Shown piece by piece: positions 1 through 45,509 of a stretch of DNA of 45,509 nucleotides. The notes beneath the pieces were generated by a model. It saw only the letters and a program-made list of their open reading frames with translations, did no database searches and was not told the DNA's origin. Both the position numbers and the translations under genes were made by a program. Numbering within the stretch: the stretch's first letter is position 1; every line of letters begins with the position of its first letter. The DNA comes from Candidatus Nomurabacteria bacterium RIFCSPLOWO2_01_FULL_39_18 (lineage in GTDB: Bacteria; Patescibacteriota; Minisyncoccia; Phycocordibacterales; UBA9973), in contig MFUV01000010.1 in assembly GCA_001787005.1 (NCBI GenBank), positions 158,235-203,743 of the forward strand, read 5' to 3'.

Positions 1-173
1 TTCTCAAGGTCTGGCCTTTCCCCGGCTGTCAAAAAAGGCCACGTGATACTCGGCACAAAAACCCCATCGCAGATATCTATCTGAACGAGAGAAACAACTC
101 CGCGCACCAATGCAATTTTATTTTTAAAATCTTCATAATTTTTCGGCAATATTGCCGGAATTATTTCAATCAT
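1..173 (-). CDS. rpe: Ribulose-phosphate 3-epimerase, 5' part (runs off the window)
   Basis: Manual translation from ATG at 173: MIEIIPAILPKNYEDFKNKIALVRGVVSLVQIDICDGVFVPSITWPF, matching the Rpe IxPsIL and D-x-x-DG-x-FVP motifs; overlaps the rpiB stop; absent from the ORF track. Confidence 0.85.
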   Translation of the reverse strand, partial: MIEIIPAILPKNYEDFKNKIALVRGVVSLVQIDICDGVFVPSITWPFLTAGERPDLE

Positions 174-645
174 TAATTTTTATTGCGTCTATCTTTGCCA
201 ATCGTCTCACATGTCTTTCCCCCTCACTATATGGAGTCTTGAGCCAAAGGTTAACTGCATTCATCATGCTTTCTTCCGTGAAATACCTAGCCCCTAAAGA
301 TAAAATATTCGCATTGTTATGCTCCCTGGAACGAACCAGAACATCGGCTTCATCATCGACTACGCTATGCGACTTGCCATAATAAACTATTGTTCTTACG
401 TGAGGAAATTTATTCGCGGTAATTGCCTCTCCCTCTCCTGTAGCCCCCAGAATAATACCCTTGGCATTATCAGGGTCTTTTGAAATTTCACGGGCAACTG
501 GTATAACAAAATCAGGATAGTCGTCTCCTTCATCATACCCAAAAGCTCCTTTATCTATAACTTCGTGCCCTTGAGCCTTAAGCGATGAAACAAGCTTCTC
601 CTTTAAAACGTAGCCCGCATGATCTGTACCAACAAATATTTTCAT
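166..645 (-). CDS. rpiB: Ribose-5-phosphate isomerase B (RpiB/LacAB family)
   Basis: GTDHAG, DDYPD, ANKFP, SREHNNANILSLGAR, RHVRRL motifs. Confidence 0.93.
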   Translation of the reverse strand: MKIFVGTDHAGYVLKEKLVSSLKAQGHEVIDKGAFGYDEGDDYPDFVIPVAREISKDPDNAKGIILGATGEGEAITANKFPHVRTIVYYGKSHSVVDDEADVLVRSREHNNANILSLGARYFTEESMMNAVNLWLKTPYSEGERHVRRLAKIDAIKIND

Positions 646-721
646 AGTATTTATATTTTACCAAGATGGACTTTGAATAGCAATCTATGATTTATCCTTA
701 AATATGGAGTTGATTTGTAAT

Positions 722-735
722 GTAACATATGTTAC
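722..735. promoter_or_regulatory. Perfect 14-bp palindrome GTAACATATGTTAC, probable autoregulatory operator of the HTH/Doc pair
   Basis: Palindrome seen directly, just upstream of the likely ATG at 747 and downstream of TTGATT (710-715). Confidence 0.55.
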
Positions 736-746
736 CATACAAATAT

Positions 747-1001
747 ATGAATAAAAATATGTATTCAACTCAAGAGGTAGCAAATATACTGCACTTAAGC
801 AGAGTGGAGATTTTTAGGCGAATAAAATCTGGTAAGATAAAAGCTGAAAAAATTGGACGTAATTATGTTATCCCCTATGAATCTATTGAAGAAGTCTTAG
901 GAACAACGATTGGTACCCATAAAAGAAAAGAGATAGAAAAAGTAATTGATAAAGCATTAAAAGAATACGGAGAGGCATTCAAAAAGTTAAGTAGAGAATA
1001 A
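747..1001 (+). CDS. Excisionase-like HTH protein, probable antitoxin for Doc
   Basis: YSTQEVANILHLSRVEIFRRIKSGKIKAEKIGRNYVIP is a MerR-like/HTH_17 fold; C-terminal helix KEYGEAFKKL; stop overlaps the toxin start (TAATG). Start could be 729, 747 or 759. Confidence 0.75.
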   Translation: MNKNMYSTQEVANILHLSRVEIFRRIKSGKIKAEKIGRNYVIPYESIEEVLGTTIGTHKRKEIEKVIDKALKEYGEAFKKLSRE

Positions 1002-1432
1002 TGAGAACAAAAAAAATTACAGTAAAGGAAGTAGAATATGTTGCATTCTCATTCGCACAAAAGCTAATGACCTACAATGAGCCCATTCCAGAATTTGGTA
1101 CTAGATTCCCCAATATACTGGAAAGCTGCATCGAAACTCCATTTATGCAATTTAATAAGAAAGATTTATATAAAGGACTTATCGGAAAAGCTAGTGTTTT
1201 GTTCTATTTTGTAATTAAAAATCATCCATTTCAAAATGGTAACAAAAGAATAGCTGTTATGACTATGCTTTACCTTTGCCACAAAAATGGAAAGTGGATA
1301 AGAATGAGTAACGAAGATCTGTATAATTTTGCAAAAGGCATAGCCAGAAGTAAACCAACTTCTCGTGAAAAAATAATTATTCAAATTCAAAGAACTCTCA
1401 AAAAACATCTCATTGATTTAAGTAATGCTTAG
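1001..1432 (+). CDS. Fic/Doc family (death-on-curing type) toxin
   Basis: HPFQNGNKR is the Doc-type Fic motif (NKR rather than NGR). Confidence 0.88.
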   Translation: MRTKKITVKEVEYVAFSFAQKLMTYNEPIPEFGTRFPNILESCIETPFMQFNKKDLYKGLIGKASVLFYFVIKNHPFQNGNKRIAVMTMLYLCHKNGKWIRMSNEDLYNFAKGIARSKPTSREKIIIQIQRTLKKHLIDLSNA

Positions 1433-1489
1433 TTAAAGTTGATCAGGGCGCATGTATTTTATAATTAAAATATATCCGACAACAAAAAC

Positions 1490-2533
1490 TTATTTTATAG
1501 TATTTCCAGTTTTTATGACATGATCCACCAGAGTATATGTATACCCCATTTCATTGTCATACCAGCCCATAACTTTTACTAAATTGCCTCCCACCACGCG
1601 AGTGAGCCCTAGATCTGCAATACACCCATAAGGACTGCCTATGATATCGCTCGATACAAGCTCTTCTTCGGTCACGGAAAAAATCCCTTTCCATCTTTTG
1701 TCTTTCGCAGCGTTTTTAAGAATTTCATTAACCTCTTCTGCGGTAGTATTTTTCTTGGAGATAAAGGTAACATCCGCGATTGACCCCGCTATCATCGGCA
1801 CCCGCATAGCGAGACCATCAAAAAGTCCTTCGAGTTTTGGAAATGCTTTCGTCACCGCAATAGCTGAACCTGAAGATGTGGGCACTATATTGTGACCGCC
1901 TGCTCGCCCCTCTCGCATATTATGTTTATTGATGCTGTCAACAGTCGGCTGGCTGTTGGTCAGCGCGTGAACCGTATTTAGAACCGCTTTTTCAATTCCA
2001 AGTGACTCATCGAGAATTGCGATAAGAGGACTAGCCGCATTAGTGGTGCATGAAGCATTGGAAGTTACATCACAGGTACCGAATTTATCTTCATTTACGC
2101 CGAGCAAAATCGTCTCCCCCATAACTGTTCCATCTTCGTCTTTGGCTGGAGCAGAAATGACAACTTTTTTCGCACCGGCATTAAGATGCATTTTGGATTG
2201 TTCATAGGTTACAAAAAATCCGGTAGACTCCACCACGACATCAACACCTAGATCTTTCCACGGAAGAAGCTTGGGATCTTTTTCCGCTAAAACTTTCACC
2301 TTCTTATCATCAATAATAATATAGTTATCTCCCGTCCCGTTAGAGTTTTCAACTCGTACGGGATGTTTCCATTCTCCATAAGCCGTATCATGTCTAAGCA
2401 AGTATCCCATATTTTTAACATCAGAGAGGTCATTAACCGCCACTATCTCAATCTCTGGTCTCTCCCAGGCAATTTTAAAAAATGCTCTGCCGATCCGTCC
2501 GAAACCGTTTATGCCAACTTTGATTTTTTTCAT
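1490..2533 (-). CDS. gap: Glyceraldehyde-3-phosphate dehydrogenase, type I
   Basis: GINGFGRIGR, catalytic SNASCTTN, WYDNE motifs. Confidence 0.97.
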   Translation of the reverse strand: MKKIKVGINGFGRIGRAFFKIAWERPEIEIVAVNDLSDVKNMGYLLRHDTAYGEWKHPVRVENSNGTGDNYIIIDDKKVKVLAEKDPKLLPWKDLGVDVVVESTGFFVTYEQSKMHLNAGAKKVVISAPAKDEDGTVMGETILLGVNEDKFGTCDVTSNASCTTNAASPLIAILDESLGIEKAVLNTVHALTNSQPTVDSINKHNMREGRAGGHNIVPTSSGSAIAVTKAFPKLEGLFDGLAMRVPMIAGSIADVTFISKKNTTAEEVNEILKNAAKDKRWKGIFSVTEEELVSSDIIGSPYGCIADLGLTRVVGGNLVKVMGWYDNEMGYTYTLVDHVIKTGNTIK

Positions 2534-2602
2534 GACTTAATTATACCAAAAATAAAGAAAAAGTGTATAATCAAAAAAAGGAAAAAGAAGCAAAATTCGT
2601 AC

Positions 2603-2643
2603 ATCTGCGCCCCGAAGGAAAGAGTACTTCCTACGGGGCAGGT
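2603..2643. repeat. GC-rich REP-like hairpin upstream of dnaE
   Basis: GCCCCG-A-AGGAA...TTCCT-A-CGGGGC stem; minus strand begins ACCTGCCC, as does the element inside def. Confidence 0.55.
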
Positions 2644-2660
2644 ACCCACTCGCTAGATAT

Positions 2661-5600
2661 ATGAACCAACAATTTATACATTTACACACGCATAGTCATT
2701 ACTCTTTGCTAGACGGGCTTTCCAAACTTGAAGATTTAGTTGATTTAGCTAAAAAGTTCAACATGCCTGCCATAGCCCTGACCGATCATGGCAACATGTA
2801 TGGCGCTATTGAATTTTATAAATTGGCCAAAGCGGCGAGAATAAAGCCAATAATTGGGGTGGAGGCGTATGTAGCAAATCGCACGAGACTAGATAAAGAT
2901 CCTGGTATAGACAATAAAAGATACCATCTGACACTCCTGGCAAAGAATCTTCAGGGTTACAAAAACCTAATGAAGCTTGTGACGATTTCCAACCTAGAAG
3001 GATATTATTACAAGCCCCGCATGGATAAAGAAATTTTACGGAAATATTCGAGCGGGATAATAGCCCTCTCTGGATGCCTCGGCGGAGAGTTGTCTCGAGC
3101 ACTTGCCAACAAAGATGAAGAAAAGGCGGAAGCAATAATAAAAGAACATCAAGAAATTTTCGGCAAAGAAAATTATTTTCTAGAAATTCAAAAGCATTCC
3201 AAAATGCCGGACGACGAGCATGTCCGCGAAGGCATTATTGCCTTTAGTAAAAAATTAAATATCCCGCTTGTGGCCACTATTGATTCGCACTATCCATGCT
3301 TGGACGACAGCAAGGCTCATGACACATTGCTTTCTATCCAAACAAACTCTGATATAAAAGATGAAAACAAATTTTCTTTTGGCGAAGATGACTACTCTTT
3401 TATAAGCCCCGAGGAAGCAATTGGGCTTTTTAAAGACACACCGGAAGCGATCGAAAACACATTGAAAGTAGCAGATATGTGCGAACTAGAACTGGAACTT
3501 GGTAAATGGATTTTCCCTAATTTTAAGATCGAAAGTGGTAAAACTCCGGATGAAGAACTGCGATATTTGGTGTTACAAGGCTACGAGCGGCTAAAACTCA
3601 AAGAAACAGCTGAAATAAAAGAACGTGTAGAATACGAGCTCGGGGTCATCTTTAAGAAAGGTTTCTCACCTTATTTATTGGTAGTGGGAGATCTTTTACG
3701 ATATGCCCGAGAAAGTGGAATTCTTTACGCAATTCGTGGCTCAATAGCCGGTTCAATGGTTACGTATTTGATTGGTATAACAAATATAAATCCAATCGAA
3801 TACAAACTTCCTTTCGAACGTTTTCTAAATCCTTATCGTCCCTCCGCACCAGACATAGACATGGACTTCGCCGATAATCGCCGAGATGAAATTATTAAAT
3901 ACATGAAGAAAAAATACGGCGAAGACAGAGTCGCCCAGATTGGAACTTTCGGCACGATGATGGCGCGCGGCGCCGTGCGCGATGTAGCGCGTGCGCTTGC
4001 TCACCCCTATACCGTCGGCGACAGAATTTCCAAAATGATTCCGCTTGGCGCGCAAGGCATGCCCATGACACTAGACCATGCCATGGAAATAGTTCCAGAA
4101 TTAAAAGCCGCTTATAGAGACGAAAAAGATACAAAGGAAATAATCGATTTAGCGAGAAAACTCGAGGGTTGCGTACGCCATGTGTCAGTACATGCCGCCG
4201 GCGTCGTCATGGCACCCACACCTCTCACCGAATACGTACCATTGCAATACGATCCAAAAGGTGAGGACATAATCACCCAATATGATATGTATGCTCTTGA
4301 CCCTAACGCTGGAGGAGAGATGACAGTAGGGTTGCTAAAGTTTGATATATTGGGTATTCGCAATTTAGCGATTCTAGCTGATGCAGTTAGCTTGGTAAAA
4401 AAATTCTATAACATTGATATCGACATAGATCGTATAGAGCTTGATGACAAAAAAACTTTCACCCTACTCTCTAATGGCCAGACGGAAGGATTGTTCCAGT
4501 TAAACGGCGCCGGCATGACCAGGTATCTAAAAGAATTAAAACCGACAAGTATTCATGATATTAACGCGATGGTTGCCCTTTATCGACCAGGACCGATGGA
4601 GACTATTCCGGAATACATCAAACGCAAACATAACCCGCAACTTGTGAAATATCTAGACCCAAGGATGAAAAAATATTTGGGAGAATCTTTCGGACTCATT
4701 GTCTACCAAGATGACCTGCTCCTCTCGGCCATAGAACTTGCCGGCTATAACTGGGAAGAAGCAGACAAATTTCGTAAAGCTGTCGGTAAAAAAATTCCAA
4801 AAGAAATGGCCGCCCAGAGGGAAAAATTTACGCAAGGGATAATAAAAAATGGCCAGACGCCAGAATTTGCCGAGAAACTCTGGAAACTTTTCGAACCCTT
4901 TCAGGCTTATGGTTTTAACAAGGCTCACGCAGCTTCGTATGGAAAGGTGGCATATCAGACGGCCTACATGAAAGCAAATTATCCAGTGGAATATATGGCA
5001 TCTATATTAACTGCCGAGAGTGGCGACGTAGAGCAAATCGGAACAATCATCAATGAATGTAAAAATATGAAAATTTCGGTTCTGCCTCCGCACATCAATG
5101 AAAGTTATGGCGGATTCACCTGTCTCCCCGGCAAACCCAACACAACAATAAATGAAGACAATAAAAGCGAGAAAATAAGATTTGGATTCTACACTATAAA
5201 AAATTTGGGAACTGATATTTCGGATGCCATAATTGCCGAACGCAAAGAAAGGGGAAAATTTAAATCAATTGCCGATTTCCTTGAAAGAATCAAGCATAAA
5301 AATTTAAACAAGAAATCTATGGAAGCACTGATAAAGTCCGGAAGCATGGACGACTGGGGTGACAGAGGAATAATGCTTGCGAACCTTGAAGGAATGCTCG
5401 AATACAATCACGAAACCGGAAAACAGAATGAGAATCAAGTTTCTCTTTTCGGCGGAATGACAGAGGTTAAAGCGCCAGAGTTTAAATTAAAAGATGCATC
5501 AAAAGCAACTCAAGCAGAAAAACTTCTGTGGGAAAAAGAATTGTTGGGACTTTATATTTCTGGCCATCCTCTCGACCGTCTGCGCGAGAAGCTCGAGAGT

Positions 5601-5888
5601 AGAACCATGAATGTCAAAAAAATAAAAGAGGAGATGGGCAATGGCATGCAAGTAACCATCGCCGGAATCATAGAAACTGTCCGGCAAGTCGTGACGAAAA
5701 ATAATGAAAGGATGGCATTCCTTAAAATCGGAGACCTGACTGGCTCTATTGAAGCTGTCGCCTTTCCTTCAATCTTCAAAGAATCAATCGATATCTTAGC
5801 CCCCGAAAAATGCATCGCCCTCTCCGGCAAAGTCAGTAACCGCCAAGGCGAAAAAAGCATTATCATAGAAGCGGTGAAGGAGATTTGA
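2661..5888 (+). CDS. dnaE: DNA polymerase III alpha subunit
   Basis: [50 protein letters not shown]-terminal OB fold. Confidence 0.98.
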
Positions 5889-5908
5889 CTCCTGCATCTC
5901 CCACACCC

Positions 5909-5927
5909 CCACATGTCAGACATGTGG
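5909..5927. repeat. Palindrome copy 1, CCACATGTC-A-GACATGTGG; provides the transposase stop codon
   Basis: Perfect 9-bp arms; the TGA at 5916-5918 (minus strand) lies within it. Confidence 0.9.
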
Positions 5928-6614
5928 AGAATAGCCAGTCCAATCAAAAATTTCTTTGTTGAAGTCATCAGTATTATTGAAATACTTGGGAAAATCAGAA
6001 AGATTTAAGATAGAATTTTCTCTACGAACAATCCCCTTGTGGTCAAGATAACTACTCCATTTATAGTTAGTTAAAAATTCTAGAACGATTTTTTTGTCTT
6101 TTATACCATTTTCCTTCCATTTACTATCAATCAATTTCACCGGGTTCAAATGAATATAAGAAAAAAGATACTTAGCTTGGACATCTTTTGAAACAAGCAC
6201 AGACTTAAATGGACCTTCAAAAAGACCGCCTCTATGATTATATTTTGCATTAAAATATTTAGAATATGCAGTCAAAAGCTTTCTTATAAATTCAGAAATC
6301 TGATTCTTCCCCCACATGTCTGACATGTGGGAATTTTTAGGATTTATTGTTAAATAAATATGAAAATGATTTGGCATTAAAACCCATGCGCCGATAGATA
6401 CTAATAGTTCCCCCCTAACAAATTCAAAGGCGTCTATTTTCACATCGACTATATCGTCACGAAACTTAAAGTTTTTATATGTATTACAAACAAAAAGACA
6501 TTTTATAAAATGACGATAATCATTATTATCTAGAAAAATTTTTTGCTTACTGTTCCCTCTATTGTAAATATGATAATACTCTCCGGAAACAAAAGGATGT
6601 TTTCTTGTTGCCAT
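5916..6614 (-). mobile_element. Y1/HUH tyrosine transposase (RAYT/IS200-like)
   Basis: YYHIYNRG, HUH motif LMPNHFH, YSKYFN..Y...GxLFEG.FKS, catalytic YIHLNP, YKWSSY. Confidence 0.9.
6311..6331. repeat. Palindrome copy 2 inside the transposase CDS (translated SHMSDMWG)
   Basis: CCCACATGTC-T-GACATGTGGG, perfect 10-bp arms, opposite orientation to the outer copies. Confidence 0.9.
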
Positions 6615-6636
6615 GACCTTGACCTTATTATATCAT

Positions 6637-6661
6637 TTCCCACATGTCAGACATGTGGGAA
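6637..6661. repeat. Palindrome copy 3 at the transposase promoter
   Basis: TTCCCACATGTC-A-GACATGTGGGAA, perfect 12-bp arms, directly upstream of a TGATATAAT extended -10 on the minus strand. Confidence 0.9.
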
Positions 6662-6707
6662 TGTGAGGATACTTGCTCATAAAATCCTCTTCTGGTAGCA
6701 TTTAACT

Positions 6708-7193
6708 ATGCCTGAAGGGAAAACATCATTTTTGGATAGAACAATGGAAAGATTGATGGAGGAAGATGAACCCAAAAAATGGTTTGATCTAAATGAAGTT
6801 GTATCTTGCCGAGTAGAAGACGATAATGAAATAAGTATTCACTTAGAATCAAAACAAGAAAAACCATTAGTAAATTTAAAATCCCTAGCAAGATCTGGAC
6901 TAGAAAAATTGGCCGAAATGTTAGAAAAGGAAGATCGATTTAAAAAAATCAAGCTCGTAACAGCAACCTCGTGGGTTGTAACCGAACATCCTGACCTTAT
7001 TACCAAAGCTCTAGGTTTCACCATTGATAATGAGAATAAATTTATAAATAGTTCTGTCAGAAAAATAAGGTATAAATACAAAAAGAAAAACATTCCCTTA
7101 AACAAAATATTCATAAAGCCCGGATTTGCTTTTATGTCAAGGGAGGAATTTCTAGATCGTTTTGGGAGCAAGAACAAAAAGAAAAATATATAA
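6708..7193 (+). CDS. Hypothetical protein
   Basis: 161-aa ORF with normal composition; no family recognised with confidence. Confidence 0.65.
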   Translation: MPEGKTSFLDRTMERLMEEDEPKKWFDLNEVVSCRVEDDNEISIHLESKQEKPLVNLKSLARSGLEKLAEMLEKEDRFKKIKLVTATSWVVTEHPDLITKALGFTIDNENKFINSSVRKIRYKYKKKNIPLNKIFIKPGFAFMSREEFLDRFGSKNKKKNI

Positions 7194-7228
7194 AAAGAGT
7201 TTAATTTTAATTAATAATTATAAAAAAA

Positions 7229-7426
7229 ATGAAACCAAGAATAGAAAAACCAATAAGTTCTGCGCCAACACAGAATGATTTAGATTTTAGAACAGATGCG
7301 GAATTAGTAAAAAGCATCAGAGAAAAAAGAGCAGGAGGAGTTCCCCTAGACGAGAGAGAAGGAAAGTTTGTAGATGAACAACAGAAGGAAGACAGAGAAG
7401 ATAGGGACAGATTGTATAGACAATAA
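7229..7426 (+). CDS. Small charged hypothetical protein
   Basis: 65-aa ORF after an A/T-rich leader, purine-rich coding strand. Confidence 0.55.
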   Translation: MKPRIEKPISSAPTQNDLDFRTDAELVKSIREKRAGGVPLDEREGKFVDEQQKEDREDRDRLYRQ

Positions 7427-7431
7427 CAACA

Positions 7432-7971
7432 TTAATTATACATACTCATCGCTTTATCTTTGCCTTCAGAAAAAATAACTTCGACCGCTTCGGTTATTTT
7501 CTTTGAAAGCTTTTTCAATATTTCCAGCTCTGGTTTTTTAAATTCTCCGAGAATAAAATTAATCACCGCCTTTTTCCCTTTCGGTTTTTTAATTTTGCCA
7601 GATGGAGTTACGGAAGCTATTCCAATCCTAATTCTGGTAAATTCTTGACTCTTTAATGATTTGATAATGGAACCAAGTCCGTTGTGCCCGCCCGAAGATC
7701 GATTGAAGGAAATTTTCATTTTTCCTAGTGGCAAATCGATGTCATCGTACACCACCACCAGATCTTTCAAATCTTTTTTGCTTTTCACCAGTGGTGCCAC
7801 AGCACGCCCTGAATTGTTCATAAAGGTATCAGGCATAAGAAATTTTATTTTCTGTTTTTCATTTTCGCTACCCCATTTTTTTTCAATCATAGAGACCACG
7901 ATACGTCCAGTATTGTGCCTTGTGTTTTCATATTCTTCGCCAGGATTCCCTAAGCCTACTAAAATTTTCAT
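7432..7971 (-). CDS. pth: Peptidyl-tRNA hydrolase
   Basis: LVGLGNPG, TRHNTG, FMNNSG, DDIDLP, GGHNG; true start is MKILV at 7971 (track ORF overextended). Confidence 0.95.
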   Translation of the reverse strand: MKILVGLGNPGEEYENTRHNTGRIVVSMIEKKWGSENEKQKIKFLMPDTFMNNSGRAVAPLVKSKKDLKDLVVVYDDIDLPLGKMKISFNRSSGGHNGLGSIIKSLKSQEFTRIRIGIASVTPSGKIKKPKGKKAVINFILGEFKKPELEILKKLSKKITEAVEVIFSEGKDKAMSMYN

Positions 7972-7990
7972 TTTTACATAATAACACAAA

Positions 7991-8037
7991 ACCTCACCCT
8001 TCGCCCCTTCCGAGACTCGGAGAGGGTTGGGAGAGGT
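7991..8037. repeat. Imperfect GC-rich hairpin between divergent pth and lepB promoters
   Basis: ACCTC..CCC..TCCGA-GAC-TCGGA..GGG..GAGGT. Confidence 0.4.
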
Positions 8038-8102
8038 GAATTTATAACTACGCAACAAACTTTCTCGCCTTGTCAAGACTTTTGTGTGATATATTGATGT
8101 GT

Positions 8103-8702
8103 ATGGAAGGTGAAATAGTCGAAGAAAAAAAGCAGCCGGAAGAAAAATCGGAGTCCGCCAAGCAGTCATTCTGGGAACTTGTACGTTTTGCACTTTTGGC
8201 CTTACTTATTGTTGCCCCTATTCGCGTCCTAGTAGCGGAACCTTTCGTCGTCTCGGGAGCTTCGATGGTTCCCACATTTTTGGATGGAGATTATTTAGTG
8301 GTAGACAAATTATCTTACAAATTAAATGACCCCGAGAGATACGATGTTATTATTTTTAAATACCCCAACGATACCACAAAATTTTTTATAAAAAGAATAA
8401 TTGGACTTCCAAATGAAACAGTGGACATAAAGGGTAGCGTCATAACCATAACGAACGCTTTACATAAAGATGGATTTAAAATTGATCAGCCTTTTGTAAA
8501 AAATACTGCAAATAATAATAATACACATTATGAAATAAAGAGCGGTGAATATTTTGTCATGGGCGACAACAGATCCGCTAGCTCGGATTCAAGATACTGG
8601 GGAGGAGTCAAAAGAGAATTAATTTCAGGAAAAGCGCTTCTGCGCTTATTGCCAATAAAAAATATTGGCGTTTTTCCTGGTCAATATGAACAATCAGAAT
8701 AA
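8103..8702 (+). CDS. lepB: Signal peptidase I
   Basis: TM segment, VSGASMVPT (catalytic Ser), FIKRIIGLP (catalytic Lys), GDNRSASSDSR. Confidence 0.95.
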   Translation: MEGEIVEEKKQPEEKSESAKQSFWELVRFALLALLIVAPIRVLVAEPFVVSGASMVPTFLDGDYLVVDKLSYKLNDPERYDVIIFKYPNDTTKFFIKRIIGLPNETVDIKGSVITITNALHKDGFKIDQPFVKNTANNNNTHYEIKSGEYFVMGDNRSASSDSRYWGGVKRELISGKALLRLLPIKNIGVFPGQYEQSE

Positions 8703-8704
8703 AA

Positions 8705-10021
8705 ATGAAAAAGACGCGTCATACAAAAACAGCACAAAAGAGTAGCAAGATGTCAAATATATCCTCGCCCAAAGGAATGCGAGATCTGATGAATGATGAG
8801 TATTATGCTTTTCAGGGTTTTTTTGAAAAGGCGCAAGAAGTGGCCGTGTATTATGGCTTTAAACCGCTCGAAACCCCGATGCTGGAACACGAAGAAATTT
8901 TTACCACGGGCATAGGAGAAGGCACAGACATCGTAGACAAAGAAATGTATACACTAAAGACAAAAGGAGGAGACCATTTGGCTCTGCGACCCGAACATAC
9001 TGCGCCATTAGTGCGGGCTTATATTGAACACGGTATGCAAACTTTGCCCCAGCCGGTAATGCTTTACCATTCTGGTCCAGTTTTCAGGCATGACAAGCCC
9101 CAGAAGGGGCGCTACAGGCAATTCTGGCAATTTGATGCGGACGCGTTGGGATCCGAAAAAAGCATCATGGATGCGGTGATTATAAAAACTTGCATGAGTA
9201 TTTTGGAAGAAGCCGGAGCAGAAAATCTTTCGGTAGATATAAACTCAATCGGCGATAAAGAATGTCGCAATGGATACATCCGGGAACTAACAAATTATTA
9301 CAAGAAACACATAAATAGTCTGTCGACCATTGATCGAGAACGATTAAAAATAAACCCGCTCCGCATCCTGGACTCCAAAGAAGAGAAAACAATCGCAATA
9401 AATGAAGGGGCTCCGGACTCGGTTTCGTTTCTGTGCCCTTCCTGCAAGAAACATTTTAAGGAAGTGCTGGAATATTTGGAAGAAATGAATATTCAATATA
9501 ACTTAAATAAAAATCTGGTGCGCGGACTTTCGTATTATACTCGCACTGTTTTTGAAATTATCGAGCAAGCAGGCAGTGAAGAGAGCGCGCCAATGGCCCT
9601 CGCGGGCGGCGGACGCTATGACTATCTGGCTCGCCAAATAGGTTCAAAGAAAGATGTCCCTTGCGTGGGATTTTCGATTGGAGTGGATAGAATAGTCGCA
9701 TCTCCCTGGTATAAAAAGCTCGCACCCCGCATATTAAAGAAACCAAAAATTTATTTTATCCAGCTTGGCTCTGAGGCAAAATTGAAAAGCCTGAATGTGA
9801 TCGAGATATTGCGCAAGGCGCATATCCCCATTGCCCAATCACTTTCTAAAGATAGTCTTGGATCTCAATTAGCCATTGCCGAAAAGCTCTCTATCCCCTA
9901 CGCCATAATCTTCGGAGTTAAGGAGGCGCTGGATAATTCCGTAATAGTGCGAAATATGGGCAATCGTTCCCAGGACACTGTGAAATTAGGAAAACTTCTA
10001 GAATATTTGAAGGAACTATAA
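8705..10021 (+). CDS. hisS: Histidine--tRNA ligase
   Basis: PKGMRD, LRPEHT, GRYRQFWQ, LVRGLSYY, GGGRYD. Confidence 0.97.
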   Translation: MKKTRHTKTAQKSSKMSNISSPKGMRDLMNDEYYAFQGFFEKAQEVAVYYGFKPLETPMLEHEEIFTTGIGEGTDIVDKEMYTLKTKGGDHLALRPEHTAPLVRAYIEHGMQTLPQPVMLYHSGPVFRHDKPQKGRYRQFWQFDADALGSEKSIMDAVIIKTCMSILEEAGAENLSVDINSIGDKECRNGYIRELTNYYKKHINSLSTIDRERLKINPLRILDSKEEKTIAINEGAPDSVSFLCPSCKKHFKEVLEYLEEMNIQYNLNKNLVRGLSYYTRTVFEIIEQAGSEESAPMALAGGGRYDYLARQIGSKKDVPCVGFSIGVDRIVASPWYKKLAPRILKKPKIYFIQLGSEAKLKSLNVIEILRKAHIPIAQSLSKDSLGSQLAIAEKLSIPYAIIFGVKEALDNSVIVRNMGNRSQDTVKLGKLLEYLKEL

Positions 10022-10030
10022 TAAATAGAG

Positions 10031-10642
10031 ATGATTAGAAAAATTTTACAAGCCAATCAAAAACCTGCCCGCAATGCTACGCATAGCGTTGCAGGCGGGG
10101 AAGAAAAGGTTCTTCGTGAAATTGCCAAGGATGTCGATCTCAAAGATATTAAAACAATAAAAACAAAAAGGGTGCTGAAAGAAATGCGGGAGGCGCTGGC
10201 TAGTCAGAGTGATGGAGTGGCGATAGCGGCGCCGCAAATCGGGTATTCGCTCCGAATTTTTGTCGTATCTGGAAAAATTTTTGAAAAAGACTTCTTGAAC
10301 AATAGGAAGGAAAGAATGTCTGGGGAGAAAAAAAAGAATGATGCAGTAGAAGTTAAATCGAAAATAAAAAATCTAATCTTCATTAACCCGAAAATTTCCA
10401 AACTCTCCCGTGAAAGGACATGGGTGCCAGAGGGTTGCCTCTCTGTTCGCCCGCTTTATGGCAAAACTTTTAGATCAACAAAAGCGACTGTCGAAGCTTA
10501 TGATGAAACTGGTAAAAAATTCACAAGGGGCGCATCGGGATTGCTTGCGCAGATTTTCCAACATGAAACAGATCATCTAAACGGCATTCTCTTTATCGAC
10601 CACGCAAAAGATATAAAAGCAGAGCAACCACAACATGCCTAA
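10031..10642 (+). CDS. def: Peptide deformylase with N-terminal palindrome-derived insertion
   Basis: GVAIAAPQIG, EGCLS, QHETDHLNG motifs. Confidence 0.96.
   Translation: MIRKILQANQKPARNATHSVAGGEEKVLREIAKDVDLKDIKTIKTKRVLKEMREALASQSDGVAIAAPQIGYSLRIFVVSGKIFEKDFLNNRKERMSGEKKKNDAVEVKSKIKNLIFINPKISKLSRERTWVPEGCLSVRPLYGKTFRSTKATVEAYDETGKKFTRGASGLLAQIFQHETDHLNGILFIDHAKDIKAEQPQHA
10064..10099 (+). repeat. 36-nt in-frame hairpin element within def (PARNATHSVAGG)
   Basis: CCTGCCCGCAATGCTA-CGCA-TAGCGTTGCAGGCGGG: 16-nt arms with 2 G.T wobbles and 1 mismatch, exactly 12 codons. Confidence 0.8.
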
Positions 10643-11468
10643 AATTAATTTTGCATTCTTTGGTGGAGAACCGCTTTCCGTACCCACACTTCGAAAGTTA
10701 CATGAAAATGGTTTCGTCCCTGCGCTCGTTATCAGCAACCCGGATAAACCACGAGGAAGAAATTTAGAAATAACTCCGCCACCCACCGCATTATGGGCTA
10801 AACAACAGAATATCCAGCTTATTCAGCCAGAGAAATTAAGTAAAGGAGAAATTCAGGGGGATTTTGACTTTTTTGTGGTGGTATCTTATGGAAAAATAAT
10901 TCCTAAAGAAATTTTGGATCTTCCAAAGTATGGGGCTATCAATATTCACCCCTCGCTTCTGCCGCGCTACCGCGGACCCTCCCCTATCGTGTCAACTATT
11001 TTAAATGGAGACAAGGAGACAGGCGTCACTGTCATAAAAATTGATGAAGAAATGGACCACGGACCAATCCTCGCGCAAGAGAAAATCCCCCTTTCAGGAA
11101 ATGAATCGCTTCAAGATCTAGAAAAATCTTTGGCGAAATTAGGTGGAGAACTTTTAGTGAAAATTATTCCAGAATTTATCGCTGGTAAAATAAAGCCGAA
11201 AGAACAAGACCACAGCGCAGCCATTTGTGTAAAAAAAATTACAAAAGCCGATGGAGAAATTGATCCCAGAGGCGACCCTGTAAAAAACTGGCGTAAATTC
11301 CGCGCTTATGCCCCCTGGCCTCGTACTTTCTTTTTCAAGAATGGCAAGAGAATTATCGTTACTGACGCAGTTTTCGAAAACAACCAGTTCATCATCAAAA
11401 AAGTTTTGCCTGAAGGTAAAAAAGAGATAACTTGGGAGGAATTTCAAAAAATCAGTATTTCGAAGTGA
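10635..11468 (+). CDS. fmt: Methionyl-tRNA formyltransferase
   Basis: PDKPRGR, INIHPSLLPRYRGPSP, MDHGPIL; follows def. Confidence 0.96.
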   Translation: MPKINFAFFGGEPLSVPTLRKLHENGFVPALVISNPDKPRGRNLEITPPPTALWAKQQNIQLIQPEKLSKGEIQGDFDFFVVVSYGKIIPKEILDLPKYGAINIHPSLLPRYRGPSPIVSTILNGDKETGVTVIKIDEEMDHGPILAQEKIPLSGNESLQDLEKSLAKLGGELLVKIIPEFIAGKIKPKEQDHSAAICVKKITKADGEIDPRGDPVKNWRKFRAYAPWPRTFFFKNGKRIIVTDAVFENNQFIIKKVLPEGKKEITWEEFQKISISK

Positions 11469-11850
11469 ACGGGTTACGCTTGGAGAGACCCTTCAGCATT
11501 TTTTTCACACTAGCCGCTCCACGCTTGAAGAGTGTTTGCCTGCGATCTTTATTTTTAGTGATTTCTCTGAAGAGATTTTCCTTTACTTTATCTATTGCCT
11601 GATATAGGTCTTCTTCGTCAGCGCTCCCGTAAAATTTCTCGCCCTTTAAATTAATCAAGCAATCAGCATGAAAAACACTCCCTGATTTGTGGTGATTCGT
11701 GGCCTTAGAAACTTCAAAAGAAACCGCCACTTCTCCTCCCGCTTCTTCAGCCTTCTCAAGGAGCCTGCCCAGGGTAGTTTCTTTGTTTAAAACATAACCC
11801 TTAATAGCTTCCGTTAACTCCATATTTTTGCCCTGTAAATTTATCTGCAT
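11452..11850 (-). CDS. hpf: Ribosome hibernation factor (HPF/RaiA family)
   Basis: INLQGKNMELTEAIK...EDLYQAID pattern. Confidence 0.88.
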   Translation of the reverse strand: MQINLQGKNMELTEAIKGYVLNKETTLGRLLEKAEEAGGEVAVSFEVSKATNHHKSGSVFHADCLINLKGEKFYGSADEEDLYQAIDKVKENLFREITKNKDRRQTLFKRGAASVKKMLKGLSKRNPFTSKY

Positions 11851-11871
11851 ACTTAGATTATACTATAATTT

Positions 11872-12474
11872 TTAATTTTTTACATCCGTAAATCTTTTTT
11901 TCAGCCACGACTGAGCCGCCAAGATAATGGCCATTATGAGCAAGATAAATCCTATTGCTACGTAAATATTATTGAAAATATCCGCCAAGTATGTAAACCC
12001 AAGACCCGAAAGATATCCGATCGAAATAAGAATAAGGAGAGACAGGGCAATGGCCGGTGTTTCATAAAAAATAAACTGCCAAAATGAAAGGTCTGTTTTC
12101 TGTACATATGTAGTTAATACAACTGGGGTTCCAACAATAAATTTGGCAAAAATAAGGCCTATAAAATGGTTCCCCCGGCTCGCCCGAGTTACCGCCTCTC
12201 CAATAATCGATATAGTGCTGGCGTAACGATGTTTAATTATTCTTTCTACTGTAGCTGTTTTGCCAAGCAAAAACCACAAAATATTTGGAGGAAAAGACCC
12301 AAGAAAACTTAATACGACAACAGAAAAGGCGGGCAAGACCCCCTGTGCCACCAGAAAGCCGAGAGCAAACAGGGCAAATTCTCCCCCGAATATTACCCCT
12401 CCCAAGATGATAATATATTCAAGGGATCGATGGTTTATTATAAACACCCGCAACCATTCTATCCATTCAATCAT
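11872..12474 (-). CDS. DedA/VTT-like membrane protein
   Basis: Multiple TM segments, GGE and WFLLGK, AKFIVG (cf. DedA RFxPG). Confidence 0.7.
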   Translation of the reverse strand: MIEWIEWLRVFIINHRSLEYIIILGGVIFGGEFALFALGFLVAQGVLPAFSVVVLSFLGSFPPNILWFLLGKTATVERIIKHRYASTISIIGEAVTRASRGNHFIGLIFAKFIVGTPVVLTTYVQKTDLSFWQFIFYETPAIALSLLILISIGYLSGLGFTYLADIFNNIYVAIGFILLIMAIILAAQSWLKKRFTDVKN

Positions 12475-12524
12475 TGATATATTCTATCATTTTATTATTT
12501 ACAAATATATAGTATAATCTCCCT

Positions 12525-13019
12525 ATGGCTCCATCTATTAAAAAGAGAGGGGTATCAAGAAATCACAAGGTGGTAATGGTTTCCGGCGGTTTCGATCCTA
12601 TACACCCAGGACACACTCGACTTTTCAAAGAAGCTAAAAAACTGGGAGATAAATTGGTAGTGGTTATTAACAATGATCATTGGATTCGCAAAAAAAAGGG
12701 TCATGGCTTTATGGGCGCGGAGGACCGCGCCGAAGTTATAGCTTCTTTCCGCCATGTCGATGAAGTGATAATTTCAAGCCACAAGAGAAATCCGAAAGAT
12801 ATGAGCATTTGTAGAGAATTATTAAAATTTCGTCCACATATATTTGCAAATGGAGGTGACAGAAATGTGAAAGATGCCAAAGATCCTAAATCTTCCCTAA
12901 ATCCAGAAATTGAATTATGTAAAAAATTGGGGATTAGACGAGTTTTTAATGTCGGGAAGGGCGGTAAAATTAGAAGCTCGTCGGAGTTATTAAAAGAATA
13001 CGTAAAGAAGAATAAATAG
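12525..13019 (+). CDS. HIGH-family cytidylyl/adenylyltransferase (TagD/RibL-like)
   Basis: SGGFDPIHPGH, ANGGDR, SSSELL. Confidence 0.88.
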   Translation: MAPSIKKRGVSRNHKVVMVSGGFDPIHPGHTRLFKEAKKLGDKLVVVINNDHWIRKKKGHGFMGAEDRAEVIASFRHVDEVIISSHKRNPKDMSICRELLKFRPHIFANGGDRNVKDAKDPKSSLNPEIELCKKLGIRRVFNVGKGGKIRSSSELLKEYVKKNK

Positions 13020-13022
13020 ACA

Positions 13023-13778
13023 ATGAAACCCTTAAATCAATTATCTAAAAAAGATCTAAGCAAAATAAAAATGATTGTTTTCGACGTTGATGGAGTAATT
13101 GTTCCAAGAGGTACTAAAATAAAACAGGCGGGGAATATCACTACTCTTGAAACAAAAATAATCGCGTCAAAACAAATAGAGCAGATAAAAAAATTATATA
13201 AAAAAGGATTTTTGATAAATATCAGTTCTGGTAGAGGACTTTATATGCTCCAAGAAATGTTTAGATCAATATTACCTTTCGTCAGTCTGACATATGAATG
13301 CGGTAGCGCTACTTGGTATAAAGGAAAAATCTACCAGCATGTGAACAGTTTTAAGCATTTGCAAGATATGTTCTTTAAACTTAAAAAGACTGCGATTAAA
13401 AATAAGAATGTAAAAGGATTCGAACCTAAAGAATTTATCATCACCATGCACTGCACTAAAAAATTAAAGGGGGTTGAAAAAATCGTAAAGACTCAAAGAA
13501 ATCTTACCACTCATTGGAACGGTGAAGCATACGACATTTTGATAAAAAAAGATCAAACCAAGGCTGTCGGTCTTCGTAAGGTCATGAAAATTTTTAAGTT
13601 AAAGAAAGAAAATGTTATGGCCATAGGGGACAATTATAATGATCATGAACTTTTGCAAGCGAGTGGAACGCCGATTTCAGCCGATAAAAGTAGAATAAAA
13701 GGGAAATTCTATGTTTCCTTGGAGGGAAAGTTCCTTCCAGCGGATATTTTAATGCAGAAAATCTTGTCATTAAAATGA
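13023..13778 (+). CDS. HAD-superfamily IIB phosphatase/phosphomutase
   Basis: FDVDGV, SSGR, TK, GDNYND motifs I-IV. Confidence 0.88.
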   Translation: MKPLNQLSKKDLSKIKMIVFDVDGVIVPRGTKIKQAGNITTLETKIIASKQIEQIKKLYKKGFLINISSGRGLYMLQEMFRSILPFVSLTYECGSATWYKGKIYQHVNSFKHLQDMFFKLKKTAIKNKNVKGFEPKEFIITMHCTKKLKGVEKIVKTQRNLTTHWNGEAYDILIKKDQTKAVGLRKVMKIFKLKKENVMAIGDNYNDHELLQASGTPISADKSRIKGKFYVSLEGKFLPADILMQKILSLK

Positions 13779-13797
13779 AGAAGAGTATAATTAAACA

Positions 13798-14151
13798 ATG
13801 GAATTCAAACCCTTCACAATAGAACGTCCATGGGGACAGTTTCGACAGCTAACTTACAACAGTCCTTCAACAGTAAAAGTTCATCGAGTAAAACCAGGAG
13901 AAGAAACAAGTTGGCAAAGTCATACTAAACGCGAAGAATTCTGGCATATTGTGGAGGGTGATGGAAAAGTTCTTATTGAAGATAAAGAATACGACGTTGC
14001 TCCGGGCGCTGAGTATTGTGCTCCAGTCGGCGCTAAACACAGGTGGATTGCGGGATTATCTGGTATGATATTAGTTGAAGTAGCTACTGGAGATTTTGAC
14101 GAAGAAGACATCATTCGCTATGAAGACAAATATGGTCGCGCCAAAAAATAA
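13798..14151 (+). CDS. Cupin, type II mannose-6-phosphate isomerase domain
   Basis: ERPWG, SWQSH..REEFW, HR, EEDIIRYEDKYGR. Confidence 0.85.
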   Translation: MEFKPFTIERPWGQFRQLTYNSPSTVKVHRVKPGEETSWQSHTKREEFWHIVEGDGKVLIEDKEYDVAPGAEYCAPVGAKHRWIAGLSGMILVEVATGDFDEEDIIRYEDKYGRAKK

Positions 14152-15295
14152 AAAACCAAAGACCAAAAAAGTATCCGCAAAAAGCGGGCCCATTGGAAGT
14201 AAGAAAAAAACTACTGTTCGTGGCGCTCTGAAGAAGACCACCACAAGGAAAACAACAGTAAAGGGGAAAATAACAAGAAAAGTCGGATCCGAATTAAAGA
14301 GATCTCCGCGCAATCCAATCATTGAACCTCGACCATATGCCTGGGAGTCTAAAGCCACATTTAATCCGACAGCGATCTACTCTAGTGGCAAAGTACACAT
14401 TTTATACAGAGCAATAGGAGACAGCGACAATTCTGTCTTGGGTTATGCCAACAGCATTGACGGCTTTACCATCAATGAGACTTATCCCCGACCTGCTTAC
14501 TTCCCCTATATCGGCCTTAAGTATGACACAACACTGCCATCGATTGATTATAGTTCTGGAGGCGGATGGGGAGGCGGAAGCGAAGATCCAAGAATGACAC
14601 TCATTGACAATAGGGTCTATGTGCTCTATACCGCGTTTGATGGATGGGGTTCAGTCCGCATCGCGCTCATCTCGATCAGTTTGGAAGATTTTCTGGCAAA
14701 GCGTTTCAACAATTGGAAAGGTCCGGTTCTAATTTCTCCGCCAGGTCAAGTGCATAAAAACTGGGTTCTTTTTCCAGAAAAAATAAATGGTAAGTTCGCG
14801 ATATTACACAGTATTTCGCCGAACATCATGATCGATTATTTTGATTCTCTTGATGAACTTGATGGCAGAAAGTTCATACACAGCGTCCATAATAAGGAAG
14901 CTTCATGGACAGCCTCCGGTAAATTTGTGCGAGGAGCTGGACCTGCTCCCATTAAAACAAAGTATGGCTGGCTCGTCCTGTATCATGCCATTGAGAAAAA
15001 TGATTCCGGTAGATACAAATTATATGCAATGATTTTAGATTCCAAGAATCCTAGCAAAGTTTTATGCGATTCAATTCAGCCGATTTTGGAACCTGATTTA
15101 TGGTATGAGAATGAAGGTTACAAAGGTGGTGTGATATATGCTTGTGGAGCGATAGTCAAAGATGGAGAATTGTTCGTGTACTACGGGGGCGCAGACAAGG
15201 TTTCTTGCGTAGCAACTGTAAACCTTGATAAATTTTTAGAGGAGTTGATAAGTCACCGAGTGGTGAAGTTAAAGAGCAGAAAGATTGAACCTTAA
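14120..15295 (+). CDS. GH130-like glycoside phosphorylase/hydrolase with Lys-rich N-terminal tail
   Basis: NPII.P, TFNP, LYRA, EDPR, KNWVLF, YYGGAD; start at 14120 or 14132. Confidence 0.85.
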   Translation: MKTNMVAPKNKKPKTKKVSAKSGPIGSKKKTTVRGALKKTTTRKTTVKGKITRKVGSELKRSPRNPIIEPRPYAWESKATFNPTAIYSSGKVHILYRAIGDSDNSVLGYANSIDGFTINETYPRPAYFPYIGLKYDTTLPSIDYSSGGGWGGGSEDPRMTLIDNRVYVLYTAFDGWGSVRIALISISLEDFLAKRFNNWKGPVLISPPGQVHKNWVLFPEKINGKFAILHSISPNIMIDYFDSLDELDGRKFIHSVHNKEASWTASGKFVRGAGPAPIKTKYGWLVLYHAIEKNDSGRYKLYAMILDSKNPSKVLCDSIQPILEPDLWYENEGYKGGVIYACGAIVKDGELFVYYGGADKVSCVATVNLDKFLEELISHRVVKLKSRKIEP

Positions 15296-15302
15296 TTATT
15301 TT

Positions 15303-17234
15303 ATGTTCGTTGTAAAAAGATCTCACCACAATCCGATATTAACTCCCGACAAAGGTCATTACTGGGAAGCCTCAGCTGCTTTCAATATGAGCGTCATAAA
15401 AGTCGGTAAGATATTTTATGGCGTATACAGAGCAATTTCAGCTACAGATTCGTTGCGCAATCCTTCGCAGATTTCAGTCATCGGCATCGGCGAGAGCAAA
15501 GACGGATCACATTTTGAAAAACGCAGGCAGTTCATCGCGCCCGTTATGGAGTGGGAAAAGTTTGGTTGTGAAGATCCGCGAATAACATACTTTGAAGGAC
15601 GTTATTACACTTTCTACACCGCTCTCGGGGGTTATCCTTTTTCTGCCGATAATATCAAGGTCGCTGTGGCAGTATCGAAAGATTTAAAGGAAGTAAGTGA
15701 ACGGCACCTAGTCACTACCTTCAACGCTAAGGCGGCAACCCTTTTCAGTGAACGCATCGGGGGCAAAGCTACTTTAATTTTGACAGCTCATACTGACGGA
15801 CCTGGAACGCAAATTGCGATCGCGCAAGCCGATAGGGTGGAGGATTTCTGGAATCCAAAATTCTGGGAGAAATGGCATGCCAATATAGATAAGTATGTCA
15901 TCAATCCACGTCGCACTTCGTATGACCACATCGAAGTCGGCGCCTCTCCGATCAAGACAAAAAGTGGTTGGCTTTTAATATATTCACACATTCAGAACTA
16001 CTTCCCCCACCCTGATAACAATGAACGTGTTTTCGGCATTGAAGCACTCCTCTTAGATATAGCTGATCCTAAAAAAGTAATCGGGCATACGAAAGGGCCA
16101 ATCGTCGCGCCCAATGAGGCCTATGAACTTTTTGGACACGTCAACAACATAGTCTTCCCGAGCGGAGCGACACTCCATGGCGACAAGCTTACCATCTACT
16201 ACGGCGCCGCCGACACAACCACCTGCAAAGCACACGTTAGTCTCACCGACCTTCTGGGAACAATTCATCCAAAGACTATGTTACGGTGGCAGTGCCGACG
16301 AGCAAAAACTAATCCGATTATTTCACCCATCAGAGAACATCCTTGGGAAGCTAAAGCGACATTCAATCCGGCCTCAATCAGGCTCGACAAGGATATACAC
16401 ATCCTCTATCGCGCGCTCTCGGAGGACAATACTTCCACTATTGGTTATGCTAAAACTAGCGATGGAATAACGATTTCTGAGAGACTGCCCGACCCCATAT
16501 ACATACCGCGTGAAGATTTCGAAACAAAAAAAATTGCTGGAGGCAATTCCGGTTGCGAAGATCCTCGCCTGACAAAAATAGGAAAAAATATTTATATGTT
16601 CTACACCGCGTTTGACGGCATTGGTCCGCCCCGCGTCGCTGTCACTTCGATCAGTGAGAAAGATTTCGTCGCTCACAATTGGAACTGGGAGAAACCTTTG
16701 ATAATAACTCCCGGCGGTTTTGACGACAAAGATACTTGCATCTTTCCTGAGAAATTTAAAGGGGGCTATTTTATTTTACACAGGGTCAGTAATCAAGTTT
16801 GTGGAGACTATTTGCATTCTCTTAATTTCAAAGTTGATACTGTTAAAAAATGCATCCGCGTTTTCGGTCCGCAGGTCAGCTCATGGGATAGCGCTAAAGT
16901 CGGCATTGCCGCTCCGCCAATTAAAACTAAAAATGGCTGGGTTCTCCTCTACCATGGAATTTCCAAGAATCACAACACTTACCGCATCGGCGCCGTACTG
17001 CTTGATAAAAAAGATCCGACCCTCGTCCTCGCGCGCACGGATGACCCGATGTTCGAACCGACAGAACCCTACGAGAAAGTTGGCATAGTGAATAATGTGG
17101 TTTTCCCTTGCGGCGTGATAGAGCGCAAGGGGCTCTTGTACTTATACTACGGCGGAGCTGACAAAGTCGTCGGAGTCGCCACGATCGAGCTAAATCTGCT
17201 TGTGAAAATGCTTCTTCGTGGAACAAAGTTCTAG
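15303..17234 (+). CDS. Tandem two-domain GH130-like glycosidase/phosphorylase
   Basis: Two sets of FN/YRA/GCEDPR/VFP.G/YYGAAD motifs. Confidence 0.88.
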   Translation: MFVVKRSHHNPILTPDKGHYWEASAAFNMSVIKVGKIFYGVYRAISATDSLRNPSQISVIGIGESKDGSHFEKRRQFIAPVMEWEKFGCEDPRITYFEGRYYTFYTALGGYPFSADNIKVAVAVSKDLKEVSERHLVTTFNAKAATLFSERIGGKATLILTAHTDGPGTQIAIAQADRVEDFWNPKFWEKWHANIDKYVINPRRTSYDHIEVGASPIKTKSGWLLIYSHIQNYFPHPDNNERVFGIEALLLDIADPKKVIGHTKGPIVAPNEAYELFGHVNNIVFPSGATLHGDKLTIYYGAADTTTCKAHVSLTDLLGTIHPKTMLRWQCRRAKTNPIISPIREHPWEAKATFNPASIRLDKDIHILYRALSEDNTSTIGYAKTSDGITISERLPDPIYIPREDFETKKIAGGNSGCEDPRLTKIGKNIYMFYTAFDGIGPPRVAVTSISEKDFVAHNWNWEKPLIITPGGFDDKDTCIFPEKFKGGYFILHRVSNQVCGDYLHSLNFKVDTVKKCIRVFGPQVSSWDSAKVGIAAPPIKTKNGWVLLYHGISKNHNTYRIGAVLLDKKDPTLVLARTDDPMFEPTEPYEKVGIVNNVVFPCGVIERKGLLYLYYGGADKVVGVATIELNLLVKMLLRGTKF

Positions 17235-17238
17235 TTCA

Positions 17239-17354
17239 AAAAGTTTTTGAAATGAAACTTTTGAGGGGTTTCGAGGCTGACGAGCCGAGAACTTCAGGAC
17301 TTTTTTCACCAGAAAAAAGTCCGTACCGGTAAAAGTTTCATTTCAAAAACTTTT
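17239..17354. repeat. 116-bp MITE-like or structured element with perfect 24-bp terminal inverted repeats and two internal hairpins
   Basis: AAAAGTTTTTGAAATGAAACTTTT (17239-17262) inverted at 17331-17354; internal GGACTTTTTTC-ACCA-GAAAAAAGTCC. Confidence 0.8.
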
Positions 17355-17357
17355 ACC

Positions 17358-17843
17358 CTACAGATAGCTGTCAAAATATATCGCGTGGCAAGTATATCCG
17401 CCTGGATTTTTCTCCAAATAATCTTGATGGTACTCTTCCGCCGGATAAAATTTTGTCAAAGGCTCGAGCGTGGTGACTACTGGATCTTTCCACCTTTTTG
17501 ATTTATTGACAATGTCGATAAAATTTTCCGCCTCTTTCTTCTCTTCCTCATTGCCGTAGAAAATAGCAGAACGGTAAGATGTTCCCCTATCATTGCCCTG
17601 CTGGTTCAATGTTGTTGGATTATGTATTTGGAAGAAAAAGTCCAGCAACTTTTTATAAGAAGTTTTCTCGTCGTCATATTCTATCTCCACGGCTTCCGCG
17701 TGACCCTCATGATTCTCATATGTCGGATTTTCCACATTTCCGCCCGTGTAGCCGACGGTCGTATCGACCACCCCCGACTGTTTCCTGATTAGATCTTCTA
17801 ATCCCCAGAAACACCCTCCTGCTAGTACAATTTTTTTAGTCAT
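17358..17843 (-). CDS. msrA: Peptide-methionine (S)-S-oxide reductase
   Basis: [27 protein letters not shown]. Confidence 0.97.
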
Positions 17844-18397
17844 AAAATATTTTTAACCTTTTCCAATAAATCAGGGAAGGTCAAATACCCTGCCTTTGCG
17901 TTAAAATGTCCAGCATTAGGAATAAAGGTAAGAGAAACACCTAAATACTCTGCTAATTTTTCTCCGTTAGCAAGACCCACGTAAGGATCATTATCTGAGT
18001 GAAAGACAGTAAAATGATCTGATTTTTTTCTTATAATCTCGAAATCAAAATCAAATCCGCCAAATGCATAGTCGGTTGTATAATTGACTATTGGCTTTAT
18101 GCCTACCATTCCAGCAACTAAAAATACTCCTCTTACTTTATGCCCAAGCTTCTCAAGCACTCTTAGGGAAAACATGCATCCAAGGCTGTGCCCTATAAAA
18201 ATACTGTTCTCATCTATGTATTGCCGGTAATCTTCTAGAACTTTAAACCAAGCATCAAGCGACTGTCCTTCTGGAGTCGGAAATTTAGGTACAAAAACTC
18301 TACATCCTTTTTCTTCTAATTTTTGCTTCATCTAGGGAAACCAATTTTCTTCCGGATACCCGGCAGTTCCATGAAAAATAAATATATTGGATTTCAT
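17840..18397 (-). pseudogene. RBBP9/YdeN-family alpha/beta hydrolase with in-frame TAG at codon 22
   Basis: MKSNIFIFHGTAGYPEENWFP*MKQKL...; GHSLG nucleophile, SDNDPYV, AGHF; TAG (18332-18334) stands where WFPW has Trp. Confidence 0.8.
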
Positions 18398-18436
18398 ATT
18401 CAAATAATACCATAATTTCCAATAATAAGCCATCGG

Positions 18437-18460
18437 CTTATTCGTACGAATAGGTAAATA
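18437..18460. repeat. Left 24-bp inverted repeat of the ArsR cassette
   Basis: CTTATTCGTACGAATAGGTAAATA, exact reverse complement of 18769-18792; contains the palindrome TATTCGTACGAATA. Confidence 0.9.
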
Positions 18461-18481
18461 CAAAGAAGAGAAGAAATATTC

Positions 18482-18742
18482 TTAAATAAGATCAACGATC
18501 CGTTTTGCTAATTTGGGCAAAGGATTAGTCACAAAATAAAACATAGAAAGATTCTTTTGTTCCTTGTCCGCAATCCCCGCCCCAAATAAAACAGCCAGAT
18601 GCTTTGAAGTAGATTTGAATGATAGTTTTATATGTTCCGCAATCGCAGTTACCGTAGCAAGTTTTTTATCCTTTAGATACTTTATAATTTGCAATCGTCG
18701 CCGATTTGCTAAAGCTTTTAATATTTTTTCGTAATCCTTCAT
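18482..18742 (-). CDS. ArsR/SmtB-family HTH regulator
   Basis: LKALANRRRLQII, TSKHLAVL. Confidence 0.88.
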   Translation of the reverse strand: MKDYEKILKALANRRRLQIIKYLKDKKLATVTAIAEHIKLSFKSTSKHLAVLFGAGIADKEQKNLSMFYFVTNPLPKLAKRIVDLI

Positions 18743-18768
18743 GCTTAATACTATACCACCCTAATGTC

Positions 18769-18792
18769 TATTTACCTATTCGTACGAATAAG
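18769..18792. repeat. Right 24-bp inverted repeat of the ArsR cassette (overlaps its promoter region)
   Basis: TATTTACCTATTCGTACGAATAAG. Confidence 0.9.
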
Positions 18793-18810
18793 GGAGTATA
18801 TTGTTGTTTT

Positions 18811-19167
18811 TTATTTCCCGGGGATGAATTTCATTGATATTGAATTCACGCAATGACGAATATTTTTCGGAGTCAGGTGTTCGCCCTGGAACAGATGCCC
18901 TAGATGTCCGCCACATTTGGCGCAAGTTATTTCTGTGCGCACACCATCTGCATCTAGAGTTTTCTTTATCGCGCCAGATATTTCATCATCAAAGGAAGGC
19001 CAGCCGCAAGTGGATTCAAATTTCTGCTCTGATGTATAAAGAGGGGCCTCGCATTGACGGCAGACGTACGTCCCACCCTCGGTATTCTTCTCATACTCGC
19101 CCGTGAAGGGCGGCTCTGTTCCCTTTTCTATAATTACACGCCTCTCCTCAACCGTCAGTTCATTCAT
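18811..19167 (-). CDS. msrB: Peptide-methionine (R)-S-oxide reductase
   Basis: GTEPPFTG, CxxC, GWPSF, HLGHLF, RHCVNS. Confidence 0.96.
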
Positions 19168-19173
19168 AATTTA

Positions 19174-19845
19174 TTATTTTAATAGAAATCTCAAGCTGGA
19201 AACTACACGTATTTTTTTGTATTCAGGTGAGCCGGGATCTTTGTCAGTGATGTCGAAGACTCCCTGATTCCCTCGAGAGATGCCGCCTAGGCTTGACCCA
19301 GACTCCTCTGCGAATTGCTCGGCTGACGCTTTGGCATTCTTGATGGCTTCGGCGAGCATTTCTGGTTTGATGCTATTGATATCCGAAAATTGAAACTCAA
19401 TGGAGTTCTGATTTAAGGTAACTCCCCTCTTAACTAGAAGCAAAGTATCTTTAGAGGCAGATCGAACTAGATCGACTTTTTTAGTATAGACAGACAATTG
19501 CGTATTGGAGTTATATCTGAACAATGCGTCTCTGTATGTATCTTGATAAATATTAACTGGAGCAACATTTATCTCAGAAGCTTCAAAACCCTTTTCTTGT
19601 AGAAAAGTATTTATCGCGGAAGTATTCTTTTCTATGTCAGCATAAAGTGAATCAATATTATTTGATTTAACTTCAAAATTCATTGTCCAGATAGCAACAT
19701 CTGCCTTGACTATCCTCTCCGAGAGCCCTTTCACTTCGACAAATGATCCTTGTTTCGAAAAATTATGCGCCGACACAAAAAACACTATGGAAAAAATAAG
19801 CGAAGCAACCCCCAAAATCCAAAGATTATTCTTTATATTATCCAT
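19174..19845 (-). CDS. SIMPL (DUF541) domain protein
   Basis: N-terminal TM, VEVKGLSER.V.AD, KPEML.EA..NA...AEQFA, K.IRVVS. Confidence 0.85.
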   Translation of the reverse strand: MDNIKNNLWILGVASLIFSIVFFVSAHNFSKQGSFVEVKGLSERIVKADVAIWTMNFEVKSNNIDSLYADIEKNTSAINTFLQEKGFEASEINVAPVNIYQDTYRDALFRYNSNTQLSVYTKKVDLVRSASKDTLLLVKRGVTLNQNSIEFQFSDINSIKPEMLAEAIKNAKASAEQFAEESGSSLGGISRGNQGVFDITDKDPGSPEYKKIRVVSSLRFLLK

Positions 19846-19907
19846 ACTTATATTATACCAAAAAATTAGAGGTAAAAGCAAATTTTTTTGACAAAATTAA
19901 CCAATAA

Positions 19908-19960
19908 TTCTAAAGGACATGACATTATTCTATCGGACATTGATAATGTCCTTTATAGAA
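19908..19960. promoter_or_regulatory. Array A of GGACAT/ATGTCC boxes
   Basis: TTCTAAAGGACAT, TTCTATCGGACAT (20-bp period) and inverted ATGTCCTTTATAGAA. Confidence 0.6.
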
Positions 19961-20191
19961 ATTGGCATTTTTTAATCGGTCACGTTTTTCACTTTATATC
20001 TTGACTTATACACCTTATACACAGTGTCAATTGACAAATATTTCATATTATGGTAGCGTCCTTCTGTGTATATGTAATAATCTTTACTCATGAACGACTT
20101 AGTGTTTGGAACTTGTTTGTGTTTTTCTTTTCAGTTTTCTAATTTAATCTTATTATTAAAAGTCCGTATAAAAATTATTATTTAAATATTT

Positions 20192-23155
20192 ATGAAAAAA
20201 TTTACAAGAATAGTCGTATTTGTTTTGTTATTTTCTCTCATGAGTTTCAGTTTTCACAGAGTGATCTCTGCTGAATTAGAAAATACTGAAACTCTAATTT
20301 GCAACCCAAACGTTGAACTCCTCCAAAATGGTGGTTTTGAAGACGTGGAGGTAACAGACTCTAAAAAGTGGACTATTTTCCCTTGGGATACTCCTGGTTT
20401 GGGTTGGACATCAAATACATTAGTTTATGGTCTTGAAATACAAGCTGGCTATTCTGAAGACGATCTTCCATGGTTAGCGCACAGCGGATCTCAATATGCC
20501 GAGATTGATGGTGGTGATACTCAGCGAGTACTTCAGAACATAGCCACGATCCCAGGCGCTACTTACGAAATATCTTTTGCTTACTCTCCAAGACCTCACA
20601 TCGCTCTAGCCGACAACAGAACAAGTATTCTCGCAAACGATACTGTTCTAGGGACAGTCTCTGCTGACGGTACTTCTCTGACAAATACAGATTGGAAAAC
20701 AAAAAAATATTCTCACGTTGCTACGACTGCCAACACTGCTTTCGCGCTCCTTGACACTAGCGAAGAACTCGTGCCTACAGGTACTGGAATGTTTATAGAT
20801 AGTGTCAGTGTGAAGTGTCATTCATTGCCGCAACTGCCTCAGTGCTCCGATACTGTGGACAACGATGATCCAGAAGATTCTCTCGCCGACGCGAATGATC
20901 CGGGCTGTCACACGGACTTGCACGCAGATAATGCGGCATCATACGATCCGGATGATAACAATGAAACGAATGCGCCGATTCCACAGTGTGATGACAATCA
21001 AGACAATGATGGAGACAATCTCGTAGATACAAATGACCCAGGTTGCCACACTGATGGCAATCCAGATAATGCCGCAACATATGACCCGACCGATAATGAT
21101 GAAACAAATGCGCCAGCTCCAGGAACCAAATCCATCACGATGACAAAAATCGTCTGCCCCAATGAGACAGATCTTCCAAATTGGAGCGGGGCTGATGTAT
21201 CGATCGGCGCGACTACAGCCACAGACTTCATCACAAGTCACCCGCAGTGCCGCCTCGAACCGAACTGGCAATTTCAAGTTATATATTGGGGACCAGATAT
21301 TCAAAATGCTCCTGTTGATCCAGGCGGATCTTTTGTCGGTCCTGCCCCTCTACCATGGATAACGATCCCTAGCACAACAAACGCAAATGGAGTCCTGACA
21401 ACCACATTTAATACTGAAGATGTCTGGCATTTCTGGGTAAGAGAAGTTCTAAAAGATGGTTACATCCCCTTCGGAGGAGAGACAGGCAATCTTCCGGGCT
21501 CTAACATTTCCGCTGAAATGTACTGCAACAATGATGTATCAAATTACGACAACCTCGAACAAGGCGATGGTCCTGAAATGAGCTTTCATTGTGTAGCCTT
21601 CAACGTAGCAGAGGTTCCAGATAATTCTGTCTGCCCAGCAGGAAGCCCAGAAGTTACACTCCCGGCCACTGATGAAGACGGCGTAGCTTATACTAACAAT
21701 CTAGGAGATGGCACTTTCAAAGTTGAAATGACTTCGCCAGTTGGTTTGATTGATTCGGAGTATAGCAACTATTCTTGGGGCAATTGGACGACGGACAGCC
21801 AAGCTCGATTCCACGGCAGTTCGCTTTTCATAGTTAAAAATCAAGCCGTAGCCTTCGGTCCTGATACTGAACCAGTTACAATGCCTCTCGGAGGCCAGAG
21901 AGTTTCTAACGCCTTGACGAGTATCAGTTCTCTCCTCCTTGATCCTCCTTATGATCTAAGCAGAACGAAGGTTGCCAACGGCGCAAGAGGAGTGGGTGTA
22001 AATCTAGATTTGCAGAATGGCGATACTCTTAATTTCATCGTGAACGCCATCGGGGGCATCGGTGAGCTTCAAGGAAGCTATGCCAAGAATGTCGGATCAG
22101 TTCACATTCGTATTTGTAAAACTGCAAATGGAGGAGGCGGAGGCGGAAATAATTCCCCTGTCGCTAATGCTGGTCCTGACCAAATAATTACACTTCCAAG
22201 TAATTTAGTTCAATTCAACGGAGAAAATAGTACTGATTCGGATGGAACAATCACATCTTACGTCTGGAGTTTTGTTTCAGGCCCTTCAAATATTAATCCC
22301 GCAGATGTTGTGTCTCCAGCGGTAGAAGGAGGATTTGTGGCTGGCACTTATGTTTTCAAATTGACTGTTACAGATGATGACGGCGCTACGGATGATGATG
22401 AAGTTACAATTACGGTAAATCCTGCAGTGGAAAATTCACAATGCAACGACAACATAGACAATGCTGACCCTGAAGACACACTAGTAGACGAGAATGATCC
22501 TGGATGCCACACTGATGGAAATGCAAATAATGCAAATTCATATAATGCGAATGATAACGATGAAACGGATGTTGCCTCCCCGGAAAATAATAGTGGCGGA
22601 GGCGGAGGCGGAGGCGGAAGACGCACTAGGCAGTGTAATGACAACAGGGATAACAATGACCCTGAAGACACTCTAATAGATGAAGATGATCCAGGTTGTC
22701 ACTCTGACGGCAACGCAAATAACGCTGATTCTTATGTTCGAAATGATAATGACGAGGAGAATGGAAGAGTTTTGGGCGAACAGACTTCTTGCGGTATCTA
22801 TGTGGAAAAGTACCTTCGAGTAGGCTATAAAAATGATGTAACTGCAGTGGTAAAGGTGCAAACGTTCTTAAATAACTACATGAATGCTGGTCTTGTAACA
22901 GACGGGGTATATGGACCCCTGACTGAAGCCGCTGTTAGAAACTTCCAGCTTGCCCATAATGATAAAGTATTAAGACCATGGGGCATAGACGAGACAACTG
23001 GCATATTCTACCTCACGACTCAAACAGAAATGAACAATATCATGTGTCCAGACCTTGGTTTAGGTATTCCTGCTCCCCTCATCAACTGGAGCGCTGGAGT
23101 CTACAACACCCCAGCACCGATACCCGGGGCAACCACTGTAGCTCTTAATATTTAA
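20192..23155 (+). CDS. Secreted multidomain surface protein (DUF642-like jelly roll, 4 Cys/Asp repeats, PKD, peptidoglycan-binding domain)
   Basis: Signal peptide; LLQNGGFE; QCxDxxDNDxxD.L.D..DPGCH x4; PVANAGPDQ...DSDGTITSYVW; DGVYGPLTEAAVRNFQ. Confidence 0.85.
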   Translation: MKKFTRIVVFVLLFSLMSFSFHRVISAELENTETLICNPNVELLQNGGFEDVEVTDSKKWTIFPWDTPGLGWTSNTLVYGLEIQAGYSEDDLPWLAHSGSQYAEIDGGDTQRVLQNIATIPGATYEISFAYSPRPHIALADNRTSILANDTVLGTVSADGTSLTNTDWKTKKYSHVATTANTAFALLDTSEELVPTGTGMFIDSVSVKCHSLPQLPQCSDTVDNDDPEDSLADANDPGCHTDLHADNAASYDPDDNNETNAPIPQCDDNQDNDGDNLVDTNDPGCHTDGNPDNAATYDPTDNDETNAPAPGTKSITMTKIVCPNETDLPNWSGADVSIGATTATDFITSHPQCRLEPNWQFQVIYWGPDIQNAPVDPGGSFVGPAPLPWITIPSTTNANGVLTTTFNTEDVWHFWVREVLKDGYIPFGGETGNLPGSNISAEMYCNNDVSNYDNLEQGDGPEMSFHCVAFNVAEVPDNSVCPAGSPEVTLPATDEDGVAYTNNLGDGTFKVEMTSPVGLIDSEYSNYSWGNWTTDSQARFHGSSLFIVKNQAVAFGPDTEPVTMPLGGQRVSNALTSISSLLLDPPYDLSRTKVANGARGVGVNLDLQNGDTLNFIVNAIGGIGELQGSYAKNVGSVHIRICKTANGGGGGGNNSPVANAGPDQIITLPSNLVQFNGENSTDSDGTITSYVWSFVSGPSNINPADVVSPAVEGGFVAGTYVFKLTVTDDDGATDDDEVTITVNPAVENSQCNDNIDNADPEDTLVDENDPGCHTDGNANNANSYNANDNDETDVASPENNSGGGGGGGGRRTRQCNDNRDNNDPEDTLIDEDDPGCHSDGNANNADSYVRNDNDEENGRVLGEQTSCGIYVEKYLRVGYKNDVTAVVKVQTFLNNYMNAGLVTDGVYGPLTEAAVRNFQLAHNDKVLRPWGIDETTGIFYLTTQTEMNNIMCPDLGLGIPAPLINWSAGVYNTPAPIPGATTVALNI

Positions 23156-23168
23156 TCAATACTCTACC

Positions 23169-23199
23169 CAAAAAACCCTGATTTTATCAGGGCTGTTTG
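23169..23199 (+). terminator. Probable intrinsic terminator
   Basis: CCCTGAT/ATCAGGG stem just after the stop codon. Confidence 0.55.
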
Positions 23200-23218
23200 A
23201 GTTGGAGCTTTCTATCGA

Positions 23219-23295
23219 TTTCTAAAGGACATTTATCACCTCATGTCCTTTATAAAGGACTTATGTCCGATAAAAGACATACTGTGTCCGATAGA
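23219..23295. promoter_or_regulatory. Array B of GGACAT/ATGTCC boxes
   Basis: TTCTAAAGGACAT, ATGTCCTTTATA, AAGGACTT, ATGTCCGATA, AAGACAT, GTGTCCGATAGAA. Confidence 0.6.
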
Positions 23296-23320
23296 ATCTA
23301 CAAGGCAACGCCTTGTAGAT
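23296..23320. repeat. Perfect 11-bp hairpin ATCTACAAGGC-AAC-GCCTTGTAGAT
   Basis: Seen directly; no U tract. Confidence 0.7.
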
Positions 23321-23498
23321 GTCTTTTACTTTTTCTATTGGACTTATCCACCTTTAATACACAAAAACTTGATTGACATCGAATTTTAAAATGAAATATA
23401 ATTAACCCTGGTTCGTCTTAACCATAGCGAGTTCCATATTGGCGATAATATGGAAAAATATTATTAATTTGTATTATTAAAATAATTTTTAGAAAAAA

Positions 23499-26231
23499 AT
23501 GTTATCTATAATAAAAAATATGAGTTTGAGTATGAAGGTTTTAGCTTTCGGAGTTTTAGTCGCGATTGCATTGTTTGGGGTTGTGATAAATATAGCAAAT
23601 GCACACTCTGATCCAGGTGGATGTAGTTCAACTGGTCCGGCCCTATTATTAGGAGTATTTACAGTTGACGGTACAACACCTGTGTTTTCTGCCAGTCCCG
23701 GAGACACAATATATTACAAAGCAACCCTTACTCATGTTGGACCACCTCAATGCAACTATGGGGGTGGAGACCTTGATATCACATTACCTAACAGCACCTC
23801 CGTTGATGTAGATGGCGGACTAGTTCCGTTAGTAAGCTTTGGCGTTCCGTTTAATTCCGCTTTGGCACCTTATGTGGTTAACAGTGCTGACGTTGGTATA
23901 GATGGGGACCTGGATGCTTCCGCAATTTATGCAGAAGGAACATCTCATTTTGGTGATAATGACGTTACGCCGGTCGGCGCCACTACTCCTACAGCTACAC
24001 CATTTGTAAAACTCGATTCTACAACCGTTACTCAAATCCACGATGCCTCAGAAGCTGTAGTTACTTCAGTCGTTGCGGGTTCAACTGTTCATGATAAAGC
24101 CACAGTATCTCCAGCCACTTCTGGTCCGATTCCAACTGGAGATGTTGACTTTGTATTCTACACAGGATCAAGTCAGTGTACTGGTGATTCGGTGGCTTCA
24201 GGTACTGACATTCCTTTAGTCGCTGGTATAGCTCATCCTTCTTCTTCTCAAGGACCACTGGTACCTGGTTTTTATTCCTTCCAGGCTTCCTACAGCGGTG
24301 ATGCTGACTACAATTCTTCAGTAGGTGCTTGCGAGCCACTTTCGGTAGTGGCTGCTCGAATCTCGATTGGCACAACTGACACTAATGTTGTAAACGATCC
24401 TCACACTTTTACTGTGACTGTAGAAAGAAATGATGGTAGTGGTTGGATTGCGGCCAGCAATGAAGATGTTGCTGAGTCCGAGATTGGTATTGGAAGCATC
24501 ACTGGAGGAACGTGTACTATTGGTAACACCAACATTAGTGGTCAGTGTACAATCATTGTTAGCTCAGCAACTCCAGGACAATCTACGGTAAATGCATCAG
24601 CTGTAGTCGGTATCGGCAATATTAATATTGCTGTTGCAACAGATGGTAATGGCGCATTCAATATTTCAAATATTAAGACTTGGGTGGATGCTCGAATTAC
24701 AATCTCTCAATCTGGAACAAACCCTGTAAATTCTCCCCATACGTTTACTGTTTTCGTAGAAAAGAATGATGGTATAGTAGGATGGGTAGATGCTTCTGGT
24801 GTAACGATTAGCTCAAGCATCACGGGCACGGGATCTATTACAGGAGGCACTTGCGGTCCATCTGGTCCAACGGATGTAAATGGAGAATGTACAGTACAGA
24901 TAAATTCTCCAACTCCTGGAGTTGGAACTGTCAATGCAGGCGGTACAGTAAATGTGGGTGGGCTAAACGTTGCTGTTGCAACTAATGGCTATGGAGCTCA
25001 TGACATCAGCAACCAGAAAACTTGGGTGGCGGGTTCAATAGTTATAATCAAAAACACCGTACCAGATGATGAAACTGATTTTGCTTTCACTACAAATACT
25101 CTTCCTGATGGAGCATTCTCATTGGAAGATGACGGAGATAATGTTGATGAACTAAGCAACACAAAGACATACAGCGGTCTTGTTCCTGGCGCATACGATG
25201 TTGCCGAAACAGCAAACCCGGCTTATTCAACCGTTTCTGACTGCGATAGCACAGAGCAAGGAGATCAAAGTACGCCGGGCGCAATTGATCTTGACGCAGG
25301 CGAAACTGTGACTTGTACTTTCACAAACACTTTGAACGGTGGCAGAATTGAAATTGAAAAGCAGACTACTCCAGCAGGAAGCGCGCAATCATTCGGATTT
25401 ACCGGAGAGATAGTTACTTCTCTCGTTGATAATGGAGTAGAGGGTAAAGATGTCGTGGCAGGACAATACTCGGTAACAGAAGGCGCTACAACAGGATGGA
25501 CTTTGAGTTCAATTGTATGTAATGACCAAAATAGTTCTGGTAATGGTAGTACTGCCAATTTTACTGTCGAACCGGGAGAAACAGTACGATGTGTGTTCAA
25601 TAATACTGAAAATCCAGGTCACATAATCATAGTGAAGCAAACGAATCCGGATGGAAACCCGCAGAGTTTTGAATTTGATCCTAGTTATGGCAACAACTTT
25701 AACCTGACAGATGGAAATCAAAATGACAGCGGAGCATTAGCGGCTGGCGCATATTCAGTGGCTGAAGTGAATCTTCCAGCTAACTGGAGTCTATCAAGCG
25801 CTACGTGTAGTGATCAGTCTCCAGTAAACAATATACAGCTTGAAGCAGGAGAAACCGTAACTTGTACATTCACAAATACCTTTACCCCTCCAGCAACTCA
25901 AGGTTGCTCGCCAGGATACTGGAAACAAGACCAGCACTTTGATTCGTATAATATATACGGACCTACTGATCTCTTCGACACTGTGTTCGATGAAACAGTA
26001 TTTCCTGGTATGACTCTTGTTGATGTATTAAGTCAAGGCGGAGGAGGAATCAATGCTCTTGGAAGAATCATCACAGGTGCGTTATTAAATGCCGACAGCA
26101 TTCCTGATTACCCAGGTACCGCCGGCGATGTAATATCAGATTTTCAAGGAGTATTTCCAGGCACAAAGGATGCATACAATGCACTTAAGGCAGAGTATGA
26201 AGCATTGCAGGATCCTTGTCCTCTTAACTAG
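23499..26231 (+). CDS. Secreted Ig-like and SpaA/prealbumin-like repeat surface protein
   Basis: Signal peptide; two HTFTV...KTWV Ig-like repeats; three I.I.K.T.P...GETV.C.F.N repeats; C-terminal GCSPGYWK. Confidence 0.82.
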   Translation: MLSIIKNMSLSMKVLAFGVLVAIALFGVVINIANAHSDPGGCSSTGPALLLGVFTVDGTTPVFSASPGDTIYYKATLTHVGPPQCNYGGGDLDITLPNSTSVDVDGGLVPLVSFGVPFNSALAPYVVNSADVGIDGDLDASAIYAEGTSHFGDNDVTPVGATTPTATPFVKLDSTTVTQIHDASEAVVTSVVAGSTVHDKATVSPATSGPIPTGDVDFVFYTGSSQCTGDSVASGTDIPLVAGIAHPSSSQGPLVPGFYSFQASYSGDADYNSSVGACEPLSVVAARISIGTTDTNVVNDPHTFTVTVERNDGSGWIAASNEDVAESEIGIGSITGGTCTIGNTNISGQCTIIVSSATPGQSTVNASAVVGIGNINIAVATDGNGAFNISNIKTWVDARITISQSGTNPVNSPHTFTVFVEKNDGIVGWVDASGVTISSSITGTGSITGGTCGPSGPTDVNGECTVQINSPTPGVGTVNAGGTVNVGGLNVAVATNGYGAHDISNQKTWVAGSIVIIKNTVPDDETDFAFTTNTLPDGAFSLEDDGDNVDELSNTKTYSGLVPGAYDVAETANPAYSTVSDCDSTEQGDQSTPGAIDLDAGETVTCTFTNTLNGGRIEIEKQTTPAGSAQSFGFTGEIVTSLVDNGVEGKDVVAGQYSVTEGATTGWTLSSIVCNDQNSSGNGSTANFTVEPGETVRCVFNNTENPGHIIIVKQTNPDGNPQSFEFDPSYGNNFNLTDGNQNDSGALAAGAYSVAEVNLPANWSLSSATCSDQSPVNNIQLEAGETVTCTFTNTFTPPATQGCSPGYWKQDQHFDSYNIYGPTDLFDTVFDETVFPGMTLVDVLSQGGGGINALGRIITGALLNADSIPDYPGTAGDVISDFQGVFPGTKDAYNALKAEYEALQDPCPLN

Positions 26232-26316
26232 TAAATTATTAAATAACAACAAATGCTTCACTGGTGAGGGGTGAAGTGTTTGTGATTAAAAGTCAGAATC
26301 CTCGCAAAAATAAAAT

Positions 26317-26967
26317 ATGACAAAAAGTATAAAAATAGGAGTAAGTGTTTTGGTTCTAGCTGTTTTGGCTTTAGTTATAGCATTTATGCCACTAGTAAGT
26401 AGCGCGACTGGCAACGGCGCACCAAGCGGTGCGCATTACAACTTGAATATTATTGGAGTCTCGAAAGGCAAAACTGCCGATATGACTGGTTCAAATGGTC
26501 ATCGTATCTTTGTGCCACTTGTGGGAAACTGCAAGATAAACCTTTCGATCGGCGACTTCCAGGTGCTTGATGGAAATTGTACGGACGGACCATCAACATT
26601 TCAGCTTCCAAATCCTGACCCAGATAACGATGGCGTAACTGCATACAGTGTCTACGCTCGGGCTCTCGGCAAACCAGGAGGTTCGGCTGTAGCAACTACT
26701 TGTTACGACGATGTAGCTGGTGACACCTGGTGCTCAACTGAAAATGTAGTTCTTGTACGCGGAACAGGCAAGTCAAACTTCACAAATGTTAGTAAGCAAC
26801 TTCTCACTCTCTGCTTAGACACAGACGGTGATGGAACTTGCGATGTACGTGAGGGATTGTTTGATAACGAGTTGAATAACTACTTCTGGAGCTACAACAA
26901 TGATGGCTTAAAGTTGGCTCAACTTCGCTTCTACGAGATTCCAACTAATGTTGGAACGACTCCGTAG
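26317..26967 (+). CDS. Secreted Cys-containing hypothetical protein
   Basis: Signal peptide; GNGAPSGAHYNLNIIG; DTDGDG Ca-loop-like motif; 6 Cys. Confidence 0.8.
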   Translation: MTKSIKIGVSVLVLAVLALVIAFMPLVSSATGNGAPSGAHYNLNIIGVSKGKTADMTGSNGHRIFVPLVGNCKINLSIGDFQVLDGNCTDGPSTFQLPNPDPDNDGVTAYSVYARALGKPGGSAVATTCYDDVAGDTWCSTENVVLVRGTGKSNFTNVSKQLLTLCLDTDGDGTCDVREGLFDNELNNYFWSYNNDGLKLAQLRFYEIPTNVGTTP

Positions 26968-26991
26968 TTTCCCCACAGCTCAGTATAATCG

Positions 26992-27021
26992 CAAAAAACC
27001 CGCCAAGTGGCGGGTTTTTTG
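26992..27021 (+). terminator. Intrinsic terminator
   Basis: CAAAAAACCCGCC-AAGT-GGCGGGTTTTTTG. Confidence 0.9.
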
Positions 27022-27102
27022 TTTATAAAGTTATCCACCTACGACTGTTGTATTGAAAAATGATATAATGACCAACATATTATTAGTTAATATTTAAAAA
27101 AT

Positions 27103-27285
27103 ATGGAAAAAAGAAAAATAGCAGATTGTAGAAAATTTCCAAGTGAGAAGAATTGTTCGGTGTGCATATCGGGAAGTGAGGCAGAGGTAGTGCCTTTGGC
27201 AGTGCATCATGCCGTAAAAGACCATGGCCATGAAGACACACCTGAATTGCACGCAGACATTAAGAAGATGCTTGCAGATGAGTAA
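27103..27285 (+). CDS. DUF1059-like small metal-binding protein
   Basis: DCR.FPSE.NCS..ISG...EV......HA...HGH. Confidence 0.8.
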   Translation: MEKRKIADCRKFPSEKNCSVCISGSEAEVVPLAVHHAVKDHGHEDTPELHADIKKMLADE

Positions 27286-27320
27286 CATTTGGTAAAATCA
27301 ACGTAACAATTTGATTTGCA

Positions 27321-27349
27321 CAAAAACCACCACAAAAAGGTGGTTTTTG
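27321..27349 (+). terminator. Intrinsic terminator
   Basis: CAAAAACCACC...GGTGGTTTTTG. Confidence 0.8.
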
Positions 27350-27387
27350 GTTTAGGAAAAATGCGAGAAATATGATATAATGGACGT

Positions 27388-27611
27388 ATGAAACTTAGAC
27401 AATCCCTGTTTTGGGACACTGATGTAAAAAATATAGATTTAAAAAAAACGCACGCTACGTCATAGAGCGCGTGCTTGAATTTGGCAGGCCCAATGAAGTG
27501 GGCTGGGTCATTAAAAATTACCCAAAAAGTGAGATAAGAAATGTTATGAATCTTCCGCGAAGCCAAGTACACCCTAAATCAAAAGCTTTATGGTCACTGG
27601 TACTAAAATAG
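27388..27611 (+). pseudogene. DUF6922-like antitoxin partner frameshifted at an A8 run
   Basis: MKLRQSLFWDTDVKNIDLKK, then in the -1 frame NARYVIERVLEFG...ALWSLVLK*; A8 run at 27441-27448. Confidence 0.75.
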
Positions 27612-27613
27612 AT

Positions 27614-27859
27614 TTGAAAGATATTCATTTTGAAACTCTCCCGCAAGTTACTAAAAATGCTTTTTTGCATTGTATTAATATGAAATTCTTTTCTTCTGGC
27701 AAATGGTATCTTGCTGGTGGTACAGCATTGGCACTTCAAGCTGGACACCGTAAATCTGTTGACCTTGATTTATATGTAAAAAGACTCAAAAATTTATACC
27801 ACAGAAAAATGATACAGGAAGGTAAGAATTCCCTTTTTTGTACGTCATGGTTTATATGA
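27614..27859 (+). pseudogene. Truncated AbiEii-family nucleotidyltransferase toxin
   Basis: WYLAGGTALALQAGHRKSVDLD motif, but the ORF is only ~81 aa. Confidence 0.8.
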
Positions 27860-27968
27860 ATCCCGTTAGAAATTTACATAACGGGAGGAAATTATAAGCT
27901 TAACAATAATCAACTATTTTTATATATCTACAAAATTATGTACGAATAGGATGATTTCTAAACGGGAT
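27860..27968. repeat. Element with imperfect inverted ends ATCCCGTTAGAAAT / ATTTCTAAACGGGAT and a left hairpin
   Basis: TCCCGTTA/TAACGGGA stem at 27861-27886; right end overlaps the ATG at 27967. Confidence 0.6.
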
Positions 27969-28776
27969 GAAAAAAATAACATTGTTTGGAAGTACGTTTA
28001 CAGCTTTAGCCTTAGGCTTTGCCATGGTGGCACAAGCTGCGACGTCGGTGCCAGCTATTACCTCTCCAGCTAATGGAGCGATAATTACCTCGGCACAGTT
28101 CGTCAAAGTCGATTGGGCGGATTCCACAGGGGGAACGGCTCCTTATGAGTATCAGTATGAGTCGTATTCTGATGCGGCTTATACAGCCAACCTCTTCATA
28201 AGCGGCTGGTTAGGAATCTCGGAGATCTCTACGGTGGGTTCAGCCGAGGGAGATTATTATGTCCGAGTTCGCGCGCGTGATGCCACGCTCGCGATGACAG
28301 ACTGGAGCAACGGCGCAGGAAATGTCCACAAGATTACCGTGGACAACACGCCCACGAACGTAGCCCCAGTTCTAGATGCCATTACTACCCCGAGAACTAT
28401 TCCTGAGCTGTCTCTCCATAACTTTACTGCCGTGGCAACTGATGCGAACTTCGGTGCTACCTTAACTTTCAGTCTCACTGGCAACCCAAGTGGTTCATCC
28501 ATTAACTCTTCAACAGGGGTCTTTGCTTGGACACCAAGTGAAGCGCAAGGCCCAGGAACTTACAAATTCAAAGTAAGAGTTTCGGATGGAAGCTTGAGAG
28601 ATAGTCAAATGGTAAAAATTCATGTAACGGAAGTAGGAGGAGATAACGACACTCCGCAGAATAAAAAAGAATGCAAAAAGGGTGGTTGGAAAACTTTCAC
28701 CAATTCTTCATTCAGAAATCAAGGACAGTGCATAAGATATGTCAATCATTTGAAATGGCACAGGCACGACGACTAA
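27967..28776 (+). CDS. Secreted protein with FN3-like and cadherin/Ig-like domains
   Basis: Signal peptide; YYVRVRA; NVAPVL...TFSL...INSSTGVFAWTP...VRVSDG; C-terminal CKKGGW...FRNQGQC. Confidence 0.8.
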   Translation: MKKITLFGSTFTALALGFAMVAQAATSVPAITSPANGAIITSAQFVKVDWADSTGGTAPYEYQYESYSDAAYTANLFISGWLGISEISTVGSAEGDYYVRVRARDATLAMTDWSNGAGNVHKITVDNTPTNVAPVLDAITTPRTIPELSLHNFTAVATDANFGATLTFSLTGNPSGSSINSSTGVFAWTPSEAQGPGTYKFKVRVSDGSLRDSQMVKIHVTEVGGDNDTPQNKKECKKGGWKTFTNSSFRNQGQCIRYVNHLKWHRHDD

Positions 28777-28801
28777 ATTGAAATAGTTTAGTGTCAAGCT
28801 A

Positions 28802-28830
28802 GACGAACCGCTCTAAAAGAGCGGTTCGTC
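28802..28830 (+). terminator. Hairpin, probable terminator
   Basis: GACGAACCGCTCT-AAA-AGAGCGGTTCGTC. Confidence 0.65.
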
Positions 28831-28931
28831 AGCGTTTATCAGTGTATTTTTACATGGACATAAGAATTTTTTTGTTGTATTTTTAGATTATAGGGCACAG
28901 TAAGAAATAGGTTGCCTGTACGTCTTTCCAT

Positions 28932-29459
28932 ATGAAAACGAATATAGGTCGCACATTTGAAGAAATATATGAAAATGAATCAGATACTATATTCCGATTT
29001 TGCTTGGTTCGCGTGTCCAACCGTGAACAGGCATTGGATATCATGCAGGAAACTTTCCTGCGCCTGTGGCAAACCCTGTCTCAAGAAAAAAAAATATTGA
29101 ATTGTAGAGCCTTTCTTTTCACAATAGCCCATCGTTTGATAATTGACTGGTATCGCAAGAAGAAAAGCTTTTCCCTAGACAGACTCATGAGCAATAACAA
29201 TGAGACAGGGTACGATTTGCCAGATGAAACGATAGAGAGTAGCCCAGAGCTCGGAGCAGAAGGCAGGTACCTCCTAGAGAAGCTCTACGACCTCGATCCG
29301 TCTTATCAGTATCCAGTTTACCTCCGTTTTGTGGAAGGTCTCTCCCCTGGAGAAATAGGAAGTATCTTGGGCATTACCGCCAACGCAACGTCAGTCCGGA
29401 TCAATAGAGGGTTGCTGGAACTGCGTAAGAAAACAGGATACGATAAAATGGAACAATAA
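28932..29459 (+). CDS. ECF RNA polymerase sigma factor
   Basis: Region 2 DIMQETFLRLW, AFLFTIAHRLIIDWYRK; region 4 EGLSPGEIGSILG...VRINRG. Confidence 0.93.
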   Translation: MKTNIGRTFEEIYENESDTIFRFCLVRVSNREQALDIMQETFLRLWQTLSQEKKILNCRAFLFTIAHRLIIDWYRKKKSFSLDRLMSNNNETGYDLPDETIESSPELGAEGRYLLEKLYDLDPSYQYPVYLRFVEGLSPGEIGSILGITANATSVRINRGLLELRKKTGYDKMEQ

Positions 29460-29463
29460 GAAA

Positions 29464-30489
29464 ATGAAAGAAGAAAAATTAAATGCAAAATTAAATACCG
29501 GGATAGCAGAAATTCGCAAGATCAAGATGACTAGAGAGGAAAGAGGGCGCGCGCTAGAGAACATCCTTCATTCCCCCGCCCTACCTATACCGAGCCCTTG
29601 GGGTTTTAGTTCGTTTATAATTTTAATACAGAAAAATAATCGCCTGTTATCTTACATAGTTGCCTCTTGCCTGATCCTCATTTTGGGCGGTGGTGGAGCA
29701 GTTTACGCTTCTTTCGACAGCTTGCCAGGAAGTGCTCTTTATCCGCTGAAAGTAAATATCGTTGAGCCGATTTCCTACTCTCTTACTTTTTCCCTAGAGG
29801 GCAAAGCAGAGTATGAGAGCACTCTCGCCATGATGCGCTTGATTGAAGCGGAAACTCTGGCCGACCGCGGAGAGCTTGATGCTGAAAAAGAAAAAATACT
29901 AACCGATCTCTTAGAGATTCATACTTCATCACTGGAGAGAAATCTTGGCAAAATCAAGCCATCCGAAAATGAGGAAGACGAAGAAAGAAATAATAAAATT
30001 ATTACCAACTTCCATTCTGGGATGAATGCGCATGCGAGGCTCCTAGACATCATTCGCGCGGGTGAAGAAAATGCAGAAGAAAATAATGAGAAAATTCAAA
30101 ATACCGCAATTTCAAAATCCGCGCAGGCAAACGCCAGTAAAATAAAAAATTCTTTTAAAAAAGAAAGCATCGAAGAGAACGATGATGTTAAAATACAAAA
30201 TAGATATGCTAAAAAGAAAAATGCAGTGCAGTCCATAATTGACAGAACTTCTAAAAATCTCGATCTTAATATTAACAATGAATCTCGGGGGAGAAAAAGA
30301 ATTATTGATGACACGAACAAAACACTGGAAGAAGCCAAGAGATTTCTAAAAGAGGCAGAAGAGAAAGAGAAAAAGGGAGAAAGGGTGAATGCTTATTCTA
30401 AACTGCTGGATTCTGAAGTGACTGCTAGAGAAGCGGATATTTTCCTCCAATCAGGACTTAAATTGAAATGGAAAAATAGTCGTAAGTAA
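29464..30489 (+). CDS. Putative anti-sigma factor, single TM plus DUF5667-like domain
   Basis: Directly follows the ECF gene; TM then SLPGSALYPLK..E, RL.EA. Confidence 0.75.
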   Translation: MKEEKLNAKLNTGIAEIRKIKMTREERGRALENILHSPALPIPSPWGFSSFIILIQKNNRLLSYIVASCLILILGGGGAVYASFDSLPGSALYPLKVNIVEPISYSLTFSLEGKAEYESTLAMMRLIEAETLADRGELDAEKEKILTDLLEIHTSSLERNLGKIKPSENEEDEERNNKIITNFHSGMNAHARLLDIIRAGEENAEENNEKIQNTAISKSAQANASKIKNSFKKESIEENDDVKIQNRYAKKKNAVQSIIDRTSKNLDLNINNESRGRKRIIDDTNKTLEEAKRFLKEAEEKEKKGERVNAYSKLLDSEVTAREADIFLQSGLKLKWKNSRK

Positions 30490-30550
30490 GAGGTTGAATG
30501 TGCCTAACCAGCGTTTGCTTCCATTCACGTAAAGATGTATAATACAATTT

Positions 30551-31339
30551 ATGAAAAAAATAGTCATGTTTGTTTCTGTTTTATCTTTAATTTTAAACGT
30601 TAATTTGACGTTTGCGAAACCTGCCGACAAAGGTTTTAAGCTCCCTTCTAATGCGATAGAGGTCACACCCAATGTCTTTAGCTTGGGTGAGGCATATGAT
30701 ATGAAGTCTCATAAATTAGTACAAGGCTATGCCATCGTGCATAAAAAAAACGGGCAAGCAAGGGGCGGCAACGCGAAACCGAAAGGCAGTACGACGTGCT
30801 ATGCAGTAATGGCAAACGGAGCAAAGTGGAAAAATGTAGAAGATTGGGAAGTTTTTCCAGGCGCCGGGCTTGATGGAAATTTTCTTCTTGATAGATTAAC
30901 GCACAGCATCAATACTTGGGAAACTGCCGCTGTGAATCAAAATATTTTAGGCTCGGGAAGTCTGGGTATCGGACCAGTCGTTGACCCATATACCCTGGAC
31001 AATGAAAATCAAGTCTCTTTTGGAACACTTGAAAGTGGCACAATTGCAGTGACAGTAGTCTGGGGAATTTTCGGAGGACCTACATCCAATAGAAAGCTTG
31101 TTGCTTGGGATCAAATTTATAATACAAACTTCCAGTGGACAGAAGATGCTCTCATAGAAACTGGCAAAATGGATTTCTGGAACATCGCTATCCACGAACT
31201 CGGACACAGCATGGGGTTGAAAGACATTTACAATTCTTCTTGTTCTGATGTGACAATGTATGGATACGGCACAGAAGGAGAAACAAAAAAGAGAGACTTA
31301 GCTCCCGCGGATATCACTGGAATAAATATTCTTTATTAA
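30551..31339 (+). CDS. Secreted matrixin-like (M10) zinc metallopeptidase
   Basis: HELGHSMGLKD, Met-turn TMY, L...DI.GI..LY. Confidence 0.85.
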   Translation: MKKIVMFVSVLSLILNVNLTFAKPADKGFKLPSNAIEVTPNVFSLGEAYDMKSHKLVQGYAIVHKKNGQARGGNAKPKGSTTCYAVMANGAKWKNVEDWEVFPGAGLDGNFLLDRLTHSINTWETAAVNQNILGSGSLGIGPVVDPYTLDNENQVSFGTLESGTIAVTVVWGIFGGPTSNRKLVAWDQIYNTNFQWTEDALIETGKMDFWNIAIHELGHSMGLKDIYNSSCSDVTMYGYGTEGETKKRDLAPADITGINILY

Positions 31340-31357
31340 AAATATGGCATTTTTACC

Positions 31358-31388
31358 AAAAATCCTGACATAAAAATCAGGGTTTTTG
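31358..31388 (+). terminator. Probable intrinsic terminator
   Basis: AAAAATCCTGA...TCAGGGTTTTT. Confidence 0.6.
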
Positions 31389-31530
31389 ATATCCACAGGA
31401 TATCCACCCTTGGCGCTAAATTGTTTGACAAATCTAGAAAATCGTGCTAGGCTCTGCATTGAATTGAAGGTTTTATTTCATAAATTATTATCAACAAAGT
31501 CGTATTTTATAAGATTATTTTTTAAAATTT

Positions 31531-34500
31531 ATGCAAAAAATATTATCTCGTTTGCTTTCGTTTGTATTTGTACTTGCACTCTTTGTACCAGCATACTTTG
31601 CTTTAGCTGATAATGGATCAGTCTTTATTGATACCATCAACGGCAACCCTCCAGGAAGCACATGTATCGCCGGTGCTATTACTGTCACTGGTCATGGAAT
31701 TGAGGGTTCTAACGGAGGACCATACCACCTTGATATTGATTGGGGAGATGGATTTATAACTACAATAGATCTTCCTAGTGGAGGTGATCATCCATTTACT
31801 TTCACCGCAACACACACCCCAACGCAAGTAACTACTACTTTTGGAGTTTTTCTATATCACGGAAGCAATAGTGGAAATGATGCTCATGCAGAAATTACTA
31901 CTTTTTGCGCTACTCCACCGACAACAGCTGTACTTACTGTCAAAAAACATGTTGTAAACGACAATGGTGGAGTAGCTACTGCTCCTAATTTCAACATGCA
32001 TGTTAAAAATTCTTCAAATGTTGAAGTACCAGATGGTGGCAACGGGGTTTCAAGTCCAACATCCGGATCTGAGACAGGAAAAGATTTTATTATTACTCCA
32101 GATGGAGGGATCTACACAGTAAGTGAAGACGCTCTCGTTGGTTATACGCAGACAGGAGCTGTCGGGGATTGTGCTACAACCCTTGTTGCTGGAAATAATT
32201 ATATTTGTACGATTACCAACGATGACAATGTTCCTCTGCCGTCGACCCTTACCCTAGTAAAAACAGTTACCAATGACAACGGCGGCACAGCAGTCACTGC
32301 TAACTTTCAAGGAAAAATTGATGGTGGGAACGTTCCCTGGGCATCTGCTCAAACAGTTTCTGCTGGAGCTCACACTGCTTCTGAAACAGGCCTAGCCGGA
32401 TATGCAGCCGGAGCATGGGGCGGAGATTGTGATGCTGATGGTTCCGTCACACTTCTAGCGGGTGAAAACAAAATTTGCACGATCACCAACGACGACCAGC
32501 AAGCATACATTGTTATAAATAAAATCGTTGTAAATGATAACGGTGGAGAAGCAAGTGCTAACGAATTCCTTTTGAAAGTTGATGGTAACGCAGTTTCAGA
32601 TGAGGTTGCATTCGCAGTTAACCCGGGCGCTCATGTAGCAAGCGAGACAAACATCCCCGGATACACGGCTGGGGCGTGGGGTGGAGACTGCGATCAAAAT
32701 GGCAATGTCACAGCTATTCTCGGTCAAACAAAAACTTGCATTATAACCAATAATGACCAAATGCCATCTCTTACTTTAAACAAGGAACTTGTGCAAGACA
32801 ATGGCGGAGATTTGTTTGATGATATTTTAGACTTTATTCTCTCCGCAACTGGACCTGTTAATCTTTCAGGCACAGACGGTGTCACAAGTGGAAATGATTT
32901 TGAAACTGGAGAATATGAACTTGGAGAGGATGGTCCTGCTGGATATACAGCAAGCACTTGGGAATGTACTGGCGGCTCACTCGAAGGCAATTCTCTCTCG
33001 ATCGCTCTTGGAGAAGAAGTTAACTGTACTATCGTCAATGACGACAACCAAGCAACTTTGACTGTAATTAAAGAAGTTGAAAACAATGACGGCGGAGAAT
33101 TAAATGCCGAAGATTTTACCCTTTATATTGACAGTGATGAAGTAACTTCCGGTACTGAAAATTCTCTTGATGCAGGCGAATATACTATAAGTGAAGATGA
33201 AGTTGATGGATATGTGGGCACTATCGGCGGAGACTGCGCGGCTGATGGATCTATCACCCTTTCTCCTGGAGAAGATGCGACTTGCACCATTACAAATGAC
33301 GATGTTGCGCCTGGGCTCACTGTTATTAAATCTGTAACCAACGACAACGGCGGAGAGCTTGAAGTCGCAGACTTCACACTTTATATTGATGCAAACATCG
33401 TTACAAGCGGAAATAGCAATGTGCTAGAAGCTGGCAGCTACGTTGTAAGCGAAGGTCCAGTATCAGGCTACGAAGGTACTATCGGCGGAGACTGTGATGA
33501 AAATGGAAATGTAACACTCGATGTTGGCGACACAAAAGTCTGCACCATTACGAATGATGATGTTGCGCCATCTCTTACACTTGTAAAACAAGTTGTGAAT
33601 GACAACGGCGGAGACGCAGATGAAGTAGACTGGGCACTCTCTGCAAATGGCGATAACGAAAGTCCTTCAAATATCTCTGGCGCGGGAGGAGTTATAAGCG
33701 ATGAAACTTTCCAAGCAGATACATACACACTTTCTGAGACAAGCGGTCCAGATGGCTACGAAGCAGGTGAATGGTCTTGTGTTAAAGATTCAGTACCCGT
33801 TCTTGGCAATACTGTTACCCTATCTATCGGTCAAAGTGCGACTTGTACTATAGTAAACGATGACATCGCGCCATCTTTAACCTTAGACAAAGAAGTTATA
33901 AATGATGACAATGGAGATGAAAGCGCTTCTGCTTGGGAACTCACTGCTTCTGGCCCAACTCCAATCTCTGGAGAAGGTAACGCCTCAAGTGGCGATGACT
34001 TCGATGCTGGCACTTACACGCTCTCTGAAAGTGGTCCCGACGGCTATACCGCGAGCGACTGGCTCTGCATTGGTGGCACTCAAGAAGGCAGCACTATCAC
34101 CCTAGCATTGGGAGAGTCTGCAGAATGTACTATCACCAATGACGACAATGAACCAGAAACAGGAACTATCGTTATAGTGAAAAATGTTGAAGGCGAAGAT
34201 GATACTTTCAGTTTTGAAAATAATTTTGTAGAAGGCTTAATCCAGATCACTACAGTACAGGGCACAGGTTCAGAGACATTCTCTGGCCTCACACCTGGAG
34301 TTTACTCGCTTGCTGAAATTGTGCCAGAGGGATGGGATCTCGCGAGTGCTGTCTGTTCAGATGAATCCAATCCTGCTTCTATCGGTCTTGGCGGAGATGA
34401 AACAGTTACCTGCATCTTCACAAATACGGCAGAAGAAGTAACACAGTGTTCTGACCAAGGTGATAATGACGATGATGAACTTATAGATTCCGCTGATCCT

Positions 34501-35016
34501 GGCTGTCACACCGACAATGACCCGAATAATTCTGAATCATATGATGCAAACGATGATGACGAAGGCAATGATGATGATAATAACACGACAACCTCCACTT
34601 CAGGAAGCCGTAGAACCTCTCAAGGTCGAGTCTTGGGCGCTACGACAGAGCTCTGCACTTGGAATGTGGACACCTACATGCGCAAAGGATACAAGAATGA
34701 TCAGAGCCAAGTTATGATATTGCAACAAGATTTATTGAATGGCTACCTGAATTCAGGGCTTGTGGTTGACGGATTATTCGGTCCCCTAACTGAAGCTGCC
34801 GTAAAAGCTTTCCAAGTAGCAAAGAAAGACAGAATCCTAGCTCCTTGGGGTTTAACGCTTCCAACAGGCATCTTCTATAAGACGACTTTAGTCGAAGCTA
34901 AGAATACAATCTGCCCAGATGTTATTCTGCCGATTCCAACGGACTTGATTAACTGGAGCCAGAACCCAGGTCAAGTTCCTCCTCCAGTAGCTTCTGTTAT
35001 TTCTGCTACGCAATAA
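31531..35016 (+). CDS. Large secreted surface protein with ~9 SpaA/prealbumin-like repeats, a Cys/Asp repeat and a PG-binding domain
   Basis: Repeats LT..K.V.NDNGG...CTI.NDD; QCSDQGDNDDD...DPGCH; DGLFGPLTEAAVKAFQ. Confidence 0.87.
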   Translation: MQKILSRLLSFVFVLALFVPAYFALADNGSVFIDTINGNPPGSTCIAGAITVTGHGIEGSNGGPYHLDIDWGDGFITTIDLPSGGDHPFTFTATHTPTQVTTTFGVFLYHGSNSGNDAHAEITTFCATPPTTAVLTVKKHVVNDNGGVATAPNFNMHVKNSSNVEVPDGGNGVSSPTSGSETGKDFIITPDGGIYTVSEDALVGYTQTGAVGDCATTLVAGNNYICTITNDDNVPLPSTLTLVKTVTNDNGGTAVTANFQGKIDGGNVPWASAQTVSAGAHTASETGLAGYAAGAWGGDCDADGSVTLLAGENKICTITNDDQQAYIVINKIVVNDNGGEASANEFLLKVDGNAVSDEVAFAVNPGAHVASETNIPGYTAGAWGGDCDQNGNVTAILGQTKTCIITNNDQMPSLTLNKELVQDNGGDLFDDILDFILSATGPVNLSGTDGVTSGNDFETGEYELGEDGPAGYTASTWECTGGSLEGNSLSIALGEEVNCTIVNDDNQATLTVIKEVENNDGGELNAEDFTLYIDSDEVTSGTENSLDAGEYTISEDEVDGYVGTIGGDCAADGSITLSPGEDATCTITNDDVAPGLTVIKSVTNDNGGELEVADFTLYIDANIVTSGNSNVLEAGSYVVSEGPVSGYEGTIGGDCDENGNVTLDVGDTKVCTITNDDVAPSLTLVKQVVNDNGGDADEVDWALSANGDNESPSNISGAGGVISDETFQADTYTLSETSGPDGYEAGEWSCVKDSVPVLGNTVTLSIGQSATCTIVNDDIAPSLTLDKEVINDDNGDESASAWELTASGPTPISGEGNASSGDDFDAGTYTLSESGPDGYTASDWLCIGGTQEGSTITLALGESAECTITNDDNEPETGTIVIVKNVEGEDDTFSFENNFVEGLIQITTVQGTGSETFSGLTPGVYSLAEIVPEGWDLASAVCSDESNPASIGLGGDETVTCIFTNTAEEVTQCSDQGDNDDDELIDSADPGCHTDNDPNNSESYDANDDDEGNDDDNNTTTSTSGSRRTSQGRVLGATTELCTWNVDTYMRKGYKNDQSQVMILQQDLLNGYLNSGLVVDGLFGPLTEAAVKAFQVAKKDRILAPWGLTLPTGIFYKTTLVEAKNTICPDVILPIPTDLINWSQNPGQVPPPVASVISATQ

Positions 35017-35042
35017 ATCTGTAAATCCGGGAAAGATTATTC

Positions 35043-35080
35043 CACAAAACCCCTCCGGCTTGAGTCGGAGGGGTTTTGTG
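35043..35080 (+). terminator. Intrinsic terminator
   Basis: CACAAAACCCCTCCGGC...GTCGGAGGGGTTTTGTG. Confidence 0.85.
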
Positions 35081-35172
35081 TTGTGTAATTCCTGCAAATA
35101 CTTTAAAATTAGTACATCAGCAGATGTTATTATAATATTGACACTGTGCCTAAAATAATGTATAATTAAAAG

Positions 35173-36225
35173 ATGTTAAAATTCTTAGAGAAAGTAGTCC
35201 ATACGGTAATCCCCCACGAAAAGAATAGAAATGTCCCGCATCTGCTTCAAAAGAAATTCGTCGCCCTCCTTTCCGTACTTATCGTGGTCCTTTTTTATTT
35301 CAATCAGAATAACTTCGAGATTATACGAGAACTCAATTTAACTGGAGCAGTGTATCCGGGCGTTCTGGCTGACCTCACTAATAAAGACCGCGCAATTGAA
35401 GGAATGCCCGATCTAGCATGGAGCGACACCCTCGAGAATGCCGCGAGAATGAAAGCGGAAGATATGATACAAAACAGCTATTTCGCGCATACTAGTCCTT
35501 CCGGCGTTACTCCTTGGTATTGGCTGACGAAAGCCAACTACAGTTTCGTGTATGCTGGAGAAAATCTAGCGATAGACTTCAGAGAATCATCCAGGGTAGA
35601 GAAGGCTTGGCTTGATTCCCCTACCCACAGAGCCAATGTGCTTAGCCCTCGTTTTACTGAAATGGGTATCATGGCTCTAGACGGATCCTTTGAAGGAAGA
35701 AACACGACTTTCGTTGTTGAATATTTCGGCAAACCTATAGCATTTGCATTGCCTGAAACAAACACAAATACAGTAACATCTGAAACCACCGCATCGCTAG
35801 TGAAACCTGGAGCGGAGCTAGAGCCAGAAGTCGCTGGCGTTTCGGCTGAAAATTCTAAAACAGAAACACCGAAGGTAGAAACACCAAAAGTGGTGCCAGT
35901 CAAAATAATCGAAGAGAAGGATGAACCTACAGCCAAATTTGTCGTCGCGCAAAATATAGATTTAGTGGATAAATCAATACCAGAGAGCTTGAACCCGGGA
36001 GAAAATAAACCTCTCTCCACCTGGTATACACGCCTTATTGTAAGCCCTACCAATGCGATCAAAACCATCTATAGCACTATCTTGGGATTGATCTTGATGG
36101 CAATGATGCTCATGGTCTCCAAGGAATATCAAAGACACCACACCAAGCATCTAGTAATGGGCTTAATGCTAATGGCTTTAATCGGAGTATCCCTTTACTT
36201 CCTAAATTCTCCGGTGTTCGTTTAA
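35173..36225 (+). CDS. Membrane-anchored CAP/SCP domain protein
   Basis: TNKDR, YFAHTSP, YAGENLA, WLDSPTHRANVL; N- and C-terminal TMs. Confidence 0.9.
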   Translation: MLKFLEKVVHTVIPHEKNRNVPHLLQKKFVALLSVLIVVLFYFNQNNFEIIRELNLTGAVYPGVLADLTNKDRAIEGMPDLAWSDTLENAARMKAEDMIQNSYFAHTSPSGVTPWYWLTKANYSFVYAGENLAIDFRESSRVEKAWLDSPTHRANVLSPRFTEMGIMALDGSFEGRNTTFVVEYFGKPIAFALPETNTNTVTSETTASLVKPGAELEPEVAGVSAENSKTETPKVETPKVVPVKIIEEKDEPTAKFVVAQNIDLVDKSIPESLNPGENKPLSTWYTRLIVSPTNAIKTIYSTILGLILMAMMLMVSKEYQRHHTKHLVMGLMLMALIGVSLYFLNSPVFV

Positions 36226-36231
36226 TCAACC

Positions 36232-36342
36232 TTATCTAGCCTTTTTCGCAAGCATGGCTCGCTTGATCGCCAGCCTTTTCTTGGTCTTATGAGACCGTCT
36301 TGATTTCTTTTTTGGACTAAGTGTTGTGCCTCGTTTTGCCAT
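36232..36342 (-). CDS. 36-aa highly basic small protein
   Basis: MAKRGTTLSPKKKSRRSHKTKKRLAIKRAMLAKKAR*; fills the intergenic gap, with TATAAT ~40 nt upstream; below the track cutoff. Confidence 0.6.
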   Translation of the reverse strand: MAKRGTTLSPKKKSRRSHKTKKRLAIKRAMLAKKAR

Positions 36343-36392
36343 ATAATTTTTGTTAATAATAATCTAGCTATATAGCTATATTATACCCTAAA

Positions 36393-36656
36393 TCAAAAAA
36401 ACCTGTAAATATCCTTATGGTGCCCTATGTATAAAAAAGTCGTAGAATCTCCTTCGAAATGAAAAACAATTCGATATGTTCCATCGACACGAAAACTCCA
36501 AAGATTATTTTTCTTTGGCATCAACTTTTCTGTATTGAGTGATGGGTAAAAAATATTTTCTTGAAAAATTCTTTCCTGTCTTTCTGCTTTGAGTTTTATA
36601 ATGGAAGGAAGATTTTTATATAGAGAAACAAACTTTTTCGTATAAAATATCTTCAT
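36393..36656 (-). CDS. RelE/ParE-family toxin
   Basis: I.YTKKF...YK.L, PSL.TEKL, WSFRV...YRIVF, IGHH.IY. Confidence 0.85.
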   Translation of the reverse strand: MKIFYTKKFVSLYKNLPSIIKLKAERQERIFQENIFYPSLNTEKLMPKKNNLWSFRVDGTYRIVFHFEGDSTTFLYIGHHKDIYRFF

Positions 36657-36664
36657 AACAACAA

Positions 36665-36862
36665 TTACCTAAAATCTCTAAGATTTTTCCCTCTTACCAG
36701 CTTTCTGGATTTCATTTCACGGATAGACTGACTTAAATCCTTCAGAAATTTGGGTTGGAAAAGACCAAGTGAACCGGCAATCCTTTCAAGCGCAGACAAA
36801 TCAACACTCACAGAGTATTTTTTGGAAATTGGATTTTTGGTTGTTATTGTCATCAGATTCAT
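36665..36862 (-). CDS. Putative antitoxin
   Basis: 65-aa ORF directly upstream of the RelE-like toxin. Confidence 0.65.
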   Translation of the reverse strand: MNLMTITTKNPISKKYSVSVDLSALERIAGSLGLFQPKFLKDLSQSIREMKSRKLVRGKNLRDFR

Positions 36863-36974
36863 AACTCTATATTATCAAATCTTGCAAAAAAGAGCAAATC
36901 AAGGAAAATCGAAAAACTTCCAAAAACTTTGGAAAAATATATGGGGGCTCTTAATTGGTGAGAGATGTAAAAAA

Positions 36975-37583
36975 TTAAAGTTTATCTAGAAGACCCTTAC
37001 CCGGGGCACGGGGTTGACCTTTCATTTCAGTCGACACATTAGTGAAATCTATACCCATTTTTTTCATCTTTGCTCTCCCGGGTTCCAATTTTTGTTTTAT
37101 CTCACTTAGTGCCTCATCGGCTTTCCTGTGCATGGCTACGGTTGCCATAGGAGAATCGATTTTTGCAAGTTCTCTTTCGCCCATTGGTTGACCTCTATTT
37201 TTAAAATTATTTTCAATATCCATCCCTACGAGCTTGACTTCCCTTTCTGAGAACTTTTCAAGATTGTCCAGATTTATTTTTATCAACACAGCACCACCTT
37301 TCATTGATGCCATGATGGCGCGTTTTTTAGTATCTTCGGTTGCCTTTAGATACTCTTCAAAAAATATCTCTTCTTTTTTGATTAAGTTCACAGTCTCCAC
37401 TCTGCGTTTTTCAATTTCGTCAAGTTGCTCTTTGATATATGGCTCGATGTCCTTTAACTCTTCTGAAATATCTTTTCTAGCTTGACCAGGCGCAACTCCC
37501 TCGAGAACTTTAGCACCGATAGCAACACCAGCAACTTTAACAACGTCCCCCGTAATTTCTCTTAGAAATGTTCGTCTATCCAT
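36975..37583 (-). CDS. Hypothetical helical protein with twin-arginine-like N-terminus
   Basis: MDRRTFL followed by a weakly hydrophobic segment. Confidence 0.65.
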   Translation of the reverse strand: MDRRTFLREITGDVVKVAGVAIGAKVLEGVAPGQARKDISEELKDIEPYIKEQLDEIEKRRVETVNLIKKEEIFFEEYLKATEDTKKRAIMASMKGGAVLIKINLDNLEKFSEREVKLVGMDIENNFKNRGQPMGERELAKIDSPMATVAMHRKADEALSEIKQKLEPGRAKMKKMGIDFTNVSTEMKGQPRAPGKGLLDKL

Positions 37584-37594
37584 ATTATTTAGAA

Positions 37595-38059
37595 TTATTT
37601 TTTTCCGTATACAGGGTTCTGCCTTTTAAGCATTTCCGCATTTCTTATTTCTCTCAATTCTTCTTCCCCTAATCCTGTTTTTTGAACAACTTTTGCTATA
37701 ATTCTTATTCTATCTTCAACCGTCAATGAGTCTTCTTTTTGTGAGCCACCTTTTTCTGGAAGTACTATGCCTAAAAGTTCGTCAACGATTTTATTATAAT
37801 CACCAGTGAATACATCCTTTTTGTCTTTATTTTCTCTTAAACTTTGCACTATAGAAGTATATTGATTTTCATAATCAAGTTCTTGCGCAAGCTTTTTCTG
37901 CGCAACCGAAAGAGCTTCCCTTGGATTTTTAATATCCCCAAAAGAAGCAGATGGATTGCGTCCACGTTCTCTTTGTCTTTCCCCGTGCGTTACAACATAA
38001 TTTGGGTTATCTTTGCCTTTATCTTACCCTAAATTAAACATTTCGGTTTTTGTTTTCAT
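37595..38059 (-). pseudogene. Hypothetical protein with in-frame TAA at codon 12
   Basis: MKTKTEMFNLG*DKGKDNPNY... stays open in frame into track ORF 37595..37849; TAA at 38024-38026. Confidence 0.55.
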
Positions 38060-38132
38060 ATTTTTTATATTTAAATAATAATACCTAAATTGTACCCCCC
38101 CCAACAGCGAAAGTCAAACGAGTTGGGATTAA

Positions 38133-38167
38133 GCTAAAAAGACCATCTTTTAGATGGTCTTTTTAGC
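38133..38167 (-). terminator. Intrinsic terminator
   Basis: GCTAAAAAGACCATCT-TTT-AGATGGTCTTTTTAGC. Confidence 0.85.
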
Positions 38168-38182
38168 AACGTGAGCTTAAGC

Positions 38183-38998
38183 TTAGTTGCCACTTCCGCT
38201 ACCGCTGTTGTCATCGTCGTCCTTTTCATCATCGTCTACACCGTCGTTATCATCGTCCTCATCCTCATCGTCGTCCACGCCGTCGTTATCATCGTCCTCA
38301 TCCTCATCATCATCCTTATCGTCGTTGTCATGATTGCGAGGTTTTAAGTCGCTAGTGTCGGGTATGCCATCGTTGTCATCATCCCTATCCCGCGAATCCC
38401 GGATGCCATCGTTGTCATGATCTCCATGTTTCCCATCTGTGCTGTCGTCCACTCCGTCATCGTCGTCATCGGAATCTTGGTCATCGTCCACTCCGTCATT
38501 GTCATGATCATGAGGCTTCAGGTCACTACTGTCCGGTGTGCCATCGTTGTCGTCATCGGAATCTTGTTCATCAGAAATACCATCATGGTCATGATCGATT
38601 TTCCTTCCCCACTTGCGGATTATCTTGGCATCAACCTCGAAACTTCCATCGGACAGAACAGTCCCAAGCACGCCAACGAAATCCCCTTCCTGAAAATCAG
38701 TCAGGGCATTGTTCAAACTCATCACTTTTGTGGTTGGAAGCTTGTTCACAGTCCAATTGCCTCCCCAGCTTTTGACAGTTAGAGAATCGGAGTCTGGGAT
38801 TCCCACCACCTCGCCGCGCAGAAGAACATTGCCATTCGGCCCAATATTAAGAATCATAGGGCTTACACCGCCCAAAGATGGTGATCCGGGACCGGAAGAG
38901 ATTGAAAGCGACTCTGCCGGTAATGCTCCAATACCCACCACTCCGGCTACTACAAGTATAGAAGCAAACAAACCAAACATTAAATTTTTATTTATCAT
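38183..38998 (-). CDS. Secreted protein, OB-like (DUF5666-like) domain plus Asp-rich TSP3-like repeats
   Basis: Signal/TM; LRGEV...GDFVGVLG...V.A..IR; repeated D(H/D)DNDG..D..D. Confidence 0.8.
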   Translation of the reverse strand: MINKNLMFGLFASILVVAGVVGIGALPAESLSISSGPGSPSLGGVSPMILNIGPNGNVLLRGEVVGIPDSDSLTVKSWGGNWTVNKLPTTKVMSLNNALTDFQEGDFVGVLGTVLSDGSFEVDAKIIRKWGRKIDHDHDGISDEQDSDDDNDGTPDSSDLKPHDHDNDGVDDDQDSDDDDDGVDDSTDGKHGDHDNDGIRDSRDRDDDNDGIPDTSDLKPRNHDNDDKDDDEDEDDDNDGVDDDEDEDDDNDGVDDDEKDDDDNSGSGSGN

Positions 38999-39123
38999 AA
39001 AATGAAAATTAATCTACTAATAAAAGCCATTAAATATCCGACTGAATTTTAACGGACTACTTGTACTATTATATACTAAAAGCAAGCAAGGGCAACTCTA
39101 AGATAAACCCATTACTGAAAGCT

Positions 39124-39648
39124 TTATTGTTTTTTAAGCCACTCGATCATTTTCTCAAAAGTTGTTTTGCCTGCTTCCCCATCAGAGGGCAATCCTGACG
39201 CCTTCTGGAATCCCATTACCGCCTTTTGTGTACTTGCGCCATAGTCGTTGTCCACCCTGTTTGAGGTACCATTATAAATATTCAGAAACTTCTGAATAGT
39301 GCCTACTCTGGTGCCACGAGATTTGAGCTTAATAACTACATTGTCTGTTATAAGCTTCTCTAACTCGTCTATGAGAACCTGATGTTCATACACCGGCGCT
39401 ACCGTTCCCGGCTGTATGTTTTGCTCTTCGCTTGGCGCAGGCTTTTCTTCTGGCTGATATTGACTAAGCTCATTTTTAAGACTCTCTACCTCTGTTTTTA
39501 ATTCTTCGTTTTCTTTTTGAAGCTGTTCTATCTTCTCTCTCGCTGCGTGTTCGGTGCCAGACTCTATGCTGACCAGAGACCAATATCCGAGGAGACCTAC
39601 CGCCACTAAGCCAACAATCGCGAATATTGTAAATTTAAAATTTTCCAT
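39124..39648 (-). CDS. Membrane-anchored coiled-coil peptidoglycan-binding protein
   Basis: TM, coiled coil, SRG..V..IQ.FL...D.DYG..T..AV..FQ...GL..DG..G..T. Confidence 0.85.
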   Translation of the reverse strand: MENFKFTIFAIVGLVAVGLLGYWSLVSIESGTEHAAREKIEQLQKENEELKTEVESLKNELSQYQPEEKPAPSEEQNIQPGTVAPVYEHQVLIDELEKLITDNVVIKLKSRGTRVGTIQKFLNIYNGTSNRVDNDYGASTQKAVMGFQKASGLPSDGEAGKTTFEKMIEWLKKQ

Positions 39649-39713
39649 CCCTGTTATTTTACCAAAAAATTATTAATTTTAAAAGCAAATATAAATAAAG
39701 TATGAATTAAAAA

Positions 39714-40709
39714 TTAGATACGCAGTCTTGACTGTTTGGGTGGATGTATTTGAAACTTTTCCATAAGCGCGGACAATGCTTGTAAACGTTTGGCCACATC
39801 GGTGATTTCTTGCGGTGTAAGTTGCAAAACTATTTGTTTATTTTGCGCATATGCTCTTTCACTCCTATGGTAAAGTCTTAAAAAGAAGGCATAGTGTTCT
39901 GCAACTTCCTCAACTGATTCTCGTGTCAAGTTTATCATTTGATCATCAGAGAGTTGATTTAACCTACCCACGATACTAGAATCCAGAGTACTTAAAAAAT
40001 TCGCATCCTTTTCACGACGAGTATGCTTGATTTCCTCAACAAGTAAGGTATTTTGCACTAATCGTAGTGGCCCAACTTTAAAAGAAAGCTGATATGCTTC
40101 GGGATTGTAGAACATAGCTCCTGTCTGGAGATCAAAATGAATTGCATCCGTCCCAGCGATCCTGTTACCACCTTTTTCTATTACCTTACGGGCATCTCTT
40201 TTTAAGGAGGAAATTTTGTCCACCTCGCTTGTGCGCAGATTTATTATCTCTTTTCCCAACCTAACTTTGTTTTCTTTTGCGACATTTTCCGAACCGTAAA
40301 TCAGACGACTGTCAGCAATTCTTCCGGGTTGATATCTATTATTATAGGCAGTAACTAAAGAAGAATGGGGTCCTTTCATTTCTATAATTTTTGCCACTAC
40401 TGTTGGAGAAACTTTTTCTATAACTTCAATTAAGGATTGTCTATATGCATCAAGATCTAAATCTGTATTAGTAACTGCTATAACTTCAAGTGGCGACATA
40501 AAAGAGCCTTTTTCTAATCGTGCGTCGCTACCAGGCGTTATAAACGTCACAATCGTACCCAAACTTTCTTTGTTTTGATTTAATTTTTCCGTCAGCTCGT
40601 GCTGTATTAGCAAATTAAAATTACTGACTAGTTTATAATATTCAAGCGGTGAAATATCCAAATCGACTATCCTTCCAAAAGCTTCATCTCTGTGTGGTTT
40701 CTCTAACAT
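39714..40709 (-). CDS. Hypothetical protein, possible divergent Pol-beta-type nucleotidyltransferase
   Basis: GSDARLEK...SPLE resembles GSxGRxE...SDxD. Confidence 0.6.
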   Translation of the reverse strand: MLEKPHRDEAFGRIVDLDISPLEYYKLVSNFNLLIQHELTEKLNQNKESLGTIVTFITPGSDARLEKGSFMSPLEVIAVTNTDLDLDAYRQSLIEVIEKVSPTVVAKIIEMKGPHSSLVTAYNNRYQPGRIADSRLIYGSENVAKENKVRLGKEIINLRTSEVDKISSLKRDARKVIEKGGNRIAGTDAIHFDLQTGAMFYNPEAYQLSFKVGPLRLVQNTLLVEEIKHTRREKDANFLSTLDSSIVGRLNQLSDDQMINLTRESVEEVAEHYAFFLRLYHRSERAYAQNKQIVLQLTPQEITDVAKRLQALSALMEKFQIHPPKQSRLRI

Positions 40710-40773
40710 ATCTTTTTTAGAATATATACTAGAAATTTTACCAAAAAATTGTTAAAAAATGAAGTTCCGTTAT

Positions 40774-41538
40774 TTATGGATACCATTCCAGTTGAATGAC
40801 CTCAATTTCAGGATTTTTGCCATTTACTATTTCTTTGAATTTTGCCACGTCGCTGAAACCTTCCGGGGTTCTGTAGTGATACGGATACACTTTTTTGGGT
40901 TTGAATTCGAGTACTGCATCGGCCGCCTCTTCCACGCTCATTGTATAGGGCAAGTTCATCGCAACGAAAGCCATGTCAATGTTCTGTAGCGCCCTCATTT
41001 CTGGAATCCCCGATGTGTCGCCGGAGATGTAAACGCGCATACCACCCCTCTCAATGATGTACCCGCTACCCCTGCCCTTTGGATGGAAGGCCTCATCTCT
41101 CTCTGGAAGATTATACATAGGCATGGCCTCGATTCTAAATCCCGCTTGATCTGCCATCTCGCCATTATTCATCACGAAAATTTTGGGTTTAAGATCTTCA
41201 GGTATTTCGTCCGCCACCGCCTTGGGTCCTATGATAATGGTTTTTTCCTTGGTCAGTATCTTCAGAGTTTCAATATTAAAATGATCTTGATGTATGTCCG
41301 TAAGTAGAATGATGTCCGGAGAGGGCTTATTGGCAAACATATTCGCCTTGCCAACTTTATACATAGAAGGATCGGCATATATCGCCACTCCGTCCCAATT
41401 CAAAATCATGCTGGCGTGGGAAATGGCATCGATGCTTATAAAATTTGTCATGGTGTTTTTATTTTCTTTTTTGTCATTTGTTTTAATAATCAAAGTTAAA
41501 ACTGCTAAGGCTATTATTAATAATACTATTTTTTTCAT
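40774..41538 (-). CDS. Metallo-beta-lactamase-fold hydrolase with N-terminal anchor
   Basis: SHAS, DP, TDIHQDH, SGDT, PYHY. Confidence 0.88.
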   Translation of the reverse strand: MKKIVLLIIALAVLTLIIKTNDKKENKNTMTNFISIDAISHASMILNWDGVAIYADPSMYKVGKANMFANKPSPDIILLTDIHQDHFNIETLKILTKEKTIIIGPKAVADEIPEDLKPKIFVMNNGEMADQAGFRIEAMPMYNLPERDEAFHPKGRGSGYIIERGGMRVYISGDTSGIPEMRALQNIDMAFVAMNLPYTMSVEEAADAVLEFKPKKVYPYHYRTPEGFSDVAKFKEIVNGKNPEIEVIQLEWYP

Positions 41539-41605
41539 AATTTTTCTTGTCCCGTAGTGAGTTTCGCTCTACTATTGGAATGCAATTAACCTGCCACATA
41601 CTTCT

Positions 41606-41998
41606 TTAGAACCAAGCAACTAAAAACATGACTATAAAATTAATTGCCGATACGATACACCAAGTGCAGAAAGCTCTTAGGATAAATGCCTGAACGTAAG
41701 TGAAGTATATTGAAAACAAGAAGCCAAAAGTCACAATCGTCTGTATGGGCCAAAATGAGATTGAGCTGTTAGCGTAGAGCGAGGTTAGAATTAATATTGC
41801 TACATACATTACAAAACCAGCATAAGAATTTGGAATTCCAAAAGTCCGACTCATTGGGCTGTATTGCACTTTGCGGCACCATTCCTTTGGAAAAAAGAAA
41901 CATGCGACATCGGTGCCTTTCAGTTTGTGATAAATGAGATAAAGGGTGTCTAATATTCCTATTCCACTAAACAAATATAAAACAGTGATTTTATTCAT
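41606..41998 (-). CDS. Vitamin K epoxide reductase (VKOR) family disulfide-bond protein
   Basis: Loop Cys pair, V..S..S...GIP, CTWC active site, 4 TMs. Confidence 0.9.
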   Translation of the reverse strand: MNKITVLYLFSGIGILDTLYLIYHKLKGTDVACFFFPKEWCRKVQYSPMSRTFGIPNSYAGFVMYVAILILTSLYANSSISFWPIQTIVTFGFLFSIYFTYVQAFILRAFCTWCIVSAINFIVMFLVAWF

Positions 41999-42082
41999 AC
42001 ACCGCCATTATAACACAGGGTTCCGAACTTGGGATATTCGAAGGGTATTACCTAAAATAATCCTTTTTGATAAAATAACCTC

Positions 42083-42340
42083 ATGACCAAAAAACCAATC
42101 GCCACAGGTGTAGTGCATAAAGTGCCAGCAGACTTGCGAAGGGCGCTTGTTTCCGCCCCTAAAGCTTTGGCAGTATGGAGAAGTCTCACACCTCTTGCGC
42201 GGAATGAATGGATATGCTGGGTTGTGTCCTGCAAGAAACCGGAGACACGGACCAATCACATAGAGAGGTTGCGCACGGAGCTTGTGGAAGGAGCGCACCG
42301 ACCTTGTTGTTGGGCCGGTTGCATTCACCGCTCCAAATAA
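42083..42340 (+). CDS. YdeI/OmpD-associated family protein
   Basis: VPADL..AL......W..LTP..RNEWICWV...KK.ETR..I. Confidence 0.85.
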   Translation: MTKKPIATGVVHKVPADLRRALVSAPKALAVWRSLTPLARNEWICWVVSCKKPETRTNHIERLRTELVEGAHRPCCWAGCIHRSK

Positions 42341-42431
42341 TCAAAGACGTATAAAACTACCTTGTGGTCTCATTGTTTTTTCGTCATTTTCTGGTAATAT
42401 AATGGAAGTTCTTTCGTTTAATTAAATACAT

Positions 42432-42745
42432 TCCGGGGTAGCTCAGCGGTAGAGCGATCGCCTGTGAAAAATTGCAGCTTCCTGTCAAAAGATAGGTTGA
42501 AAAACAAGGTGAATTCGGGGAAGCCCTTATGGGGTAATCCCGAGCCAAGACCAGCCCTTTTGCAAAAAGAGCTGGTAAGGTGTAGAGACTATCCATTTTG
42601 GAGTAGTTCTGCAAGTTGCGGGACGAAGCGCCTTGATCCTAAGTTCTGATTATCTTCAGAATATGGATATGATATAGTCCACACTTCTAGTAATAGAAGA
42701 TAAAGTGTAAGCGATTGGTCGTAGGTTCGATCCCTACCCCCGGAG
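42432..42745 (+). tRNA. tRNA-Asn(GTT), intron-containing; exons 42432-42465 and 42708-42745; CCA not encoded
   Basis: Spliced exons fold fully: acceptor TCCGGGG/CCCCGGA, D arm GCTC/GAGC, anticodon arm ATCGC-CTGT^TAA-GCGAT, T arm GTAGG-TTCGATC-CCTAC, discriminator G. Confidence 0.93.
42466..42707 (+). ncRNA. Group I self-splicing intron (242 nt) inside the anticodon
   Basis: Exon ends in U and intron ends in G; P1 CTGT/GCAG with U.G pair; P7 GACTA/TAGTC in AGAGACTA and GATATAGTCC; P9 CTTCTA-GTAA-TAGAAG with GNRA loop. Confidence 0.9.
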
Positions 42746-42746
42746 C

Positions 42747-43313
42747 ATGAAGCAAATATTCGAAAAATTTGTATTGTTTTTACATAGCAGATACGGCATT
42801 ACACCCAACATACTGACTTATATCAGAATATTCGCGGCGCCGTGGCTGGCTCTTTTTGTGTCCAAATCTATCTCCGGTAAATTCGGGACGTTCGTTGCTT
42901 TTACGCTTGTGTTTTATATTCTCGTTATTTCCACTGATTTCTTTGATGGTTTGCTCGCGCGCCAGATATATAAAAGACCTAGCGACCACGCCTTTGGCGG
43001 AATGCTAGACCGATTAAGCGACAAAATGTTGATCATCTTCTTGCTCATCCCCTTCGGGCTAAACCTCTTGACAGTTTCAATCGTTCTCGGTGAATCAATA
43101 CTAGCTTACGGAGCGATAAAAGCTCCAGACCATAAGAAGCAAGCAACCAGGATAGGAAAATTAAAAATGCTTTTTCAGGCACTCTTGATACCAGTATTGA
43201 TAATTTCGAGAACAACAAGCCTCATCCCAGATGTCATCTTGTATTTTATGATTATTGCAACCATGGTGCTCACCTATGCCTCTATATACTCGCACCACTT
43301 TAAGAATAGCTAG
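42747..43313 (+). CDS. pgsA: CDP-alcohol phosphatidyltransferase (PgsA-like)
   Basis: PNILT..R, DFFDGLLAR, GGMLDRLSDK, GKLKM..Q. Confidence 0.85.
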   Translation: MKQIFEKFVLFLHSRYGITPNILTYIRIFAAPWLALFVSKSISGKFGTFVAFTLVFYILVISTDFFDGLLARQIYKRPSDHAFGGMLDRLSDKMLIIFLLIPFGLNLLTVSIVLGESILAYGAIKAPDHKKQATRIGKLKMLFQALLIPVLIISRTTSLIPDVILYFMIIATMVLTYASIYSHHFKNS

Positions 43314-43316
43314 TTT

Positions 43317-44321
43317 ATGACAGAATCTCTGTCTTCAAATATAGCGGCTCGCATAGCAACGTTGTGCGAGCTGGGCAGAAAAACAAAATTTCCTGGGACG
43401 CTGGGAAGTTTTTTGTCTTTGATATTTTCTTTTTTATCTTACCATTTTTTAAATAAAACTATTTATGGTATCTTCTTTCTTGTTTTTTTAGCGCTCGGGT
43501 TTTGGGCAATTCGCGAAACACAAAAAGGTGGTGGAGAGAGTGATTACTCATGGATTGTAATCGATGAATGGATCGGGATGTGGTTTGTCGGCTTTTTTTT
43601 ATTTGAACTTAGTTCTATTTTGAATTTCACCCTAACGGGACAAATACTCATTGCTATTTTGGGCTTCATTATTTTTCGCATTATTGATATTTTAAAATTG
43701 ATCTCGCCGATTGGCACAATAGATAAAGTATGGGTGCAAACCCCCACACTGATAATTCTCGACGACTTAATCGCCGGGTGTTATAGCTACGCGATATTGA
43801 TGTTGGTATTTGGATTTTATAATATTCATTATATTTATTTTTCTTTCATGTTTTTGCTCCCAGCCATGATTGCCAACATGACTCCGGTCTTGCTGAGAGG
43901 AATGAAAAAATTTGGAAAACCAATAAATGAGGAAATTTTTGGACTAAATAAAACTTGGCGCGGTCTAGCGGGAGGAATCATTGTCGGGACTTTTTCCTAT
44001 TATATCCTTGCAAACAAAGGTTTTTTTGAAGAAATGCAAAATACAAGCTATGTAATTTTAGTCGGTTTTTTATTTTCTTTCGGAGCGCTCGCGGGAGATC
44101 TAATAAAATCATATTTCAAAAGAAGAGTAGAGAAAAAAGAAGGGGAAAGCTGGATACCTTGGGATCAGCTAGATTATATTTTGGGGGTTATTATCCTCAC
44201 CTACCCTGTTTTCCATTATTCTCTGGGACAAGTTGTTCTAATGCTCGTCATCGGAGGCACAATGAGCGCGTTCGCGCATCGCTTCGCCCACCTGACTAGG
44301 ATGATAAACACTAAGTGGTGA
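43317..44321 (+). CDS. Fusion of phosphatidylglycerophosphatase A (PgpA) and a CarS-like (CDP-archaeol synthase family) cytidylyltransferase
   Basis: N-half PGTLGS, IVIDEWIG, FRIIDILK..PI, ILDDLIAG; C-half PAMIANMTPV, FG.NKTWRG, GALAGDLIKSYFKRR, DQLD. Confidence 0.85.
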   Translation: MTESLSSNIAARIATLCELGRKTKFPGTLGSFLSLIFSFLSYHFLNKTIYGIFFLVFLALGFWAIRETQKGGGESDYSWIVIDEWIGMWFVGFFLFELSSILNFTLTGQILIAILGFIIFRIIDILKLISPIGTIDKVWVQTPTLIILDDLIAGCYSYAILMLVFGFYNIHYIYFSFMFLLPAMIANMTPVLLRGMKKFGKPINEEIFGLNKTWRGLAGGIIVGTFSYYILANKGFFEEMQNTSYVILVGFLFSFGALAGDLIKSYFKRRVEKKEGESWIPWDQLDYILGVIILTYPVFHYSLGQVVLMLVIGGTMSAFAHRFAHLTRMINTKW

Positions 44322-45375
44322 GGCGGTTAAAAAATTTAACTATGTATTCAAAAGTACTAAGCGAGAAGTCAACTAAATGATCAAAAAAATAATTGTTGCT
44401 CATTTTTGGAGTAAACATTACGGAATCTTCCTTCCAGCGCAAGATAACTTCTTCAAGATTATCAATCAATTTCTTTTCGGTGAAAAAAATACCAGATTCC
44501 ATGCCAACGTCAAAAGAAAGGACATCAACATTCTGTGAGCCTAGAATCCCCTCATGTCCGTCCACTAGCATCACTTTACTATGAATCATTTCATTGGTTA
44601 AAAAAAAATTTACCCCCGATGGATAAAGTTTTCTCATGTATAAATAATTGGACCAATTGGCTATCTTCGGATTGGTTGCCACCTTGGGCATGATAATTTC
44701 CACGGTTACACCTCTCTTGATTGCTCTCTTCAAGGCATGAATAACCCACCGATTTGGCATGAAATAAGGAGTAACGATCAAGATGTTTTCTTCGGCACAA
44801 TCTATTTTATTGCGGTAATATTTTTTCAAACGAAAAGGACCTCGATTAGAAAAATGCTCAAAGAACCAAATCTTCCCTCTCTGGATGAGTCTTGACTTGT
44901 CATATTGCAAAACAAAAGGGTCACGACCACCACATTTTTTATAAATACGAGCAAATGACCGCATTATGTGGTTTACAATTTTCCCTTCAATTTTAATGTG
45001 AAGATCATGCCATTTTTTGAAAAATTGATTAATGTTGACTCCCCCGATAAAAGCTACCTTCTCGTCGACGATCAGCACTTTCCTATGAGTATAACGGAAA
45101 AGTTTTTTAAAAAAGAACAATTCAACCCCGGCATCTTTTAACTTGATAATAGATTTATCGAGCAACCCTCCTCCGCTCCCGAATGAATCGAAAATAATCT
45201 TGACTCGAACACCAGAAACAGATTTCTGCCTTAGTATTTCCACAAAATCATGCGTGTCGGAAGTATTATCCGAAAAAATGTACATTTCGAGAAAAATGGA
45301 GCTTTTCGCCTGATTAATGTTATCAAGCATGGCATCCCAGGCTTGTTCAGTTTTGGCATATAGTTTGTAACGCAT
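44311..45375 (-). CDS. cls: Cardiolipin synthase-like phospholipase D (ClsB-like, no N-terminal TM)
   Basis: Two HKD motifs HRKVLIVD and HSKVMLVD; LEMYIF, DSFGS, TPYF; start 45375 or 45396. Confidence 0.9.
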   Translation of the reverse strand: MRYKLYAKTEQAWDAMLDNINQAKSSIFLEMYIFSDNTSDTHDFVEILRQKSVSGVRVKIIFDSFGSGGGLLDKSIIKLKDAGVELFFFKKLFRYTHRKVLIVDEKVAFIGGVNINQFFKKWHDLHIKIEGKIVNHIMRSFARIYKKCGGRDPFVLQYDKSRLIQRGKIWFFEHFSNRGPFRLKKYYRNKIDCAEENILIVTPYFMPNRWVIHALKRAIKRGVTVEIIMPKVATNPKIANWSNYLYMRKLYPSGVNFFLTNEMIHSKVMLVDGHEGILGSQNVDVLSFDVGMESGIFFTEKKLIDNLEEVILRWKEDSVMFTPKMSNNYFFDHLVDFSLSTFEYIVKFFNRLTT

Positions 45376-45420
45376 AAGATAAACTTCGAGACTCAAGTAA
45401 CGTTAAATTGTAGCAGAATT

Positions 45421-45509
45421 TCATGGATGGAGCAAGGTCGCGAATGGCCTCACCAAAAATGTTACCAACCAAGGTATCGTAACCTCACGAAAATGGTTAC
45501 CAATGATTA
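45421..45509 (-). CDS. Probable C-terminal end of an upstream CDS (partial)
   Basis: Open frame ...IIGNHFREVTIPWLVTFLVRPFATLLHP* to the window edge. Confidence 0.35.
   Translation of the reverse strand, partial: IIGNHFREVTIPWLVTFLVRPFATLLHP

Follow-up and report, generated by a model that had tools for sequence, protein, structure and literature searches.

A RAYT-like HUH nuclease gene in a Patescibacteria genome carries a third, in-frame copy of the palindrome at its flanks

The window analysed here is a stretch of 45,509 nt from the 813-kb Patescibacteria assembly of a groundwater bacterium (G000). Between dnaE and pth it holds a gene for a RAYT/TnpA_REP-like Y1 HUH enzyme, two other ORFs and three copies of one short palindrome, laid out as follows in window coordinates.

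5889..7431, no strand: segment between dnaE and pth, with the RAYT-like gene and two ORFs of 161 and 65 aa
5896..5907, no strand: outer extension of the 3' palindrome copy, an imperfect inverted repeat with 6662-6670
5908..5927, no strand: 3' copy of the palindrome, encoding the terminal S-P-H-V, with the TGA stop codon (5916-5918) at its centre
5916..6614, minus strand: RAYT/TnpA_REP-like Y1 HUH gene, an ORF of 232 aa
6156..6158, minus strand: codon of Tyr153, the presumed catalytic tyrosine in Y-IHL-N-P, from alignments A1, A2 and A3
6311..6331, no strand: internal copy, CCCACATGTC-T-GACATGTGGG on the plus strand, encoding S95-H-M-S-D-M-W-G102
6360..6368, minus strand: codons of the HUH motif H83-F84-H85, from alignments A1, A2 and A3
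6627..6635, minus strand: putative extended -10-like element TG-a-TATAAT, read by eye
6637..6661, no strand: upstream copy, TTCCCACATGTC-A-GACATGTGGGAA, with 12-bp arms, from a pattern and inverted-repeat search
6662..6670, no strand: outer extension of the upstream copy, partner of 5896-5907

Several lines of evidence support the assignment of the 232-aa product as a Y1 HUH enzyme whose closest solved relative is TnpA_REP on its REP hairpin. The protein matches Pfam PF01797 (Y1_Tnp) over aa 42-155 with 24.7 bits against a gathering cut-off of 23 (E 2.8e-5), and 11 of the 12 members of its clade match the same family at E 0.01 or better. The top Foldseek match of its AF2 model (pLDDT 92.6) is 4ER8_A, TnpA_REP with a REP hairpin (E 2.3e-7, TM 0.65 on the target); ranks 2-10 are of the IS200/IS605-type TnpA fold, with the IS608 and ISDra2 enzymes at E about 1e-4, and a profile comparison also ranks 4ER8 as the best solved relative. 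In alignments A1 and A3 none of H83, F84 and H85 varies, while in A2 both histidines are invariant and F84 is nearly so; Y153 and N157 are invariant in all three alignments and H155 in A1 and A3, nearly so in A2. The model places the HUH motif on a strand (aa 83-90) and the tyrosine on a helix (aa 144-161), which is the Y1 HUH layout, and the Y---NP pattern has been given as the signature of class 2 (Quentin 2018, PMC6006769). The narrower NCBIfam models score below their cut-offs, REP_Tyr_transpos at 52.1 bits against 80 for the equivalog and transpos_IS200 at 13.3 bits against 55, and at the level of sequence, membership among the RAYTs or REPtrons is weak (52 bits versus 80). From its family membership, we assume that the protein binds and cleaves hairpins of this kind.

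The window contains the form CCACATGTC-W-GACATGTGG at three places, those given by the sequence-only reading: next to a -10 box, in frame after the HUH strand and around the stop codon. When the whole window is searched with the 19-mer CCACATGTCWGACATGTGG and up to 2 mismatches are allowed, exactly three matches are found, all with 0 mismatches (5909-5927, 6312-6330 and 6640-6658), and 0 of 100 dinucleotide-preserving shuffles of the window contain any match; none of the three copies is expected by chance. Hairpin folding is predicted for all three sites as DNA (-7.3 to -11.8 kcal/mol, z -3.9 to -4.6), with values for the single-stranded upstream, internal and 3' copies of -11.5 to -11.8 (z about -4.5), about -9.1 (z about -4.5) and -7.3 to -7.6 kcal/mol (z about -4), respectively.

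The upstream copy does adjoin the -10-like element, 1 nt separating its arms from the TG-n-TATAAT that we read by eye, which itself ends 12 nt before the ATG; a consensus promoter scan, which requires a -35 element, lists no minus-strand promoter, this one included. The internal copy is indeed translated, the minus strand reading AAT TCC CAC ATG TCA GAC ATG TGG GGG (N-S-H-M-S-D-M-W-G, aa 94-102) from 8 residues past H83-F-H85, and it sits in a 10-residue insertion relative to short-loop paralogues, where the model has a short helix at aa 92-101 with a lower pLDDT (82 for the block). The 3' copy supplies the end of the protein (TCT CCA CAT GTC TGA), and the stop codon lies at the centre of the palindrome. 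The same reading was right that the internal copy is flipped relative to the other two (plus-strand centre bases A, T, A), that neither GTAG nor CGTC stands at the foot of any copy, as read from the sequence, and that the outer flanks extend into imperfect inverted ends, at 5896-5916 and in the reverse complement of 6651-6670. A repeat search gives this outer inverted repeat arms of 31 nt with 84% complementarity; past the palindrome itself the similarity is weak, at only about 9 of 11 bases and with one indel.

The check proposed with the sequence-only reading, to look for empty sites next to dnaE, leads to a genome of the same genus, G030 (locus L094), where pth follows dnaE after about 115 nt. 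What G030 lacks is the whole segment, which in G000 also holds the 161- and 65-aa ORFs, neither of which matches a Pfam family. Comparison of the two junctions reveals neither a clean boundary nor a target duplication, and the limits of a mobile unit are not definable from them. G030 has one RAYT-like gene, with 45% identity.

We considered how the three-copy arrangement behaves among related loci, taking the best 80 of 565 relatives from genomes and the best 80 of 391 from metagenomes. Among the best 80 of the 565, the same palindrome lies upstream of the gene and at or after its 3' end in 53 of 80 loci and covers the stop codon in 16 of 80; from the end of the upstream copy to the ATG the median distance is 23 nt. 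An exact word of at least 16 nt is common to the interior of the coding sequence and its own flanks in 23/93 genes among the relatives listed, compared with 4/1860 pairings with the flanks of other genes. Among the genome and metagenome relatives listed, 69 genes have an extended post-HUH loop, and in 56 of them a loop word of at least 14 nt recurs in the gene's own flanks, compared with 45 of 1380 pairings in which the flanks came from other genes; the extended-loop genes represent at least 24 distinct palindrome clusters. Within the focal clade, the post-HUH loop contains the gene's own palindrome in all six of the nearest relatives examined from the family sample (L123-L128), and the internal 21-mer agrees with the flanks of its own gene at 19-21 of 21 positions in nine of 12 members.

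The alignment of homologues thus shows a post-HUH loop and a 3' end that carry each gene's own cognate palindrome. The contrary outcome, SHMSDMW kept as a peptide without a palindrome, is not what is seen, since the peptide is not kept and the genes' own palindromes are present; the loop peptides include SHMSDMW, SPRSDLG, NAKARLS and TRKTVFRK. At each of stem positions 3-9, at least 54 of the 57 distinct internal 27-mers are paired and 2-4 pair types occur, which amounts to compensatory change. The matches to own flanks, the variety of palindromes and the compensatory stem changes together indicate that the peptide follows the DNA. Chance, or selection on the peptide with the palindrome incidental, is hardly credible beside the shuffle and flank controls and the wholesale replacement of the peptide with pairing kept; what speaks for it, the S-D at the centre of many loop peptides, arises because a TCN-GAC centre common to many of the palindromes is translated in this way. 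We also considered the flipped orientation of the internal copy as a rule and rejected it after tabulating the relatives, which show every combination of loop orientations.

The internal copy has a single origin, its carriers forming one clade with an SH-aLRT of 100 (12 rows, comprising 10 carriers and two non-carriers). It can also be lost. The near relatives L013 and L157 have the same flanking palindrome and an intact ORF with just a decayed half-site inside, and L160 likewise keeps its flanks with a decayed internal copy; because L013 and L157 retain their flanks in spite of this decay, the internal copy is dispensable. Among those that keep it, the imperfect palindromes of L049 and L085 are repeated with their imperfections included, loop length varies by 6-19 residues, and there are two main codon registers for the centre of the palindrome (39/62 and 20/62).

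Related observations come from the rest of the genome. The impression that the palindrome is found only at this locus holds within the window; the 813-kb assembly contains 11 sites with up to 2 mismatches, the three at the locus and, beyond it, four doublets, and a reversed-pattern control gives 0 sites. The three locus copies have an A/T centre and the dispersed copies in G000 a G/C centre. G000 also has about 13 (13-14) diverged paralogues of the gene, most of them flanked by a different palindrome of their own, with 1-13 sites for each of these other families; the closest paralogue is 60% identical to the focal gene and near-identical copies are absent. Over a tract of about 250 nt, paralogues C6:67678 and C4:47769 match each other at 100%, and alongside it at 70-80%, which implies that conversion occurs in this genome. 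The repeated imperfections, the differing loop lengths and registers, the A/T versus G/C centres and this local conversion together favour copying over mutation in parallel. A separate idea, that genes swap halves at the internal palindrome, was rejected: the difference between N- and C-terminal identity ranges from -0.07 to +0.23 over the 66 pairs of the 12-member clade, with no outlier. Contigs from four of the nine sequencing runs that contain the stretch show no rearranged, exchanged or deleted form and no joint at any of the three palindromes; these contigs, in which rare variants are invisible, are short and broken at sequence shared by paralogues, and their short-sided joints are typical of paralogues.

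Across the family sample the gene is patchy, occurring in 26 of 61 genomes with 0-13 copies each. The focal palindrome is found in seven of the 61 and is multi-copy solely in G000 (11 sites) and G037 (6 sites), the two genomes of the sample that have this gene type.

The reading we prefer, to which we assign a probability of roughly one half, is that of a REPtron-like unit in which repeated copying in cis keeps three linked hairpins the same, with the internal copy tolerated in a permissive loop. The gene would encode a single-stranded DNA nuclease-ligase of the RAYT/TnpA_REP class and would be bracketed by the hairpin palindrome which that class of enzyme recognises. A third copy would have entered the surface loop after the HUH strand once, in the ancestor of the clade, and been translated as a few extra residues; from then on the three linked copies would have evolved in concert, a changed version of the hairpin being copied to all three places. 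We suggest that the copier is most plausibly the enzyme itself, working in cis when hairpins are extruded from the locus that encodes it. Alternatively, copies that lie 300-400 bp apart may be made alike by short-tract conversion or by template switching. The sequence-only reading had the enzyme deposit or maintain its site within its own gene, as it may, and recombination or template switching could give the same result. RecA-type conversion works inefficiently on tracts as short as about 20 nt. The internal copy would persist because the loop tolerates it and because it is repeatedly rewritten, and would need no role of its own. With the upstream copy on the putative promoter, the stop codon buried in the 3' hairpin and a further hairpin within the mRNA, expression would probably be kept low. 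A bias of REP copying towards its source is already in print, since new REPs are reported to arise preferentially near rayt genes and often to abut the rayt stop codon (Nunvar 2010, PMC2817692).

The description of a distinct REPtron-like system stands in so far as an HUH enzyme is bracketed by its own palindrome, and needs amendment in that the palindrome is found elsewhere in the genome.

A tentative alternative, which we regard as possible but would not favour, is that the internal copy is a required third site under selection, serving as an operator or decoy by which the enzyme represses or confines itself in cis, as the third partner of the left and right copies in a synapse, or as a self-destruct site that eliminates over-active copies. 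Use of an internal third site by a transposase has a precedent in the phage Mu transpositional enhancer, which joins the left and right ends in a three-part synapse; the Mu transposase is a DDE enzyme acting on double-stranded DNA, and its enhancer lies outside the transposase coding sequence, unlike the palindrome here. One origin followed by retention in 10 of 12 clade members, the 56/69 own-flank matches once metagenome loci are counted, stems that change in a compensatory manner while the peptide is free to vary, and an upstream copy consistently just ahead of the start codon all accord with selection. So does a remnant paralogue, C6:26866, which starts exactly at the internal palindrome with everything upstream lost, the leftover to be expected from deletion between copies. 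Other clades have cognate copies at a second hot spot, the loop ahead of the HUH strand (words of at least 14 nt in 18/115 rows); with one site on either side of the catalytic strand, the placing may not be accidental. That 56 of 69 genes have kept the copy through at least 24 palindrome turnovers is a high rate for something without a role, and it fits selection at least as well as neutral rewriting. Against a requirement stand L013 and L157, in which the interior copy has decayed despite an intact ORF and the same palindrome at both flanks, and the many family genes that do without a copy: among the relatives listed, the loop is short in 104 of the 173 genes with both flanks available, and 68 of 93 have no exact word of at least 14 nt in common between coding interior and own flanks. 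Nor are the orientation relative to the flanks, the position, the register or the length of the insert fixed.

It is improbable that the palindromes serve some other factor, such as a host protein, a terminator or RNA-processing signal or the enzyme of another mobile element, with a merely positional link to the gene. REPs elsewhere are reported to bind several host proteins and to act on mRNA (PMC2817692, PMC3733652), the focal palindrome family also lies in frame in unrelated genes such as topA, and the plus strand of the internal copy, followed by AATTTTT, scores as terminator-like. That T-run is not kept in L123, however, and a shared host factor would not predict that each diverged paralogue has a different palindrome travelling with it, or that the focal palindrome is multi-copy only in genomes with this gene type.

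More improbable still is an element acting at the level of mRNA, in which ribosome pausing or transcript stability, independent of any DNA transaction, would be what maintains the internal and stop-codon hairpins as RNA structures. As DNA, the hairpins fold stably (-7 to -12 kcal/mol, z about -4), the stop codon lies within one at 16 of the best 80 loci, and REPs near stop codons reportedly lower translation in E. coli. Such an element fails to explain why the internal hairpin has the sequence of the untranscribed upstream copy or why imperfections are copied, and internal hairpins that are paired but unlike their flanks, which it would allow, are nearly absent among the carriers, with 56 of 69 matching their own flanks. 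Against Rfam, the locus has no family above threshold, the lone match being snoR64 at chance level (21 bits against 45).

If the in-frame third site next to the catalytic strand does work, the gene would be its own substrate by design, with newly made enzyme captured at its locus to repress, synapse or cut its own gene. We consider this speculative and rather unlikely; were it true, a self-limiting circuit would be written into the coding sequence, and this would explain how domesticated RAYT-like genes persist beside their hairpins without wrecking a 0.8-Mb genome. The function of RAYTs and the mode by which REPs and REPINs are copied have been open questions since their first description, and the clade offers a compact natural test bed for them, with an enzyme and three copies of its presumed substrate within 750 bp and, among natural specificity variants, dozens with joint changes in protein and hairpin. 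New hairpin versions are seen written into several linked places, a coding loop among them, which is direct comparative evidence of copy-over. More broadly, protein loops in these minimal genomes can be dictated by a selfish DNA structure and not by the needs of the protein, which is relevant to annotation and to the interpretation of 'conserved' insertions in proteins of candidate phyla.

The best-matching known system is the REPtron (E. coli YafM, PDB 4ER8; PMC2817692, PMC8266576), which likewise has a Y1 HUH enzyme with the class-2 Y---NP and a gene bracketed by short hairpin palindromes that often adjoin the stop codon, as one does here; the dispersed copies here are inverted doublets, as in REPINs. 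What differs from REPtrons is the third cognate copy, in frame in the catalytic domain and co-evolving with the flanks. In addition, there are about 13 diverged paralogues in a 0.8-Mb genome, each with its own palindrome; each palindrome family has 1-13 sites and not tens to hundreds, REP copies usually numbering >100 per genome (Nunvar 2010, PMC2817692) against 11 for the focal palindrome; the centre is 1-5 nt and the GTAG or CGTC tetranucleotide described at the foot of REPs (Di Nocera 2013, PMC3733652) is lacking; many copies lie inside coding sequence and are not extragenic; and the gene is patchy (26/61 genomes) and falls below the NCBIfam equivalog cut-off. In the accessible portions of the texts of PMC2817692, PMC3116915, PMC5581495 and PMC8266576 we found no REPs inside a gene, and the supplements (Nunvar Additional file 4, the Quentin figures) may hold cases; the literature on RAYT or tyrosine transposases and palindromes in Patescibacteria or the Candidate Phyla Radiation did not yield this layout.

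The Pseudomonas REPIN-RAYT systems (PMC3116915, PMC5581495) resemble the present one in the inverted-doublet form of their dispersed copies and in having a cognate RAYT for each palindrome family, and differ in copy number, which here is about 10, and in the gene family, here an expanded and patchily distributed one. RAYT groups 2 and 3 are described as near single-copy, housekeeping-like and vertically inherited, with flanking 16-mers that occur 57-140 times per replicon (Bertels 2017, PMC5581495), whereas G000 has 13-14 paralogues and the 61 family genomes 0-13 copies each. Genes of TnpA_Y1 subclass 2.1 (TIRYT), marked by a C-terminal HTH-like extension, are reported to lack REP-like flanks (Quentin 2018, PMC6006769), which the focal gene has. 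IS200/IS605 elements (TnpA of IS608 and ISDra2) share the catalytic fold, and subterminal hairpins that are recognised as single strands lie on either side of their coding sequence (PMC8266576, PMC6006769), as is predicted here. In contrast to those elements, the left and right hairpins here have the same sequence, near-identical copies are absent from the genome (60% at best) and the IS200 model scores 13.3 bits against 55. To our knowledge, no internal copy of an end has been described in an IS200/IS605 element.

Rickettsia palindromic elements are selfish palindromic repeats inserted in frame in protein-coding genes, longer than the palindromes here, and we know of none with a dedicated enzyme gene that holds its own copy. 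The likeness is that short palindromic repeats are read as loop peptides in essential genes: at least one doublet of the focal palindrome lies in frame inside topA, as PHVGHVDSTCPTCG. Replacement of a palindrome in situ was considered for this doublet and rejected, for it has no counterpart at that spot in G037, G017 or G051 and looks like an insertion polymorphism; the topA genes of G032 and G034 have merely short extra residues there.

The 19-mer CCACATGTCWGACATGTGG occurs three times in the 45.5-kb window, each time perfectly, and a single ORF hosts all three sites; matches to it appeared in 0 of 100 dinucleotide-preserving shuffles of the window. The layout is as the sequence-only reading had described it. 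The upstream copy adjoins the putative -10 box, lying one base from TG-n-TATAAT when the coding strand is read by eye, the internal copy is read in frame as N-S-H-M-S-D-M-W-G (aa 94-102), starting eight residues past H83-F-H85, and the third copy supplies the codons of the last four residues, with the TGA stop exactly at the palindrome centre.

5889-7431, 1.5-kb segment with the RAYT-like gene and ORFs of 161 and 65 aa without a Pfam family
5909-5927, third palindrome copy, at the stop codon
5916..6614 (-), RAYT-like ORF, 232 aa
6312-6330, internal palindrome copy
6627-6635 (-), TG-n-TATAAT element, ending 12 nt before the ATG
6637-6661, upstream copy (19-mer at 6640-6658) with 12-bp arms TTCCCACATGTC-N-GACATGTGGGAA, read on the coding strand

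The promoter is our own reading, and a consensus promoter scan, which needs a -35, did not list the TG-n-TATAAT element. When folded as single-stranded DNA the three sites form hairpins with energies between -7.3 and -11.8 kcal/mol (z from -3.9 to -4.6), and the copies lack a GTAG or CGTC foot, as had been noted. The outer inverted ends proposed for the locus are present, but their likeness outside the palindrome itself is weak. Read antisense to the RAYT-like gene, the internal palindrome runs into AATTTTT (6311-6341, +), and the stretch scores as intrinsic-terminator-like; such a site would face dnaE read-through, and its T-run is not retained in the relative L123.

The 232-aa protein matches Pfam Y1_Tnp just above the cut-off (24.7 bits against 23), reaches 52 bits with the NCBIfam RAYT equivalog, under the cut-off of 80, and 13 bits with the IS200 model. 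Alignments of 7, 75 and 12 relatives show no variation at H83, H85, Y153 or N157, and Y153-IHL-N-P fits the Y---NP signature that marks class-2 (TnpA_REP-like) enzymes in Quentin 2018 (PMC6006769). In a profile search of solved structures the first match was TnpA_REP (4ER8, E 0.0034). An AlphaFold model built from 75 sequences (mean pLDDT 92.6) likewise has as its best Foldseek match 4ER8_A, the complex of TnpA_REP with a REP hairpin (E 2.3e-7), with the IS608 and ISDra2 TnpA proteins ranking next. The palindrome-encoded residues are modelled as a short helix (92-101) between the HUH strand (83-90) and a long helix (105-125), and this helix has the lowest confidence within the model core (block mean pLDDT 82).

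We considered whether the loop that follows the HUH strand is conserved as peptide or as palindrome. In all six of the nearest relatives in the 61-genome family sample (L123-L128, 52-70% identity), the post-HUH loop holds a palindrome that matches the gene's own flank or flanks, as in these three:

L123, post-HUH loop, CCCACATGTC-S-GACATGTGGG, peptide NPHMSDMWRK
L124, post-HUH loop, CCCTAGGTC-S-GACCTAGGG, peptide SPRSDLGE
L125, post-HUH loop, TGCGAAAG-CAAGA-CTTTCGCA, peptide NAKARLSQ

A quick maximum-likelihood tree was built with 115 rows, after dropping those shorter than 180 aa and those lacking the NH[FYP]H motif. It unites twelve genes in one clade (SH-aLRT 100), 10 of them carriers of the internal copy and two non-carriers; the carrier label needs three changes on it, where shuffled labels need 9.8 on average. 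When the internal 21-mers of the twelve were compared with all flanks in a 12 x 12 table, nine agreed with their own flanks in 19-21 of the 21 positions, L013 and L014 showed no match to flanks, and the 3' copy of L127 fell beyond the compared stretch owing to an in-frame TAG. L127 (G032:C1:447310-447990) has one such TAG, near the 3' end and directly after the 3' palindrome; it could be an ORF-calling read-through artefact or a stop that shifted recently.

The same relationship holds on a larger scale. With all sets pooled, including the best 80 of 391 relatives from a metagenome scan, 173 genes had both flanks and 69 of them an extended post-HUH loop. The loop shares an exact word of at least 14 nt with the gene's own flanks in 56 of these 69, compared with 45 of 1380 pairings with the flanks of other extended-loop genes, and the positive genes represent at least 24 distinct palindrome clusters. 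With 57 distinct internal 27-mers lined up by their centres, each of stem positions 3-9 is paired in 54 or more of them and shows two to four types of pair (at position 7, GC 17, AT 17, CG 21 and two unpaired). Pairing is thus kept while the pair types vary, and the loop peptide therefore changes with each lineage's palindrome. The expectation that homologues carry their own cognate palindrome in this loop is borne out, and across the relatives we did not find the peptide conserved without the DNA palindrome. In metagenome runs X1, X7 and X8, contigs homologous to the HUH-coding stretch run, at about window 6351, into GCGGAAGC-AAG-GCTTCCGC, which replaces the focal palindrome and is another natural variant with the same layout from the same habitats.

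Copies at the two ends of the gene are more widespread. In a scan of species-representative genomes, analyzed for the best 80 of 565 relatives, 53 loci have the same palindrome upstream and again at the 3' end or beyond it, 16 have it overlapping the stop codon and eight within the last 25 codons. Internal copies occur in 14, and the median distance from the end of the upstream copy to the ATG is 23 nt. Pooling 79 of these loci (one incomplete ORF was dropped) with 14 genes of the source genome (G000), we found 23 of 93 genes in which CDS interior and own flanks have an exact word of at least 16 nt in common, against 4 of 1860 pairings with flanks from other genes. Internal copies concentrate in two loops, before and after the HUH strand: several clades have them in the pre-HUH loop (about aa 52-68), the focal clade in the post-HUH loop.

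The palindrome had at first been noticed only at this locus, but it is not limited to it. G000 (813 kb, 13 contigs, about 39-41% G+C) holds 11 sites at two mismatches or fewer, compared with none for the reversed control. Three of them belong to the gene, and the rest form four doublets, each a pair of copies spaced 22-24 nt apart. The centre is G/C in all doublet copies and A/T in the gene-linked ones. Two doublets are read in frame:

L001:408-2717 (-), in G000:C10, some 126 kb upstream of the window, topA-like ORF of 769 aa, doublet read as PHVGHVDSTCPTCG
G000:C5:29585-29627, focal-family doublet inside a 167-aa open frame, read as DHMSDLWDSHKSDMWP

The insertion at the topA position is absent from G037, G017 and G051, so doublets come and go; in G032 and G034 that spot holds a few additional residues. 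About 13 further homologues in G000 (28-60% identity) mostly have a different palindrome upstream and at the 3' end, several also inside the CDS, with 1-13 sites per palindrome family. The relatives are MAGs of Patescibacteria that go under labels such as Nomurabacteria and Paceibacteria. Among the 61 family-sample genomes the gene family is patchy (matches in 26, 0-13 each, most in G000), and the focal palindrome occurs in seven, being multi-copy only in G000 (11 sites) and G037 (six sites), the two that hold the focal gene type.

Sequence comparison points to copying rather than parallel point mutation, because imperfect palindromes recur inside and outside the gene with the same imperfection (L049, L085), three G000 paralogues have inserts of different length (6, 10 and 19 residues), two codon registers account for most of the palindrome centres (39 and 20 of 62), and the A/T centre common to the three focal copies is missing from the dispersed ones. 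Conversion between paralogues does happen in G000. RAYT-like genes at C6:67663-68301 (C6:67678) and C4:47769-48401 show no DNA difference over about 250 central bases, drop to 70-80% identity to the left and right of these, and are flanked by different palindromes, which looks like recent gene conversion. New REPs arise preferentially beside rayt, according to Nunvar 2010 (PMC2817692).

The evidence best supports a REPtron-like unit, with the putative substrate of the enzyme present three times at the gene that encodes it. On this reading the internal copy was acquired once, in the focal clade, and is translated as a tolerated loop, with recurrent copying in cis keeping it matched to the flanks. 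We infer that the RAYT-like enzyme itself may do the copying, and that the hairpins next to the promoter and at the stop codon may damp expression. The main rival makes the internal copy a required third site, whether operator, decoy, synapsis partner or self-destruct site; its high retention and the existence of a second hot loop speak for this, but the copy has decayed in the closest relatives, and its position, register and orientation vary. Judged by such comparisons the internal copy is dispensable: L013, with 68% identity and the same flanking palindrome, retains the insert length with only the half-site TCTGATGAGTGGGAA inside, L157 and L160 resemble it in internal-site decay, and nine of the 69 extended-loop genes have no match of at least 12 nt to their own flanks.

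The REPtron-like unit departs from classical RAYT/REP systems in several defining features, namely equivalog score, copy number, GTAG foot and the single-copy gene, yet it most plausibly works like them. Earlier work has described REP-flanked RAYT genes, REPs next to the stop codon, REPIN doublets and, in Rickettsia, in-frame palindromic repeats within genes. Quentin 2018 (PMC6006769) describes subclass 2.1 genes without REP-like structures around them. A cognate hairpin inside the RAYT's own CDS, as a clade-wide, co-varying trait, did not turn up in literature searches on RAYTs or tyrosine transposases and palindromes in Patescibacteria/CPR, nor in term searches of the main text of Nunvar 2010 (PMC2817692), Bertels & Rainey 2011 (PMC3116915) and Corneloup 2021 (PMC8266576).

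A dnaE-adjacent site without a RAYT-like gene exists in G030, a genome of the same genus with one family match (45% identity), where dnaE is followed by pth after about 115 nt (L094:2098-2212); the 5889-7431 segment is therefore specific to the G000 lineage. That spacer is filled with nested palindromes of another family. In another genus, a different paralogue type (L105, G020:C36, 43% identity) lies convergent to the dnaE 3' end. The dnaE 3' site may be a recurrent landing place for RAYT-like genes. Elsewhere in G000, a remnant at C6:26407-27353 (C6:26866) consists of a 125-aa truncated RAYT-like ORF that starts at its own internal palindrome, the upstream part being gone, with more copies about 440 nt upstream and at the stop codon, exactly the form that deletion between the upstream and internal copies would leave.
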